A stretch of DNA of 64,000 nt from an uncultured Desulfovibrio sp. (GCA_913063155.1 CAJXYU010000009.1:75760-139759), one strand, 5' to 3'. Counted from the stretch's first letter, positions 1 through 64,000 are shown. The notes: generated by a model from the sequence alone, not told the origin. A program made the numbers and translations.

Positions 1-1209
1 CAGATCTTCGCCCTCGGCGTACATGCCGCTGGCCTGCCATGCGCCGATACCCAGGAATACGGCCTCGTAGCCGTCCGCCTTCAGGGAGTCGATGTCGTAG
101 TCTTTCCCGAACTTGGATTTCAGGCGCACGTCGATGCCCAGATCAAGGATGCCTTGGATTTCCCAATCCAGATCTGACTTGGGCAGCCGGTATTCCGGAA
201 TGCCGTAGCGAAGCTGTCCGCCCAGGGCGGGCATGGCGTCGAAGATCGTGGGGTTGTGTCCCAGTCTGCGCAGGAAATAGGCGCAGGAAAGCCCGGCCGG
301 TCCGCCGCCGATGACGGCAATCCTGCGGCCCGTGTCCTTGGCGCAGGGAATGGACAGGTGCGAGCCGGAATGCATCTCCCGGTCGGCCACGAATCGTTTG
401 AGCATGTTGATGCCCACGGGCGCGTCCACGTGCGAGCGACGGCAGGCCGTTTCGCAGGGGCGTGGGCAGACGCGTCCGCAGGCGATAAGCAGCGGATTGC
501 GTTCACGGATGGTGTTCACCGCTCCCTCGAAGTCGCCGGCCTTTACCTGCTCGATGTAGCGGGGAATGTTGATCTGTCCCGGGCATTTCTGTCGGCATGG
601 AGCCAGGCAGTCGGTGGTTTCGTTGAGGTGCAGCAGTCGGCTGGACATACTGACCACGGAGATGACTCCGCGCGGGCAGGCGTCCGCGCATTTGCCGCAG
701 GCCCTGCATTCGTTGGGGTTGACCACGGGCAGGCCTTCGGGCCCCATGTGGATGGCGTCGAAGGGGCAGACGCTGACGCATGTGCCCAGGCCCAGGCAGC
801 CTTCCGGGCATATCTTGGAGCCGCCGTGCAGCATGTGCGCTGCCTGGCAGTCCATGACGCCCTTGTAGGCGAAGCGTTCCTCGGCCCGTGCGCCTCCCGT
901 GCAGTCGCGGAAGGCGATTTCCGGTTCCCGTTCTTCAATTTCCTGGCCCATGATGGATGCGATGGCGGCCATGGATTCCAGGTCGGCGACAACACAGGCC
1001 CCGGCTGCGGCCTTGCCCGCCACAATGGCCGCAGCGCATCCCGAGCAGCCGGGGAAGCCGCAACCGCCGCAGTTGGCGCCGGGCAGCAGATCCTCGACCT
1101 TGGCGATGCGCGGATCCTCCTTGACGAAGAGAAGTTTGGAGGCCACGGCCAGCACGGTGGAAGCGCCCAGTCCCAGGCCGAACAGAGTCAGTGCGGAAGT
1201 GGTGATCAT
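1..1209 (-). CDS. rnfB: RnfB (Fe-S subunit of the Rnf complex) fused to a GltD/NfnB-like NAD(P)H-FAD oxidoreductase module. Partial: the C-terminus lies beyond the left edge.
   Basis: My own translation of the reverse strand: ATG at 1209, frame open for 403 codons to position 1. It is absent from the ORF track because there is no stop in the window. It has an N-terminal TM helix, CGGCGFPGCSGC, and the ferredoxin motifs CLGLGTCVSVCP and CRACGKCADACP. These are followed by CRQKCP...GRVCPRPCETACRR and IAVIGGGPAGLSCAYFLRRLGH...GGQLRYGIPEYRLP (GltD-type). Confidence 0.8.
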   Translation of the reverse strand, partial: MITTSALTLFGLGLGASTVLAVASKLLFVKEDPRIAKVEDLLPGANCGGCGFPGCSGCAAAIVAGKAAAGACVVADLESMAAIASIMGQEIEEREPEIAFRDCTGGARAEERFAYKGVMDCQAAHMLHGGSKICPEGCLGLGTCVSVCPFDAIHMGPEGLPVVNPNECRACGKCADACPRGVISVVSMSSRLLHLNETTDCLAPCRQKCPGQINIPRYIEQVKAGDFEGAVNTIRERNPLLIACGRVCPRPCETACRRSHVDAPVGINMLKRFVADREMHSGSHLSIPCAKDTGRRIAVIGGGPAGLSCAYFLRRLGHNPTIFDAMPALGGQLRYGIPEYRLPKSDLDWEIQGILDLGIDVRLKSKFGKDYDIDSLKADGYEAVFLGIGAWQASGMYAEGEDL

Positions 1210-1222
1210 ATCTGCGTTCCTC

Positions 1223-1804
1223 CTAGATCATGCCTTTGAAGGCGAAGAAGGCCAGGGACATGAGCCCGGCCATGACCAACCCCACGGGCGTGCCGCGCAT
1301 GGCTCTCGGAACCCGGCGTATTTCCAGCTTTTCGCGAATGCCGGCCAGCACCACCAGGGCGAGCATGAATCCCAGGCCCGAGGCGGTGGCGAAGGCCACG
1401 GCTTTCACGAATCCGAATTCGTTGCGTTGGCAGATGAGCGCGATGCCCATGACCGCACAGTTGGTGGTGATGAGCGGAAGGAAAATGCCCAGCGATTTGT
1501 ACAGGGGCGGGACCATTTTCTTGAGAAACATCTCCACGAACTGCACCAGGGAGGCGATGACCAGGATGAAGGCCAGGGTCTGGAGGAAGCCGAGGCCCAG
1601 CGGCGCCAGCAGGTACTCCTGTACCAGCCAGGTGATGGCCGCGGCCATGACGGCCACGAAGACCACGGCCCCTCCCATGCCGATGGCCACGCTGGTCTCC
1701 TTGGAGGTGCCTATGAACGGGCAGTTGCCCAGGTATTGGGCCAGGACGATGTTGTTGACGAATATGGCGGCTATGAACAGCAGAAAATACTCTTGCATCG
1801 TCAT
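1223..1804 (-). CDS. rnfA: Rnf complex subunit A
   Basis: 193 aa polytopic protein with RnfA/NqrE-type sequence (FVNNIVLAQYLGNCPF, LPLITTNCAVMG). Position in the rnf gene order. Confidence 0.95.
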   Translation of the reverse strand: MTMQEYFLLFIAAIFVNNIVLAQYLGNCPFIGTSKETSVAIGMGGAVVFVAVMAAAITWLVQEYLLAPLGLGFLQTLAFILVIASLVQFVEMFLKKMVPPLYKSLGIFLPLITTNCAVMGIALICQRNEFGFVKAVAFATASGLGFMLALVVLAGIREKLEIRRVPRAMRGTPVGLVMAGLMSLAFFAFKGMI

Positions 1805-1810
1805 ATCCTC

Positions 1811-2479
1811 CTATTTGGAACCGCAGGCGCCACAGGAACCGCAGTCGTGCGTGGGACCGTCGATGGGAGCCAGTCCCTTGCGCTTGCGTTGCAGGTTGGT
1901 GAAATAGTTCATGGCACAAAGCAGCAGCCCGAGGGAGACGAAGGCCCCGGGCGCTTCGGCCATGAAACTGACCGGTTCGAATCCGGCCCAGGCCACGTGA
2001 TGTCCGAAGAGTTGTCCATGGCCGAAGAACTCCCGCAGGCCGCCCAGGAAAGTCAGGGACATGGTGAAACCGATTCCCATGCCCAGACCATCGGCAATGG
2101 CCGGCAGAGGCGGGTTCTTGGAGGCGAAGGCCTCGGCCCGGCCCAGGATGATGCAGTTGACCACGATGAGTGGAACGAAGATGCCGAGTTGCTGATAGAG
2201 AGGGTAAACATAGGCCTGCATGAGCAGTTCCACGGCCACCACCAGGGAGGCGGCGATGACGATGAAGCAGGCGATGCGAACCTTGGCCGGGATAAGATTG
2301 CGTACCAACGAGACCAGCAGGTTGGACAAGGTGAGCACGAAGATGACCGCCATGCCCATGCCGAAACCGTTTTCGGCAGTGGAGGTAACGGCCAGTACCG
2401 GGCAAAGCCCCAGCACCAGCTTGAACGGCGGCAGATCCTTCCAGAGCCCCTTGGAGAATTCCTTCCAGAGTTTGTTCAT
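1811..2479 (-). CDS. rnfE: Rnf complex subunit E
   Basis: 222 aa with RnfE/NqrD-type sequence (LGLCPVLAVT, VPLIVVNCIILGRAEAFA). Gene order. Confidence 0.95.
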   Translation of the reverse strand: MNKLWKEFSKGLWKDLPPFKLVLGLCPVLAVTSTAENGFGMGMAVIFVLTLSNLLVSLVRNLIPAKVRIACFIVIAASLVVAVELLMQAYVYPLYQQLGIFVPLIVVNCIILGRAEAFASKNPPLPAIADGLGMGIGFTMSLTFLGGLREFFGHGQLFGHHVAWAGFEPVSFMAEAPGAFVSLGLLLCAMNYFTNLQRKRKGLAPIDGPTHDCGSCGACGSK

Positions 2480-2490
2480 GACAACCTCCG

Positions 2491-3072
2491 TTACGGCCAG
2501 GTCTTGGCTATTTCGGGTTTCAGGGCGTCAAAGAGCTTTGCGGCTTCCTGCACGGCGGTCACCGTGCCTGTTGAGGAGATGGTGGCCCCGGCAATGGCGT
2601 CAATGTCTCCATTGTGAGCCTTGAGCCTGGCCCGTCCGGGAGACAGCCCTTTGAATTGGGAGGTGAAGCCGTGCTTGGCTATCCGCGCTCCGATGCCCGG
2701 GGTTTCCTTCATGGTGGTGATGCCTATGCCGGACAGGTTTCCGGATGCGGTGTCGAAACCGACCATGACCCCGATGTTGCCGCCATATCCCTTGCCGAAG
2801 ATTTCGAAGGCCAGACCCGTGAGTTTGCCGTCCTTCATGGCCGGAAAGAGAGTGATTTCATCTTCAGCGCCGGGACGGGCGAACTTCTTTCTGTCCTTGA
2901 TGGGATTGTTGTCGTAATCGTGCAGCACCTGAGTCAGGGACGGGGCCTGGACATAGGTGAGCACCTGTTCTTCGATCCGTGCCTCCGTAGCGTTCTTGAG
3001 GGCGGCCAGGGTCAGGCCCGAAAGACCGCAGATCACCGACAGAACGACCATCATCTTGATCATTTCCTTCAT
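2491..3072 (-). CDS. rnfG: Rnf complex subunit G (FMN_bind domain)
   Basis: 193 aa with an N-terminal anchor. The C-terminal flavinylation motif DAIAGATISS fits D-x-x-x-G-A-T. ATGA overlap with rnfD. Confidence 0.9.
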   Translation of the reverse strand: MKEMIKMMVVLSVICGLSGLTLAALKNATEARIEEQVLTYVQAPSLTQVLHDYDNNPIKDRKKFARPGAEDEITLFPAMKDGKLTGLAFEIFGKGYGGNIGVMVGFDTASGNLSGIGITTMKETPGIGARIAKHGFTSQFKGLSPGRARLKAHNGDIDAIAGATISSTGTVTAVQEAAKLFDALKPEIAKTWP

Positions 3073-4037
3073 GTCAGAGTCCTCCCTGCGGCCTTTTTGC
3101 CGAACGGTTTCGGCTTGATGCGGTCCAACAGCGGCGCAGCCAGGTTGGCCAGCAGGATGGCGTAGGGCGTACCGTCTGGATACACGCCGTAGACCCGGAT
3201 TATGATGACCAGGACTCCGGCCGTGAGCCCGAACAGGGCGGCCGGGATCTTGCGCATGGGCGAACTGGAGGGGTCAGTGGCCAGGAAAAAGGCTCCGAAT
3301 ATAACACTGCCTGTGAGCAGGTGGAACATGGGCGAGGCGTATTGTGCGGGATCGGCCATGCGGAACAGGCCTGCGGTGAGGAGTACGCCCGCGAGCATGC
3401 CTACGCTTACGCCCACCTTGATGTGCTTGCGGATGGCCAGAAACAGGCCGCCGATGAACAAGGCTCCGGTCTGCACTGCGCCCAACCCGCCGAGCTGCCT
3501 GCCCACCATGAGCGAGTCGAGGTCGTAACCCTTGATGGCTTCCACGCCGAAGTGTTTGAGTTGCGACAGCGGATAGTTGAGTTCAGACGTCAGCATGGAG
3601 GCGTTGATATCCATGTGCGCGGGCCAGGAAAGGCTGCACACGGCCCAGCCCACAAGCGGGGCGCAGAGGGGACTGCCGCCCAGGCCGCCGAAGATCATTT
3701 TGCCCATGATGATGCTCACGGCGCTGCCGAAGACGACCATCCACCATGGGGCGGAGGCGGGGAGCAGAAAGCTGAAGGTCAGGCCCACGGTGAAGGCGTG
3801 CAGGTCGTCCACCTGGGACCGGCGTTCCATGATCTGATCGCAGAGAAACTCGGCCACCACTGCGGCGGCCGCGCCCAGACACATGACGCGCAGGGCATCC
3901 ATGCCGAAGTGGTGCACCGCCAGCAGGGCTGCGGGCATCATGGCGATGAGTATGGCGCGCATGCGGCCCTTCACGGTTTTTCCGCAATGGGCGTGGGGTG
4001 GCGCAGTGACGGTCAGGGTAGGGGGCAACGGTTTCAT
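3069..4037 (-). CDS. rnfD: Rnf complex subunit D
   Basis: NqrB/RnfD-like polytopic protein. I placed the start at MKPLPPTLTV (ATG 4037), one base after the rnfC stop. The longer track ORF (to 4292) overlaps rnfC and is Arg/Pro/Ala-rich junk. Confidence 0.9.
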   Translation of the reverse strand: MKPLPPTLTVTAPPHAHCGKTVKGRMRAILIAMMPAALLAVHHFGMDALRVMCLGAAAAVVAEFLCDQIMERRSQVDDLHAFTVGLTFSFLLPASAPWWMVVFGSAVSIIMGKMIFGGLGGSPLCAPLVGWAVCSLSWPAHMDINASMLTSELNYPLSQLKHFGVEAIKGYDLDSLMVGRQLGGLGAVQTGALFIGGLFLAIRKHIKVGVSVGMLAGVLLTAGLFRMADPAQYASPMFHLLTGSVIFGAFFLATDPSSSPMRKIPAALFGLTAGVLVIIIRVYGVYPDGTPYAILLANLAAPLLDRIKPKPFGKKAAGRTLT

Positions 4038-4038
4038 C

Positions 4039-5157
4039 CTATCCCTCCCTTTGGGGTTCGAGTTCGCACTGGGCGGCAAAGGCCAGATGTTGTTTTGCCA
4101 GCCGGATGTATTGGAGCAGGGGGCGGCGGGAGATGCAGAAGAACCCGCACATGCCGCATTCCATGCAGGCGTCGATGTCGTGGTCGGCGCATTTTTCGTA
4201 CATGCGGAACTCGGCATAGCCCGAAATGGTGGACGGATCGATGCGGGCCGGACAGACCTGAATGCATTCACCGCAGCCAATGCAGGGGGCATCGATCACT
4301 GCCGGGTATTCGCCTTTCCTGATCACGAACAGGCCGTAGGTGTTTTTGTCCACGCCCTGCTGCGGGGAGTGGGCCGCTTCGCCTCGCATGTGTCCGCCGA
4401 GTACCAGGGTGTCGCCGTCCCGCACGCTCAGGCCCGCCTCGGACAGGACTGTGTCGGCAGGAGTTCCGACGGTGACCACGAAGTTCCGCTCGTTGGCCGT
4501 GAGGACCACGTCCACGCAGGGCAGGCCTGTTTCCATGATTCGGCCCAGTTCGAATAGAGTTCCCACGGAGAGGACCACCGTGTCCTCAGGAGCTTCCTTG
4601 CCGGTGACGGCCGCAACCACCAGCGGATTCAATCCGTTGGGGTATCCCTCCTTGATATGGACGGGATCGCAGCCGTTCAGGCTGTTGGGTCTGCCTTGCT
4701 CCACGGCCAGGACGCATTTTGCGGGGTTATAGATTTTCCTGGCGGTCTCCAGACCCAGGCTCAGCACGCTGCCGAATTCAGTCAGCATGTGGGTGAAGGC
4801 CGTGACGCCCGGCTCCGGGTCCACACCGTTGATGATGAGGGTGTCGGTCGGACCCTGCGGGAGCTTGGCCCCCAATTCGCCGAGCACCTGCCGCAGAGCG
4901 TCGCCCCTGAGGCCGGACAAGTCCTTGGGCACGGGCTGTACTTCTTTGCCTGCCGTGATGCATATGTAATAAGGATGAACCTCGGTGATCGTGCCGGAAA
5001 TGGGAGCATAGCGTCCTCCGCCGATGTGGACGCCCCGGGCCACGTCCTGTCCGCACTGGACTTCCGGGCGGTGGCAGGACATGGGTACACGAACCACCTG
5101 GGGCGCGGGCAGGACCTTGAGGGGCCCCTCGCGGACGATGGATTCAAAAAGTTTCAT
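4039..5157 (-). CDS. rnfC: Rnf complex subunit C
   Basis: RnfC-like with two C-terminal 4Fe-4S motifs (CIGCGECIQVCP, CMECGMCGFFC). Start chosen at MKLFES (5157), preceded by GGAGAAA just after the dhcA stop. Starts at 5169 or 5232 remain possible. Confidence 0.85.
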   Translation of the reverse strand: MKLFESIVREGPLKVLPAPQVVRVPMSCHRPEVQCGQDVARGVHIGGGRYAPISGTITEVHPYYICITAGKEVQPVPKDLSGLRGDALRQVLGELGAKLPQGPTDTLIINGVDPEPGVTAFTHMLTEFGSVLSLGLETARKIYNPAKCVLAVEQGRPNSLNGCDPVHIKEGYPNGLNPLVVAAVTGKEAPEDTVVLSVGTLFELGRIMETGLPCVDVVLTANERNFVVTVGTPADTVLSEAGLSVRDGDTLVLGGHMRGEAAHSPQQGVDKNTYGLFVIRKGEYPAVIDAPCIGCGECIQVCPARIDPSTISGYAEFRMYEKCADHDIDACMECGMCGFFCISRRPLLQYIRLAKQHLAFAAQCELEPQREG

Positions 5158-5170
5158 GGCTTTCTCCATC

Positions 5171-5917
5171 TTATCGAATGTGACACTTGTTGCAGGAACC
5201 TTCGCCATAAGGTCCCCTGCCTTCCTTTTCATGGCAATCCATGCACTGGTCGTGGAAGGCGTTCATGCGGGTGAGCACGAGATCCTTGGTGGGACCGTCA
5301 TGGCATTGGGCGCATGAGGAATAGTCGCCCTGGTATAGGGTCATATCCACTTCCTTGTGGCAGGATTTGCAGCTGGTGAGCCCCTGCTCGAACATATCCT
5401 CGTGACAGGTGTGGCAGCGGGCGTGGGCGGCTTCGGCCAATCCCGGCATGTCCCCGTCCCGCTGGCCTTCGTGACAGTTGCCGCACTTTTGGGGTTCGGG
5501 CTCTATGCTCTCATCGTGGTGGCAGGACCGACAGTCGTCAGCATATTCTTCGTGTTCGTCATGGTCGAAGATGATTTCGTCGTATTCGGTATGGTGACAT
5601 TGCACACAGTATTGTTTGTCCGGAAAGGAGGCGATGTGCCTTTTTACGAAATCGTCGTCGAAGGCCACCGGATGACAGGAACCGCAGGCCAGGGTCTGTC
5701 CCCCTGCGCCTGCGCTTTCATGGTGGCATTCCGCACAGGCTATTTCGTAGTTTCGGTGGTGAACAAGGTGGGAGAAGATGACGTTGCCGCCGTTGTTCTT
5801 GAACAGAATCCTGACGGGCATCTCGGTTTTCGCTTCTGTTCTCATGTAACCCACCGCAGCCGTTGCCAGGAGCACGGCAACCGCGACGGCTGTTGGAACG
5901 TATCGCCTGTTAAACAT
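5171..5917 (-). CDS. dhcA: Decahaem cytochrome c, membrane-anchored or periplasmic
   Basis: Ten CxxCH motifs counted in 248 aa, with a hydrophobic N-terminus. It lies directly upstream of rnfC, as in Desulfovibrio rnf loci (from memory). Confidence 0.85.
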   Translation of the reverse strand: MFNRRYVPTAVAVAVLLATAAVGYMRTEAKTEMPVRILFKNNGGNVIFSHLVHHRNYEIACAECHHESAGAGGQTLACGSCHPVAFDDDFVKRHIASFPDKQYCVQCHHTEYDEIIFDHDEHEEYADDCRSCHHDESIEPEPQKCGNCHEGQRDGDMPGLAEAAHARCHTCHEDMFEQGLTSCKSCHKEVDMTLYQGDYSSCAQCHDGPTKDLVLTRMNAFHDQCMDCHEKEGRGPYGEGSCNKCHIR

Positions 5918-6017
5918 GTATATGTTCTCCGTGCGAGTTCAGCTCGGTTCAGGTTGATGTCCGTTTTGCAATTGCGGCGGCCATCCGGGGGGAAAGCCGC
6001 CGCAAAAAGGGGTGTTC

Positions 6018-7556
6018 CTATTTGGGGATCACCGCCCACTCAGGCAGGACGTGCAGATCGATGCCCCACAGGGCCGGGAGCAGGTAGACGGTGAACGCCG
6101 TGATGAGCAGGGTGCCGATGATGTTCAGCCACAGGCCTGCCTTGGCCATCTGTTTGATGGTGACGCAGCCGGAACCGAAGATGACCGCGTTGGGCGGGGT
6201 CGCCACCGGAAGCATGAATGCGAAGGACGCCGCAACGCATGCGCTCACGATGGTTGCGAAGGGGTGTACGCCCATGGCGATGGCGGCCGAGCCCATGATG
6301 GGAACCAACAGGGTCGCCGTTGCGGTGTTGGAGGTGATTTCCGTGAGGAAAATGGTGATGAGCACGACAGCGCCGACAAAAATGATGATGCTGGCTCCTT
6401 CCAGCCCGCTGAGCTGGCCGGCGATGTAAGTCGCCAGGCCGGTCTTGGCGAAACCGTTGGCGATGGCCAGGCCGCCGCCGAAGAGCAGGATCACGTCCCA
6501 GGGAATTTTGACCGCGGTTTTCCAGTCCAGGAGGAATTCGCCCTTTTTGAAGTTGGATGGGATGCAGAAAAGCAGGAGAGCGCCCAGGATACCTATGGTG
6601 GCGTCATGGATCATGCCGAAGTGAGGAATGGTGTCCTGCACCCAGGCCCATTTCTTCATGAAACCTCGGCACAGCCAGAAGGCGGCCACAAAGGAGCCGG
6701 TGAGCACGATGCGCATTTCTTCCTTCTTCATGGGGCCGAGCTTGTGCAGCTCTTCCTCGATGATGGCGCGGCCGCCCGCCAGTTCCATATCTCCGGTGGG
6801 GAACAGAACCTTGGTCATCAGCAGCCAGGAAATGGCGAGCATGATGACGGACAGGGGAACGCCGAACATCATCCACTGGCCGAAACCGATTTGTACCCCG
6901 AACATCTTTTCGACCATACCGACCATGACCGTGTTCGGCGGGGTGCCGATGATGGTGGCCACGCCCCCCATGGAGGCCGCGTAGGCGATACCCAGCATCA
7001 GGCCTTTGCCGAAATTGTATTCCGGGCCGGTGGAAGGGCAGGCCTTCAGAGTCTTGGAGTCGAAACCGGTGGCCTGCTGGATGACGGCCAGTCCGATGGG
7101 AACCATCATCATGGTGGTGGCCGTGTTGGATACCCACATGGACAGGAAGGCCGTGGCGATCATGAAGCCGAGAGTCATACGTCCCGGGCTGGTGCCGACC
7201 ATGCGGATGGTGTGGATGGCCACACGGCGGTGCAGATTCCATCGTTCCATGGTCACGGCGATGAAGAAGCCGCCCATGAACAGGTAGATGAGATGGTTGG
7301 CGTACGGTGCTGTAGCCGCGTTGGATTTCATGACCCCGAGCATGGGAAACAGGGCGATGGGCAAAAGCGATGTCGCCGGAATGGGAATCGCTTCGGTGAT
7401 CCACCAAATGGCCATCAGAACAGTGACTGCCGCCACTTTCCACGCCTCGGGTTTCATGCCTGCGGGTTCGGGCAGCAACAGCATGACGATGAAAATGGCG
7501 GGTCCAAGGAAGAACCCTATCTTTCTGCCGTTGCCTGCATCAGCGTTTGCACTCAT
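6018..7556 (-). CDS. DASS/SLC13-family anion:Na+ symporter (dicarboxylate or sulfate type)
   Basis: 512 aa polytopic protein. The N-terminal region (LMAIWWITEAIPIPATSLLPIALFP) is typical of DASS transporters. Last gene of the frd-fum-mae string. Confidence 0.85.
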   Translation of the reverse strand: MSANADAGNGRKIGFFLGPAIFIVMLLLPEPAGMKPEAWKVAAVTVLMAIWWITEAIPIPATSLLPIALFPMLGVMKSNAATAPYANHLIYLFMGGFFIAVTMERWNLHRRVAIHTIRMVGTSPGRMTLGFMIATAFLSMWVSNTATTMMMVPIGLAVIQQATGFDSKTLKACPSTGPEYNFGKGLMLGIAYAASMGGVATIIGTPPNTVMVGMVEKMFGVQIGFGQWMMFGVPLSVIMLAISWLLMTKVLFPTGDMELAGGRAIIEEELHKLGPMKKEEMRIVLTGSFVAAFWLCRGFMKKWAWVQDTIPHFGMIHDATIGILGALLLFCIPSNFKKGEFLLDWKTAVKIPWDVILLFGGGLAIANGFAKTGLATYIAGQLSGLEGASIIIFVGAVVLITIFLTEITSNTATATLLVPIMGSAAIAMGVHPFATIVSACVAASFAFMLPVATPPNAVIFGSGCVTIKQMAKAGLWLNIIGTLLITAFTVYLLPALWGIDLHVLPEWAVIPK

Positions 7557-7683
7557 ATCATCCTCTCTCTTGAGCTTGTGCAGCCGGGAGGCTGCATACG
7601 GAATCTCTTAATCCTCTGCCGTTGTCGGACCGGCTTCATGCGGCGGGGAGGGCCCTGTCCAGGGCCCTCCTCATGGCTGCGGT

Positions 7684-9003
7684 CTAGATGTCGATGCTAT
7701 AGGTCCCTCCGAATGTGCCTACCCGGTCCCTGGAGGCTGCCAGACGTTCCCGAAGTTCCTTGCGGTATTCGTCCAGGTCCAGTTTTTTGCGGGCGACGCC
7801 GGTTTCCATGGCCGCCTTGGCCACGGCTGCGGATTCCCACTCGATGAGCCGCAGGTCCAGCGGCTTGGGAATGATGTAGTCCATGCCGAATTCCAGCTTG
7901 TCCACGCCGAACGCTTCGCAGACGTAATCCGGAGCGGGCTCTTTGGCGAGGTCGGCAATTGCCCGGGCGGCGGCGATCTTCATTTCCTCGTTGATGGTGG
8001 TCGCGTTGACGTCCAGGGCGCCGCGGAAGATGAAGGGGAAGCCGAGCACGTTGTTGACCTGGTTTGGGAAGTCGGAGCGGCCGGTACCCATGATGCAGTC
8101 CGGGCGGGCTTCCTTGGCGTCGGTGTAGGTGATCTCCGGGTCCGGGTTGGCGCACGCGAAGATAATGGGGGAATCGGCCATGGACTTGACCATGTCCTTG
8201 GTGACCATGCCTTTGACGGACAGTCCCAGGAACAGGTCCGCCCCCTTCATGGCCTCGGCCATGTTCTTGTATTCCTTGGCCGTGGCGAATTCCTTTTTCT
8301 GTTCGTTGAGATCGATGCGGCTTTTGTTCAAATGCCCTCGCGAGTCGAACATGGCGATGTTTTCCGGCTTGATGCCCAGGGAGACGTAGAACTTGGTGCA
8401 GGCTATGGCTCCTGCGCCGGCGCCCGAAACCACCAGGCGCATGTCTTCGATCTTCTTGCCGGTGATTTCGGCCGCGTTGATGAGGCCCGCGCCGGAGATG
8501 ATGGCCGTTCCATGCTGGTCGTCATGGAAGACCGGGATGTTCATTTCCTCCTTGAGGCGTTCCTCGATGTAGAAGCACTCCGGGGCCTTGATGTCTTCAA
8601 GGTTGATACCGCCGAAGGTGGGCTCCAGGGCCTTGACGATTTCGATGATCTTGTCGGGGTCGGTTTCGGCCAGGTTGATGTCGAAGACGTCCACGTCCGC
8701 GAAGACCTTGAAGAGCACACCCTTGCCTTCCATGACCGGTTTGCCCGCTTCCGGGCCGATGTTTCCCAGGCCCAGGACGGCGGTGCCGTTGGAAACCACG
8801 GCCACCAGATTGCCGCGTCCGGTGTATTTGTATGCCAAATCCTTATCGCCGTGGATGGCCATGCATGATTCGGCGACACCCGGGCTGTAGGCCATGGACA
8901 GATGTTTCTGGGTTGCGCACGGTTTTACGGGCACGACTTCGATTTTTCCGGGTCTTCCTTCGGAATGGTAATCCAGAGCTTCCTGTTTGGTGAAGAGAGC
9001 CAT
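7684..9003 (-). CDS. NAD(P)-dependent malic enzyme (short form, no PTA domain)
   Basis: 439 aa. [15 protein letters not shown]...MAYSPGVA...[12 protein letters not shown] is typical of MaeB-type malic enzymes. Confidence 0.9.
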
Positions 9004-9034
9004 TGTTTCCTCCGTATCAGGTGGTGTTTGCAGG

Positions 9035-9592
9035 TTATTCTATGCCGGCGGCCTTGCGGTCCGGCTGTACGTACAGTTCTCCGCCATGGGAGTCGTTGAT
9101 CACCAGCAGGGGGAAGTTCTCCACGGTGAGTTCGCGGATGGCTTCCGGTCCCAGATCGTCGAAGGCAATGACTTCGGCCTTGGTGATGCATTTGGAGAGC
9201 AGGGCGCCCGCGCCTCCGGTGGCTCCGAAGTATACGGCGGTGTGATCCTTGAGTGCCTGCCTCACTTCTTCATTGCGCTTGCCTTTTCCCACGCTGGCCT
9301 TCAGGCCCAAGCCGTGCAGGCGAGGAGCGTATGTGTCCATGCGGTAGCTGGTGGTGGGGCCTGCCGAACCGATGGGACGGCCCGGAGGGGCCGGACTGGG
9401 GCCCACGTAGTAGACCACCGCTCCCTGAAGCTCGAAAGGCAGTTTTTCACCCTTGTCCAGCAGGTCCACGAGCCGTTTGTGGGCTGCGTCGCGGGCCGTG
9501 TAGATGTGGCCGGTGAGTTTGACCACGTCCCCAGCCTTCAACTTGGCCAGATCCTCGTCCTTGAGCGGTGTTTTCAGTTCGTATTCAGCCAT
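9035..9592 (-). CDS. Class I (Fe-S) fumarate hydratase, beta / C-terminal-domain subunit
   Basis: 185 aa with Fumerase_C-like sequence ([14 protein letters not shown]...VVYYVGPSP). Start overlaps the alpha-subunit stop. Confidence 0.9.
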
Positions 9593-10431
9593 TACAGTTC
9601 CACCTCCTCATGCCTTTGGGAGTGGCATTGGACGTTGACGGCCAGGGGCAGGCTGGCCAGGTGGCAGGGTTCCACGGCCATCTTCACGCCCAGCACGGTG
9701 GTCTTGCCGCCCAGGCCCATGGGGCCGATGCCCAGCTGGTTGATGTCCTCTTCCAGTTCCTTTTCCATGGCCGCAATCTGCGGGTCAGGATGGGTGTCGT
9801 CCAGGCGGCGCAGGAGTGCCTTCTTGGAGATACGCGCCGCGTGGTCGAAGGTTCCGCCGATACCGATGCCGATGATGGTGGGCGGGCAGGGGTTGGGCCC
9901 AGCCTCGGCAACTCGGTTGATGACGTATTTCTTGATGCCCTCCCAGCCTTGGGCCGGGGCGAGCATGGTCACGCGGCTCATGTTTTCGGCGCCGCCGCCC
10001 TTGGCCATGTAGGATATCTTGAGCCTATCGCCGGGCACGATGTCGAAGTGGATGATGGCCGGAGTGTTGTCGCCGGTGTTGGCGCGGGTGAACGGATCGC
10101 AGGAGGATTTGCGCAGGAAGCCGTCGCCGTATCCGCGACGCACGCCTTCGTTGATGATCTCCTTGAGGTTGCCGCCCTCGACGACCACATCCTCCCCGAT
10201 TTCCACGAAGAAGACCGCGAGTCCTGTGTCCTGGCACAGGGGCAGTTTGGTTTCGGCGGCCAGGTCCGCATTTTCCAGCAGCTGGCGCAGCACTTCCTTG
10301 GCCGAAGGGGAGTCTTCCTCTGCCATGGCCTGTTCGAACTTGGCCCGCACGTCGTCGGGCAGTTCGGTGTTGGCCTTGATGCACATGGAGGCCACGGCCT
10401 CGATGATGTCTTTTGCTTGGATGGTTCGCAT
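9592..10431 (-). CDS. Class I (Fe-S) fumarate hydratase, alpha / N-terminal-domain subunit
   Basis: 279 aa with fumarase/tartrate dehydratase alpha-type sequence (PLCQDTGLAVFFVEIG). Adjacent to the beta subunit. Confidence 0.9.
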   Translation of the reverse strand: MRTIQAKDIIEAVASMCIKANTELPDDVRAKFEQAMAEEDSPSAKEVLRQLLENADLAAETKLPLCQDTGLAVFFVEIGEDVVVEGGNLKEIINEGVRRGYGDGFLRKSSCDPFTRANTGDNTPAIIHFDIVPGDRLKISYMAKGGGAENMSRVTMLAPAQGWEGIKKYVINRVAEAGPNPCPPTIIGIGIGGTFDHAARISKKALLRRLDDTHPDPQIAAMEKELEEDINQLGIGPMGLGGKTTVLGVKMAVEPCHLASLPLAVNVQCHSQRHEEVEL

Positions 10432-10433
10432 GA

Positions 10434-11171
10434 CTATTTCCTGAAGATTTCCTTGATTGCGGTTATGCCCATCTTGCGGCGCAGGAACCCGAGCTGGTTC
10501 TGCAGGGGCAGTTCTTTGGGGCAGACGTCTTCACAGGCCAGCAGGCCCATGCACCCGAACACGCCGGCGTCGTTACCCACCAGTTCGAAAAACTGTTTAT
10601 CCGAGCGTTCGTCGCGCGGGTCTATGTGGAAGCGGGCGATACGGTTCAGGGCCGCTGCGCCCAGGAAGTCGTCGCGCAAGCGGGCCGTGCCGCAGGCGGC
10701 CACACAGCAGCCGCATTCAATGCAGCGTTCCAACTCGTAGATGTCCTCGGCCACCTTGTTGTCCATGCGTTCCTCTTCTTTGGTGGGATCGAAGATCTTG
10801 GACGTGTGGACCCAGGATTCCGTCTTGGCGTACATTTCACGAAACCAGACGCCCGTGTCCACGGCCAGGTCGCCGATGAGCTTGTAGACCGGCAGTGGAT
10901 GCAGGGTGATCTTGCCGGACTGGTCCTTTGTCTTGGTCTGGCAGGCCAGGCCCGGTCGTCCGTTGATGACCATGGCGCACGCACCGCAGATGCCAGCTCG
11001 GCAGCAGAAGTCGAAGATCAGGCTCGGGTCCTGCTCCTCGCGCAGCCTGTTCAGGGCGATGAACAGGGTCATGTTCGGCGTTTCTTCAAGCTTGTAGGTC
11101 TGCATCCGGGGGGCAACCTCTGGTTTCTGAGGGTTGTACCGGAATATTTCGAATTGCAGTTCTCGTCCCAT
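10434..11171 (-). CDS. frdB: Fumarate reductase / succinate dehydrogenase iron-sulfur subunit
   Basis: 245 aa with 2Fe-2S (CRAGICGAC), 4Fe-4S (CIECGCCVAAC) and 3Fe-4S (CMGLLACEDVCP) motifs. Confidence 0.9.
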   Translation of the reverse strand: MGRELQFEIFRYNPQKPEVAPRMQTYKLEETPNMTLFIALNRLREEQDPSLIFDFCCRAGICGACAMVINGRPGLACQTKTKDQSGKITLHPLPVYKLIGDLAVDTGVWFREMYAKTESWVHTSKIFDPTKEEERMDNKVAEDIYELERCIECGCCVAACGTARLRDDFLGAAALNRIARFHIDPRDERSDKQFFELVGNDAGVFGCMGLLACEDVCPKELPLQNQLGFLRRKMGITAIKEIFRK

Positions 11172-11198
11172 GATTGCTTCCTCTATTGGAATGGGTTG

Positions 11199-13058
11199 CT
11201 ACTTTTTGGTGATGGTCCGTTCCTTGACCATGTTTTCATCCGCCGGGATGATGGTGCCGCCGCCGTAGCCGCGATCGCCCGGGGGAATTTCGAAGATCTG
11301 GGAGGAATCCTCGTACATGAGGTCCGGCTTGGCGGCGTCTTCCGTGGGCCAATAGGCCAGGGTTCGGGTCAGCCAGTCGCGGTCGTTGCGTTCCGGGAAG
11401 TCTTCACGGTTATGGGAACCGCGGGATTCCGTGCGGTTCAGGGCGGCTGTGGCGATGCACATGGCCAGCTTGATCTGTCCCCGGATCTTGAGTGCGGAGC
11501 CCAGTTCGTGGTTTACGCCCGCGCCGTCGGAGTGCAGGCCAACTCGAGACGAGCGGTCCAGCAATTTTTCCAGGGTTTCGACGGTCTCTTCCAGGTCCGG
11601 TCCGTTACGGAATACGAAACAGCCCTTCATGAGTGCTTCCTGCATTTCGTGGCGCACGTCGTAGACGCTTTCATTGCCGTTGCGGCCGGAGATGAGATCC
11701 TTGATGCGCTGCTCCTGACGTCTGTACTGCTGGTTGATGATTTCTGTCTTGAACTTGGTCTCGTATCCCTTGAGGAATTCCACAATCTTGTCACCGATGA
11801 TACCGCCTGCGACCACGGTTTCGGCCAGGGAGTTGCCGCCCAGGCGGTTGAAGCCGTGCATATCCCAGCAGGCCGCCTCGCCCGCGCTGAACAGGCCTTT
11901 GAGGCCGTAGGCCGCGCCATCCTTGTTGGTGCGGATGCCGGCCATGGTGTAGTGCTGGGTCGGACGAACCGGAATGAGTTGTTTGCGGGGATCGATGCCC
12001 AGGAAGTGGTGGCAGATGTCGTCCACTTCGCGCAGTTTGTGGGAGATGTGCTGGTCGCCCAAATGCCGGATGTCCAGCCAGAGGTGCTCGCCATAGGAAC
12101 TCTTGACGCCCTTGCCTTCGCGCATGTGATGGGTCATCCAGCGGGAGACCACGTCGCGGGAGGCCAGTTCGGCCTTTTCCGGCTCGTAGATGTGCATGAA
12201 GCGTTCTTCATTGACGTCAAGCAGGGTGCCGCCGTCGCCGCGGCAACCTTCGGTCACCAGGATGTCCGTGGGAACGATGCCCGTGGGATGGAACTGGATG
12301 GCCTCGGGATTGCCGATGGGCACCATTCCGGTGTCCAGAGCCAGGATGTGGCCTCCTCCGTCGCAGATGACCGCATTGGTGGTGGCCTTGTAGATACGGC
12401 CGAATCCACCGGTGCAGATGGCAGTGGCCTTGGCCAGATATGTTTCCAGTTTGCCTGTGCGCAGGCAGCGGACGATCGCCCCCATGCAGGTCTCTTCATC
12501 GTGTATCAGGGCGACGGCTTCCTTGCGGTCCATCACGTTGATGCCCAGTTCGGCGCAGCGGTTGTCCATGGTGCACATGACTGCGTGACCCGTTCCATCC
12601 GAGGTATAGCAGGTGCGCCATTTGGCGGTGCCGCCGAAAGCCCGGGCCGTAATCAGTCCCTCATTTTCCGGGTTTTCGAATTTTTCGAATTTCTGGCCGC
12701 CCTTGAAATAAAAGGACTGGCCGGGAACCACGCGATTCCAGGGCACGCCCCAGTGGGCCAGGCGGCGCATTTCAATGGGGGCGGCGTCCGCGAAGAGCCG
12801 GGCGACTTCCTGGTCGCAGCCCCAGTCGGAACCCTTGACCGTGTCGCCGAAATGCACGTCCGTGTTGTCGCCTTCGCCCATGGCGCAGTTGCCGAGGGCC
12901 GCCTGCATGCCCCCCTGCGCCGCCGAGGAATGGGAACGGCGGGCCGGGACAATGGAAAGACATATGACGTTGAAGCCGTTTTCCGCGGCTTCGACCGCCA
13001 CGCGTTCACCGGCCAGGCCTGCGCCGATGACCAGGAGATCGGAATAGAATGTCTGCAT
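11199..13058 (-). CDS. frdA: Fumarate reductase / succinate dehydrogenase flavoprotein subunit
   Basis: 619 aa. N-terminal FAD fold (LLVIGAGLAGERVA) and the covalent-FAD region RSHSSAAQGG. Confidence 0.95.
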   Translation of the reverse strand: MQTFYSDLLVIGAGLAGERVAVEAAENGFNVICLSIVPARRSHSSAAQGGMQAALGNCAMGEGDNTDVHFGDTVKGSDWGCDQEVARLFADAAPIEMRRLAHWGVPWNRVVPGQSFYFKGGQKFEKFENPENEGLITARAFGGTAKWRTCYTSDGTGHAVMCTMDNRCAELGINVMDRKEAVALIHDEETCMGAIVRCLRTGKLETYLAKATAICTGGFGRIYKATTNAVICDGGGHILALDTGMVPIGNPEAIQFHPTGIVPTDILVTEGCRGDGGTLLDVNEERFMHIYEPEKAELASRDVVSRWMTHHMREGKGVKSSYGEHLWLDIRHLGDQHISHKLREVDDICHHFLGIDPRKQLIPVRPTQHYTMAGIRTNKDGAAYGLKGLFSAGEAACWDMHGFNRLGGNSLAETVVAGGIIGDKIVEFLKGYETKFKTEIINQQYRRQEQRIKDLISGRNGNESVYDVRHEMQEALMKGCFVFRNGPDLEETVETLEKLLDRSSRVGLHSDGAGVNHELGSALKIRGQIKLAMCIATAALNRTESRGSHNREDFPERNDRDWLTRTLAYWPTEDAAKPDLMYEDSSQIFEIPPGDRGYGGGTIIPADENMVKERTITKK

Positions 13059-13070
13059 GTTTGAACCTCC

Positions 13071-13718
13071 CTAGCCCAGAAGCATGAAGCGGATCAGGGT
13101 GATGACGCCTATGACCATGAAGGTCAGGAAAAGCGTATTCTCGCCCTTTTTGAAAGCGGAGCGGCCGCTGTCCTTGACGAAACCCCATTTCACGGCAATT
13201 CGGTAGAACCCGATGCTCACGTGCAGTTCGACGCAGGGCAGCAGGATCATGTAGAAAATGAACCAGAATCCGCTTTGGATGCGTGCTGCGGACTTGGCGG
13301 CGGTGATGGGCAGGTCGGTGAGTACCACCCACATGTGAATGGAGCCGAGCACCAGGATGACCATGGCGGTGACAGCCTGGATGACCCACAACCAGGTATC
13401 TCTGTGCTTTATCATTCTGGCGTGTCGCCAGATGGTGACTTGCCCATCGGCCCGGAAGGGGATCTTGCGCGCCGCGAGCACAAAGTGCAGCAGGAAGGTC
13501 AGGAATATGAGGGGGCCGCCCACCTGAGCCATGTAGGTGGCTTCGAAAAAGTATGCGATGGCGTTCATGATTTTCGGTGAGATGACCACCGACGAGACCA
13601 GCAGCATATGGCACCACATGAACAGGATAAGCCCTGCTCCGGTGAGCATCTGCAGCCAGTCGAGAACAGCGTCGCGTTTGGACGGGCGCACGACATGCAT
13701 GGTTGCATCCACGGACAT
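13071..13718 (-). CDS. frdC: Fumarate reductase dihaem cytochrome b membrane subunit (type B, W. succinogenes-like)
   Basis: 215 aa with about 5 hydrophobic spans and conserved His residues. First gene of frdCAB. Confidence 0.8.
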   Translation of the reverse strand: MSVDATMHVVRPSKRDAVLDWLQMLTGAGLILFMWCHMLLVSSVVISPKIMNAIAYFFEATYMAQVGGPLIFLTFLLHFVLAARKIPFRADGQVTIWRHARMIKHRDTWLWVIQAVTAMVILVLGSIHMWVVLTDLPITAAKSAARIQSGFWFIFYMILLPCVELHVSIGFYRIAVKWGFVKDSGRSAFKKGENTLFLTFMVIGVITLIRFMLLG

Positions 13719-13849
13719 AACTACTCTCCTTTTTTGCGGATTCTCCGCAGTTGATCCAAGTGTTTCGGGTGAATCTCAAGACCCCGCATGCCGGGAGCAT
13801 GTGGTCCGGAGAAGGATATCCAAAACAGTATAAGGGGCCGATCAACCTA

Positions 13850-13880
13850 CATCCGGCGCAGGCCGTTTGCGCGCCGGATG
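13850..13880. promoter_or_regulatory. Perfect 10-bp-stem inverted repeat, 132 nt upstream of the frdC start
   Basis: catccggcgc (13850-13859) pairs with gcgccggatg (13871-13880), with an 11-nt loop. No T-tract on either strand. Function unknown. Confidence 0.3.
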
Positions 13881-14912
13881 CCGGGTTAGTTGCCTATCAT
13901 CAAGCCCGGCAGGGCCTTGAGCGACTTGGATAATCGTATATTCTTATGCCTATGGGAATTGGTGCGCGTGATCTGTCTGGCGGTGATGAGGGCCGCCGAA
14001 CACGCGTTGTCGAATTTGAGCCGTCGAACGAAGAAAGTCCGTTCGGGAATGGAAGGGGCAGGCGCCGTTGTCCGGCCCGTGCGCCCCTCGCTTCGAAGTT
14101 GTTGAAGCAGGGGCCGGTTACAGTGAATGCCGCCTGGATACGAAGCCCTGTTGCGGGTTCGTGGGGGCGGAGAGTAGGGTGACGATGCTTGCGGGATGGG
14201 GCGCGTTGCAAACCCCGGGATTGATGCGCAGTGAAACCTGAACTGGCCCAAAGCCTTCACCGGAGTGGCGGGCGCACTGACGACGCGCTTGCCGCCGTTC
14301 GGGCGCGGGCGCCTGGACCGCAGGGAAAATCTTGTAGCCGAATACCTGTTTCCGATGTTTCGTTTTGTCGCGAAGCGACGTTTGGTACGAATCGGATGCA
14401 TGGTCTTCGCCTTTCCGGAAAATCCGGTGATTATAGGTTGTTACGCATTCTTCGACTTGTCACTTGTTTACATTTTTGAGAAAGCGGACAGAGCTTGTGG
14501 CAAGAATGTAAACCTGATAACCCTTGTAACATGGCTTAATTGAACGGTCAATCAATTCAGTGAAAATACTTGACTTCTTTTTCATATTTTGACCTTTATC
14601 GTGTCTTTTTCTTACTTATCCGCTTTGGATGGCGCACTTTTTTGTCAAATCAACCAGGAAAACAAGGTTTCGATTCGTTTCAGGATTGCTCACCACGGAA
14701 GTGGAGATCGGCGGAAAACGTGAATAGATGCCCAACCTATCCGATTGTATTGTCGGAAAATATATTTTGGCTTGATGTAATTTTTTAAGCATACTAATAA
14801 ATTGGGATTACATGCTGTGCATGGGGCGACGGCCTTTGCTCTTGTGAGAAGACCGTCGGGGGGCCATGGATTGTGGGATACCGGCGCGGCATGTGCATTT
14901 GGAAGTTATTTC

Positions 14913-14928
14913 GCCGCGTTTTCGCGGC
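14913..14928. promoter_or_regulatory. Candidate TetR operator palindrome
   Basis: GCCGCG-TTTT-CGCGGC, a perfect 16-bp palindrome 23 nt upstream of the TetR ATG. Confidence 0.3.
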
Positions 14929-14950
14929 ATGTTCTTTAAGAGAGTAGGGT

Positions 14951-15523
14951 ATGACCAAGAAAGAAAACATCCTTGTTGCAGCTCAGGAACTGTTCGCCAA
15001 GTACGGATACGCCGGCACGACCATGAAGATGATATCCGAGCGGGCGGGGGTGGCCGCAGGGTTGGTTTCCCATTATTACGGCAGCAAGGAGAACCTGTTC
15101 ATGGTGGCGGGGCAGGAAATGATAGACTCCATGCTTCGGATGTTGCGAACGAGGACGGCCACGGCCGAGGATGGCAAACAGGCGGTGGGCCTGTTCGTCA
15201 AGGCATATCTCGATTTCACCCTGCAGAACCAGGCAACTTTTCCCACCTTGATCCGCTGTTCCCCGTTCAGCGACGACAATCCGGACCTGGACCGTGAAAC
15301 GATCGGCGAAAAATTCAAGCTTCTCATGGAGGAGATAGAACTGCACTTGCGTCGAGGCATTGAAGACGGCTCGATTGCGGCCGTTCCCGTGGAAGAGACC
15401 GCCTTCATGATCTACGGCTGTATTATCGGTGCGGTCCGTACCGTATTCCTGACTCCTTATGATGTTCCCGGACTGTATGAAGAGGCCTGCCAATTTGTCA
15501 TGCGCAGCCTGGAAAAACATTAG
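14951..15523 (+). CDS. TetR/AcrR-family transcriptional regulator
   Basis: 190 aa. N-terminal HTH ILVAAQELFAKYGYAGTTMKMISERAGVAAGLVSHYYGSKENLF. Confidence 0.9.
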   Translation: MTKKENILVAAQELFAKYGYAGTTMKMISERAGVAAGLVSHYYGSKENLFMVAGQEMIDSMLRMLRTRTATAEDGKQAVGLFVKAYLDFTLQNQATFPTLIRCSPFSDDNPDLDRETIGEKFKLLMEEIELHLRRGIEDGSIAAVPVEETAFMIYGCIIGAVRTVFLTPYDVPGLYEEACQFVMRSLEKH

Positions 15524-15546
15524 CGGCTTTCAACAGGAGGTGCCTT

Positions 15547-17733
15547 GTGAATAATGGCGCCGCAACCAATACAAACGCCGTGACCGCAGTCATGGTCGCC
15601 GGTTTTCTCGGAACCGTAGGCCTTGGGGTGCTTTCCTTTGCGTTGCCCCTGTTCGGCTTTGACGCCAAGGTGGGCGGGACATGGATAGGAACGGCCTTCT
15701 CCGGGTATTTTCTCGCCCGCCTCATACTCGCGCCCCTGGCGGGCTTCTGGGCGGACCGTCTAGGGCCGCGTCCGGTGCTGCTCTGGGCTTCGGTGGTCGG
15801 CGCGCTCCTCCCCCTGATGCATTTCTTTATTTCAGGAATTTACTGGTTCCATGTGCTCCAGTTCGGCCTGGGCCTGGCCGGCGGGTTCATCAAGCCCGTG
15901 AGCATGGCCGTTCTCGGGGCCGCAACGTCCAAGGACCGGCTGGGCGTGGTTTTTGGACGCTATTCTGCCCTTATGAACGCAGCCTTTTTTTTGGGGCCGC
16001 TCCTGGGTGGAGTGCTGTACTATAACCGCTCCTTCACCCCGGTGATTCTCTTTTTGTCCGCAACCATGCTCGTGGGGTTGGCTGTTTTCCTGCGTTATGT
16101 CCCTCAAGACCTGCATACCCGTCTGGCTCAGAAGCCTCGGCAGGAATCCGAAGCGGCTCCGGAGCAGGAGACCGGGTTCGCCGAATTGCTGCTGGCCATT
16201 GTGGGACGCACCGCCGGAGTGGCCGTGCTGCTGGCCTTTTTTCCAGTCATGTTGGCCCAGGAAATTTCCAAGGACAGTTTGGTCATTGGGTTGATTTGTA
16301 CGGTACCGAGCTTCGTGGCATGCGTGGGGTTGGCCCTTATTCCCGGGCGTATTCGGCTTTCCGGACAGGCGCTGACCGCGGCTCTCGGCATTCTGATCAG
16401 TTCCGTGAGCCTGTTTCTGCTCGGCGAGTTGCATTCCCTGTGGGGCGTGGTGCTGTCTGGAGCTGGAATCGGAGTTGGTCGCGTCATTTCCATCCCCGCC
16501 ACCATGAGCCTTGCGGCCCTGTCCAGCCGCGACCAGGGGCGGGTGTTCGGGGTTGCCAACGGTGCGGCCAGTCTTGGGTTCGTGCTCGGTCCGTTGGCCG
16601 GGGGGCTGGTGCTGGAGCATTCCATGGCCGTGGCTCCGGTGTTCAAGATTTTCGGCATCGTGGGGCTGGCGTTGTGCGTGCCCATGCTTATGAGTTCTTT
16701 GCGCCGCAGTGAAGTGTTCGACCGTCGGACTGTGAGTGGTGTGGGGCTGGCCGTCATGGTGGCGCTGTTGGCCTTTGCTCCCCTGCAGTTGGATGCCCCT
16801 GCAAAGCAGAGCGCCGACGGGCTCTATCATTATGGCGGCTCGGCCATGGGGACGGTGCTGCACATGACCTTGGAGGCTCCGAACAAAGACGTGGCCGACA
16901 AGGCTGCCACCAAGGCCAGGGAACGTATCGCCACCTTGCAGCACGAATTCGATTTTCGCTACCGGGAGGGCTCGGTCGGTCGGGTGAACCTCAGGGCCGG
17001 AGGGCGCGGCGCACGTGTCTCCGAGAATGCCTACGCCCTTATCGAGCGCGCTTTGGACTTCGGTGGGAAGACCCATGGAATCTTCGACATCACCATTGGC
17101 GCGGTCACGGTGTCGCCCTTGTATTTCGCACGCAGCGAAGAGGTGGCCAAGGCCAAGCGTACTCTCATCGACTACAGGCTTGTGCGGCTTGATCCCGGGG
17201 AGCGGAGGGTGACCTTGCCCAAGCATGGCATGGCCATCGACCTTGGCGGCATCGCCAAGGGGGCCGTCATTGACGCTGCCGTTGCCAGCCTGCGCAGAAG
17301 CGGGATCAAGGCCGGCATCGTGGAGGCAGGGGGCGACTTTTATTGCTTCGGGGACAGGGATTGGACCGTGGGTATCCGACACCCGCGGGAGGATCGTGTC
17401 TTGGGCGCCATTTCCGTGCGTGAAAAGGGCGTCTGCGGCTCCGGTGACTATTATCAATATATAATTCATGAAGAAAACGGGAAGGAAGTGCGCAGGCATC
17501 ATATTTTGGACGTGGGAACTTTGCGGTCGGCATCGCAAAGCATCGGCGTCACGGTGGTGGCCGAAAATGCGGAATTGGCCGATGCCCTGGCAACGACGCT
17601 TTTCATCGCCGGCCCGAATGAGGGCCGGGACATTTTGCAAAAATCCTTTCCGTCGGCGGCAGCCATGTGGGTCCTCCCTGATCTGGGCGTCGAGTTCACG
17701 GATAATTTCCCCTCAATATCCCCTGAAAAATAG
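15547..17733 (+). CDS. apbE: MFS transporter (12 spans) + extra TM span + ApbE-family FAD:protein FMN transferase, in a single ORF
   Basis: 728 aa. GTG start with AGGAGG 6 nt upstream. MFS motif-A-like GFWADRLGPRP. Thirteenth hydrophobic span VSGVGLAVMVALLAFAPLQL. ApbE motifs MGTVLHMTL, IDLGGIAKGAVID, EAGGDFYCFG, GSGDYYQY, ADALATTLFIAG. Confidence 0.85.
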   Translation: MNNGAATNTNAVTAVMVAGFLGTVGLGVLSFALPLFGFDAKVGGTWIGTAFSGYFLARLILAPLAGFWADRLGPRPVLLWASVVGALLPLMHFFISGIYWFHVLQFGLGLAGGFIKPVSMAVLGAATSKDRLGVVFGRYSALMNAAFFLGPLLGGVLYYNRSFTPVILFLSATMLVGLAVFLRYVPQDLHTRLAQKPRQESEAAPEQETGFAELLLAIVGRTAGVAVLLAFFPVMLAQEISKDSLVIGLICTVPSFVACVGLALIPGRIRLSGQALTAALGILISSVSLFLLGELHSLWGVVLSGAGIGVGRVISIPATMSLAALSSRDQGRVFGVANGAASLGFVLGPLAGGLVLEHSMAVAPVFKIFGIVGLALCVPMLMSSLRRSEVFDRRTVSGVGLAVMVALLAFAPLQLDAPAKQSADGLYHYGGSAMGTVLHMTLEAPNKDVADKAATKARERIATLQHEFDFRYREGSVGRVNLRAGGRGARVSENAYALIERALDFGGKTHGIFDITIGAVTVSPLYFARSEEVAKAKRTLIDYRLVRLDPGERRVTLPKHGMAIDLGGIAKGAVIDAAVASLRRSGIKAGIVEAGGDFYCFGDRDWTVGIRHPREDRVLGAISVREKGVCGSGDYYQYIIHEENGKEVRRHHILDVGTLRSASQSIGVTVVAENAELADALATTLFIAGPNEGRDILQKSFPSAAAMWVLPDLGVEFTDNFPSISPEK

Positions 17734-17992
17734 AAAGGGCTGGCTGAAGTCTGGCGCGTGTGCTAATTTCAGCCATATTTTCTCATGCGCGAGTTGTCTT
17801 TTGGTGTTTTCGCAAAATGAGAATTTGTTTTTGGTCTGTTTCCGAACGGAACTGGATACTGGTGAAGGAATGAAAACCTTGCCCGGCGGGCCTTTTGGCG
17901 CTTCTTGTCTCTGTGGACGACAAGGGGAGGGGTGAGTGTGGTTACATAAATGGAAACAAGTTGGGTCAAGTCTCTTGAAATTACTTGTTACC

Positions 17993-18021
17993 TTGACTTT
18001 TTTGCAACATCAGAGCATAAG
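17993..18021 (+). promoter_or_regulatory. Candidate sigma70-type promoter for the amino-acid ABC operon
   Basis: TTGACT (17993-17998), 17 nt spacer, CATAAG (18016-18021). By eye only. Confidence 0.25.
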
Positions 18022-18056
18022 TGTTGGGCTAATGTGGAGACCTCCCCGACACGGAG

Positions 18057-18086
18057 ACCGCGCTGGAACTGTTGCGCGGTTTTTCT
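18057..18086 (+). terminator. Terminator-like hairpin in the leader of the ABC operon (possible attenuator)
   Basis: accgcgc (18057-18063) pairs with gcgcggt (18074-18080), followed by TTTTCTGTC. It ends 38 nt before the ATG at 18124. Confidence 0.4.
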
Positions 18087-18123
18087 GTCAGGGCATCATA
18101 CAATATTTTGGAGTGAATCTATT

Positions 18124-18852
18124 ATGGCAATGATCGAAGTTAGCAAACTTCACAAGTGGTATGGCGATTTCCATGTCCTGCAGGGCATTTCGGAAAAAGT
18201 GGAAAAGGGCGAGGTGCTGGTCATCTGCGGCCCGTCCGGTTCGGGCAAGAGCACGTTCATTCGCTGTATCAACCGTCTGGAGGAATACCAGAAAGGGACC
18301 ATTCTCTTTGACGGCAAGGATATCCATGACAAGAGCGTGAACATCAACAACCTGCGTGCCGAGATCGGCATCGTGTTTCAGCAGTTCAATCTTTACCCGC
18401 ATCTGACGGTTTTGAAGAACGTCACCCTGGCCCCAATCAAGGTCAAGGGTGTGGACAAGGACGAAGCCGAAAAGGTTGCCCTGTCTCTCCTGGAGCGTGT
18501 CGGCATCCACGACCAGGCCCACAAGTATCCCGCCGAACTTTCCGGCGGCCAGCAGCAGCGCGTCGCCATCGCCCGTTCCCTGGCCATGAAACCCAAGGTC
18601 ATGCTTTTTGACGAGCCCACTTCGGCCTTGGACCCGGAGATGATCAACGAAGTGCTTAACGTCATGAAGGACTTGGCCCGCGAAGGCATGACCATGCTCT
18701 GCGTGACTCACGAGATGGGCTTCGCCCGCGAAGTGGCGGACCGTGTCATCTTCATGGATGGCGGGGCGGTTGTCGAGCAGGCTCCGCCGGATGAATTCTT
18801 CAAGAATCCCAAGCATGAACGTACAAAGGCTTTCCTTAAGGAAATCCTGTAA
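18124..18852 (+). CDS. Polar amino-acid ABC transporter, ATP-binding protein (GlnQ/HisP type)
   Basis: Start moved to [14 protein letters not shown]. Walker [10 protein letters not shown], signature [13 protein letters not shown], Walker [12 protein letters not shown]. Confidence 0.95.
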
Positions 18853-18903
18853 TACATCCCGCGACTGCGGATAAAAGTAACAACAATCTGAGGAGGTTGT
18901 AAG

Positions 18904-19791
18904 ATGCTGAAGACGTTCGCCAAACGGTTGATGCCTCTGATGGCGGCCATTATGTTGCTGGCGTTTATGGGCTGCTCCCAGGCCCCCGACAAGGCCGCTC
19001 CCAAGGCCGACAAGGACGCTCCGTCCGAGCAGGCCGCTTCCAAGGATCGCCTGGAAGCCATCAAGGGAAAAGGCGTACTGGTCGTCGGCGTCAAGGACGC
19101 TGTCGTGCCGTTCGGCTATGTTGATGAAAAAACCAACCAGATCATCGGCTTTGACGTGGACGTCTGCAAGTACATCGCCGACGAACTGGGCGTGAAGCTC
19201 GACGTCAAGGCTGTTACTTCCGCAACCCGCATTCCCATGGTCGCTCAGGGCTCCATCGACATCGCCGCCGCGACCATGACTCACAAATTGTCCCGCGACG
19301 ACGTCATCGACTTCTCCATCACCTATTTCATGGATGGTCAGAAGATTCTTGTCGCCAAGGACAGCGGCATCAACTCCGTGGCTGATCTGGCCGGCAAGAA
19401 GGTCGGCACCGCCAAGGGGTCCACCTCCGAAAAGAACATCAAGGCCGCGCAACCCGATTGCACCGTGCTTTCCTTTGAGGGCTACCCGCAGGCCTTCCTG
19501 GCCCTGAAGCAGGGCAAGGTCGCCGCCGTGACCACCGACTCCACCATTCTGCTGGGGCTCAAGAACTCCGACGAAAATCCGGACAACTGGGTCATCGCCG
19601 GCGACTACATCTCCGCTGAACCCTATGGTCTCGGCCTGCCCGAAAATGAATCCAACTTCCGTGACTTCGTCAACGCCACACTCATGAAGATGTGGCGCAC
19701 CGGCGATTACAAGAAGACCTACAACAAATGGTTCGGCAAGGACACCAAGTACTATCTGCCTCTTACCTGGCAGATGGAACTGTGGCCGTAA
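18904..19791 (+). CDS. Amino-acid ABC transporter substrate-binding lipoprotein (family 3)
   Basis: 295 aa with a lipobox (LLAFMGCS) and family-3 SBP sequence (GFDVDVCKYIADELG). Confidence 0.9.
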   Translation: MLKTFAKRLMPLMAAIMLLAFMGCSQAPDKAAPKADKDAPSEQAASKDRLEAIKGKGVLVVGVKDAVVPFGYVDEKTNQIIGFDVDVCKYIADELGVKLDVKAVTSATRIPMVAQGSIDIAAATMTHKLSRDDVIDFSITYFMDGQKILVAKDSGINSVADLAGKKVGTAKGSTSEKNIKAAQPDCTVLSFEGYPQAFLALKQGKVAAVTTDSTILLGLKNSDENPDNWVIAGDYISAEPYGLGLPENESNFRDFVNATLMKMWRTGDYKKTYNKWFGKDTKYYLPLTWQMELWP

Positions 19792-19821
19792 GCCGCGCCT
19801 GCTTTTAGCTTGTGAGTAAAC

Positions 19822-19846
19822 GGGGCGCGCCTTCTGGGCGCGCCCC
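19822..19846 (+). other. Intercistronic GC hairpin between the binding-protein and permease genes
   Basis: ggggcgcgcc (19822-19831) pairs with ggcgcgcccc (19837-19846). No T-tract. Confidence 0.4.
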
Positions 19847-19855
19847 TCAAACGGA

Positions 19856-20569
19856 ATGGATCGGGCTTTGAATTATCAATTTGATTGGCAACTCGTCTTG
19901 TCTGGGGAATACGCGGACTGGCTGGTGAGCGGTGTCATCACGACGCTGGAGATCTCGGCCTTGTCGCTTCTGCTCGCCATGCTGCTCGGCACCATCGTGG
20001 CGGTCATGCGCATGACCAAGTTCAAGCCGCTGGAGTGGGTCGGCCTGGCCTTTACGGAGTTTTTCCGGAACACGCCGCTGCTCGTGCAGATTTATTTCTG
20101 GTATTACGGCTCCAACCAGGTGCTGCCGGAAGCCGTGAACAAATGGCTCTATGCCCATGACTTCGAGTTTGCCGCAGGCGTCATCGCCCTGACCGTCTAC
20201 ACCGCCGCGTTCATCGCCGAGGAAATCCGTTCCGGCATCTACAGTATTCCCAAGAACCAGCTTGAGGCGTCTCGTGCGGGCGGCCTGTCCTTCATTCAGG
20301 CCTATCGCTACGTGATCCTCCCCCAGGCTTTCCGGATCATCATTCCGCCGCTCATCTCCCAATCCCTGAACCTGATCAAGAACTCGTCCCTGGTCATGGT
20401 CATAGGGGTCATGGATATCTTCTACATGGCGCGGCAGATCGAATCCTACAGCTTCCATGGTTTCGAGGCCTTTACCGTGGCCACCTTGATCTATCTGTCC
20501 ATCTCGCTTGTGGTGTCGTTGTGCATCAACCTCTACAACAAGCATTTCCTGAGACAAATTTCGTACTAG
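19856..20569 (+). CDS. Amino-acid ABC transporter permease
   Basis: 237 aa of the His/Glu/Gln/Arg/opine permease family (FRNTPLLVQIYFWYY, EASRAGGLSFIQAYRYVILPQA). Confidence 0.9.
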   Translation: MDRALNYQFDWQLVLSGEYADWLVSGVITTLEISALSLLLAMLLGTIVAVMRMTKFKPLEWVGLAFTEFFRNTPLLVQIYFWYYGSNQVLPEAVNKWLYAHDFEFAAGVIALTVYTAAFIAEEIRSGIYSIPKNQLEASRAGGLSFIQAYRYVILPQAFRIIIPPLISQSLNLIKNSSLVMVIGVMDIFYMARQIESYSFHGFEAFTVATLIYLSISLVVSLCINLYNKHFLRQISY

Positions 20570-20581
20570 TGGGAGCCCGCC

Positions 20582-21277
20582 ATGCGTTTTGATCCGGTAA
20601 TAAAGAATTTCGATTATTTCCTCTGGGGGGCGTTTCCCGAAGGGCCGCTGGGTGGTCTGGCCATGACCATCCTGTTGGCCGCCGTCTCCATTTTTCTGGC
20701 CTTCTGGGTCGGCCTCGTGTTCGGCTTGATGCGCAACAGCAAGAACAGGATCGTCCGTTACGTGGCCATGGTTTACATTGAGGTGGTGCGTGGGACGCCG
20801 CTTCTGCTGCTTATTTTCTGGTTCTACTTCCTGGCTCCGGTCATCGTGGGGTATTCCGTGCCCGAGTTGCAGACCACGGTGGTCGCTCTGGTGGTATTCA
20901 CCGGTGCCTATATCGCCGAGATCGTGCGCGCGGGCATTCTGGCTTTGCCGAAGGGGCAGATGGAAGCGGCTCGCGGCTCCGGCCTTTCGCACATCCAAGC
21001 CATGCGTTTCGTGATCCTGCCGCAGTCCCTGCGCAACATGATTCCGTCCTTCGTGAACCAGTTTGTGTCCCTGACCAAGGACACCTCCCTGGCGTCCACC
21101 ATCGGCGTGCTTGAGTTGACCCGCTGCGCCGAGCAGGTCAGCAACAGGACTCTGACGGCCCCCATGGAAATATATCTGACTATCCTGGTCATGTATTTTC
21201 TGATCTGTTATGTCTTGACTTCGTACAGCCGTAAGTTAGAAAAACAGCTGTCACGATACCAAGCAAGGGACCGCTAA
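20582..21277 (+). CDS. Amino-acid ABC transporter permease
   Basis: 231 aa of the same family (VRGTPLLLLIFWFYF, EAARGSGLSHIQAMRFVILPQS). Confidence 0.9.
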   Translation: MRFDPVIKNFDYFLWGAFPEGPLGGLAMTILLAAVSIFLAFWVGLVFGLMRNSKNRIVRYVAMVYIEVVRGTPLLLLIFWFYFLAPVIVGYSVPELQTTVVALVVFTGAYIAEIVRAGILALPKGQMEAARGSGLSHIQAMRFVILPQSLRNMIPSFVNQFVSLTKDTSLASTIGVLELTRCAEQVSNRTLTAPMEIYLTILVMYFLICYVLTSYSRKLEKQLSRYQARDR

Positions 21278-21949
21278 ATGACCAAAAATCAGTCGGATTT
21301 CGCCAAAAAGATAGAGTATGCGCTGCTCAGGCCCGAAGCCACGGCGGCAGACGTGGACACGGTCTGTTCTCAGGCCGTGCGCCTGGGATGTTACGGAGTG
21401 GTGGTCAACCCGGTGCATATCAAGCTGGCCACCTGGCTGCTCAAGAACGAAAAACCGCTGCCCATCTGCACGGTGAGCTATCCCACCGGCGCGACCCTGC
21501 CGAGGGTCAAGGCCTTTGAGGCGAAAGAAGCGGTTAAGCTCGGTGCGCGCGAAATCAGTATGGTTCTGGACCTGGCAGCCTTCCTGGCTGACGACCACAA
21601 GACCGTGACCCAGAGCATTCAGGGCGTCATCACCGCCACAAAAGGCGAGGTTCCGGTGAAGGTCGTTGTGGAGGCCGGGTTGCTCTCTCCCGAGCAGGTG
21701 GTCTCTGCGGGCAAGCTGTGCGTGGAAGCCGGGGCAAAATACGTGGTCACTTCCAGCGGCTACGGCCGGGAAAGGGTCATGGTTTCCCAGGTACGCCAGT
21801 TGCGCAAGGCCGTGGGACCGGACGTGGGCATCATCGCCTGCGGCGGTATCCGGGGGTACAAGGACGCCATGGCCATGATCGAAGCCGGTGCCGACCGCAT
21901 CGGTTCCTCCGCGGCGCCCGCAATCCTGGGCGTTTCCACCGCATCATGA
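21278..21949 (+). CDS. DeoC/LacD-family aldolase-like protein lacking the canonical Schiff-base lysine
   Basis: 223 aa, clearly collinear with deoxyribose-phosphate aldolases (LLRPEATAADV, VVNPVHIK, VKVVVEAGLL). It has AGAKYVVTSSGYG where DERA has GADF(I/V)KTSTG, and GIIACGGIR where DERA has G(F/V)K(P/A)(A/S)GGVR. TAAATG junction with the upstream permease gene. Confidence 0.75.
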   Translation: MTKNQSDFAKKIEYALLRPEATAADVDTVCSQAVRLGCYGVVVNPVHIKLATWLLKNEKPLPICTVSYPTGATLPRVKAFEAKEAVKLGAREISMVLDLAAFLADDHKTVTQSIQGVITATKGEVPVKVVVEAGLLSPEQVVSAGKLCVEAGAKYVVTSSGYGRERVMVSQVRQLRKAVGPDVGIIACGGIRGYKDAMAMIEAGADRIGSSAAPAILGVSTAS

Positions 21950-22590
21950 CCGGCGACATCATCATCCGGCAGGTCTCTCCGGAAGCCATAGAGACCGAAT
22001 CCTTTCGTATCATAGATTCCGAGGTGCCCGAGCCGCGCCCGTTCCAGGGCGTGCAGTGGGAGATCGTGCGCCGCATGATCCATACCACGGCCGACTTTGA
22101 AATGCTCGACATCGTCCGCTTTGGTGGCGACGCCGTGGAGGCCGGGCTCAAAGCCCTGGAGCAGGGCTGCACCATTGTCACGGACACGGAAATGGCCCGC
22201 CGCGGTATTCCCGTGCGCCGTATGGACCCTCTTGGGTGTGAAGTGCAATGCCTCATGAACGACGGGCGTGTCACCGACCTGGCACGTTCCCACGGCACCA
22301 CCCGTGCGTTTGCTGCCGTGGATGTGGCAGTGGGCGCCATCGCCCCCGCCATTTGGGTCATCGGCAATGCGCCTACGGCTCTCATGCGGCTGGTGGAGCA
22401 CATCACGGAAGGCCGAGCAGCCCCCATGCTGGTGGTGGGTATGCCGGTCGGCTTTGTCAACGCCTCGGAATCCAAGGAGTTGCTCATGCAGCTCGATACG
22501 CCCTTTATCTCCATCAAGGGCAGAAAAGGCGGCTCTCCCCTGGCTGCCTGCGTCATAAATGCGCTCGCCGACGTGATCCTCAGAAGATAA
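21946..22590 (+). CDS. cbiC: Precorrin-8X / cobalt-precorrin-8 methylmutase
   Basis: Start at MTGDIIIRQ (ATGA overlap with the previous gene). CbiC/CobH-type sequence: IETESFRII, IGNAPTAL, VGMPVGFVNASESK, GRKGGSPLA. Confidence 0.85.
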   Translation: MTGDIIIRQVSPEAIETESFRIIDSEVPEPRPFQGVQWEIVRRMIHTTADFEMLDIVRFGGDAVEAGLKALEQGCTIVTDTEMARRGIPVRRMDPLGCEVQCLMNDGRVTDLARSHGTTRAFAAVDVAVGAIAPAIWVIGNAPTALMRLVEHITEGRAAPMLVVGMPVGFVNASESKELLMQLDTPFISIKGRKGGSPLAACVINALADVILRR

Positions 22591-22706
22591 TTCATCAATA
22601 AAAATTCCATATCTCTTGCTTTACACACCTTGCGGTGCTAGGTGCGAATCCTATATGTAACGGTTACCTAGCAGTAACGTTTAACTTTTCCATTTGGAAC
22701 GAGGTT

Positions 22707-22940
22707 ATGGCCAAAAACAGCAAGGGACAAAGTAAAATTACAGTCTATCCGGACTGGTGCAAGGGCTGTGGCGTCTGCGTCGAGTTCTGTCCGAAAAAGG
22801 TTTTGGAGCTTGATGTGCATGGGAAGAGTTCGGTCGTCCGTGAAGATGACTGCATTCACTGTGGTTTCTGCGAACTGCATTGCCCTGATTTCGCCATCGT
22901 GGTGACCGACAAGAAACCAGGGGATTCCAACAACTCCTAA
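22707..22940 (+). CDS. korD: 2-oxoacid:ferredoxin oxidoreductase delta subunit (2x4Fe-4S ferredoxin)
   Basis: 77 aa from MAKNSKG. Motifs CKGCGVCVEFCP and CIHCGFCELHCP. Precedes the alpha, beta and gamma subunit genes. Confidence 0.8.
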   Translation: MAKNSKGQSKITVYPDWCKGCGVCVEFCPKKVLELDVHGKSSVVREDDCIHCGFCELHCPDFAIVVTDKKPGDSNNS

Positions 22941-22961
22941 GAACCGAGGAATTGCAAGCTC

Positions 22962-24107
22962 ATGCCGAGACGCAAGAAGCACAAGGAAATTTTCGCTCAA
23001 GGCAACGAAGCGGTTGTCGAGGGTGCATTGATGGCCGGATGCTCCTTTTATGGAGGTTATCCCATCACACCGTCGTCCGAGATCATGGAGATAATGGCGA
23101 ATCGCCTGCCCCTGACCGAGGACGGCGTTTTTATTCAGCTTGAGGATGAAATTGCATCCATGGGGGCCGTGATCGGTGCGTCTTTGGCCGGGCGTAAGGC
23201 CATGACCGCCACCTCCGGGCCCGGTTTCTCCCTCAAGCAGGAAAACCTGGGGTACGCGTGCATGGCCGAAGCTCCACTGGTGTTGGTCAACGTCATGCGC
23301 GGGGGGCCGAGCACCGGACTGCCTACCAGCCCGGCCCAGGGCGATGTGCAGCAGGCCCGCTGGGGAACCCATGGAGACCACCCCATTATAGTGCTCTCCG
23401 CTTCCGATGTTCAGGAATGTCTGGAAATGAGTATCACGGCCTTCAACATGGCCGAAAAATACCGCACTCCGGTCATTTTGCTTATTGACGAGATTACGGC
23501 GCATACCCGTGAGAAAATCAAGATCCCGCATCCCAACGAATACGAGGTGGTTTCCCGTATCGTGCCGTCCATGCCGCCCGAATGGTACAAGCCGTTCGAA
23601 GAGACCGTGCGCGGCGTGGCGCCCATGCCGCCCCTCGGTTCCGGCTATCGTTTTCATGTCACCGGACTGACCCATGATGTGAATGGATTTCCCACGTCTC
23701 GTCCCGACGAGGTGGTGGACCTGATGGAGCGGCTGCATCGCAAGATCGACCAGTTCTTCTACGATATTCAGCTTTACGAGGAATTGCAGACCGATGACGC
23801 GGAGGTGGTGGTCATTGCCTACGGCAGTGTGGCCCGCTCCGCGGAATATGCCGTGCTGCAGGCCCGTGAGGCAGGGGTCAAGGCCGGGCTTCTCAAGCTC
23901 AAGACCCTGTTTCCGTATCCGCGCCGGGCAACGGAGAAGATTCTCGGACAGGCCGGCAGGCTTGTGGTGCCCGAGATGAACATGGGGCAGATGTCCCGCG
24001 AGGTGAAACGCGTCGCCTGCGGCAGGGCCTCCATCCGCACCATCAACCGTATTGACGGGCAGATCATCGCTCCGTCCGAAATCCTCAAGGTCATCATGCA
24101 GGGGTAG
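22962..24107 (+). CDS. korA: 2-oxoglutarate/2-oxoacid:ferredoxin oxidoreductase alpha subunit
   Basis: 381 aa (GNEAVVEGALMAGCSFYGGYPITPSSEI, TATSGPGFSL). Confidence 0.9.
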   Translation: MPRRKKHKEIFAQGNEAVVEGALMAGCSFYGGYPITPSSEIMEIMANRLPLTEDGVFIQLEDEIASMGAVIGASLAGRKAMTATSGPGFSLKQENLGYACMAEAPLVLVNVMRGGPSTGLPTSPAQGDVQQARWGTHGDHPIIVLSASDVQECLEMSITAFNMAEKYRTPVILLIDEITAHTREKIKIPHPNEYEVVSRIVPSMPPEWYKPFEETVRGVAPMPPLGSGYRFHVTGLTHDVNGFPTSRPDEVVDLMERLHRKIDQFFYDIQLYEELQTDDAEVVVIAYGSVARSAEYAVLQAREAGVKAGLLKLKTLFPYPRRATEKILGQAGRLVVPEMNMGQMSREVKRVACGRASIRTINRIDGQIIAPSEILKVIMQG

Positions 24108-24109
24108 CC

Positions 24110-24952
24110 ATGACAATAACCGGCAATGAAATCATTCATCAGTACCTGAGGCACAACAAGAAGTTCCCGCATGTGCTTTGCGCCGGCTGCGGCCACGGTA
24201 TCGTGCTTGGAACCCTGATCCGCAGCGTCCATCAGCTCGGCCTGCCCAAGGATGACGTGGTCATCGTGGCGGGCATAGGCTGTTCCGGCAGGCTGGCGGT
24301 TTATGTGGATTTCAATACCATTCACACCACTCACGGCCGCGCCCTGACCTTCGCTACCGGCGTCAAGATGGCCAACCCCAAGCTCAAGGTCATCTGCATC
24401 ATGGGAGACGGCGACGCGCTGTCCATCGGCGGCAACCACATGATTCACGCGGCCCGACGTAATATCGGCGTTACCGCATTGGTGCTCAACAACAACATCT
24501 ACGGCATGACGGGCGGGCAAAGCTCTCCGGCCACTCCCATGGGCTCGGTTTCCATGACCGCTCCGTTCGGGCAGTTGGAAAAGAACTTTGATACCGTGGC
24601 CCTGGCCAGCGGGGCTGGAGCCAATTACGTGGCTCGCGGCACGGTCTTCCACGTCCGGAAGCTGGAGAAGCTCATGGTCAAGGCCATCGAACGCCCGGGC
24701 TTCAATATGCTGGAGATAATCACTCCCTGTCACACCCAGTTCGGTCGCAAGAACAAGTACAAGACTCCTGTGGACATGTACAAGTGGATCAAATCCAATG
24801 CCGTCGACATCGAGCGTTTCAACGAGATCGACGAGGGAAAACGGGGAGAGAAATTCCCCATCGGCACCTTTGTGGAGCGCGATCTGTCCGGCCTGGAGGA
24901 GCGGTACTACAAGCTCAAGGCGGAAATGCGCAAGGCCAGGGGAGAGAAATAG
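24110..24952 (+). CDS. korB: 2-oxoglutarate/2-oxoacid:ferredoxin oxidoreductase beta subunit (TPP-binding)
   Basis: 280 aa (CAGCGHG, GIGCSGR, GDGDALSIGGNH). Confidence 0.9.
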   Translation: MTITGNEIIHQYLRHNKKFPHVLCAGCGHGIVLGTLIRSVHQLGLPKDDVVIVAGIGCSGRLAVYVDFNTIHTTHGRALTFATGVKMANPKLKVICIMGDGDALSIGGNHMIHAARRNIGVTALVLNNNIYGMTGGQSSPATPMGSVSMTAPFGQLEKNFDTVALASGAGANYVARGTVFHVRKLEKLMVKAIERPGFNMLEIITPCHTQFGRKNKYKTPVDMYKWIKSNAVDIERFNEIDEGKRGEKFPIGTFVERDLSGLEERYYKLKAEMRKARGEK

Positions 24953-25594
24953 ATGAAGAACCAGATAGACTTGCAACGATTCGAGATCAGGTTTTCCGGG
25001 CTCGGCGGACAGGGAATTATCACTCTTGGCCGGGTCATGGGGGCAGGGTTGGCTTTGGGGCACGGTTATAATGTGACCCAGACCCAGAGCTATGGTCCTG
25101 AAGCCCGCGGCGGTTCCAGCCGTTGCGATCTGGTGATCAGCACTGAGCGCATCAGTTTCCCGAAGGCCGAAAACCTGGACCTGCTGGTGGCTTTGTCACA
25201 GGAGGCGTGTAACACTTATTATCCATACCTCAAGCAGGGCGGGGTGTTGGTCTTGGAGTCCGATCTTGTGGCCCAGCCCCCCACCAACCACTATCTGGCG
25301 CTGCCGTTCACCAGGATGGCCAAGGACAAAATAGGTGTGCCGCAGGCCATGAACACCATTGTACTCGGTGCGCTTTCCCGTTTGTTGCCGTTCGCCAGGC
25401 AGACCGTCATGCGCAAGAGTATGGAGGAAGCCTTGCCGGCCAAGATCAGGGCCGTGAACGTCAAGGCCTTCAACCTGGGCTTCAGGGAGGCCAGGAAACA
25501 CTTCGGAGAGACGCCCGCGGCATGGGAAGCAATGGCGGCTGAGGCGGAAAAGCTGGAGAAGAAGGCCAAGCCGGCGGCCCAAAAGAAGAAATAA
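24953..25594 (+). CDS. korC: 2-oxoglutarate/2-oxoacid:ferredoxin oxidoreductase gamma subunit
   Basis: 213 aa (IRFSGLGGQGIITLG, SYGPEARGG). Confidence 0.9.
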   Translation: MKNQIDLQRFEIRFSGLGGQGIITLGRVMGAGLALGHGYNVTQTQSYGPEARGGSSRCDLVISTERISFPKAENLDLLVALSQEACNTYYPYLKQGGVLVLESDLVAQPPTNHYLALPFTRMAKDKIGVPQAMNTIVLGALSRLLPFARQTVMRKSMEEALPAKIRAVNVKAFNLGFREARKHFGETPAAWEAMAAEAEKLEKKAKPAAQKKK

Positions 25595-25608
25595 GGTTCA
25601 AACGCGAG

Positions 25609-25637
25609 AAGGACCGCCGAGCGGCGGTCCTTTTTTT
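25609..25637 (+). terminator. Rho-independent terminator after korC
   Basis: aaggaccgcc (25609-25618) pairs with ggcggtcctt (25623-25632), followed by a T-run to 25637. Confidence 0.7.
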
Positions 25638-25778
25638 ATGCTCTCTGATTCCGGGGTCGGAAATGGGATTCCTGTTTGTCCGGCTTGCCTGTCCGGGGCT
25701 TGGGAGTGCTGGCAAAAGCGGAGAAGGCCTTTCGTGCGAAAGAAGTCGCCGACTTGGAGGAAATGGAAAGTTTGTTGC

Positions 25779-26099
25779 TCATGAGTTCGCACCCTGGTTT
25801 GTGTTGGCCTTGGTTTGGTTTTTTACGATGGATCGATAAAGGTGATTGTCCTTTCCTATTTCCAAAATCACGCACTCAAGGGCTTTGTCGAAATGCCGAC
25901 TGGCTTTGGCCGGGTTGTCGGATATCAGGGCTGCCAGGCCCAGATTGTTATGGATCTTGGCTTCGTTGAGCCTGGTTCGGAAGCTCTTGGCCTTGTCCAG
26001 CGCCTGGGACAGAAGGAACGTGGCGTTGCCTATATTCCCGTCGGACAGGGCTTTCATTCCCTCCCTGTTCAGTATTCCGAGTTCTCTTGCTGGGGTCAT
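25779..26099 (-). CDS. Small TPR-like repeat protein (hypothetical)
   Basis: 106 aa, helical-repeat-like (GNATFLLSQALDKA...HNNLGLAALISDNPAKASRHFDKAL). No closer assignment. Confidence 0.4.
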   Translation of the reverse strand: MTPARELGILNREGMKALSDGNIGNATFLLSQALDKAKSFRTRLNEAKIHNNLGLAALISDNPAKASRHFDKALECVILEIGKDNHLYRSIVKNQTKANTNQGANS

Positions 26100-26204
26100 G
26101 GGGGTTCTCCTCGTTGCGTTATCGCCATTGTGTTTTTAATGATATTGAGATTCAAAATCAATTTCAAGTCAAAAATAAAATAAAGTGGAAAATGCTCAGG
26201 CTGC

Positions 26205-26858
26205 TCAAAAAGTGTCTCGGACAGCAGGTTCCAATCCACCGCGTTTCTTCAGTTGGGGCAGGAGTTCGCGGACATTGTCGTTGATGGGGAGCGTCCAGCT
26301 TTTGCTGGAAATGACGACGTTGTCTTCAAGGCGGATGATTTTTGCGTTCATGTAAATGACGGTGTCGCCGATGTAATAGGTTCCAGTGAGCATGGCGGGC
26401 CTTGGGCTGACCTCTTTCCCGCTCTGGAAGAATCCGGTATCTTCCTCTGTTGCGTTATCCATTGCAATCTTGGCCGGCTTCACTGGCAACGGCTTCGGGG
26501 CTCCATCGGTGATGAGAAGGTTGTGCTGAGCAAGACGCGTAGCTACCTGCTTGGCGGTTACCCGGCCGAAGCGGGACGTGTCGTTCGGGTCCTGTTCGTT
26601 GGTGAAGTGGTGTACGTAGACGGGGGAGCCTTCGGGGAGTTCGTGATGTTGGCTGATGTTGTAGAACAGGCTGTCCGCTGCATCGCTGTTCAGTTCGATG
26701 ATGGGGGTGTCGTCCTCGGTGAACATGGGCCCGGATTTGGGTTCCCGATCGAACATGAAATCGTACGTGTCCTTGGCGCCCTCCTTGATGGTGGAGCAGC
26801 CCGCCATGAAAAGAGTCGCCAGAAGAGCGGCAGCAAGGAAGCAAACGTCGCGTTTCAT
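26205..26858 (-). CDS. Lipoprotein, FlgO-like
   Basis: 217 aa with a lipobox (LFMAGCS). The layout (VHHFTNEQD...SRFGRVTAKQVATRLAQ...LTGTYYIGDTVIYMNAKIIRLEDNVVISS) resembles FlgO-family lipoproteins as I remember them. Confidence 0.5.
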   Translation of the reverse strand: MKRDVCFLAAALLATLFMAGCSTIKEGAKDTYDFMFDREPKSGPMFTEDDTPIIELNSDAADSLFYNISQHHELPEGSPVYVHHFTNEQDPNDTSRFGRVTAKQVATRLAQHNLLITDGAPKPLPVKPAKIAMDNATEEDTGFFQSGKEVSPRPAMLTGTYYIGDTVIYMNAKIIRLEDNVVISSKSWTLPINDNVRELLPQLKKRGGLEPAVRDTF

Positions 26859-26943
26859 GCAATCATCCCAAGGTAATATGTTTTACTGTCGGAAGAATAC
26901 CATGGGGCGGATTTCATCTCCACCCCATGATATGATCGGCTGA

Positions 26944-27774
26944 CTAGTCCATATTCTTTAGGATTTCCGTGACGAGCGGAATCATGTCGGCCGAAGCCCT
27001 GTCCGCTTGTTCCAGTACCTGCTCGTGGGTGACTTCCTGGATGCAGTCGGGCAGGTTTTTGTTGGTCAGGCAGGAAATGCCCAAAACGCGCATGCCCATG
27101 TGATGGGCCACTATGGCTTCGGGCACGGTGGACATGCCCACGGCGTCCGCACCCAGGGCGCGGTACATTCGGGTTTCCGCCGGGGTTTCCAGGGTGGGGC
27201 CCATGACGGCCAGATAGGTGCCCGTTTCCATGCGGATGCCCAGACGCAGGGAACATTTCATGGCCAGTTCGCGAAGCCCCCTGTCGTAGACGCAGCCCAT
27301 GTCCGGGAACCGTTCGCCCCATTCGTCGTAGTTTTCGCCGCGCAGAGGATTGTGTCCTACCATGAAGTTGATATGGTCGTTGATGAGCATGGGGGACCCC
27401 ACGTCGAAAGTGGGGTTGACGGCGCCGGCGGCGTTGGTCAGCACCAGGGTGCGTACTCCTGCTTCCCACAGGGCGCGAACGGGGGTGGTTATTTCGCGGG
27501 CGCTGAAGCCTTCGTAGAGGTGGACGCGCCCGGCCATGGCGATGATCGGTTTGCCTTCCAGGGTACCCTGGATGAGCTTGCCCGCGTGTCCCTGAACCGT
27601 GGATGCCGGAAATCCGGGAATTTCGTCGTAGGGCAGTTCCACGCGTCCCTCAATGCGGTCGGTCAGGCCGCCCAGCCCGCTTCCGGTCACCATGGCCACG
27701 GTTCCGGCTTGTATTTTGTTCAACTTTTCTTGTATATACGTTGAAGTATGCTTTACTGATTCGTAGTAATTCAT
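26944..27774 (-). CDS. punA: Purine nucleoside phosphorylase (PunA type)
   Basis: 276 aa (GSGLGGL, IPGFPASTVQGHAGKL, GRVHLYEG, LTNAAGAVN, INDHINF). Confidence 0.9.
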   Translation of the reverse strand: MNYYESVKHTSTYIQEKLNKIQAGTVAMVTGSGLGGLTDRIEGRVELPYDEIPGFPASTVQGHAGKLIQGTLEGKPIIAMAGRVHLYEGFSAREITTPVRALWEAGVRTLVLTNAAGAVNPTFDVGSPMLINDHINFMVGHNPLRGENYDEWGERFPDMGCVYDRGLRELAMKCSLRLGIRMETGTYLAVMGPTLETPAETRMYRALGADAVGMSTVPEAIVAHHMGMRVLGISCLTNKNLPDCIQEVTHEQVLEQADRASADMIPLVTEILKNMD

Positions 27775-27850
27775 GCATAAACTCCTTTGATCGGACTTGG
27801 TGTCGCGATCGGGGATCGGTTATAGATAACAATTTAAGGTGCGGTAATTT

Positions 27851-28600
27851 ATGGATATTGCGACTCTACTCGGTTTGGTTGTAGGTCTTTCGCTCGTTGT
27901 CGGCGCCATCATCCTGGGCGGCGCTGTTGATATTTTCGTCAATATCCCCGGCATGATGATTGTCATAGGCGGAACACTCGCCGCAATCATGGTCGCTTTT
28001 CCATTTGAAGAGGTCATACAGGCCTTTGTCGCTGCTTTCAAGATGTTCCAGCAGCGAAAGACCAAGGCCCGCGACGTGGTCAACATCATGGTCAAGGTTG
28101 CGGAGATCAGCCGCCGTGAAGGCCTGCTCGCCCTTGAAAATGTGCAGACCGAAAATCTGGTGCTCAAGAAATCCTGCCAGCTTATCGCTGACAACGCGGA
28201 TTCGCTACTCATTCATGCCACGCTGGCCATCGAAATCAACGGCTTGCGGAGGCGGCATCAGGTTGCGCAGGATGTCTTCAAGCGGCTTGCCGCCTTGGCC
28301 CCGGCCTTTGGGATGATGGGGACGCTTATCGGTCTGGTGCAGATGCTTTCGCGTCTCAACGACCCCAAGGCCATCGGTCCGGCCATGGCCGTGGCGCTTT
28401 TGACCACTTTCTACGGCTCGGCCATGTCCACATTGATTTTCATTCCCATCGCGGCCAAGCTCCGCGCCCGCACCTTGCAGGAACAACTCAACCTGGAAAT
28501 CATTTTCGAAGGCGCGAAGTCCATCCTGGAAAACAACAACCCGCGCCTCGTGTACGAGAAGCTTTCGTCCTTCCTGGCACCTTCGGAGCGGGGAGAGTAG
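27851..28600 (+). CDS. motA: Flagellar stator protein, MotA/PomA family
   Basis: 249 aa with 4 TM spans. C-terminal channel region APAFGMMGTLIGLV...ALLTTFYG. Confidence 0.85.
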   Translation: MDIATLLGLVVGLSLVVGAIILGGAVDIFVNIPGMMIVIGGTLAAIMVAFPFEEVIQAFVAAFKMFQQRKTKARDVVNIMVKVAEISRREGLLALENVQTENLVLKKSCQLIADNADSLLIHATLAIEINGLRRRHQVAQDVFKRLAALAPAFGMMGTLIGLVQMLSRLNDPKAIGPAMAVALLTTFYGSAMSTLIFIPIAAKLRARTLQEQLNLEIIFEGAKSILENNNPRLVYEKLSSFLAPSERGE

Positions 28601-28603
28601 GCC

Positions 28604-29341
28604 ATGTCCGACGACCGTATGATAAAACCCCCGCAGGATGAGGAAGGCGAAGGGCAGGAGTGGCTGACCACTTTTGCCGACCTCTCCATGCTCCTGTTGG
28701 TCTTCTTCGTGCTTCTCTACTCCATGTCCACCATCGACACGGAAAAGTTCTCCAAGACGTTTTCTTCGGTGACCCAGGCCATCAGTGGGAAGCTCAGGGA
28801 AATCTCCACCAGTCGTATTTCCCGCGAAGAGGCCGGAGTGCTCATCGACCAGGCTCTCATGCACCGCCAGATTGTGGAATCCCAGCGCAAGGTTTTTGCC
28901 GAAGTCAAGACGCTGCAGACCAAGAAGGGCGTGGAGGGGCTGGTGAGCGCCCATTTCGAGGACGGAGTCATTACCCTGCGCGTGCCGGGCGACGTCTTGT
29001 TTCGGTCCGGGCAGGTGGCATTGACCGACAAGGGAAAACAGGTCATTCTCACTCTGCGGAATTTCTTCATCAAGCATCCCGACCAGCAGATCAAGGTGCT
29101 TGGGTATACGGACGACACCAAGCCGTCCGGACGTGGCCGATTCAAGGACAACTGGGAGATTTCGGCCATGCGCGCCGTAAACGTCCTGCGAGAGTTGCTC
29201 CGGATGGGTATCAAGGCCACGCGGTTGACCGCCACGGGCTTGGCCGACATGAATCCGATCTACCCCAATACTTCGCCCGCATCACGTGCAAAGAACCGTC
29301 GGGTCGAATTCATTCTTGAAAAAAGGGTGGGCGGACGGTAG
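28604..29341 (+). CDS. motB: Flagellar stator protein, MotB/PomB family (OmpA-like C-terminus)
   Basis: 245 aa. A single TM span with the conserved Asp (WLTTFADLSMLLLVFF). OmpA-like region GYTDD...NWEISAMRA...NRRVEF. Confidence 0.85.
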   Translation: MSDDRMIKPPQDEEGEGQEWLTTFADLSMLLLVFFVLLYSMSTIDTEKFSKTFSSVTQAISGKLREISTSRISREEAGVLIDQALMHRQIVESQRKVFAEVKTLQTKKGVEGLVSAHFEDGVITLRVPGDVLFRSGQVALTDKGKQVILTLRNFFIKHPDQQIKVLGYTDDTKPSGRGRFKDNWEISAMRAVNVLRELLRMGIKATRLTATGLADMNPIYPNTSPASRAKNRRVEFILEKRVGGR

Positions 29342-29409
29342 AGAATTCCTGCCTGGGGGGAGCCTTGGGTTGAATAATGAATCAACCATGTTTTGTTCAG
29401 GGGATACCA

Positions 29410-29796
29410 ATGGATTTTGAAATCAATTTGCCCAACGACGATGCCCGCCAACGGCAGGCGTTCCGAACCAAAGTGCCGGGCTTCAATGCTCGCTTCGAAG
29501 GGGTCGAGGGCGATTTTCCGGTCAAGGACCTGAGCGCCACCGGGTTTGCGATCATTGATGCTTCCAATGCTGTTTCCGAAGGCGTCGACCTTGTGGCGAC
29601 ACTTTTACTCAAGGAAAAGGTTTTTTTGGGCAAGGTGCCGGTCAGGGTCATGCGTGTCATGGGAGATGGCCTGGTTGGATTGAACTTCGAGAACATTGAT
29701 CGCAGGCAACAGATCAAACTCGATAAACTGGTCCTGGAAGTGCAAAAGCGCCTTATCGCGCTCAAGAAGGCGAAACGCGTCGAACAGGACGACTAA
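29410..29796 (+). CDS. PilZ-domain protein (putative c-di-GMP receptor)
   Basis: RQRQAFR (RxxxR) and DLSATGF (D/NxSxxG) motifs. Start chosen at MDFEIN (AGGGGA 6 nt upstream). The ATG at 29377 is also possible. Confidence 0.7.
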   Translation: MDFEINLPNDDARQRQAFRTKVPGFNARFEGVEGDFPVKDLSATGFAIIDASNAVSEGVDLVATLLLKEKVFLGKVPVRVMRVMGDGLVGLNFENIDRRQQIKLDKLVLEVQKRLIALKKAKRVEQDD

Positions 29797-29805
29797 GGTC
29801 CAGCA

Positions 29806-31224
29806 GTGAGTGCAAAGCATAGGGTCCTTATTGCCAACCGAGGCGAAATAGCCATGCGGATCATGAAGGCGTGCGCCCAGCTCGGCCATGACTTCATCTG
29901 CCTTTGCACGGATGTGGACAGGGAATGCGGACATGTGGACATGGCCCGTGAACTGGGCGGGGATTCCTGTGTCTACACCATCAGCAACTATCTGGACGCC
30001 AACGAAATATTTTCTGTTGCCGACCATGCGCAGGCCACAGCCATTCATCCAGGGTATGGTTTTTTCGCCGAGGATTTCCGTTTTGCCCGGCGTACCATGT
30101 CCCGCGACCGTTCCATGATTTTCATCGGCCCCTCCTGGTGGGTCATTCGCGAGCTGGGCGACAAAATCAACACCAAGCGCATAGCCCGTAGCTTGGGCGT
30201 GCCGACCATTCCCGGTTCGGACCGTCCGGTCTATAATGAACTGGAGGCCGAGAACATCGCCCGCAACCTGTTTGATTTCCAGGCGGCGCAGGGGATCCGA
30301 GACGGCATGGTTCTGGTCAAGGCCTCCGCGGGCGGCGGCGGCATGGGTATTGAAGAGGTGCAGGACCTGGATCAATTCCGTTCCGTGTTCCGGCGCATTC
30401 GTAACTACGCCAAGCGAAATTTCAATGACGAGGGTGTGCTCATTGAGCAGCGCATCTTCGACTTCAATCACCTGGAGGTGCAGGTTGTTTCCGAGCGCGG
30501 CGGCCGGAAGCACGTTCATTTCGGCACCCGCAATTGCTCGGTGCAGAGCACGGGCAAGCAAAAACGCATCGAGGTGGCCCCGGGGTTTGCCCCTGGTGAT
30601 CTTCCATACGCGTTTGACGCCGCCAAGGTGCTTGAAGACATCACCCATCATTCCCTGACCATGGCCCGGGAGGTGGGGTACGACAATGTAGGCACCTGGG
30701 AATGGATCGTTACGCCCAAGGGTGAGCCGTTCCTCATGGAGGTCAATACCCGTATCCAGGTGGAAAACGGGGTTTCGGCCGTTATTTCACGTGTGGGCGG
30801 CGAGTTCGGGGTGAACATCATCAAGGAGCAGGTCCGCCTCGGCCTGGGCGGTGAGCTTTCCTACGATCAGGAAGATATTTCCTTTGACGGCGTGGGCATC
30901 GAGTACCGCATCATCGCTGAAAATCCGGACGATCGCTTTTCTCCCTGCTCGGGCGCCATCACCCGTTTCGGCTGGCAGGAGGAGGATTGGCTGGAATTGT
31001 CCACCCAGATTCCCCGGAACAGGGTCTATGAAATTCCCATGGAGTATGACCCGAACTTGGCGTTGGCCATTGTTTGGGGCGAAAGCCTGGAACAGGCCAA
31101 GGAACGGGGTATCCGGTTTCTTGATTCGGTGGTATTGGAAGGGGAGTCCGGGGGGAGCGCCGCCGAGTTCCGTACCAATATCGCTTACCTCAGAGACCGC
31201 ACCGCCAACCTTTTGGAATTTTAG
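29806..31224 (+). CDS. accC: Biotin carboxylase (AccC-like, divergent)
   Basis: 472 aa with a GTG start (VLIANRGEIAMRI, IHPGYGFFAED). The ATP-grasp glycine loop reads KASAGGGGMGIEEV rather than GGGGRGMR. Confidence 0.85.
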   Translation: MSAKHRVLIANRGEIAMRIMKACAQLGHDFICLCTDVDRECGHVDMARELGGDSCVYTISNYLDANEIFSVADHAQATAIHPGYGFFAEDFRFARRTMSRDRSMIFIGPSWWVIRELGDKINTKRIARSLGVPTIPGSDRPVYNELEAENIARNLFDFQAAQGIRDGMVLVKASAGGGGMGIEEVQDLDQFRSVFRRIRNYAKRNFNDEGVLIEQRIFDFNHLEVQVVSERGGRKHVHFGTRNCSVQSTGKQKRIEVAPGFAPGDLPYAFDAAKVLEDITHHSLTMAREVGYDNVGTWEWIVTPKGEPFLMEVNTRIQVENGVSAVISRVGGEFGVNIIKEQVRLGLGGELSYDQEDISFDGVGIEYRIIAENPDDRFSPCSGAITRFGWQEEDWLELSTQIPRNRVYEIPMEYDPNLALAIVWGESLEQAKERGIRFLDSVVLEGESGGSAAEFRTNIAYLRDRTANLLEF

Positions 31225-31229
31225 CCGCC

Positions 31230-33509
31230 ATGGATAGCGACAAGAGAGTACAGGTTCTCAAGGACCGGTTGACCTACATCGAAGATATTTTTGGCGCCAA
31301 GCGGGTGGAAACCGTGGAGCTGCTCGGGGCCAAGTTCGGGGAGTTCCTGGACCGTCTCCCGGTCATGGATCACAGTGTTCGCGTTCGGGAATTCAAGCAG
31401 ATCGAGGACCTGTTCGCCTTTGTCGAGCGCAAACTCGAAACCGAATTGACTCCCATGGATCGGGTCCGCATCGTTCGGCACCCGCAGCGCATCTGTCTTA
31501 AGGACATCCTTGAGAACGTCTACGATAATTACACCGAAATCGGCGGGCGCGGCGAATTCAACATCGACCCCAGCATGCTTATCGCCCGGGCCAATATCAC
31601 CCGGCGCGTGGGCAAGAAGGTGATCAACCAGCCGGTCATGGTGATCGGACAGGAAAAGGGACACGGCGAGGGGTTCCGCAATGGAGGTTCGGCCAAGCCC
31701 TGGGGCAATGCCAAGGCCCTGCACTACATGAAGGTCGCCGAAACCGAGAATATTCCCATCCATACCTATGTTTCCACGCCGGGCTCATTTCCCATTGAGG
31801 ACTATCCCGGTGCAGCCCAGCAGATCGCGCGCAACCTTTACGAAATGGCTACACTGCGGGTCCCCATCATAGCCGTGTTTTCGGAAGGGGGGTCCGGCGG
31901 CGCCGAGGCCGTGGGGCTGGCGGATCGCAGGCTCATGTTTTCCCACGGGTATTATTCGGTCATTTCGCCGGAAGGGGCCGCCGCCATCGAGGGACGCTTA
32001 CGCACCGGACAACGCGCCACTCCCGAACTGGTGGAGAAGTGCGCAGCCCAACTCGGCATCACTGCCGAGGACAATTTGAGAAACGGCTACATCGACCGTA
32101 TCATTCAGGAACCTTCGCTGGGCGCGCGGCCCGAACATTACGACTTTTACAAGGACCTGCGCCGCGAAGTGGTTCAGGCCACCAACGAGGTGGTCTCAAG
32201 CGTCAAGTCCATGAAACTTTTTCGGGCCATGGCGCTCAAGAATCGCAGACGACGGAAGGGCTCGCTTGATCCGGAAAGCATATACGTGCGCTGGCACTTG
32301 AGTAACAAGGCGCGGGGACGGTTGCTTGAAAAGCGCTTTCAGCACTTCCGGGAAATGTCCCATCACGCCTACGAGGACGGCAGGTCCTTTTGGGACCGGG
32401 TGAAGAGCGGTATGGAACCCCTCGGCTGGACCATCCATTCCTGGTTCAGCTACGGCTTGTTGCGGCGCCCCAGAAAGCATATGGAAGATTTCATGGAGGA
32501 GATGCGCGCCGAGGCGCATCTGGTGCGTGAGAAGGTGGTTCGTCCAGTCAGGGGCACCTTGCAGCGCATGAAGGTGGTCAGGAAGAAGCCTTCCAGCAGA
32601 ATTCAGGAAAGGGCTCGGGAGGAGTTGACCCGTTTGTCCTGCCCAGAGGAAGGGGCCTGCATCATCGACGATTCCTGGCTGTGGATGAGTCCTCGTTCAC
32701 AGGAGGACAAGGCGGTTTCCTGTCCCAATGCCCGCACCCACGGTTGCCAGGATCTTTGGGCGCCGGACCTTTTTGCCGAGTTCGCCGGGGTCTGCACCAC
32801 TTGCGGCCATCATTTTCCCATGGAGTACGAATGGTACTTCTATAATATTTTCAACTATGTCGAAGCTACGGAGTTCAATGCGGACATCGAGTCCCGCAAC
32901 CCGCTGGGCTACGAAGGTTTCGAACTCAAGTTGGACCAGGCCAAGAAGCGGACCGGCCGCAAAAGTTCCTGCGTGACTTTCGAAACCACTATCGACGACA
33001 TCAAAGTGGTGGTGGCAAGCCTCATCGCCCCTTTCAGGGGCGGCACCGTAGGCGCGGCCGAAGGGGAAAAATTCATTCTGGCCGCAGAACGGGCGCGCAA
33101 GAAGCATTATCCGTTCATCGCCTATGTGCACGGCACGGCCGGAATCCGTATCCAGGAGGGTGTCAACGGCGTCATTCAGATGCCGCGCTGCACCTTGGCC
33201 GTGCGTCGGTATATCGATGCCGGAGGACTGTATCTGGTGCTTTACGACACCAATTCCTACGCCGGTCCCGTGGCCAGTTTTCTCGGGTGCTCGCCGTATC
33301 AGTTCGCGGTGCGCTCCTCCAACATAGGTTTTGCCGGTCCGGGCGTTATCGCCGAGACCACCGGCATGGAAGTTCCGCCCAAATATCACAAGGCGGATCA
33401 AGCGCTTTCGCGCGGTCACATTCAGGGCATCTGGGACCGAGGTGAGATCAGGAAAAACCTGTATCAGGCGCTCTTGACCATGGGCGGTCGGAACCTCTAT
33501 TATCGCTAG
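31230..33509 (+). CDS. Carboxyltransferase with AccA-like (N-terminal) and AccD-like (C-terminal) halves fused
   Basis: 759 aa. The AccA-like half has RHPQR...VMVIGQEKG...EGGSGGAEA...YSVISPEG. The AccD-like half has a Cys-rich region (CPNARTHGC...CTTCGHHFPM) and FRGGTVGAAEGEK...GFAGPGVI. Confidence 0.85.
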   Translation: MDSDKRVQVLKDRLTYIEDIFGAKRVETVELLGAKFGEFLDRLPVMDHSVRVREFKQIEDLFAFVERKLETELTPMDRVRIVRHPQRICLKDILENVYDNYTEIGGRGEFNIDPSMLIARANITRRVGKKVINQPVMVIGQEKGHGEGFRNGGSAKPWGNAKALHYMKVAETENIPIHTYVSTPGSFPIEDYPGAAQQIARNLYEMATLRVPIIAVFSEGGSGGAEAVGLADRRLMFSHGYYSVISPEGAAAIEGRLRTGQRATPELVEKCAAQLGITAEDNLRNGYIDRIIQEPSLGARPEHYDFYKDLRREVVQATNEVVSSVKSMKLFRAMALKNRRRRKGSLDPESIYVRWHLSNKARGRLLEKRFQHFREMSHHAYEDGRSFWDRVKSGMEPLGWTIHSWFSYGLLRRPRKHMEDFMEEMRAEAHLVREKVVRPVRGTLQRMKVVRKKPSSRIQERAREELTRLSCPEEGACIIDDSWLWMSPRSQEDKAVSCPNARTHGCQDLWAPDLFAEFAGVCTTCGHHFPMEYEWYFYNIFNYVEATEFNADIESRNPLGYEGFELKLDQAKKRTGRKSSCVTFETTIDDIKVVVASLIAPFRGGTVGAAEGEKFILAAERARKKHYPFIAYVHGTAGIRIQEGVNGVIQMPRCTLAVRRYIDAGGLYLVLYDTNSYAGPVASFLGCSPYQFAVRSSNIGFAGPGVIAETTGMEVPPKYHKADQALSRGHIQGIWDRGEIRKNLYQALLTMGGRNLYYR

Positions 33510-33552
33510 TTGCCTCAAGGCGCTTCTTTCAAAAAACATCAGGGGAATAGAA

Positions 33553-34200
33553 TTGCTGAATATCAAGGAATTGCTTGAAGATATAAAAGCCAACCCGTAC
33601 AAGGAAATCGTCATCAAGTCGCCGCACACCGGTGCCGTGGAATTCGCGGACATCAAGCCCGGCGACAAGGTTCGGGGGCGTTCCGGCAGCTATAGCGAAA
33701 AGCCGGGCACTTTGTTGGCCAATCTGACCAGAGAAAAGAACAGGAAGCCCATCAACGCCCCGGAAAAGGGCGAGGTGGTCAATATCCGTACCGAGCTGGA
33801 AGGGAAGTTCGTGGAGGCCGGTGAGGAACTGCTCACCATCCGTCACTTCCTGACCCGCAAGGAAGTCATCGAACTTATTCTCAAGAAAGCCCTGCATCTT
33901 TTCCGAGCACCCGAACGCGCCAAGTACTACTTCATCCCTGAAGTGGATCAGAAGCTCAAGGTTTCTGGCAAGCGTTCGGTAAAGGTCCAGGACGGCATGG
34001 AGATGCTTATCGTCTCCCGCATGAAGCGTGAAACCCCGCTTGCCTACAGCGGCCCCGAGGGCATCATCTACTCGGTCTACTTCACCCGCGGCGACAACGT
34101 GGATGCCGGCGAGCCGTTGCTGGGCATCTGCCCCGAGGACCAACTGACCACCATTCAGGACGTGGTCGCCAAGGTCCAGAGCGAGTGGGACGAGGAATAG
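33553..34200 (+). CDS. Protein with two tandem biotinyl/lipoyl-like domains (candidate carrier protein)
   Basis: 215 aa with a TTG start (AGGGGA upstream). Domain 1 reads GTLLANLTREKNRKPINAPEKGEVV, domain 2 reads GMEMLIVSRMKRETPLAYSGPEGII. Both align in register with G-x-x-L-x-x-x-E-A-M-K-M...G-x-V. Confidence 0.55.
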   Translation: MLNIKELLEDIKANPYKEIVIKSPHTGAVEFADIKPGDKVRGRSGSYSEKPGTLLANLTREKNRKPINAPEKGEVVNIRTELEGKFVEAGEELLTIRHFLTRKEVIELILKKALHLFRAPERAKYYFIPEVDQKLKVSGKRSVKVQDGMEMLIVSRMKRETPLAYSGPEGIIYSVYFTRGDNVDAGEPLLGICPEDQLTTIQDVVAKVQSEWDEE

Positions 34201-34206
34201 CTTTAC

Positions 34207-34551
34207 ATGGGCAGGATTCTCCAGATACGCGTTTCGGCGACGACCTTTGACGAAAAGGCCGTGGAGAAGGCCTGGCCCGTATTGAACAAATTGGTCTGGG
34301 AAAAAGGGGAGTTCATGAACCCCTCACGGGGAGTCATGGAGTTGGCCCATGCTGCGTTTACTGCTGTGGACGCCGGGTTGCTTCCCTCTCAACAGGCCGG
34401 AGCATTGGAAAAGGACGCGCGCCGTGCCGAGGAAATCCGGCGTTCACTCGAACAGGCGCTGGGTGATTGGGACGCCAAGACGGCGGACCGACTTGCCTAC
34501 GAATTGGAAGACGTCCTGGATGAATTGGAACAAACCGCAAAAGGATTGTGA
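34207..34551 (+). CDS. Hypothetical protein
   Basis: 114 aa, acidic and helical. Tightly packed between the carrier-like gene and ssb. No family recognised. Confidence 0.4.
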   Translation: MGRILQIRVSATTFDEKAVEKAWPVLNKLVWEKGEFMNPSRGVMELAHAAFTAVDAGLLPSQQAGALEKDARRAEEIRRSLEQALGDWDAKTADRLAYELEDVLDELEQTAKGL

Positions 34552-34593
34552 TCGCTTCGGGCGATCGTGAGTCCACGCAGGAGGAGAGATATT

Positions 34594-35145
34594 ATGGCAG
34601 GCAGCCTGAACAAGGTTATTCTGATCGGCAGAATCGGGCAGGACCCGAAAGTTTCCTATACCTCGTCCGGACAGGCCGTGGCCAACTTCAGCGTGGCGAC
34701 CGACGAAGGTTATCGCGACAAGAACACGGGGCAGCGCGTGGAGCGTACTGAATGGCACCGTGTGGTGGCCTGGCGTCAGGCTGCGGAGTTTGTGGCCAAC
34801 TATCTCGGCAAGGGCCGTCTGGTCATGGTCGAGGGAAAGCTGCAGACCCGCAAGTGGCAGGACCAGAATGGTCAGGATCGCTATACCACCGAAATCGTGG
34901 CCGACCGAGTGCAGGGACTTGACCGCGCCCAGGAAGGCGCCGGCGCTCCGCAGCAGGGCGGTTACCAGCAGAACAACTACCAGCAGCAGGGAGGCGCTCA
35001 GGGCGGTTATCAGTCCCAGCCCCAGGGCGGCTACAACCAGGGCGCACCGCAGCAACAGCAGGGTGGCGCTCCTCAGTCTCAGGATGAAGACCTCGGTCCG
35101 GCGTTCCCGTCCGAAGCTTCCGGCATGGACGACGTACCGTTCTAG
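34594..35145 (+). CDS. ssb: Single-stranded DNA-binding protein
   Basis: Start at [20 protein letters not shown] fold, a Gly/Gln-rich linker, and an acidic tail ending DDVPF. Confidence 0.95.
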
Positions 35146-35242
35146 CCAGGCAGTAGAAAAAGGCCCGTCTGCTTTGTTCCACCTAAAAAGATCATGGCAG
35201 AACCTTTTTGAACAGCCTGAGGCGTATGGCTGACCAGAAAAT

Positions 35243-35273
35243 AAAAAAAGCGGACCCCGGTCCGCTTTTTTTT
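35243..35273. terminator. Bidirectional rho-independent terminator (ssb / S9 peptidase)
   Basis: A7 - gcggacc/ggtccgc hairpin - T8. Confidence 0.75.
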
Positions 35274-35278
35274 GTGTC

Positions 35279-37723
35279 CTAGTCTTCTTTTTCCGGGGCG
35301 TAAGCCTCGGCCTCTCCCTTGAGATGAATGTCGAGCCAGCGCTTCATTTCCCAGATCATGTGCATGATTGACTCCCGGCCATAGTAGGAATGGCCTTCAT
35401 GGGGGAGCATGACCAGCCGGGCGGTTTTTCCCAGTCCCACCAGCGCCTGGTAGAACCGTTCGGACTGCTCGGGGAAGGTCCCGGCGTTTTGGTCGTGTTC
35501 GCCGTGGATGAGCAGCACCGGATTCTTCATACCCGAGACGTAAAAGAACGGGGACATCTTTTTGTACAGTTCCGGTTCGGTCCAGAAGGAGCGGTGTTCT
35601 CCCTGGAACCCGAAGGGAGTGAGGGAACGGTTGTAGGCCCCGCTTCTGGCGATTCCTGCGGCGAACAAGCGTGTGTGGGCCAGCAGGTTTGCCGTGGAAA
35701 ATGCGCCGTAGGAGTGTCCGCCCACAGCGATTTTGTCTGGTGAGGCCACCCCGATGCGCACCAATTCGTCCACAGCCGCCTGGGCGTCCAGCTGCAACTG
35801 GTCCAGGAACGTGTCGTTGGGAAGGGAATCCTCGGACCCTATGATGGGCATGGTCGGGCTATCCAGCAAAGCGTATCCCATGAGGGGCCAGAACATTCTG
35901 GAGGTGCGCCCCAGACGCATGAAGGAGTTCGATTCCCTGATGGCTTTTTCCGCTGCATCCCGGTTTGCATATTCTCGGGGATAGATCCAGACGAGTACGG
36001 GAATGGTCCCGTTGTCGACTGCATAGCCTGGAGGGAGGTACAGGTCGCCAGCAAGCCTGACGCCGTCTTGCCTCTGATACTCCAAGTGCTCCTTGCGCAC
36101 GTTCAGCAGTTCGGGCGCCGGGGGGGCGAAGGTCGTAACGGGCCTGACTTCGGTGTTGTCCTTGTTGCGGATGAAATAATTCGGCGGTGCGGTGAAGGAT
36201 TGGCTGAGAATCAGCCAGGTGTCGTCCTTCTTGTCCATGGGCTGGATGGGGGACTCCTCCGAATCCGGATTTCCTTGCCAAACCAGTTCCTTTACTCCCG
36301 TTTCCAGATTCAGGGAAAAGAGAATGTCCTTTTCCTCGGTCATGGAGGTTTCGCGTCCCACCAGGTAGATCTTCTTTTCGTCCGAGGACAGTCTGTACTG
36401 TTTGAATGGGCCGTCCTTTGCCAGGATCATGGGGTGCAACTGGCCCTCGTTGAATTGCGACCATCCGGTTGCATTGTCCTGCGGAGTGAGTTCTTCCCGG
36501 GCGGTAGTCACGATCCAGGCATTGGCGGAACCAGTGTCTGGGGCGGTCCCTGTGGCCACGATAAAATTTCCATTACCCCAGTACAGGGCCTTGAAACGGT
36601 CGGGCATCCTGAGCTTGGAAACAGGAGCCGCATCGAACGGTTTCTCCAGCGATAATATTTCATCTTTGATGAGGGCATCCTTTTCCCGGCCGCCCGCATC
36701 CCTGGATTCGACCCACCAGATCTCGGCGGATTCAGCCGGGTTCCAGGCACAATGGCGCGCGCCGTTGCGTACGCCCCAGCGGCCCGAGGGGATGGTTGAG
36801 GCCAGTTGCAAGTCATCCACCTGTCGCACTGTCTTACCCTCGTTGAGTTCGACGATCTCGACCCGGTACGGGAACCGGTTCACCGGGAAAGTGTAGGAGT
36901 ATGGCCGGTGAATGGTTTCTGTCAGGAGGTACTCTCCGTCGGGAGAGGAGCTGATTTTTTTGAACAGGCCCGGATTTCCGATCGGCCTGTGTTCGCCGTT
37001 CAGTCTGATGTCTGCAATCCGGGAAGTGGCCAGATATTCGAAGAGCAGGATGTCGTAACCGCTCTGCAGCAGGTGCTGGTAGGTTCGGGCCGGTGTGGCC
37101 GTTCCGGATGAGTCTCTGACGCGGGGGCCGAACTTGTGCTTCGACATTTCAGGCTGGGAGGTGCGTTCCTCGGGAACGGTCAGGGCCAGGATTGACTCGC
37201 CGTCGGGATTCCATACGTAGGGCGTTCCCAGAATGTCGTTGAGGCGGAGCTCGGACAGGCGTCGTGCTTCCAGAGACCGAAGGTCGGCAATCCAAAGTTC
37301 CAGTCCGGTTTCCGTGTAGACGGTCATGGCAATGTGTTTCCCGTCGGGAGCCCAGGATATGTGAGCCAGGCCGCTTCCTTCGGGGAGGTTCACAACCTGT
37401 CTTTTCTCTCCGTCCTCCAAGTCATAGACGTCCAGGGAACCGGCCAGATTCAATGGCCTTCGGGAGTTGCTTTTGGTGTCGATGAGGATGCCGGCCAGTC
37501 CCACGGTGGGATGGGTCAGTTCTTCCACCGAAAAGAGTGCGCCGTAGTTGATGAGCAGAAGATTTTCTCCGTCCGGACTGGGAACGCCTTTGGGCGGTGC
37601 AGGAACGTTCATTATCTTCCCGACAGGCTCGGGCACGGTCTGGTAGGATATCTCAGCAGCGCATGGAGCGGCGAGAAGAAGGGAAACTGTCGCAGTTAAG
37701 AGGGCGTATAATATGCTATTCAT
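35279..37723 (-). CDS. Secreted S9-family (prolyl oligopeptidase/DPP-type) serine peptidase with an N-terminal beta-propeller
   Basis: Start moved to MNSILYALLTATVSLLLAAPCAA (signal peptide). Catalytic region GGHSYGAF, IHGEHDQN, LPHEGH. Confidence 0.8.
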   Translation of the reverse strand: MNSILYALLTATVSLLLAAPCAAEISYQTVPEPVGKIMNVPAPPKGVPSPDGENLLLINYGALFSVEELTHPTVGLAGILIDTKSNSRRPLNLAGSLDVYDLEDGEKRQVVNLPEGSGLAHISWAPDGKHIAMTVYTETGLELWIADLRSLEARRLSELRLNDILGTPYVWNPDGESILALTVPEERTSQPEMSKHKFGPRVRDSSGTATPARTYQHLLQSGYDILLFEYLATSRIADIRLNGEHRPIGNPGLFKKISSSPDGEYLLTETIHRPYSYTFPVNRFPYRVEIVELNEGKTVRQVDDLQLASTIPSGRWGVRNGARHCAWNPAESAEIWWVESRDAGGREKDALIKDEILSLEKPFDAAPVSKLRMPDRFKALYWGNGNFIVATGTAPDTGSANAWIVTTAREELTPQDNATGWSQFNEGQLHPMILAKDGPFKQYRLSSDEKKIYLVGRETSMTEEKDILFSLNLETGVKELVWQGNPDSEESPIQPMDKKDDTWLILSQSFTAPPNYFIRNKDNTEVRPVTTFAPPAPELLNVRKEHLEYQRQDGVRLAGDLYLPPGYAVDNGTIPVLVWIYPREYANRDAAEKAIRESNSFMRLGRTSRMFWPLMGYALLDSPTMPIIGSEDSLPNDTFLDQLQLDAQAAVDELVRIGVASPDKIAVGGHSYGAFSTANLLAHTRLFAAGIARSGAYNRSLTPFGFQGEHRSFWTEPELYKKMSPFFYVSGMKNPVLLIHGEHDQNAGTFPEQSERFYQALVGLGKTARLVMLPHEGHSYYGRESIMHMIWEMKRWLDIHLKGEAEAYAPEKED

Positions 37724-37819
37724 GTCTTCGCGGTGTTGAGTCTTGTCTCTTGAATCCAGCGTGGACTCTTCCTGCCACCGGTTGGGAGTGGCTTGTTCGG
37801 CAAAAAAATCAAGAGTACG

Positions 37820-37838
37820 TGACTCAACACATGAGTCA
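37820..37838. promoter_or_regulatory. Perfect palindrome TGACTCA-N5-TGAGTCA in the divergent region
   Basis: Read directly at 37820-37838, between the peptidase start and the LysR remnant. Confidence 0.3.
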
Positions 37839-37946
37839 ACCATGGGAACGAAACTGCACTTTGAAAACTGCTGATCCTTCAGGCGGCTCGTGTCACTCGC
37901 TTGAGGAGGAAAGAAAAAAACAGTCTTCGCCGCCCCAGGCATTCGC

Positions 37947-38354
37947 ATGGAGGTGCTGTGTCATATGCCGTTGTCCGTTGTGGTCTCCGCCTCTTCTTCT
38001 ATTGCAGGCCGCAAGCGGGTTGAGCCATCGGACCTGGCGGACATGCAACTTATCGTCACCCCCAGGGTCTGGAACGCCCGCCAAGCCATTGAGCAGGCTT
38101 TCCGTGAAGACGGTGCCGTCCCATACTCCGTGGCGCAGTGCGACAACATGGAGATCGTTAAGAGTTGTGTCCTGGACGGGCAAGGCGCTTCGGTTCTTCC
38201 CGACTTCACAGTGGCCGAGGAAGTGCGGCGGGGGCGGCTGGTCCGCCTCAGTGTGCCGCTTCTCCTGGCGCATGCGTCAGAGAGGGGAATTCCCGTAGTC
38301 GGCGAGGCATTTATACGGATTGCTCGTGAACTTTTCCGAGAACCTGGGGCATGA
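37947..38354 (+). pseudogene. Remnant of a LysR-family regulator (C-terminal substrate-binding part only)
   Basis: 135 aa matching the distal LysR effector domain (EPSDLADMQLIV...NARQAIEQAF...NMEIVKSCVLDGQGASVLPDFTVAEEVRRGRLV). No HTH. The frame opens only at 37905, just after an in-frame TGA (37902-37904). Confidence 0.6.
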
Positions 38355-38409
38355 GGGACTTTTTTGGATTTTTCGTGAATGCCTTGGGAACGGGAGGATT
38401 GTCCGTTTT

Positions 38410-40614
38410 TTATTCGGACTTTTTTTCGTCGTGAAGTTGATTGGCGATGCTGATGAGCAGGGTATCCATGTCCACGGGTTTGGCCAGGTAGTCGTTGAAC
38501 CCGGCCTGGATGATGGATTCCCGGTCGCCTCGCATGGCGTAAGCCGTAAGGGCCACCACCGGGATTTCCCGATGGGCTTCGCCCCCCTTGCCGTCGCGGA
38601 TGGCTTGGAGTGTTTCCAGACCGTCCATGGTGGGCATCTGGATATCCATGATCACGCAGTCGTAATCGTTAACCTGCAGCTCTTCCAGCACCTTTTGCCC
38701 GTCGTTGACGCTGGTGACGTTGTGCCCGGCTTTTTCCAGGAAACGACTGGCGGCCAGTCGGTTGACCGGATTGTCCTCCGCCAGGAGGATGGAATACCGT
38801 TTGGAAACCGAGAATTCCGGCACAATGCAGACATCGCCCATATGATCTGGAGCTGTCCCAGGTCTGACACTCACGTTGAAGCGTATCGAAGTTCCTTTGT
38901 TTACCGTGCTGGTGATGGAGATGGCGCCGTGCATGAGGTCCACCAGTCTTTTCACGATGGCCAGGCCCAGGCCGGTGCCTGCAAAGCGCCGGGTCAGAGC
39001 GCCTTCCACCTGGGTAAACGGTTCGAAAATGACGGCCAGCTTGTCCTTGGGAATTCCTATTCCCGTGTCGGATACCGTGATGTTCAGCTGGATTGATTTG
39101 TCGACCACAGGATCGGGGCGGGCTAAGGCTTCCACCCTTATTGAACCCTTATGGGTGAATTTGACCGCGTTGCCCATCAGATTGAACAGAATTTGCCGGA
39201 TGCGCCCCGCGTCGCCCAGCAGCCACTCCGGGGTACCGGACTCGATGCCCCAACTCAGAGTGATGTCCTTGTCCTTTAGTTGCTGGTTGAAAATGTTGGC
39301 GACGGAACTGAGCATTTTGGAAAGCTGGAAACTGGAAGGCTCGATTTCCATTTTTCCGGCCTCTATTTTTGAGAGGTCGAGGATGTCGTTGATGATTTCC
39401 AGCAGGCTCTTGCCCGCGGTCTCGGCATTCTGGATGTATTCGAGTTGTTCCGTGCTGAGCTCGGTGCAGGCCAGGAGCTGGAGCATGGAGAGTACGCCGT
39501 TGAGCGGGGTGCGTATCTCATGGCTCATGTTCGCCAGGAATTCCGATTTTGCCTGGCTGGACTCTTCAGCCTTGAGCGTCAGTGTGCGGAGGTCCTTTTC
39601 AATGGTGTGGCGTTTGAGAGCGGCGCTAAGGATGCTTGCCGCCGTTTGCAGGGCGTCGAGTTCGGCAGAACTCCAGTCCCGCTCGGTCCGGCATTCGTCA
39701 AGGCCGATGAACCCCCACCAGTGGCCGTCCAGGTAGATGGGAGCCGCAGCCAGGGAAATGATGTCCTGCTGCTCCAGAAGATTTCTCTCTTTTTTGGGAA
39801 ATTCGATTACATTGCCCGCTATCATCTTGTGCTTCAGGAAGCGTTTTTTCCAGCGTCCGGCCCCTGCCTCCTCATAGCCGATATCCAGGAATTTGGTTTT
39901 GCCGATTTTACGCTGCACGCCCTTGGCCCCCCATTCCACCAAGGGAGTCATGCGTTCGGAGCCGTCCTGGGCGTAATAGTTCTTGAACACATGGACACGG
40001 CTTACGTCCGTGGCTTTGCCCAGTCGTTTCAGGAATTCCGGTATATGTTTGTGCCAATACCCCTCGGCCAGGAAACGTTCCGAGGCCCAGTTCATGGCTT
40101 CCAGAATGGCGTCGCGTTTAAGGAGCGCCAGTTCGTTCTGCTTGCGTTCGGTGATGTCCGTGGCGATTTCCAGGCGTACCAGACGACCGTCGGGCCAGTG
40201 TATGGCCCGATCCTGAATGTAGTACCAGCGGCCATTGCTCGTATTTTGGAATTCCCAGATGTGGACATCCTTGGGCTTGCCATTCTGATCCACGATCTTG
40301 TCGTTGGTGCAGAAAGGACAGGGGCCGGTCTGGTCCCGCTGCAGAACCTCCCAGCACTTGCGTCCGATGGCGTTCTGGTCGACACCCACGTCGTTCATGC
40401 TTTTCCGGTTCAGGAAGATGAGTTCATTGGAGGCGATATCCGCGACGTAGACGACCGCGTCCAGGCTGTCGAGTACGGTGAACAGACGCTGGAAGTTCTC
40501 CTCCGGACTGCTGAATTGAAAGACCGTCAACTGATCTTCGTGCGCCATACGCGTTCCCTGGATTGCTTTCGTTGAAGGCATCGCAGTGTGAACAATACCC
40601 GTCCCCATAATCAT
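38410..40614 (-). CDS. Hybrid sensor histidine kinase (PAS/GAF - HisKA - HATPase - receiver)
   Basis: 734 aa. H-box FLANMSHEIRTPLNG, N/G boxes (NLMGNAVKFT, DTGIGI, GTGLGLAI), and a C-terminal receiver (ILLAEDNPVN...DCVIMDIQMPTMDG). Confidence 0.85.
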   Translation of the reverse strand: MIMGTGIVHTAMPSTKAIQGTRMAHEDQLTVFQFSSPEENFQRLFTVLDSLDAVVYVADIASNELIFLNRKSMNDVGVDQNAIGRKCWEVLQRDQTGPCPFCTNDKIVDQNGKPKDVHIWEFQNTSNGRWYYIQDRAIHWPDGRLVRLEIATDITERKQNELALLKRDAILEAMNWASERFLAEGYWHKHIPEFLKRLGKATDVSRVHVFKNYYAQDGSERMTPLVEWGAKGVQRKIGKTKFLDIGYEEAGAGRWKKRFLKHKMIAGNVIEFPKKERNLLEQQDIISLAAAPIYLDGHWWGFIGLDECRTERDWSSAELDALQTAASILSAALKRHTIEKDLRTLTLKAEESSQAKSEFLANMSHEIRTPLNGVLSMLQLLACTELSTEQLEYIQNAETAGKSLLEIINDILDLSKIEAGKMEIEPSSFQLSKMLSSVANIFNQQLKDKDITLSWGIESGTPEWLLGDAGRIRQILFNLMGNAVKFTHKGSIRVEALARPDPVVDKSIQLNITVSDTGIGIPKDKLAVIFEPFTQVEGALTRRFAGTGLGLAIVKRLVDLMHGAISITSTVNKGTSIRFNVSVRPGTAPDHMGDVCIVPEFSVSKRYSILLAEDNPVNRLAASRFLEKAGHNVTSVNDGQKVLEELQVNDYDCVIMDIQMPTMDGLETLQAIRDGKGGEAHREIPVVALTAYAMRGDRESIIQAGFNDYLAKPVDMDTLLISIANQLHDEKKSE

Positions 40615-40663
40615 GGAGTATTATTTTTGAGGGAGAAAGCGCTCTGTGCGGCGGGACGGAAAA

Positions 40664-41569
40664 TCAGAGTCGTTTACGGGTGAACAGGGTGTTGTAGGTG
40701 ATGGTCAGCAGCACGGCGAACACGGCCGATCCAACTCCAAGCACGGCCTTGTAGTAGGCCGGCGCGGTCAGGGCCATGCGGATGAACAGGGTGGAAAGAG
40801 CGAATCCGGAGTTGCGGAATACGGCCCTGAAGGTGGGAAGGTAGCGCTGGGAAATGAGCACCAGCAGGATGTCGCTGAAAATCAGCACGGTGTAGAAGGC
40901 TTCGAAAAAGCCGAAGTCGTGCCCGTGTCCGTGGGCGAAGAGCCAGCAGTTGTATAAGCCCATGCCCAGGAAGGCGGCCAGCAGTACCAGGGCTACGATT
41001 TTCTTGGCGGCCACGAATTTGAAGAGCACGGCGCCCTTGGTGGCTTCATCGTCGGGATCGCGGCGGAGCAGGGTATAGACGCCGAGCAGGGCGAATATGA
41101 GCAATGCGGAACACCCGTCCGCAACAATATGCTTCACCGCTTCGATCTGCGCTTCACCGATGTGGATCGGCTCCGGAAAGTGGACGAGTTCCTTGAAGGA
41201 ACTGCGCAGCAGAATCAGGGCCAGAATCTCGAATTGCTTGCCCACTGCCTTGGAAATGGAGCAAGGCAGGGTAAAGATGAGGCTGACCACCTCGAGAATG
41301 AGCACCAAGGTGAAGGCCAGGCTGATGGCCATGTAGTGGCTGGTGGGCGTTCTGGCGGCGATCGAGTTGGGCAGCAGGCCCTGCCTGTTCAGTTCGATGC
41401 CCAACATCCCCAGCAGGAAGACTATGACCAGCAGACCGGCGACATTGCGCTGGGTCCGGTCGCTTTCCCACCAGTGGTGCAGGGGATCGAAGAGGTAGGT
41501 AGCTCCGTTGTAGACCCGGTGCATGAGGCCGAGGCCCTCGCCGGCCGACTGTGGTTTCAGAGCCGCCAC
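40664..41569 (-). CDS. Hypothetical polytopic membrane protein (about 6 spans)
   Basis: 301 aa. GTG start 4 nt after the helicase stop (an ATG at 41524 is an alternative). No family recognised. Confidence 0.5.
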   Translation of the reverse strand: MAALKPQSAGEGLGLMHRVYNGATYLFDPLHHWWESDRTQRNVAGLLVIVFLLGMLGIELNRQGLLPNSIAARTPTSHYMAISLAFTLVLILEVVSLIFTLPCSISKAVGKQFEILALILLRSSFKELVHFPEPIHIGEAQIEAVKHIVADGCSALLIFALLGVYTLLRRDPDDEATKGAVLFKFVAAKKIVALVLLAAFLGMGLYNCWLFAHGHGHDFGFFEAFYTVLIFSDILLVLISQRYLPTFRAVFRNSGFALSTLFIRMALTAPAYYKAVLGVGSAVFAVLLTITYNTLFTRKRL

Positions 41570-41573
41570 TGTC

Positions 41574-44500
41574 CTATACCTCGAAGAGCATTTCCAGGTC
41601 GTCGCGCGTCAGGCTTTTGAGCGCGGATTGTCCCGGAATGATGGCTTCGGCCACGTCCTTTTTCATTTCCTGCAGTTTGAGGATTTTTTCTTCCACCGTG
41701 TTCTGGCAGATCATCTTGTAGGCGAAGACCTGGCGTTTCTGGCCGATGCGGTGTGTACGGTCGGTGGCCTGGTTTTCCACGGCCGGGTTCCACCACGGGT
41801 CGTAGTGGATGACGTAGTCCGCAGAGGTCAGGTTCAGACCGGTGCCGCCGGCTTTGAGCGAGATCAGGAACAACGGGATGTCCGGCGAATCGTTGAAACG
41901 GTCGACCTGATCGAATCGGTCCTTGGAAGAACCGTCCAGATAGCAGAAGGGCATGTCCTTGATTTCCAGCCAGGAGCGGATGATGTGCAGCATGGACACG
42001 AATTGGGAGAAAACCAGCACCTTGTGTCCGCCGTCGATGATGTCGGTCACCAGATCCTTGAAGGCGTCGAACTTGCCCGACGGCAGGTTGGTCTCGATGC
42101 CCGGGATGTCCAGTTTCAGAAGGCGCGGGTGGCAGCAGATCTGGCGCAGCTTCAACAGGGCGTCCAGAATGGACATCTGGCTTTTGGCCAGGCCCTTTTC
42201 GTCCACGTCCTTGAGCACTTGGTCCTTGAGCCGCTTGGCCAGGGCGCTGTAGAGCTCCTGCTGCTCCTCGATGAGGTCGCAGTAGTGTGTGGTTTCTATC
42301 TTGGGCGGCAGATCCTTGGCCACTTCGGACTTGGTGCGGCGCAGGATGAACGGCTTCACCCTGGAGCGCAGGTAGTCGAGGGTTTCTTCGTCACCATCCT
42401 TGATGGGCTTGACGATACCGCGCTGGAAGGAATGCTGGGAGCCCAGGAAGCCGGGCATGAGGAATTCAAACAGGGACCACAGCTCGAACAGGTTGTTTTC
42501 GATGGGGGTACCGGACAGGCAGAGCTTCATATCCGCGTCCAGTCTGCGCACCGAACGGGCAGTGATGGTGTTCGGGTTCTTGATGTTCTGGGCTTCGTCC
42601 AGGATGACCGCGTTGTATTTGTACTTGAGCAGTTCGTCCAGGTCGCGGCGCAGCAGGGCGTAGGTGGTGATGATCAAGTCCGAGTTCTTGATGTGCTGGA
42701 ACAGATCCTCACGCTTGGCGCCGTAGATGGTCAGGCGGGTCAGATCCGGCACGAACTTCTGGGCTTCACGCTCCCAGTTCGGGAGTACGGAGGTGGGGAC
42801 GATGATCAGGTTCGGCCCGGCATTGCCCGACTCGGCAATGGATTGGATGAAGGACAGGGTCTGGATGGTCTTTCCGAGCCCCATTTCGTCCGCAAGAATG
42901 CCGCCGAAACCGTATTCACGCAGGAAGTTCAGGTAGCTCAGCCCCTGCTGCTGATAGGGGCGCAGCGTGGCGTTGAGATTCTTTGGCTGGTCAACTTGCC
43001 TGATTTCCTTGAAGTTTTCTATTTTCTGGCGCAGCTCGACAAAGAATTCGTCGGTCTTGGCGTGCGGTATGTCATCCAGAATCTTGTCCAGCACCGGAGC
43101 TTCGAATTGCTGGAATTGCTGCTGGGGCGGTTTCTCCGGGTCGTAGCCAAGAGCCTTGAGTTTGTAGCCCAACCGCTTGAGCCAGCTCTCAGGCAGGCTG
43201 GTATAGGAGCCGTCCTTGAGCTGCACAAAGCGTTTGCCGCTGGTCCATGCCTTCCAGATCTTGTCGATGGGCACCCGCTGGTCGTCGTATTCCACGGCCA
43301 GATCCAGGTTGAACCACTTGTTTTCCTCGTCCGTTTCCACCTCGGCCACGATTTCCGGCTTGGAGTTGCGGACCTTGTAGCGGGTCAGGTTCTTTTCACC
43401 ATAAACCCGGTATGCCTCGATGAGCATGGGGTAATAGTCCAGCAGGAAGTTGATGGCTTCTTCCTGCTCCATGAACCAGATGTGATTGCTGCGCGGCTGG
43501 AATCCCATGCTGGCCAGCTCGGCAAGGAGCATGGCTTCTTCCTGCTGTTCGCGGCGGATAAGGTAGCTCTTGCCTTCCACATGATAGCTGCCGGTTTGCA
43601 GGTCCGGGTTGGGGCCGGGCAGGCTGAATTCGCCGTGCTCGTTTTCGTAGATGTTCTGGACCTTGAGGGTCAGCAGGCTGCCTTCTTCGTCCAGGTAGAG
43701 CTTCGGGTTGTAGTGTGCCGCCTGGAAGATGGGGCCGACCCGCTCCAGGAAGTCTTCCTGGCCGTAAAGGTCGGACTGGGGGATTTTGGTCCAGACGCGA
43801 TCCAGGAATTCGGAAACATCCGAATGGGGGATGATGGGCTCCTGCTCCACCATGTCCTGAATCAGTTCCGGATCAAGTCCGGTCTGTACCGGGTAGAATC
43901 CCTGCTTGCGGTAGACCCACAAGGGCAACCGGCCATAGAAAAAGACTTCGTCTTCCGCCTTGATGGGGAAGGGGAGTTTGTCGTCGCGCGCCAGCATGAT
44001 GTCGAAGTTCAGCCCGTCTTCGGAAAGATGGGGTGAAAGCTTGAGCTGCATGGTCTTGTTCTCGATGCGAACGGGCTGGTCGGATTCGCGCAGGTAAAGG
44101 TAATATTCGCTTTTGATGGAGCGGAAGAACCAGGAGTGCAGACCGGCCGGTATTTCGACCTTGTGTCCCCAATACTCGAGATAGTGACCGATCATCTCGG
44201 CCACGCGGGGCAGGAAGGGAGAGGTTTCGCACCAGTCCGGGTTTTCCACGATCTGTTGCAGGGTGACTTCGTTCTGTACCTGGGAAATGCCGGACTTATT
44301 TTGGCGTGCGCGGAAAAAAGCCACCTGCAATCTGCCCAACTCGGGGTAGATGCGGTAAATGATGTAGTGCTTTCCCGCTTCGGGTTCCAGTTCGGTGGCA
44401 AAAAAAGGTCTGAAAGTCTGGTGCCAGTCAGTTCTCGGGGCGGGGATCTCCTCGCCTTGTTCCGTATCCAGGGATTTGAGCAGCTTGACCGCAGTGGCCG

Positions 44501-44822
44501 CCACATGCCTGCATACGCCGGAGAACGAGTCCGGGCAATTGCAGTAGTAATTGACGGTGTTGTCGCTGAGATTGATGCCGATTTCCGAGGAGTAGTTCTG
44601 GAAGTCCTCACCCTCGACCTGTCCCTCAATATCCCAGTACCGTTCTCGCTGCTTGAGGTCCATTTTCTGAACCCCGCCCGAGGCGGCAATGCTTTGTCCC
44701 ATCTCCAGGATGTAGTCCGGGACGGTGTCGTTCACAAATCCCTGAAGTATCTGTTTGACAACTGATTCTTCGCCGTTGGCCATTTTTCTCGAAAGCTCCT
44801 TGGTATTTTCTCCCTCGACCAT
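41574..44822 (-). CDS. SNF2-family helicase/translocase with an N-terminal SWIM zinc finger
   Basis: 1082 aa. SWIM CNCPDSFSGVCRHVAA. Helicase motifs LADEMGLGKT, DEAQNIKN, LSGTPIEN, QATDRTHRIGQ. Confidence 0.9.
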   Translation of the reverse strand: MVEGENTKELSRKMANGEESVVKQILQGFVNDTVPDYILEMGQSIAASGGVQKMDLKQRERYWDIEGQVEGEDFQNYSSEIGINLSDNTVNYYCNCPDSFSGVCRHVAATAVKLLKSLDTEQGEEIPAPRTDWHQTFRPFFATELEPEAGKHYIIYRIYPELGRLQVAFFRARQNKSGISQVQNEVTLQQIVENPDWCETSPFLPRVAEMIGHYLEYWGHKVEIPAGLHSWFFRSIKSEYYLYLRESDQPVRIENKTMQLKLSPHLSEDGLNFDIMLARDDKLPFPIKAEDEVFFYGRLPLWVYRKQGFYPVQTGLDPELIQDMVEQEPIIPHSDVSEFLDRVWTKIPQSDLYGQEDFLERVGPIFQAAHYNPKLYLDEEGSLLTLKVQNIYENEHGEFSLPGPNPDLQTGSYHVEGKSYLIRREQQEEAMLLAELASMGFQPRSNHIWFMEQEEAINFLLDYYPMLIEAYRVYGEKNLTRYKVRNSKPEIVAEVETDEENKWFNLDLAVEYDDQRVPIDKIWKAWTSGKRFVQLKDGSYTSLPESWLKRLGYKLKALGYDPEKPPQQQFQQFEAPVLDKILDDIPHAKTDEFFVELRQKIENFKEIRQVDQPKNLNATLRPYQQQGLSYLNFLREYGFGGILADEMGLGKTIQTLSFIQSIAESGNAGPNLIIVPTSVLPNWEREAQKFVPDLTRLTIYGAKREDLFQHIKNSDLIITTYALLRRDLDELLKYKYNAVILDEAQNIKNPNTITARSVRRLDADMKLCLSGTPIENNLFELWSLFEFLMPGFLGSQHSFQRGIVKPIKDGDEETLDYLRSRVKPFILRRTKSEVAKDLPPKIETTHYCDLIEEQQELYSALAKRLKDQVLKDVDEKGLAKSQMSILDALLKLRQICCHPRLLKLDIPGIETNLPSGKFDAFKDLVTDIIDGGHKVLVFSQFVSMLHIIRSWLEIKDMPFCYLDGSSKDRFDQVDRFNDSPDIPLFLISLKAGGTGLNLTSADYVIHYDPWWNPAVENQATDRTHRIGQKRQVFAYKMICQNTVEEKILKLQEMKKDVAEAIIPGQSALKSLTRDDLEMLFEV

Positions 44823-44899
44823 GGGGCAATATCCGCTATGGCGGGGGCGAAAATTCTATGTAATACTTGGGCTCATGGAGTATTTAGGGCAGAAAATTG

Positions 44900-44914
44900 T
44901 GGAAGTGTGTTTGC
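44900..44914 (+). promoter_or_regulatory. Weak sigma54-like -24/-12 element upstream of the family-5 binding-protein gene
   Basis: TGGAAG-TGTGT-TTGC with correct GG-N10-GC spacing, 56 nt before the ATG at 44970. The -24 box matches only in TGG. Confidence 0.3.
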
Positions 44915-44969
44915 CTCCCCCCAAGAGCTAATTGTATATGATCGAATAACCCCCCTTTGGCAAGAAAAA

Positions 44970-46607
44970 ATGAAAGCCGTAAACTTTGTACTGGTATTAG
45001 TCTTCGTGTTTCAGCTGTTCGGATGCTCCGACCCAGGCCCCCGGCCCGCCGAGCGGGGAGCGCGCGTGGTTGATGCCGTGATTCCTGACACTCCTCAATA
45101 CGGCGGCCGGTTGGTGGTGCCCTCCATTGGGGCTTTCACCAACTTTATTCCGTATCTTTCCACGGACGCAGGAGATCATAATATAACCAAGAAAGTCTAT
45201 GTCGCTCCTCTTCGCTACAATAAAAACATCGAACTTGTCCCCTGGGCGGCCGAGTCGTTCGAGGTGCTCGACGGCGGCAAGCACCTCAAGTTCAAGCTGC
45301 GGGAGGACATCTACTGGTTCGACGGCGTGCAACTTACGGCCGAGGACATGGAGTTCACCTACAACCTGCTCATCGATCCCAAGACGCCAACGGCCTATTC
45401 CACGGACTGGAAGGCCATCAATGAATTCCGCCGCACCGGCAAGTTCACCTTCGAGGTCTTTTACGACAAGTCCTATGCCCGCGCGTTGGTGACCTGGGCT
45501 TTGGACATTCTTCCCAAGCATGCCTTGGAGCACGAGGATATAGCAAACACCAAGTACAGCAGGGCTCCCTTGGGGGCCGGAGCATACAAGCTCAAGGAAT
45601 GGATTCCGGGCCGCCGGGCGGTGCTGGAATCCAACCCTGACTATTTTCTCGGCAAGCCGTATATCGACACGATAGTATATCGCAATGTCAGCGATATCGC
45701 CACCCAATTCCTGGAACTCAAGGCCGGGAATGTGGACATGATGGGCCTGACCCCGCTTCAATACCTGCGCCAGACCGTGGGGAAAGACTGGGCGGGATAC
45801 AACAAGTACAAATATCTGTCTTTTGGATATTCGTTTCTGGCCTACAATCTCAGGCATCCATTTTTCCAGGATAAACGGGTCAGGCAGGCGCTGGATTATG
45901 CCATAGATAAACAGGAGATCGTCAAAGGCGTGCTCATGGGCTTGGGTATCCCGACCATCGGTCCTTACAAGCCCGGCACCTGGGTCTACAACGACAAGAT
46001 CAAGGACCGCGGCTACCATCCGGACAAGGCACGGAAGCTGCTGGCCGAGGCGGGCTGGAAGGACACGAACGGAGACGGACTGCTGGACAAGGACGGAAAG
46101 CCGTTTTATTTCACCATACTGACCAACCAGGGAAATTCCCAGCGGATTAAAACCAGTGTCATTATTCAGGAGCGTTTGCGTGATATTGGCATCAAGGTCG
46201 ATATCCGCGTGGTGGAATGGGCTGCATTCATCAATGAGTTCATCGACAAAGGGCGTTTTGACGCCATTGTTCTGGGGTTCACCATCACCCAGGATCCAGA
46301 TTTGCACACCGTCTGGCATTCTTCCCGTATGTCTCCAAACGGTTTGAATTTTATCGGGTACAAAAACGAGGAATTGGACCGGTTGATCGTCGAGGGCAGA
46401 CATACTCTGAACCAGGCCGAACGTAAGAAAATATATGACCGTGCCCAGGAAATATTATTTGATGAACAACCGTATTGCTTTCTGTACGTTCCCTACGCTC
46501 TGCCCATTTTAAACAGCAAGGTGCAGGGAGTGAAGCCGGCACCGGCGGGAATCGATTATAACTACACCGAGTGGTGGATACCGAAGTCGCTTCAATTGCA
46601 GCGCTAG
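44970..46607 (+). CDS. ABC-type substrate-binding lipoprotein, family 5 (peptide/nickel/opine type)
   Basis: Start moved to MKAVNFVLVLVFVFQLFGCS (lipobox). Family-5 SBP sequence throughout. No cognate permease or ATPase genes nearby. Confidence 0.85.
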   Translation: MKAVNFVLVLVFVFQLFGCSDPGPRPAERGARVVDAVIPDTPQYGGRLVVPSIGAFTNFIPYLSTDAGDHNITKKVYVAPLRYNKNIELVPWAAESFEVLDGGKHLKFKLREDIYWFDGVQLTAEDMEFTYNLLIDPKTPTAYSTDWKAINEFRRTGKFTFEVFYDKSYARALVTWALDILPKHALEHEDIANTKYSRAPLGAGAYKLKEWIPGRRAVLESNPDYFLGKPYIDTIVYRNVSDIATQFLELKAGNVDMMGLTPLQYLRQTVGKDWAGYNKYKYLSFGYSFLAYNLRHPFFQDKRVRQALDYAIDKQEIVKGVLMGLGIPTIGPYKPGTWVYNDKIKDRGYHPDKARKLLAEAGWKDTNGDGLLDKDGKPFYFTILTNQGNSQRIKTSVIIQERLRDIGIKVDIRVVEWAAFINEFIDKGRFDAIVLGFTITQDPDLHTVWHSSRMSPNGLNFIGYKNEELDRLIVEGRHTLNQAERKKIYDRAQEILFDEQPYCFLYVPYALPILNSKVQGVKPAPAGIDYNYTEWWIPKSLQLQR

Positions 46608-46620
46608 ACAATAAACAAAA

Positions 46621-48783
46621 ATGATTCGAATCAACGACATAACCGACAAGGTTGCGACTTACATAGACAACCCTGACCTTGCCCTGATCCAGAAGGCCTA
46701 CATTTTTGCGGCCCAGGCCCACGAAGGTGTGGTGCGTCTTTCGGGTGAACCCTACATTTCCCATCCCATGTCCGTGGCCTACCAGCTCTCGGAAATGCAG
46801 CTGGACGAGGCCAGTGTGGCTGCGGGGTTGCTGCACGATACGGTGGAGGACACGGACACCACCATCGACGAGATCGAGGACCTGTTCGGCGAGGAAGTGG
46901 CCGACATCGTGGACGGGGTGACCAAGATCAGCAAGATGCAGTTCGAGTCCAAGGCCGTGGCCCAGGCCGAGAACATGCGCAAGATGATTCTGGCCATGGC
47001 CGAGGACATCCGTGTGCTCATGGTCAAGCTGGCGGACAGGCTGCACAACATGCGTACCCTGGTTCACATGAAACCCATCAAGCAGCGCATGATCGCTCAG
47101 GAAACCCTGGACATTTACGCGCCGTTGGCCAACCGGCTTGGTCTGCACCGAATCAAGACCGAACTGGAGGACATGTGCCTGCGTTTTCTCAAGCCCGACG
47201 TTTATGAGCAGCTTAGTGAAGCCGTGGCCCGGCACAAGTCCGCGGGCCAGGAATACATCGACCGGGTCATCGGCCTTATCGAGGACATGTTCAAAAAGAA
47301 CAAGATAGAAGGGCGGGTCTACGGGCGTACCAAGCACCTCTACAGTACGCACACCAAGATGCAGCAGCAGGAATTGAGTTTCGAGGAGATATACGACCTC
47401 ATCGCCTTCCGCATCATCGTGCCCTCGGTCAAGGACTGTTACGCGGTGCTCGGCCTGATTCATGCGGAATGGAAACCCATTTCCGGTCGTTTCAAGGACT
47501 ATATTTCCATCCCCAAGGCCAATATGTACCAGAGCCTCCACTCCACGGTCATCGGCCCGGAAGGGGAGCGCATCGAAGTCCAGATCCGTACCGAGGAAAT
47601 GCACCGGGTGGCTGAATACGGTGTGGCCGCCCACTGGCAGTACAAGGAAGCGGGCAAGGGCAGCAAGCAAGGCAAGACTGCGGGCCAGCGCGACGCCGAG
47701 CGTTTTACCTGGCTGCGGCAGATTCTGGACTGGCAGCGGGAGCTCAATGATCCGCGTGAATTCATGGCCTCCCTGCGGTTCGACCTTTTCCAGGAAGAGG
47801 TCTACGTATTCACCCCCAACGGCGACATCAAGGAATTGCCGGACGGGGCCACACCCGTGGATTTTGCCTATGCCATCCATTCCCAGGTGGGCGACCATTG
47901 CGCCGGAGCCAAGGTCAACGGACGTCTGGTGCCGCTGCACACTCCGCTCAAGAACGGCGATTCCGTCGAGGTCATTACCGACAAGAACCGCGCCCCCAGC
48001 AGGGACTGGCTCAAGTTCGTCAAGACCGCCAAGGCCCGGACCCGCATCAAGCAGCATATTCGCACGGTCGAGCGCGAACGCAGCTTGGGCCTGGGTAAGG
48101 AGATGCTGGAGAAGGAAGGCCGCCGTGTGGGAGTCAATGTCGCGAAAGCTGTAAAAGACGGCACCTTCCTGGAGTTGGCCAAGGAATTCAACTGCACCAG
48201 CGCCGACGATCTGGTGGCCCAGGTCGGGTTTATGAATCTGACCCCCAAAAAGGTGCTCAAACGGCTCTATGCGCTCCTGCATGAAGAGGAGGAAGTCGCG
48301 CAGATCCCGGAGAAGGCTCCCGAGCCGTCCAAGGCGCCGGGCAAGTCCGACGGTCTGAGTTTGAGCGGCGTGGACGAGATGCTGGTGCGCTTTGCAAGCT
48401 GCTGCAACCCTCTTCCGGGCGATCCCATCACCGGATACATCACTCGGGGCCGGGGGGTGACCATCCATCGGGTGGACTGTCATAATGTCAAGAATTTCGA
48501 ACCGGAACGTCTGCTTCAGGTTTCCTGGGAAGGGGAGGAGGATAAGTCCTACCCGGCCAAGATCAAGATCAAATGCCACAACCGTTTGGGCATGCTCGGT
48601 AAAATTTGTTCGTTACTGGCCGAAGCCGGGGTGAACATCGATTCCGGAAGCTTCACCTCCCAGGTGGACGGCACCTCGCTTCTGGAGTTCACCGTGGAGG
48701 TCAAGGATCTCAATCAGCTTTACTCCGCGCTGGCCAAAGTCAAGAATCTCAACGCGGTCATAGAGGCTCTTCGGGTGTCCTAG
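46621..48783 (+). CDS. spoT: Bifunctional (p)ppGpp synthetase/hydrolase, RelA/SpoT family
   Basis: 720 aa with an HD domain (PYISHPMSVA...GLLHDTVEDT), a synthetase domain, and TGS and ACT regions. Confidence 0.95.
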   Translation: MIRINDITDKVATYIDNPDLALIQKAYIFAAQAHEGVVRLSGEPYISHPMSVAYQLSEMQLDEASVAAGLLHDTVEDTDTTIDEIEDLFGEEVADIVDGVTKISKMQFESKAVAQAENMRKMILAMAEDIRVLMVKLADRLHNMRTLVHMKPIKQRMIAQETLDIYAPLANRLGLHRIKTELEDMCLRFLKPDVYEQLSEAVARHKSAGQEYIDRVIGLIEDMFKKNKIEGRVYGRTKHLYSTHTKMQQQELSFEEIYDLIAFRIIVPSVKDCYAVLGLIHAEWKPISGRFKDYISIPKANMYQSLHSTVIGPEGERIEVQIRTEEMHRVAEYGVAAHWQYKEAGKGSKQGKTAGQRDAERFTWLRQILDWQRELNDPREFMASLRFDLFQEEVYVFTPNGDIKELPDGATPVDFAYAIHSQVGDHCAGAKVNGRLVPLHTPLKNGDSVEVITDKNRAPSRDWLKFVKTAKARTRIKQHIRTVERERSLGLGKEMLEKEGRRVGVNVAKAVKDGTFLELAKEFNCTSADDLVAQVGFMNLTPKKVLKRLYALLHEEEEVAQIPEKAPEPSKAPGKSDGLSLSGVDEMLVRFASCCNPLPGDPITGYITRGRGVTIHRVDCHNVKNFEPERLLQVSWEGEEDKSYPAKIKIKCHNRLGMLGKICSLLAEAGVNIDSGSFTSQVDGTSLLEFTVEVKDLNQLYSALAKVKNLNAVIEALRVS

Positions 48784-48810
48784 CCGATTCGTCTTTCGTT
48801 GAAACAAGGA

Positions 48811-48840
48811 AGCCCGCCGAGAACCGGCGGGCTTTTATTG
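48811..48840. terminator. Hairpin terminator shared by spoT (+) and cytochrome c3 (-)
   Basis: agcccgccg (48811-48819) pairs with cggcgggct (48825-48833), followed by TTTTATTG on + and TTCCTTGTTTC on -. Confidence 0.65.
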
Positions 48841-48885
48841 TTCCGGTTTGGAGGAGGCGTCCGGAACAGAGGGGAGCTGATTCAT

Positions 48886-49284
48886 TTACTTCTTCACATG
48901 ACACTGCCTGCAGGAGGTCGGTGCCTTGATGTTGCCTGCCTTTTTGGCAGCCTTGTGGCAGCCGACGCAGCTCTTTTCGGACCTGGAGTCGTGGAAGGCC
49001 TTGTAGAAGCTCATCCCGTCCTTCTTTCCCGGTTGATCGTGACAGCCGGGACTGCCGCACTTGCGCATTTCCGATGCGCCGTTCCAGGTATGGTGGCAGG
49101 TCTTGCATTCCAGGCCCTGCTTTGCGTGCAGTGTGTGCGAAAAGGGTACATCCGGCTTCCTGGCCTGCATGCCGGCCGGGGCTACCAACATCATGTCCGC
49201 CGGAGCCGTGGTCCCTGCGTAGGCATTGCCCACGCACAAAAGAAAGGCGATCGTAACGGCTATCTGGAATATCCTTGTTCTCAT
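48886..49284 (-). CDS. cycA: Periplasmic tetrahaem cytochrome c3 (type I)
   Basis: 132 aa with a signal peptide. Haem motifs CKTCH, CGSPGCH (CxxxxCH), CVGCH and CRQCH. Confidence 0.9.
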   Translation of the reverse strand: MRTRIFQIAVTIAFLLCVGNAYAGTTAPADMMLVAPAGMQARKPDVPFSHTLHAKQGLECKTCHHTWNGASEMRKCGSPGCHDQPGKKDGMSFYKAFHDSRSEKSCVGCHKAAKKAGNIKAPTSCRQCHVKK

Positions 49285-49342
49285 GGCGTTCTCCTAGCTT
49301 GGGGAGTCCCGTTGATCCTTCTCTTTTGCTGCAACAAGAAAA

Positions 49343-49357
49343 GCAAGGCTTGTGCCA
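49343..49357 (-). promoter_or_regulatory. Sigma54 (-24/-12) promoter upstream of cytochrome c3
   Basis: The minus strand reads TGGCAC-AAGCC-TTGCT, an exact TGGCAC-N5-TTGC. The -12 element lies 59 nt before the ATG at 49284. Confidence 0.5.
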
Positions 49358-49458
49358 TATGTGTAGTGGCTTGAAATAATAGTGTTTTTATTATTTTGTG
49401 CCTGTGCGTATGGCAGGATGTGTACGCAGGCTGCACGTGTACGTGTGTTTTTTGCCCA

Positions 49459-49483
49459 CAAAAAAAGCCTCCCTGCGGAGGCC
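49459..49483 (-). terminator. Rho-independent terminator after the PPC-domain gene
   Basis: The minus strand reads ggcctccgcagggaggc followed by TTTTTTT. Confidence 0.65.
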
Positions 49484-49508
49484 TTGGATTTCGGCTTGTG
49501 TGATTGGG

Positions 49509-49913
49509 TCAGCCCCAGAGGAAGAGCTTGGTGGCTTCGTCGTAAACCCGGTTCAGCGGTTCGCCGGCCACTTCCCGGATGAAAGCTTCGCCCGCGAAGA
49601 TGATGCAGCCTTCCATGGCATGTCCACCCAGTGCCGCACCGGTTGCGTCGGAAAGGGTCAGGTGCAGATGCACGAACACTTCGTCGTCCTTCAGGGAGAT
49701 GTTTCCCATTCCGAACAGCAGTTCCACGTTTTTGTCCACGGGATGAGATTCGTATGAAAAGGTGTTCTGGTTGTAAAAGCCCAGCTCGGCCTTTTCCAGG
49801 GCACCGATGACCTGCACGGTGCCGCGGGTGATGTTGTTTTCCTTGGCGATTCTGGTCAACTCGGTTACCAGGTCGCCGCCCTTGGGCAGTCGGGTCAGTA
49901 TTTCCTTGCTCAT
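49509..49913 (-). CDS. PPC (DUF296) domain protein
   Basis: 134 aa. The pattern ...VELLFGMGNISL...VHLHLTL...GGHAMEG...FAGEAFI is typical of PPC/DUF296 as I remember it. Confidence 0.6.
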   Translation of the reverse strand: MSKEILTRLPKGGDLVTELTRIAKENNITRGTVQVIGALEKAELGFYNQNTFSYESHPVDKNVELLFGMGNISLKDDEVFVHLHLTLSDATGAALGGHAMEGCIIFAGEAFIREVAGEPLNRVYDEATKLFLWG

Positions 49914-50024
49914 ATCGTGCTCCTTTGGGAATTTTTGAAATGGGTGATAGGCCGCGTCGGGTTTTCTCTACCCCTTCACGATGTCCTTGAAAAGTGCGCA
50001 CCACGGATTTTATTGTCATGCAAA

Positions 50025-50060
50025 CAAAAAAAGGGAGGACCGGGGCCCTCCCTTTTCTTT
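50025..50060 (-). terminator. Rho-independent terminator after the second ABC operon
   Basis: A gggagg...cctccc hairpin flanked by an A-run on + (= a T-run on the minus strand). Confidence 0.6.
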
Positions 50061-50075
50061 GTCGTTTTTCCCGGA

Positions 50076-51839
50076 CTACATGTCCAGGCGAACCTGTTCG
50101 GGACTGAGCTTCCTTTCCAGATGGGTGGCGTATTTGCTCATGCAGTAGCTGCAGACGAAATACAGGAAAGCCACCGTGGTATAGATCTCGAAAGGGTACA
50201 TCATGATGCGGTTGTTGATGGCGTAAGCCGCGCGGGTCAGGTCCATGACCCCGATGATGTAGATCAGGGAGGTGTCCTTGAAGTCCGCGATGAACATGCC
50301 CACCAGGGCCGGAAGCATCTGCTTCAGGGCCTGGGGGAGCACTATCTTGCGCATGGTCTGGAAATAGCTCAGCCCTGTGGACTTGGCAGCCTCCACCTGC
50401 CCAGGGGGAACGTTCTGGATGCCCGCGCGCACGATTTCCGCGATGTAGGCCCCGAAGAACACGGTCAGTGCCCAGGTACCCGCCCAGAACGCCTTGAGTT
50501 CGAATTTGAACATGACCGGAATCAGGAAGTAGACCCAGGTGATGACGATCAGGAGCGGGTTGGCGCGGATGAGTTCGATGTAGGCTGTGCAGGGAATGCG
50601 GATGAATTTGAATCTTGACGTGCGGCCCATGCCCACGAAAAGCCCGATGAGGAAGCTGCCGGTGATGGATATGACGGCCATGAGGACCGAGACGGCAAGC
50701 CCCCCCAGTCCGTAACAGAATTCGGTTTCACCACCTTTCGGGAACCGCCAGATGAGCAGGGATTTGAAATTCTTGGCGATGACTTCCCAATTGAAGCCCA
50801 AAAGCGCCGTGGCCGTCTTGTAGAGCAGGAGGCAGAGGAAGAGCAGGAACGCGCCGCGTGCAGCCAGGGTGAATCCTTTCCAGAACAACTGCGCCAGGCG
50901 TTCTGCCGGTGAGATTGTCTTGGAGGCTGCGCGCCTGCGGGCGATCCTGCGTTTGGTGCGCGAGACGCGGCTGTAGACCATGCCGAAGGGCGCGAACAGG
51001 AGGTCGGCCGCCTTGCGGGTCAGGTTTTCCTGTCCTCTGGGAACAATTTTGAGCTTGGCGTTGACCAGGTTCATGAATCCGGCGATGAGCAGGGACAAGG
51101 AAGTATAGATGACCGTGCCGATGGTGAGGGCTTCGAAGCTGTGATAGGTCAGCGAAGTGATTTCGTTGATGGCCCAGAAGACGTCGGCCACGCCGATGGT
51201 CATGGCCAGGGACGAGTTCTTCATGTTGTTGAGGAATTCGCTGCCCAGAGGCGGGATGATCTCGCGGAAGGCCAGGGGCAGGATGATTCTGCGCAGGGTC
51301 TGGCCGAAGCTCAGGCCCGAGGAATAGGAAGCCTCCAGCAGCCCCTTGGGCACGGACTGGATGCCCGAACGGATGATCTCGGCCATGAATGCGCCGGTGA
51401 AGATGCCCAGACCGCCTACGATGACCCAGAACTCGAAGTCGAGTTCGAAAAGTCGGGCGCGAATTTCCTCCGGAAACGCATAGGGCAGGGCGAAGTTCCA
51501 GAAAAACAGTTGGATGAGCAGCGGAGTATTGCGGAAGAGCTCAACGTAGCAGGTGGCGAACCAGTAGACCGGTTTGAATTTGGAAAGGCGCGCCAGGCCG
51601 AAAAGCGTGCCCAGCCCGAGGGCGAGGATCGCCGAATACAGGGAGATGGTCACGGTCAGGTTGAGGCCGTTGATGAGCAGGTCGCTCATGAACCCGTAAG
51701 GGGTTTCCTTGTATAGGATGGCCCAGTCGAAATCGTATTTGAACTCGAAATGGAAGCCGAAATAATAGACCACCAGTCCGAGCAGGGTCAGAAGGGCCGC
51801 GTTCTGGACCCACTCTTTTTCAAAATAACGTTTGAGCAT
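50076..51839 (-). CDS. Amino-acid ABC transporter permease, two permease domains fused
   Basis: 587 aa. Two copies of the family signature (FRNTPLLIQLFFW...EASYSSGLSFGQTLRRIILP and IRANPLLIVITWVYF...EAAKSTGLSYFQTMRKIVLP) joined by a basic linker. Confidence 0.85.
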   Translation of the reverse strand: MLKRYFEKEWVQNAALLTLLGLVVYYFGFHFEFKYDFDWAILYKETPYGFMSDLLINGLNLTVTISLYSAILALGLGTLFGLARLSKFKPVYWFATCYVELFRNTPLLIQLFFWNFALPYAFPEEIRARLFELDFEFWVIVGGLGIFTGAFMAEIIRSGIQSVPKGLLEASYSSGLSFGQTLRRIILPLAFREIIPPLGSEFLNNMKNSSLAMTIGVADVFWAINEITSLTYHSFEALTIGTVIYTSLSLLIAGFMNLVNAKLKIVPRGQENLTRKAADLLFAPFGMVYSRVSRTKRRIARRRAASKTISPAERLAQLFWKGFTLAARGAFLLFLCLLLYKTATALLGFNWEVIAKNFKSLLIWRFPKGGETEFCYGLGGLAVSVLMAVISITGSFLIGLFVGMGRTSRFKFIRIPCTAYIELIRANPLLIVITWVYFLIPVMFKFELKAFWAGTWALTVFFGAYIAEIVRAGIQNVPPGQVEAAKSTGLSYFQTMRKIVLPQALKQMLPALVGMFIADFKDTSLIYIIGVMDLTRAAYAINNRIMMYPFEIYTTVAFLYFVCSYCMSKYATHLERKLSPEQVRLDM

Positions 51840-51903
51840 TGTTTTCCGTCAGGTGAAGGTCCCGGGGCAGGCCCGGGACCTTGGTTTCAGTTCGTCTGAT
51901 GGG

Positions 51904-52731
51904 CTAGGGCCACATTTCGATCTTGGAAGTCAGGGGGAAGGGATACTTGGAGTCCGGACCGAACCACTTGTTGTAGATCTTTTCGTAGGTACCGTCCTTC
52001 CAGATATCCTGCAGGGTGAAGTTGATGGCGTCGCGCCATGCGGAGTCGTCTTGAGGCAGGCCGATGCCGTAAGGTTCGTCGGAGATGAAGTCGCCGACCA
52101 GTTCGAACTGGCCGGGCATCTTGGCGGCGTAGCCGAGCAGGATGGTGGAGTCGGTGGTGATGGCCTGGACACGGCCGGAGCGCAGGGCTTCGAACATGGC
52201 CACTTCGCCGTCGTAACCGATGACTTTGGGGTTGGGGTTGCCGAGCTTCTTCAAGTAGGCTTCGGCGTTGATGATGGAAGTGGTGCCCTGCATGGAGCCG
52301 ACCTTCATCTTGGTAAGATCCTTGATGTCTTTCACTTTACCCTTGCGCGCCAGGAATTTCTGGCCGTCAAAAAAGTAGGTGATGGAAAAGTCGATCTTTT
52401 CGTCGCGAACGCGCTTGTGGGTCATGTTGGACAGGACCATGTCGACCTTCGGCGGATCGGTCTGCAGGAAGGAAATGCGGGTGTTGTTGTTCACGACGGT
52501 GGGTTCCAGCTTGACGTTCAGGCGCTTGGCGATTTCCTTGGCCATGTCCATGTCGAAACCGGTCCATTCGTTGTTTTCATCAATGAAACCGAAGGGAACG
52601 CCCTGGTTGGAGATACCGGCGCGAACGACTTTGCTTTTCATGACGCGATCGTAGGTGGGGCCTGCGAAAACCAGGGATGCGCTCACGAGCAGCATTGCCG
52701 CGACGAGAGCCGGAAGCTTGAAACTACGCAT
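51904..52731 (-). CDS. Amino-acid ABC transporter substrate-binding protein (family 3)
   Basis: 275 aa with a signal peptide. Paralogous to the gene at 18904-19791. Confidence 0.9.
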   Translation of the reverse strand: MRSFKLPALVAAMLLVSASLVFAGPTYDRVMKSKVVRAGISNQGVPFGFIDENNEWTGFDMDMAKEIAKRLNVKLEPTVVNNNTRISFLQTDPPKVDMVLSNMTHKRVRDEKIDFSITYFFDGQKFLARKGKVKDIKDLTKMKVGSMQGTTSIINAEAYLKKLGNPNPKVIGYDGEVAMFEALRSGRVQAITTDSTILLGYAAKMPGQFELVGDFISDEPYGIGLPQDDSAWRDAINFTLQDIWKDGTYEKIYNKWFGPDSKYPFPLTSKIEMWP

Positions 52732-52799
52732 AGAACCTCTCTCCTTTGTTGGGTTACGTGTATAAAAGCCCGGATGTTGCGGCCCGGGCCGTTAAACGG

Positions 52800-53567
52800 C
52801 TAGTGTGAAAGAATTTTGCTGAGAAAGTCCTTGGTCCGGTCGCTTTGCGGATTGTGGAAGAACTCCTCCGGGGTGTTCTGTTCGATGAGCAGGCCACCGT
52901 CCATGAAAATGACGCGATCGGCCACTTCGCGGGCAAAGCCCATTTCGTGGGTGACGCAGATCATGGTCATGCCCTCGCGGGCCAGGGATTTCATGACGTC
53001 GAGAACTTCGTTGATCATTTCCGGGTCAAGGGCGGAGGTAGGCTCGTCGAAGAGCATGATTTTCGGTTGCATGGCCAAGCCCCGGGCAATGGCGACGCGC
53101 TGCTGCTGGCCCCCGGAAAGCTGGTTCGGGAAAGAATGGGCCTTGTCGGGGATGTTGACCTTCCGCAGCAGTTTCATGGCGATGGTTTCGGCCTCGCCGC
53201 GCGGCATGTGCCGGACCATGACCGGGGCCAGGGTGATGTTGTCCAGCACCGTCATGTGCGGATAGAGGTTGAACTGCTGGAAAACGAAGCCGACCTCTGC
53301 GCGGAGCAGAGTCATGTTGGTTTTGGGATCGCTGACGTCCATGTCGTCGACAAGGATGTTGCCCTGCTGGATGGGTTCCAGCCGGTTGATGCAGCGGATC
53401 AGAGTGCTTTTTCCGGAGCCGGACGGCCCGCAGATGACGACGACTTCGCCTTTTTTGATGTCCAAAGATACATTCTTGAGGACATGCAGGTCGCCGAACC
53501 ATTTATTTACATTTTTGAAAGATATCACGTTATTAATTCTCCCCAGTAATCCTGTTCGATAAGGCAC
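52800..53567 (-). CDS. Amino-acid ABC transporter ATP-binding protein
   Basis: 255 aa. [33 protein letters not shown]. Paralogous to the gene at 18124-18852. Confidence 0.95.
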
Positions 53568-53837
53568 AAGGGCAACTAGCAGAATTACCTATGGCGGGCA
53601 ACAATTTTGACGTTTGCGTGACGGGAAGAATGTTACGAAAAATAGGTGTTTCGGCGTATGGTTTGTCTATTGTGCGCAATCAAAAACGTAAAATATTGTT
53701 TTTTGCGAAGTAAGGTCTTTTGCTATTTTATCATTTTGTAAAAAATGAGTGGACTGAACTAATTTTCGTCCGTCTTCCATTCTCTGGCTGAAATATCCTG
53801 ATCCGGCATTTTGAAATGTATAAATATTTGCCGCAGG

Positions 53838-55208
53838 TCAGCATTCTATGACACTTACCGCCAAGCCCCCGAGGGAGGTCTCCTTGTATTTTTGCGACAT
53901 GTCGCGGCCTGTTTCCGCCATGGCCCGGATGACTTTGTCCAGGTCCACCATGTGGTAGGCGGCTTCCACGGAGCTGGCGATGAGATAGGCGTTGTAGGCC
54001 TTGACCGCCCCCATTGCGTTTCGCTCAATGCAGGGAATCTGCACATAACCGCCCACCGGGTCGCAGGTCAGCCCCAGATGGTGTTCCAGTGCGATTTCCG
54101 CAGAGTTTTCCGTGATTTGGAAGCGGTATCCTCGCGCATAAGCTATCATGGCCGCTCCCATGGCCGAGGCCACGCCAACCTCTCCCTGGCAGCCTACCTC
54201 GGCCCCGGAGATGCTGGCGTTGTTCTTGGCCAGGAAGCCGATGGCCGCCGCGGCCATGAGTCCCTGGCGGATCTCGTCGGTGAGTGCGCCCATGTGGCGT
54301 TTGAGCATGAAAAGCAGCCCGGGAATGACACCGGCGGCTCCGGCGGTGGGAGCGGTGGCTATGCAGTGTCCCGACGCATTTTCCTCGGAGGCGGCCATGG
54401 CGTAGGCATTGAGGGCCTTGAGGAAGCCGGGGCCCTGGAAATGGGCCTTCTTGGCCTTGGCGTAAAGGGTGGGAGCCTTGCGGTACAGTCCGATGGGGCC
54501 GGGCAGCCTGCCCTCGGTCTGGATGCCTTTTTCCACTGATCGCTCCATGACCATGATGATGTTGTCCAGCCGCTGGTTGATTTCATTTTCAGAGAGGCCG
54601 GTGATGGCCATCTCGTTTTCGAGAATGAGTTCGTGCAGCCGGATGTCATGCATGACCAGGTGTTTCTTCAGTTCGGCCATGTCCTTATACTTGAATCTGG
54701 GCTCACCGACTTCGGGTTCCTTCCACCCTTTCCAGCGCAGGAAACCGCCGCCGATGGAATAATACTCCTGTTCGTACAGGGGAGCGCCCCCTTTGCCGAG
54801 GCGAAAGAGGAGAGTGTTGCTGAAGGGAAAATCGTGGTGGACCGCGTCGAAAACGACCTCTTCGGCTTTGAAATCGATGGTTTTGGGGCCGATATCCAAC
54901 TGATAGATTTGGGTCGGGTCGAGGTCCAGGCTGTCGAGCACATCCGGGGGGCAGGTTTCCGGCTGATGACCCAGAAGTCCGGAAATGACCGCGCGTCGGG
55001 TGCCGTGTCCTTCGCCGGTGGCGCTCAGGGAGCCGAAAAGGTGTATATCGATGACGTCGGCCTGTTCCAAAAGGGCTGTGTCGAGTTTGCGCACTGTCTC
55101 CATGAAGTGATGGCCGGCTTTCATGGGGCCGATGGTGTGGGAGCTGGAGGGGCCTGGGCCGACTTTGAACAGTTCGAACAGTGACGTCGTGATGCGGGGC
55201 ATTGTCAT
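53838..55208 (-). CDS. sdaA: L-serine ammonia-lyase (Fe-S dependent, single chain)
   Basis: 456 aa (SLFELFKVGPGPSSSHTIGPM, C-terminal IPCIERNAMGA). Confidence 0.9.
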   Translation of the reverse strand: MTMPRITTSLFELFKVGPGPSSSHTIGPMKAGHHFMETVRKLDTALLEQADVIDIHLFGSLSATGEGHGTRRAVISGLLGHQPETCPPDVLDSLDLDPTQIYQLDIGPKTIDFKAEEVVFDAVHHDFPFSNTLLFRLGKGGAPLYEQEYYSIGGGFLRWKGWKEPEVGEPRFKYKDMAELKKHLVMHDIRLHELILENEMAITGLSENEINQRLDNIIMVMERSVEKGIQTEGRLPGPIGLYRKAPTLYAKAKKAHFQGPGFLKALNAYAMAASEENASGHCIATAPTAGAAGVIPGLLFMLKRHMGALTDEIRQGLMAAAAIGFLAKNNASISGAEVGCQGEVGVASAMGAAMIAYARGYRFQITENSAEIALEHHLGLTCDPVGGYVQIPCIERNAMGAVKAYNAYLIASSVEAAYHMVDLDKVIRAMAETGRDMSQKYKETSLGGLAVSVIEC

Positions 55209-55340
55209 TCCTCGATTGGTGACCTAATGAAACTGAAATGCAAAAAAGAATAAATAAATGGTCAACTTTCCGTAATTATGCAAATATAGAATGGTTCTAA
55301 TAAGGAAGCAAAGGAAATTCGGCAACGAAAGGAGCAGTGA

Positions 55341-55985
55341 ATGGAATTCTTTATCGATACCGCCAGTATTGAGGAAATTCGCGAAGCCAATGCCTTGGGG
55401 CTCATCGACGGCGTGACCACCAACCCGACCCTCATGGCACGCGAGGGAGCGGACTGGCGCAAAGTGGCGCAAGCCATTTGCAGCGAAGTGGACGGCCCGG
55501 TGAGCCTTGAAGTGGTAGGGTTAACCGCCGACGCCATGATCAAGGAGGCCAAGGAGCTGGTCAAGTTCGGGCCCAATGTCGTGGTCAAGATTCCCATGTT
55601 GCCCGAAGGCATGAAAGCGGTGCGCACCCTGACTGAAATGGGCATCGACACCAACGTCACCCTCGTCTTTTCTCCCAACCAGGCTTTGCTGGCCGCCAAG
55701 GCCGGGGCGACCTACGTCAGCCCGTTCGTCGGCCGTATCGACGCCATCGGCGGCAACGGCATGGATGTCATTTCCCAGATCCTGACCATCTACGGCCAAT
55801 ACGAGTTCGCCACCAAAGTGTTGGTGGCCAGCGTGCGTCATCCGGGCCATGTTCTTGAATCCGCGCTTATGGGAGCCGATGTCATCACCATTCCTTTCGG
55901 CGTCATCAAGCAACTCGCCAAACATCCGCTTACGGATACCGGGCTGGAGGCGTTTCTCAAGGACGCTGAAAAGCTCGAAAAGTAG
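55341..55985 (+). CDS. tal: Short transaldolase / fructose-6-phosphate aldolase family protein
   Basis: 214 aa ([32 protein letters not shown]). Confidence 0.9.
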
Positions 55986-55995
55986 CAAATGGACA

Positions 55996-56024
55996 AAGGG
56001 CGGCCTGATATGGGCCGCCCTTTT
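55996..56024. terminator. Bidirectional hairpin terminator between tal (+) and the family-3 binding-protein gene (-)
   Basis: aagggcggcc (55996-56005) pairs with ggccgccctt (56013-56022), followed by TTTT. Confidence 0.6.
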
Positions 56025-56784
56025 AAAATGCGTCGAAATCAGGGTAGTCGAAGCCCCACTTCTCGAAGATGGATTTCAGCTTACCGTCCTTGTGCAGGCG
56101 CAGCATCCCGTCGTCGTAGAGGCGCATGATCTTTCCGCCTCTTGGGGAATCATTGAAGACCGGATGATAGCTGCGACTGCCGATCGACTGAATGTCGAAC
56201 AGAGTGGGGTTGAAGACGATTCTGCTGTTGCGGATGCTCTCTTCGATGAGGTTGACGTCGTCCACATAGAAATCGGCTCTGCCCAGTAAGACCATTCCAA
56301 GCGCCTGGGAGCCGGTGCTCAGTTCCCTGTAGTCTATAGAGACGTCGGCGAATTCTTCGGGGAGGTAGTAGCTGACTCTCCAGACAAGAAGCCTGTTGCT
56401 CAGGCTGGCGCGTCCTTTCCATTTCCCGATCCGTTGCTTGTTGAAAAACACATGATAGTGGTTGATGAACATGGGATAGCGGCCAAGGACGAGCGGCGGG
56501 GACACCGAGTGCGCCTTGCAGGTCATCATGTCCGCGGTGCCGTCCTCCACGGATTCATATGCCCTTTGGGAAGGCATGTATTCCCTTTTCACCTCGATGC
56601 CGTAAAGGTCGAACACGGCGTTCAGTATCTCATGATAAAGCCCGGTGCCGTCTTCGTTGGTGAATTGTTCCCAAGACGGTCCGACCACCCGGACGGTGGT
56701 GATGCGTTCGTCTTCCGCGTCGGCGGGGCTGCAGACGGGAAGCAGCAGGAGTGCAAGATAGGTGATGAGAACTTTTTTCCGCAA
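56023..56784 (-). CDS. Periplasmic family-3-like solute-binding protein, orphan (hypothetical)
   Basis: 253 aa with a signal peptide and weak PBPb-like layout. By eye its GC content is lower than its neighbours. Confidence 0.45.
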   Translation of the reverse strand: MRKKVLITYLALLLLPVCSPADAEDERITTVRVVGPSWEQFTNEDGTGLYHEILNAVFDLYGIEVKREYMPSQRAYESVEDGTADMMTCKAHSVSPPLVLGRYPMFINHYHVFFNKQRIGKWKGRASLSNRLLVWRVSYYLPEEFADVSIDYRELSTGSQALGMVLLGRADFYVDDVNLIEESIRNSRIVFNPTLFDIQSIGSRSYHPVFNDSPRGGKIMRLYDDGMLRLHKDGKLKSIFEKWGFDYPDFDAF

Positions 56785-57024
56785 AAGAACTCCAGTCTGA
56801 AAATTTGATTACCAGTCTAATCCAGAAGGCGTCCGATGGGAAGAGGACCGGAATGCTTCCTTGGTGTGCGCCGATAGTTTTCCATTGTTTTGGGAGAGGT
56901 GGATTCCCGCATGACGAGGGGCTTTGGTGAAACGGCCCTGGCTGTTTTCATTTTTCCTTGTCGGGAAGTTTGTTTACTCCAGGATAAGGTAAAGCCACCC
57001 ATTTTTTTGGATGGCTTGTGTGGA

Positions 57025-57059
57025 AACGTTCCCTCCCGGGAGCAGTTGGAGGGAACGTT
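57025..57059 (-). terminator. Perfect 12-bp-stem hairpin 30 nt downstream of dctM (terminator or mRNA stabiliser)
   Basis: aacgttccctcc (57025-57036) pairs with ggagggaacgtt (57048-57059). No clear T-tract. Confidence 0.45.
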
Positions 57060-57089
57060 GTTCATCCCATTGCTGCAAGGAAGCGAGGG

Positions 57090-58364
57090 TCAATGCAGCA
57101 GGCTGGGGAGGAATGTAATGACTGCGGGACAAAGCGTCAGCACCGCCAGGGTGACGAGCAGTGAGATGAGGTAGGGCATGGAGGCCCGCATCACCCGTTC
57201 GAGGGGAACTTTGGTGATTGCACTGGCCACGAAGAGGTCGAGCCCCACCGGAGGCGTAATGCAGCCGATGGCGAGGTTGATGACCATGAGCACGCCGAAG
57301 AACAGGGGATCAATGCCCAGTTTTTGCGCCACGGGCAGGAAGATGGGGGTGAGAATGACCACTGCGGCGGATGCGTTGATGAGGGTTCCGATGCCAAGCA
57401 GGAGGACGTTCATCAACAGCAGGAACACCAGGGGCGAACTGGTCATCGAAACGATGTATTCACCGATGCGGTGAGGAATCTCCAGGTTGGTCAGCATCCA
57501 GCCGAACACCTTTGCAGCGCCGACGATGAACATGATCAGGGTGGTGCCGATGACCGCCTTGAAAATGATTTGCGGGAAATCCTTGAGCTTGAGTTCCTTG
57601 TATATGAACAGGCCCACGAAGATGCCGTAGACCGCCGCCACGGCTGCGGCCTCGGTGGGGGTGAAGATTCCGCCGTAGATACCGCCGATGATGATGACCG
57701 GGGTCATGAGGGCCCAGAAGGAATCCTTGAAGGTCCTGGCGAGCTGGATGAAGGAGAAGTTGCCTTCGGCCGGTATGCCTTCGCGCTTGGCGATGACCCA
57801 GCTCACGGCGCACATGGTCAGGCCCATGAGGATGCCCGGCACCAGGCCGCCCACGAACAGGTCGCCGATGGAAGTGCCTGCGATGACCCCGAAGACTACC
57901 AGGGTGATGGACGGTGGGATGACGATGCCCACGGTGCCGCCTGCTGCCACGATGCCGGTGGCCAGTTCGCGCCGGTAGCCTTTTTTCTCCATCTCATTGA
58001 CCATGGTGGAGCCGATGGCCGCCGTGGTCGCCGCGGAGGAACCGGAAATGGCCGCGAAGAACATGCCGGAAACGGCCACTACCTGGGCCAGCCCGCCGGT
58101 AAAGGAGCCGACCAGGGCCTGGGCGAAGTTGACCAGGCGGGAGGTCACGCCCCCTGCGGACATGAAGGTTCCGGCCAGCATGAAGAAAGGTACGGCCATG
58201 AAGGAGAACGAGTCCACCCCGGAATACATGATCTGAGTGATCATGACCTGAGGCATGTCCAGATATTGGTAAAGAATGATGGACACGGACAGGGCCAGGG
58301 CGAACGCCACGGGGACGCCCACGGCGGTCATGCCCAGGAACGAAAAGAGCAATACAGCTTCCAT
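57090..58364 (-). CDS. dctM: TRAP transporter large permease
   Basis: 424 aa polytopic DctM-family sequence. Confidence 0.9.
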   Translation of the reverse strand: MEAVLLFSFLGMTAVGVPVAFALALSVSIILYQYLDMPQVMITQIMYSGVDSFSFMAVPFFMLAGTFMSAGGVTSRLVNFAQALVGSFTGGLAQVVAVSGMFFAAISGSSAATTAAIGSTMVNEMEKKGYRRELATGIVAAGGTVGIVIPPSITLVVFGVIAGTSIGDLFVGGLVPGILMGLTMCAVSWVIAKREGIPAEGNFSFIQLARTFKDSFWALMTPVIIIGGIYGGIFTPTEAAAVAAVYGIFVGLFIYKELKLKDFPQIIFKAVIGTTLIMFIVGAAKVFGWMLTNLEIPHRIGEYIVSMTSSPLVFLLLMNVLLLGIGTLINASAAVVILTPIFLPVAQKLGIDPLFFGVLMVINLAIGCITPPVGLDLFVASAITKVPLERVMRASMPYLISLLVTLAVLTLCPAVITFLPSLLH

Positions 58365-58374
58365 GCCTTCCTCC

Positions 58375-58899
58375 CTAGCTTTCTTCGCTCACCGCCGGGT
58401 CCAGGACACCGTCGGTTTGGCGGTTGCGGGCCTTGATGGCCTTGATGATCCTGACGGTATCCTTGAACAGGTAAAGCATCATGAGACATGCGCTGACGGG
58501 CATGATGACGTAAACCGCGCTCATGGAGATGCCCAGCCCGGGTGCGGTCTGGAAGGTCATGACAGAGGTCATTTTGGCCCCCTGTACGAGCAGCAGAAGG
58601 ATGAATGCGTAGCTGCACAGGTTGACGAAGATTTCCAGGGCGATGCCGGGGGCGGTTCCTTCCAGCTTCCGGGCGAGCAACTGCACGGAAAGATGGCCGG
58701 ATTCGCCCATGATCAGGGCCGACCCCAGGAAAACGACCCAGACGAACAGGAACCGGGACAGCTCCTCGGACCACTCGAAGGTGTGTCCGAAAAAGTAGCG
58801 CGTGACCACCTGGAGGAAGATCAGGACGAGCATGAGGGTCATGGCCGAGACCGACACCCAGTACAGCGCGCTGCGCAGGCCGTTGAACAGTTTATTCAT
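58375..58899 (-). CDS. dctQ: TRAP transporter small permease
   Basis: Start moved to MNKLFNGLRS. 174 aa, 4 spans, between dctP and dctM. Confidence 0.8.
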   Translation of the reverse strand: MNKLFNGLRSALYWVSVSAMTLMLVLIFLQVVTRYFFGHTFEWSEELSRFLFVWVVFLGSALIMGESGHLSVQLLARKLEGTAPGIALEIFVNLCSYAFILLLLVQGAKMTSVMTFQTAPGLGISMSAVYVIMPVSACLMMLYLFKDTVRIIKAIKARNRQTDGVLDPAVSEES

Positions 58900-58951
58900 G
58901 TTTGTGTCCTCGAAACCGGCGCCCGGCGGGAAATCCGGACGCCGGGAGTGG

Positions 58952-59929
58952 TTACTTTTTGAGGGCTTCGACGGCGTCGATGTTGTCCTGACCCACCACA
59001 TCCGCGAACTTGGCGTACACTGGGCGGGTTGCCTCGGCGAACGGAGCGCGATCCACCTCGATCACTTCGATTTTGCCGGTTGCCTTGATCTTGTCCCAGA
59101 ATTCCTGGTCCTGCCTTGCGGAAAGCTCGCGCTGCCACGCAATGGCTTCAGTTGCGGCTTCCTGAACGATCTGGCGCTGCTTCGGAGTGAGTTTCGCCCA
59201 GGTGAGCATGGATATGACGACCGGCTCCGGGGCATAGGTGTGGGCGGTTTTGGAGGCGTATTTCTGGACTTCGAAGAAACGCTTGGTCCAGATGTGGGCG
59301 CTGGGGTTTTCCTGGCCGTCCACGGTTCCCTGCTGCATGGCGGAGTAAAGTTCGCCGAAAGCCATGGGAGTGGGAGAAGCGCCGAGAGCCTTCATCATTT
59401 CAATGTAGATCTTGTTGGTCATGACCCGGATCTTGAGGCCTTCCATGTCGGCGGGGGTCTTGACCGGGCGGATGTTGTTGGTCACGTGGCGGATGCCGTT
59501 TTCCATGTAGCCGAGCATTTTGATCCCTTTGGGCTCAAGATCCTTGGCGATCTTCATGCCGACGGTGTCCAGGGACTTGTACGCGTGTTCCCTGTCCTGG
59601 AAGAGGAAGGGCAGGTCGAACAGGGATATCTGGGGTTGGAATTGACCGAGCACTGCGGTGCCCACCAGGGCCATGTCCACTGTACCGAAAATCAGTCCTT
59701 CGATGAGGTCCTTTTGCCCGCCGAGCTGGGAGGTGGGGAAGACCTTTACTTCGATTTCTCCGCCCGATTTTTCCTTCACCAGCTTGGCGAAGTGATCTGC
59801 GCCCTGTCCATAGGGATGGATGGGTTCGGCAATGTGGCCGAGTTTGATGACCACCTGTCCTGCGAAGGCCGGGACCGCAAGGGCGACCGTCAGGACGACG
59901 ATGAAGAAGATGGTTGCAAGACGTTTCAT
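58952..59929 (-). CDS. dctP: TRAP transporter substrate-binding protein (DctP family)
   Basis: 325 aa with a signal peptide and DctP-type sequence (IKLGHIAEPIHPYGQGA). Confidence 0.9.
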   Translation of the reverse strand: MKRLATIFFIVVLTVALAVPAFAGQVVIKLGHIAEPIHPYGQGADHFAKLVKEKSGGEIEVKVFPTSQLGGQKDLIEGLIFGTVDMALVGTAVLGQFQPQISLFDLPFLFQDREHAYKSLDTVGMKIAKDLEPKGIKMLGYMENGIRHVTNNIRPVKTPADMEGLKIRVMTNKIYIEMMKALGASPTPMAFGELYSAMQQGTVDGQENPSAHIWTKRFFEVQKYASKTAHTYAPEPVVISMLTWAKLTPKQRQIVQEAATEAIAWQRELSARQDQEFWDKIKATGKIEVIEVDRAPFAEATRPVYAKFADVVGQDNIDAVEALKK

Positions 59930-60161
59930 AGCAGCTCCTCGTTAGTTGAAAATAAAGGTAGGGGAGTCATGAAAGCCCCCCGAGCCTGAAGTTGCTTCTA
60001 CGATGTCTTGGATACACGGTTCCCTTTTAAAAGAATTGTTTGGAACGTATTCGGAAAAATGTGTTTTTAGAACATTTTGTGCATTTTGCTCACGGCGGAG
60101 GGAAGTGCCGGGCGTTGCGAAAGTCGGCGGAAAGCCTGGGCGGGATGGGATGGAGCCGGAA

Positions 60162-60854
60162 TCAGGCCCGGAAATATTTGCGCTCGGGACGGCCCACGCT
60201 GCCGTAGACCACGTCCGCATACACGAAGCTCACCGAAACCAGGTATTCGAGGTAGCGCCGCGCCGTGGACCGGCTTGCCCCGATGCGCGCTCCTGCGTCT
60301 TCCGCGCTCAGTCCCATGGTGCGGGGGGCGTCCTGAAACAGGCCGCGGACCTTGCCGAGGGTCAGGGCGTCGATGCCTTTGGGGAGCGGGGGCGCAGCAG
60401 GCGCTGAGGGGCAAGCCGGTCCCGGTTGTCTGATGCGGTCCACGTCGAGTTGTTCAATCGTGTCGCAGCCGGACAGGCGCGCACGGTACCTGCGGAAGTT
60501 TTCCAGGCAGGCGTTGAAGCGTTCGGTGATGACCGGCTTGATGATGTAGTCGAACACGCCTCCTCGAAGGGCCTGCTTGAGGGGGTCCACCTCACGGGCG
60601 GCCGTGATCAGGATAATGTCGGTTTCCATGTCCCTGGAACGGATGAAGTGCAGCAGGTCCATGCCCGTACCTTCAGGAAAGTAGAGGTCCAGGAGGATCA
60701 GGTCCGGCTCCAGGGCTTCCACCATTTCGTGGGCGTCGTCCAGGCTGGTGGCTATGCCCACCACTTCGCATCCCGTCACCCGTTCCGTGAAGCGGCGGTG
60801 CAGGTCCGCTATCTTGGGGTCGTCCTCGACAATGAGTATTTGTATGGTGCTCAT
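60162..60854 (-). CDS. Response regulator, CitB/DcuR family
   Basis: 230 aa. Receiver domain (ILIVEDDP...DLILLDLYFPEG) plus a C-terminal HTH. ATGA overlap with the kinase gene. Confidence 0.85.
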   Translation of the reverse strand: MSTIQILIVEDDPKIADLHRRFTERVTGCEVVGIATSLDDAHEMVEALEPDLILLDLYFPEGTGMDLLHFIRSRDMETDIILITAAREVDPLKQALRGGVFDYIIKPVITERFNACLENFRRYRARLSGCDTIEQLDVDRIRQPGPACPSAPAAPPLPKGIDALTLGKVRGLFQDAPRTMGLSAEDAGARIGASRSTARRYLEYLVSVSFVYADVVYGSVGRPERKYFRA

Positions 60855-62476
60855 GCTTCTTCCGGTTTGATTTTGGGTATGGTCACGGTAAACAGCGCTC
60901 CGCCCAGACGGCTTTCCAGGACCATGATCTGGCCGCCCATCTTCCTGAGGCGCTCCCGTGCCAGGTAGAGGCCCAGTCCGCGCTGTTCCCGGCCTTTGGT
61001 GGACACCCCGCGTTCGAAGATTTCCTCGCTCTGCTCCGGTGAAACGCCCGGCCCGGAATCCTCCACTTCGAAAACCAGATCGTTGCCGAGATCCGTGAAG
61101 GACAGCTCCACTTTCCTGTTGTCGCCCGACTGGTGCTTGACCGCATCGAATGCGTTGTCCAGCAGGTTGCCGAGGATGGTGACCACGTACTCCTGGTGAA
61201 TCCAGTCCGGCACGTCGGTCAGGCTGCTATGGCTGTCTATCTCCAGGCCTATCTTCAATTCCTTGGCCCGGTTGTACTTGCCGAGCACGATGGCCGCAAT
61301 GACCGGGTGGGGCACAGCCTGGTTCAGGAAGCGGATGATTTCCTCATAGCCCGATGACTCGGTGACCACAAGTTCCAGAGCTTCCTGGTAGGCCTGTATC
61401 TGGATGAGTCCGGCGATGGTATGCAGTTTGTTCGAGTATTCGTGGGTCTGGACCCTGAGCAGTTCCGAGTATTCCTGCACCCGTGAGAGTTCGAAAGCCA
61501 GCCGGTCCAGTTCGTCCTTGCGCCGGAAGCTGGCCACGGCTCCGCGTACCTGCGAGGAGTGAATCAGAGGCACGATGTTGAAGATCAGGTCCCGTCCGTT
61601 GACGGTCAATTCATGGTCGTGTTCGGTTCCGCCGGTCTTGAGGATGCGGGTCAGGCCGGTGCCGGGCATGACCTCCCGGATATTCCTGCCTTCGCTGAGC
61701 ACCTCCGGCTCCAGGCCCGTGTAGCGGTAGGCCGCCTTGTTGGTCAGTCGCACGTCGCCCTTGCGGTCCACGGAAATAATGCCCTCGCGGATGGCTTCAA
61801 GCACCGCACTGCGTTCCAGATACAGGGAGGTGATCTCGGCCGGCTCCAGGCCCAGGGTCATTTTCTTGAGTTTGCCTGAAATGATCAGGGCGCTGGCGAT
61901 CCCCACCAGGATCATTGACACGATGTAGAGCAGGGGCTTGTTCAGGTGGGCCGGTACGGCCTTGCGCACGCTGTCCAGCAGGTAGCCGACGGAAACGAAG
62001 CCGATGATTTCGCGGTCGTGAATGATGGGCACGATGCCGCGCAGGGACGGTCCCAAGGTACCCACGGCCTGGGAAACATAGGATTTGCCTTCCTTGAGGG
62101 CCGGGCCTGTGTCGCCGCCCACGAATCTTTTGCCGATGCGTTCCTTCCTTGGGTGGGAATACCGTATGGCGGCGGTGTCGCCCACCACCACGTAGGACGC
62201 GCCCGTGACCATGCGGATGCTTTCGGCCATCGTCTGTATGCTGCCCGTGGGGTCTTTTGCCAGCAGGGCCGTTCGGATTGACGGCATCAGGGCCACGCTC
62301 TGGGCCGTTTGCAGGGCGCGGCGGCCTATCTGCTGGTGCAGTATGTCCGTGGCCAGGCGGGAAACGGCCAGCCAACTGACCACGGTCTGGATGGCCACCA
62401 GGGCCAGCACCATGTGGATGAGGTAGGATTGGATGGTTTTGGGCTTGATGCGTTCATACAACTTGGCAAGAAACAT
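60851..62476 (-). CDS. Sensor histidine kinase, DcuS/CitA family
   Basis: Start moved to MFLAKLYE (GGAGGTCC RBS). Two TM spans flank a periplasmic domain, followed by PAS, H-box HEYSNKLHTIAGLIQ and HATPase. Confidence 0.85.
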   Translation of the reverse strand: MFLAKLYERIKPKTIQSYLIHMVLALVAIQTVVSWLAVSRLATDILHQQIGRRALQTAQSVALMPSIRTALLAKDPTGSIQTMAESIRMVTGASYVVVGDTAAIRYSHPRKERIGKRFVGGDTGPALKEGKSYVSQAVGTLGPSLRGIVPIIHDREIIGFVSVGYLLDSVRKAVPAHLNKPLLYIVSMILVGIASALIISGKLKKMTLGLEPAEITSLYLERSAVLEAIREGIISVDRKGDVRLTNKAAYRYTGLEPEVLSEGRNIREVMPGTGLTRILKTGGTEHDHELTVNGRDLIFNIVPLIHSSQVRGAVASFRRKDELDRLAFELSRVQEYSELLRVQTHEYSNKLHTIAGLIQIQAYQEALELVVTESSGYEEIIRFLNQAVPHPVIAAIVLGKYNRAKELKIGLEIDSHSSLTDVPDWIHQEYVVTILGNLLDNAFDAVKHQSGDNRKVELSFTDLGNDLVFEVEDSGPGVSPEQSEEIFERGVSTKGREQRGLGLYLARERLRKMGGQIMVLESRLGGALFTVTIPKIKPEEA

Positions 62477-62575
62477 GGATGGACCTCCGGGCAACGGCTC
62501 GCGATTGAATACCGGCCTTCTTGGCAGATTCAAGCGCTCAACGCAACTCGCGGAGGACGTTTTGATGCCCGAGGT

Positions 62576-64000
62576 CTACAATTCGACCTGGACCCCGATT
62601 TCGATGGCCCGTCCCGGCGGGATGCCGAAGTAGAGGGCCGGACTCATGCTGTTGCGGGCCATGAGACGGTACAGGAGTTTCCAGAACCGGTGTTTTGCCG
62701 GGACCACCACGGTTTCCCGCCCGAGGAAAAAAGTGCAGTCCTCGGCGTTGGCCGGAACTCCCAGGGTGCCCAGTTCGGACAGGATGAGCCTGACGTTGGG
62801 AGTTTGGAAGTAGCCGTAGCGGGCGATGACGCGGTATATGTCGTCGCCGATGACTTTGACCACCAGCCTGTTGTTCGTGCTTACCCTCGGTACGGGTTCC
62901 ACAAGACAGGTCAGGAGGATCACGCGTTCCTGCAGTGAGCCGGTCAGGTCCAGGGTGCGCTTCAGGATCGGCGGTGTCTGACGGGGGGAGGCGCTCAGAA
63001 AGACCGCCGTGCCGGGAGTTCGCGCCACATTTTCGGCGGTGAGAAGGGGGCGGATGTCTTCCACGGGCATGCGGTATTGTTCGAGCTTCCGGCCGATGCT
63101 CTCCCGGCCCTTGAGCCACGACACCATGAGCAGGCAGATGCTTCCGGCCACGACCAGGGGAATCCAGCCGCCGCCGTCCAGCTTGGCCAGATTCGCCGTG
63201 AACAGGCTCGCGTCGAAAATCATGAAGAATCCGCACAGCCCCAGGGCGGCCGGTGCATGCCAGCCGCGCACGCGCATCAGGTAGAGGGCGTAGAGGCCCG
63301 TGGTGATGACCATGGTGGTGGTGATGGCGATGCCGTATGCCCCGGCCAGGTTGTCCGAGGTGCGGAAACCCAGCACCAGCAGTACGCAGATGACGCCCAT
63401 GACCCAGTTGGCTTCGGGGCAGTATATCTGTCCCTCGGACTCTTCCGAGGTATGCCGGATATGCATCCTGGGCAGGTAGCCGAGTTGGATGGCCTGGCTG
63501 GTTATGGAGAACACGCCGGAAATGACGGCCTGGGAGGCGATGATGGTGGCGCATGTGGAAAGGGCGACCAGGGGAATCAGCAGCTGGGGCGGCGCCAGCC
63601 CGTAAAAAGGAGACGCCGTGGCCGAGGGGGTGGCGGTCAGCAGGGCCCCCTGTCCGAAATAGTTGATGAGTAGCGCCGGCATTGCAACGCCGTACCATGC
63701 CAGCCGTATGGGCGTTCTGCCGAAGTGGCCCATGTCGGCGTACAGGGCTTCTCCGCCGGTGACGCACAGGACCACCGCCCCGAGCACGATGGTCGATTCC
63801 CACCCGTTGTGCAGAAAGAAGCTGACGCCGTACCAGGGATTGATTGCGGCCAGGATGCCTGGATTGCGGGCGATGGACATTCCCCCCAGCACGGCGAGGG
63901 TGGCGAACCAGACCAGCATGACCGGCCCGAACACGCGGCCGATGCGGTGGGTGCCGTGGTGCTGGACCAGGAACAGCCCGGCCAGCACGGCGCAGGTGAG
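62576..64000 (-). CDS. kup: KUP-family potassium transporter. Partial: the N-terminus lies beyond the right edge.
   Basis: Strongly collinear with E. coli Kup as I remember it (GGEALYADMGHFG, ASQAVISGVFS, GGWIPL, PGTAVF). The frame stays open to position 64000. Confidence 0.9.
   Translation of the reverse strand, partial: LTCAVLAGLFLVQHHGTHRIGRVFGPVMLVWFATLAVLGGMSIARNPGILAAINPWYGVSFFLHNGWESTIVLGAVVLCVTGGEALYADMGHFGRTPIRLAWYGVAMPALLINYFGQGALLTATPSATASPFYGLAPPQLLIPLVALSTCATIIASQAVISGVFSITSQAIQLGYLPRMHIRHTSEESEGQIYCPEANWVMGVICVLLVLGFRTSDNLAGAYGIAITTTMVITTGLYALYLMRVRGWHAPAALGLCGFFMIFDASLFTANLAKLDGGGWIPLVVAGSICLLMVSWLKGRESIGRKLEQYRMPVEDIRPLLTAENVARTPGTAVFLSASPRQTPPILKRTLDLTGSLQERVILLTCLVEPVPRVSTNNRLVVKVIGDDIYRVIARYGYFQTPNVRLILSELGTLGVPANAEDCTFFLGRETVVVPAKHRFWKLLYRLMARNSMSPALYFGIPPGRAIEIGVQVEL

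Follow-up and report, generated by a model that had tools for sequence, protein, structure and literature searches.

The window analysed here, a 64,000-nt stretch of DNA from an uncultured Desulfovibrio sp., contains on its plus strand a gene in which an MFS permease is fused to an ApbE-type flavin transferase, together with an rnf operon on the opposite strand. The features concerned are as follows.

1–5917, minus strand: rnf operon (multihaem cytochrome c, then rnfC, D, G, E, A and B; rnfB runs off the start of the window)
2491–3072, minus strand: RnfG, FMN_bind domain by Pfam (E = 7.7e-17), the most likely substrate in the window
2581–2601, minus strand: acceptor motif DAIAGAT of RnfG (residues 158–164), within the FMN_bind domain
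14913–14928, plus strand: inverted repeat GCCGCG-TTTT-CGCGGC, 22 nt 5′ of the TetR start codon, candidate operator or RNA hairpin
14951–15523, plus strand: TetR-family regulator, 190 aa (Pfam TetR_N, E = 3.3e-15, 56 bits against a cut-off of 24)
15535–15540, plus strand: Shine–Dalgarno sequence AGGAGG, 6 nt 5′ of the GTG start of the fusion
15547–17733, plus strand: MFS–TM13–ApbE fusion gene, 728 aa, GTG start, single ORF
15577–16698, plus strand: MFS permease half (residues 11–384), 12 transmembrane helices, Pfam MFS_1
16699–16728, plus strand: cytoplasmic loop after TM12, LRRSEVFDRR, with four K/R residues
16729–16788, plus strand: 13th transmembrane helix (TM13, residues 395–414), predicted to take the chain to the periplasmic side
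16843–17712, plus strand: ApbE (FAD:protein FMN transferase) domain (residues 433–722), Pfam ApbE

The fusion gene encodes a single inner-membrane polypeptide consisting of an MFS permease, a positively charged loop, a 13th helix and a complete ApbE-type domain. One 728-aa ORF with MFS preceding ApbE had been proposed in an earlier note on this DNA, and the Pfam scan bore this out, returning MFS_1 and ApbE in one polypeptide. MFS_1 (PF07690) was matched from residue 16 with E = 1.2e-38 (133.3 bits against a cut-off of 33.4), and ApbE (PF02424) over residues 434–707 with E = 3.6e-58 (197.6 bits against 25.6), the latter spanning profile positions 1–265 of 266. The start at 14951 given in that note is the start of the TetR gene; the fusion begins at 15547. 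The GC content by codon position (0.64/0.46/0.72) identifies the plus frame as coding, and an antisense ORF of 602 aa at 15832–17640 was dismissed as a high-GC artefact. The fusion proteins are currently labelled merely ‘MFS transporter’, and our literature search found no paper that describes the MFS–ApbE fusion.

Full-length MFS+ApbE proteins are found in marine sulfate-reducing bacteria, the Desulfovibrionaceae and relatives, where they form approximately 22 clusters at 90% identity, with both Pfam domains present and identities of 41–81%; a search of 1.84 billion representatives gave approximately 17 clusters at 50% identity. Many genomes encode full-length homologues at 40–81% identity, and the fusion is hence conserved in related genomes and not strain-specific. 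This distribution bears on whether an assembly or frameshift artefact could have joined two separate genes. Some database entries are indeed shorter (331–455 aa), with P0042, P0175 and P0182 containing part of the MFS half only, but the architecture is uninterrupted in several species with complete genomes as well as in numerous independent assemblies, and the alignment runs through the loop–TM13 junction with the frame intact. In view of this conservation we reject the artefact, which is scarcely conceivable. The full-length fusions were missing from the results of a search with just the ApbE domain, which was used only for finding stand-alone relatives. Two long stop-to-stop ORFs were considered as further fusions and discarded, as no Pfam domain precedes ApbE in the 778-aa ORF in L038 or in the 510-aa ORF in L026. 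Further long proteins with ApbE (P0126, P0059, P0152 and P0169) have unrelated partners (thioredoxin-like, YbeY, glycosyl hydrolase and HEAT).

The arrangement of the polypeptide in the membrane was predicted from three lines of evidence. After twelve hydrophobic spans comes a 13th (residues 395–414), as the earlier note had counted, and the helices of the AF2 model (pLDDT 82; 12 helices, a helix at 393–416 and an ApbE fold) match all 13 spans. In each of 19 homologues, the predicted cytoplasmic loops carry 12–23 K+R residues versus 1–5 in the periplasmic loops; the loop after TM12 has a mean of 2.6 K/R, and TM13 is hydrophobic in all 19 though only ~20% identical. Finally, the closest stand-alone ApbE relatives (47–57% identity) have an N-terminal signal peptide or lipobox at the position that TM13 takes in the fusion. 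The charge bias, the model and the signal sequences of the relatives support a 12+1 topology with the ApbE domain predicted to face the periplasm, as proposed from the sequence at the outset.

The ApbE half looks catalytically intact, judged by its motifs. AMGT, DxGGIAKG, GGD, SGDY, HH and DALAT are invariant or nearly so in the 19 homologues, confirming the complete domain and motifs first read from the window, and the invariant residues include D565, G567/G568, K571, G595–D597, S632–Y635, H651/H652, D679 and T683. A phmmer comparison with Listeria FmnB (7esa) gave E = 1e-28 with the motifs aligned, and Foldseek matched the ApbE half to FmnB, Ftp and ApbE structures with a target-normalised TM-score of ~0.8.

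The regulatory setting of the fusion is less uniform. A TetR gene does lie upstream, identified by TetR_N with its C-terminal ligand domain below threshold, at a distance of 23 nt rather than the 24 nt given earlier. No terminator-like site was found in this gap, which suggests that tetR and the fusion may be co-transcribed. S. onnuriiensis and D. gilichinskyi each have a 190-aa TetR at the corresponding position; among the eight contexts with readable upstream DNA, the regulator is present in three and absent from five, and the linkage is lineage-specific. In the lineage of the window, the TetR repressor probably controls expression of the fusion, the weakest step of the mechanism proposed below. 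The repeat at 14913–14928, previously called a perfect palindrome, has 6-bp inverted arms around a non-palindromic 4-nt centre. S. onnuriiensis has a similar repeat in the same place with compensatory arm changes (TGCCGCA-N4-TGCGGCA), while the repeat is not conserved in D. gilichinskyi. Terminator-like hairpins, including this one, show no excess (seven found versus 5.9 expected in shuffled sequence), and a promoter and terminator scan gave nothing above chance. An FMN riboswitch or other upstream RNA was sought by an Rfam search of 13600–15700, which returned a sub-threshold CRISPR-repeat match only. We also considered and set aside a functional tie to the divergent frdCAB–fumarase–malic enzyme–DASS cluster: the synteny is kept in S. 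onnuriiensis and D. gilichinskyi and absent elsewhere, and the adjacency is treated as retained gene order or shared regulation. FrdA of the type encoded in this cluster carries a histidyl-FAD that we take to be ApbE-independent.

RnfG is the most likely target of the transferase encoded within the window. The earlier note had pointed to its DAIAGATISS sequence, which is present, and among the called genes of the window RnfG is the sole carrier of a D..[STA]GA[TS] motif. The fusion gene and the rnf operon are 12 kb apart here. In two other loci, L010 and L019, whose RnfA is 86% and 74% identical to that of the window, respectively, the fusion lies directly downstream of rnfA–rnfB on the same strand. 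This post-rnfB slot is occupied by a stand-alone apbE in 20 other loci, 19 of which are labelled Desulfovibrio, Desulfovibrionaceae, Mailhella, Bilophila or similar; in the five other close relatives with enough flanking DNA, no stand-alone apbE follows rnfB. These positions give good support to the view that in this clade the fusion stands in for the stand-alone apbE of other Desulfovibrionaceae. Such a replacement would be functional and not one of orthologous descent, since, among stand-alone ApbEs, the fused domain resembles FMN_bind-linked ones (53% identity) more than the rnf-linked ones of Desulfovibrio (75–138 bits versus 430–510). Linkage to rnf was seen in two of nine fusion contexts only. 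Elsewhere the neighbourhood varies, with a frd, PFOR or flavodiiron gene adjacent, and the fusion gene is often apparently monocistronic. A relaxed scan for MFS genes near rnf–apbE in 80 RnfA loci found none besides the two fusions and one marginal match in L077 (E = 7e-4, ~6 kb upstream of rnfA). There is good support for the view that FMN_bind proteins on the periplasmic side, RnfG first among them, are the targets that the ApbE domain flavinylates.

The MFS half was compared with characterised transporters for clues to its substrate. Motif A lies at residues 66–75 (G66-x3-D70-R-x-G-x-R) and is conserved in the 19 homologues, with G66 and D70 invariant or nearly so, in keeping with the GFWADRLGPRP noted before. 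Antiporters carry motif C, GxxxGPxxGG, in TM5; the fusion has FLGPLLGG in its TM5, with G150 and P151 invariant and G154 nearly so. R/K58, Q105, K/R116 and R221 are conserved inside the helices, the three charged positions among them all being basic, and no helix contains a conserved acidic residue in the homologue alignment. Such basic-only intramembrane charges fit an anionic substrate such as FAD, a match that is suggestive only. With DHA1 drug:H+ antiporters (NorA, Tet(A) and MdtG) and VMAT, the MFS half shares the 12-helix fold and motifs A and C, and no other proteins match it better in sequence or structure. NorA, Tet pumps and MdtG rank first among characterised homologues, and NorA and VMAT2 (~18–20% identity) among solved structures. 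Unlike in these transporters, an invariant Gln stands in place of the motif B arginine, and the acidic E222 and D307 of NorA align to L229 and V313 of the fusion. From motifs A and C, the low dN/dS given below and the absent acidic residues, we infer that the MFS half is a working transporter with unusual specificity.

These matches also bear on whether the protein is an ordinary TetR-regulated DHA1 drug or toxin efflux pump whose two halves are functionally unrelated. The TetR gene 23 nt upstream would fit such a pump, as would the identity of the best characterised homologues, the nearest of which (NorA and VMAT2) are cationic-drug and amine antiporters. However, the MFS half does not group firmly with drug-efflux pumps; the resemblance is loose, with best NCBIfam scores of 36–52 bits far under every cut-off (131–600), and the acidic residues essential to NorA have become Leu and Val. 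The regulator is missing from most of the readable contexts, the fusion to ApbE is kept down to 40% identity, and the nqr linkage of the unfused paralogues described next is unlike that of a drug pump. We consider a drug pump quite improbable.

The closest unfused paralogues of the MFS half were found immediately 5′ of nqrA in nqrABCDEF operons, on the same strand, in all five loci. They share the invariant Q105 and R221 and the basic residues at positions 58 and 116, and keep motifs A and C as well. L094, the sole locus reaching that far, has apbE after nqrF. A metagenome scan with the unfused paralogues returned three loci, all of which agree with the nqr linkage, and D. gilichinskyi holds the fusion and an nqr-linked paralogue in one assembly. 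With the fusion in the rnf–apbE slot and the unfused paralogues at nqr operons, the MFS subfamily therefore tracks ApbE-dependent complexes. The paralogues also weigh on the idea that the MFS half is a mere membrane anchor or scaffold for ApbE, perhaps near Rnf, that performs no transport. A lipid anchor or signal anchor is enough for many ApbEs, and the gene neighbourhood of the fusion is variable, as would suit an anchor. Yet one helix would do for this purpose, and TM13 is already present; motifs A and C have been preserved in the 12-helix part, as have numerous invariant Gly, Pro, Arg and Gln residues. Purifying selection acts on both halves (dN/dS of 0.13 for MFS and 0.07 for ApbE), and mean identity is 42% in the MFS half versus 20% in the true linker. 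The unfused paralogues, moreover, cannot anchor anything, yet are conserved at nqr operons. A purely anchoring role thus appears improbable.

Several known systems resemble the fusion in part. Over its last 300 residues it shows the ApbE fold together with every conserved FAD- and metal-binding motif of the ApbE/Ftp enzymes (E. coli and V. cholerae ApbE, T. pallidum Ftp and Listeria FmnB), the ApbE domain is predicted to be extracytoplasmic like theirs, and the substrate motif is present in RnfG; whereas the ApbEs known so far measure ~300–350 aa and are soluble, signal-anchored or lipoproteins, the fusion has a 12-helix transporter plus one helix in place of a signal peptide. In Firmicutes, genes for ECF-type FAD exporters share loci with apbE (PMC9973259). 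The exporter FmnA/EetB, known from Listeria and colocalised with apbE and rnf in Firmicutes (PMC9973259), is the counterpart of the dedicated exporter feeding an extracytoplasmic ApbE that we propose here, with genetic coupling to apbE, rnf or nqr; it is an ATP-driven ECF system coupled by gene neighbourhood, in contrast to a covalently joined, secondary MFS transporter in other taxa. Bfe of Shewanella and YeeO of E. coli are, like the candidate, secondary transporters and are thought to bring FAD into the Gram-negative periplasm (PMC3551548, PMC5655446), but they are unfused MATE proteins without apbE gene linkage (PMC9973259). The Pfam scan of the fusion gave MFS_1 and ApbE only, without MATE or ECF-S/T homology, and any similarity to these FAD exporters is functional analogy, not family membership. 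The trypanosomatid fumarate reductase with an N-terminal ApbE (PMC12052999) is a precedent for fusion of ApbE to a functional partner; there the partner is the protein substrate and the enzyme is intracellular, whereas here ApbE is fused to a transporter and predicted to face outward.

Rnf, Na+-NQR, the maturation of nitrous oxide reductase and many redox systems outside the cytoplasm all require flavinylation by ApbE, and FAD is synthesised in the cytoplasm only. To our knowledge, the only known carriers are MATE exporters (Bfe and YeeO) and the Firmicute ECF system. The earlier note regarded the route of FAD to periplasmic ApbE as poorly defined; FAD supply to periplasmic ApbE in Gram-negatives is indeed described as an open issue (PMC5655446), but exporters of the MATE (Bfe/YeeO) and ECF (FmnA/EetB) types are known (PMC3551548, PMC5655446, PMC9973259). 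The hedged suggestion of that note, that FAD is supplied or products are handled by the MFS half, is strengthened by two new circumstantial findings, the fusion in the rnf–apbE slot and the nqr-linked unfused paralogues. This comparative evidence makes the transporter half a strong candidate for the missing FAD carrier across the membrane. Our best reading, to which we give a probability of roughly 55%, is that of a putative FAD exporter hard-wired to its own flavin transferase and serving RnfG. The MFS half would export cytoplasm-made FAD through the inner membrane and release it beside or into the tethered ApbE active site, where FMN would be passed to the target threonine and AMP released. 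The unfused paralogues would do the same task for Na+-NQR, in the arrangement mfs–nqrABCDEF–apbE.

The solute carried might instead be another one relevant to ApbE, through AMP re-uptake or movement of FMN or riboflavin, with FAD arriving by another route. AMP and ADP act as inhibitors of ApbE/Ftp enzymes (PMC4767422), motif C is a hallmark of antiporters, the conserved basic residues suit any anionic nucleotide, and the association with ApbE operons does not separate such solutes from FAD. Against this, FMN is unusable by ApbE (PMC5655446), re-uptake of AMP would not by itself account for the supply of FAD, and ApbE has a strict need for one step only, FAD export, which is also the step without a known carrier in these organisms; we regard another solute as unlikely. 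A bolder version of FAD export, which we hold to be distinctly unlikely, takes the MFS subfamily to be a hitherto unrecognised, third class of FAD carrier in bacteria, reserved for ApbE. The subfamily may run a FAD-out/AMP-in exchange, its intramembrane Arg/Lys residues binding nucleotide phosphates as in organophosphate:phosphate antiporters, such that the fusion would channel FAD into the transferase and retrieve inhibitory AMP. Were this so, flavinylation of Rnf and Nqr would be self-balancing, with no free periplasmic FAD.

On the reading of a FAD exporter joined to its transferase, the covalent fusion would act as a ‘Rosetta stone’ pointing to one particular candidate carrier, for which the unfused paralogues at nqr operons offer independent support. 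The fusion makes the carrier question directly testable, with fluorescent RnfG or NqrC as the read-out, and the annotation of proteins now labelled ‘MFS transporter’ would improve.

The fusion is encoded by one uninterrupted ORF that starts with GTG, 6 nt downstream of an AGGAGG motif. The earlier note had placed it at 14951-17733. The single 728-aa ORF stands, but a distinct tetR gene begins at position 14951 and ends 23 nt before the fusion, not 24 nt as first counted:

14951..15523, + strand: TetR gene, 190 aa, TetR_N domain (Pfam)
15547..17733, + strand: fusion gene, 728 aa

As that note had expected, Pfam matched both domains in one polypeptide, MFS_1 from residue 16 (E = 1.2e-38) and ApbE at residues 434-707 (E = 3.6e-58, profile positions 1-265 of 266). 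These matches and the codon-position GC of the + frame (0.64/0.46/0.72, in DNA of 58% GC) identify it as a real gene. A 602-aa antisense ORF inside it (15832-17640, - strand) was rejected as a high-GC artefact.

The same architecture is present in related genomes. Among 5.8 billion proteins, a word-indexed search picked out 22 clusters in which both Pfam domains occur, with identities of 41-81%. Their members belong to Salidesulfovibrio onnuriiensis, several species of Pseudodesulfovibrio, Desulfovibrio gilichinskyi and a Desulfatiglans MAG or come from metagenome contigs. When 1.84 billion representatives were searched exhaustively with HMMER, ~17 clusters at the 50% identity level matched over the full length (713-774 aa), followed in the ranking by ApbE-only and MFS-only proteins. 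In the databases, the homologues carry no label beyond 'MFS transporter' or 'FAD:protein FMN transferase'. An artefact joining separate genes has a negligible probability, given the 22 two-domain clusters and an alignment of 19 members with no frame break at the MFS/ApbE junction.

The proposed 12+1 topology, with ApbE outside the cytoplasmic membrane, is borne out by prediction. Hydropathy of the query and alignment places 12 spans between residues 11 and 384 and one more, TM13, at 395-414. In each of 19 homologues, predicted cytoplasmic loops contain 12-23 Lys and Arg residues versus 1-5 in predicted periplasmic loops. The TM12-TM13 loop of the window's protein, LRRSEVFDRR, contains four. 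An AlphaFold2 model built from the 19-sequence alignment (mean pLDDT 82, pTM 0.66) has the 12 helices of the MFS half, one further helix at 393-416 and an ApbE domain of alpha/beta type. The nearest stand-alone ApbEs (47-57% identical to the domain) carry a signal peptide or lipobox exactly at the TM13 position. Together, these features strongly suggest that the ApbE domain faces the periplasm.

The 12-helix part is, by its sequence, under selection as a working transporter, because motif A (G66..D70-R..G..R) and the antiporter motif C (GPLLGG, TM5) are conserved, mean pairwise identity is 42% compared to 20% for the linker plus TM13 (55% for ApbE), and comparison with the S. onnuriiensis orthologue gives a dN/dS of 0.13 (approximate, dS ~1.3). 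This selection makes it quite improbable that the MFS half is a mere anchor. Among solved structures, NorA and VMAT2 come closest (E = 2.5e-10), at ~18-20% identity. That kinship, with a tetR gene 23 nt upstream, would fit an unrelated drug pump under TetR control; however, all NCBIfam efflux models scored far under cut-off on the MFS half, and NorA residues E222 and D307 (mutated in deposited structures), which we take to be its essential protonation sites, align to L229 and V313, making a drug pump very improbable. The position of the motif B arginine is taken by an invariant Gln105. The MFS half is thus no typical cation or drug:H+ antiporter. Conserved charged residues inside its helices are only basic (R/K58, K/R116 and invariant R221), which may suit an anionic substrate such as FAD; another ApbE-related solute, for example AMP, is a rather unlikely cargo.

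The nearest MFS-only relatives (P0024-P0027, 402-404 aa, 30-33% identity) have motifs A and C, Q105, R221 and a basic residue at each of positions 58 and 116, as in the fusion. In D. inopinatus and D. gilichinskyi, an unfused paralogue lies directly 5' of nqrABCDEF on the same strand, and three more metagenome loci are alike, giving a conserved mfs-nqrABCDEF(-apbE) cluster in all five loci on which the association rests (L090-L094, for example L094:9941-18644). L094, the sole locus reaching past nqrF, has a stand-alone apbE 3' of it. In D. gilichinskyi, a single assembly encodes the fusion as well as the paralogue next to nqr. The classical pair of complexes that depend on ApbE consists of Rnf and Na+-NQR. 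For an MFS subfamily found either joined to ApbE or, together with apbE, flanking an nqr operon, it is difficult to see a role other than in flavinylation.

Among solved structures, the ApbE half matches Listeria FmnB (7esa, E = 1e-28), Thermotoga TM1553 and T. pallidum Ftp best. Target-normalised TM-scores from Foldseek are ~0.8. The ApbE motifs (AMGT, DxGGIAKG, GGD, SGDY, HH and D679-ALA-T683) vary little or not at all among 19 homologues, and dN/dS of this half is 0.07 in the same approximate comparison (dS ~1.3). The acceptor motif previously noted in the window was confirmed:

2491..3072, - strand: RnfG, FMN_bind domain, motif DAIAGATISS

The pattern D..[STA]GA[TS] is absent from every other called gene of the window. 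In contrast to RnfG, RnfD (3069-4040, - strand) has no obvious [ST]GAT-type flavinylation motif by eye. The fused domain is nearer to FMN_bind-linked stand-alone ApbEs than to the rnf-linked ApbEs of Desulfovibrio. Its nearest stand-alone relative (L008:4801-6677, 53% identity) adjoins a 222-aa FMN_bind protein, and the neighbouring ZnuABC-like, DUF4198 and FeoA genes suggest a metal-assimilation flavinylation system.

The window rnf operon lies 12 kb from the fusion on the opposite strand. HMMs of both fusion halves were used to scan 80 loci around relatives of the window RnfA in species-representative genomes. In L010, a Desulfovibrionales MAG with the closest RnfA found (86% identity), rnfA, a long rnfB (10602-12698) and a fusion (13184-15487) follow one another on one strand; in L019 (RnfA 74%), a fusion (12760-15045) begins at most ~170 nt past rnfB. 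Pfam confirmed both fusions. Stand-alone apbE occurs ~1-3 kb 3' of rnfA in 20 other loci, 19 of them labelled Desulfovibrio, Desulfovibrionaceae, Mailhella, Bilophila or similar (RnfA 64-72%) and one a Desulfobacterium MAG (L044, RnfA 61%). In the five other close relatives (Maridesulfovibrio and Pseudodesulfovibrio, RnfA 75-85%), the 10 kb downstream are free of ApbE. From these three patterns we infer that the fusion replaces rnf-linked apbE in the window's clade, sometimes literally in its slot, as seen in two loci (L010 and L019), with the caveat that the fused domain resembles FMN_bind-linked ApbEs more than the ApbEs it would replace. Neighbour-joining puts the two rnf-linked fusions into separate clades, one of them basal.

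Long RnfB (window 1-1222, - strand, running off the window start; L010:10602-12698, 698 aa) joins the usual Fe-S N-terminal part to a GltD-like Fer4_20 + Pyr_redox_2 NAD(P)-binding half. It coincides with the clade lacking stand-alone rnf-linked apbE.

Gene contexts of the fusion were as follows:

Window: tetR + fusion, divergent from frdCAB-fumarase-malic enzyme-DASS transporter; amino-acid ABC transporter downstream
L001, S. onnuriiensis (fusion 81% identity): TetR + fusion / frd as in the window
L002, D. gilichinskyi (41%): TetR + fusion / frd as in the window
L004, P. cashew, and L007, P. pelocollis: fusion gene alone, divergent from PFOR, without TetR
L005 and L006, metagenome contigs with identical protein P0016: fusion gene alone beside a flavodiiron gene, without TetR
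L003, Desulfatiglans MAG: fusion 203 nt from the contig end, upstream side beyond the contig

TetR is linked in three of eight contexts with readable upstream DNA (L010 and L019 included, L005/L006 counted once). The divergent pair 10434-13718 (-) / 14951-17733 (+) is kept in L001 and L002 and not in other Pseudodesulfovibrio; shared TetR control of the frd cluster and fusion is a possibility. The frdC-tetR intergenic region (13719-14950) is unusually long at 1.2 kb, with GC falling to 0.43-0.47 at 14250-15000, and neither an Rfam match nor an FMN riboswitch turned up in it. An AT-rich block at ~14759-14800, common to the window and S. onnuriiensis, looks promoter-like. The inverted repeat at 14913-14928 has a counterpart with compensatory arm changes in S. 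onnuriiensis and none in D. gilichinskyi, and can be regarded only as a candidate operator or hairpin. As a direct repeat, CGCGGCATGT is present at 14886-14895 and 14923-14932, the second copy overlapping the right arm of the inverted repeat.

ApbE enzymes themselves have been characterised in detail (PMC12052999, PMC4767422). Where periplasmic FAD comes from is described as an open question, for which two MATE exporters, Bfe and YeeO, are candidates (PMC5655446, PMC3551548). The FAD supplier in Firmicutes is an ECF exporter, FmnA/EetB, whose genes are found together with apbE and rnf (PMC9973259). An MFS partner or fusion is unmentioned in the 2025 ApbE review, the 2021 flavinylation gene-cluster survey (PMC8238504) and a 2024 follow-up preprint (PMC10979944), and full-text searches of one literature library for ApbE with MFS, major facilitator or FAD exporter returned neither. 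We therefore rate the enzyme and the exporter/ApbE logic as known, and the transporter class and covalent fusion as apparently new.

Our favoured reading, held at roughly 55%, is that the MFS half exports FAD for the ApbE domain tethered to it. Cytoplasmic FAD would cross to the periplasm through the MFS half and be spent there on flavinylating RnfG and possibly other FMN_bind proteins, the same logic as FmnA/EetB with a different class of transporter, covalently joined to its enzyme.
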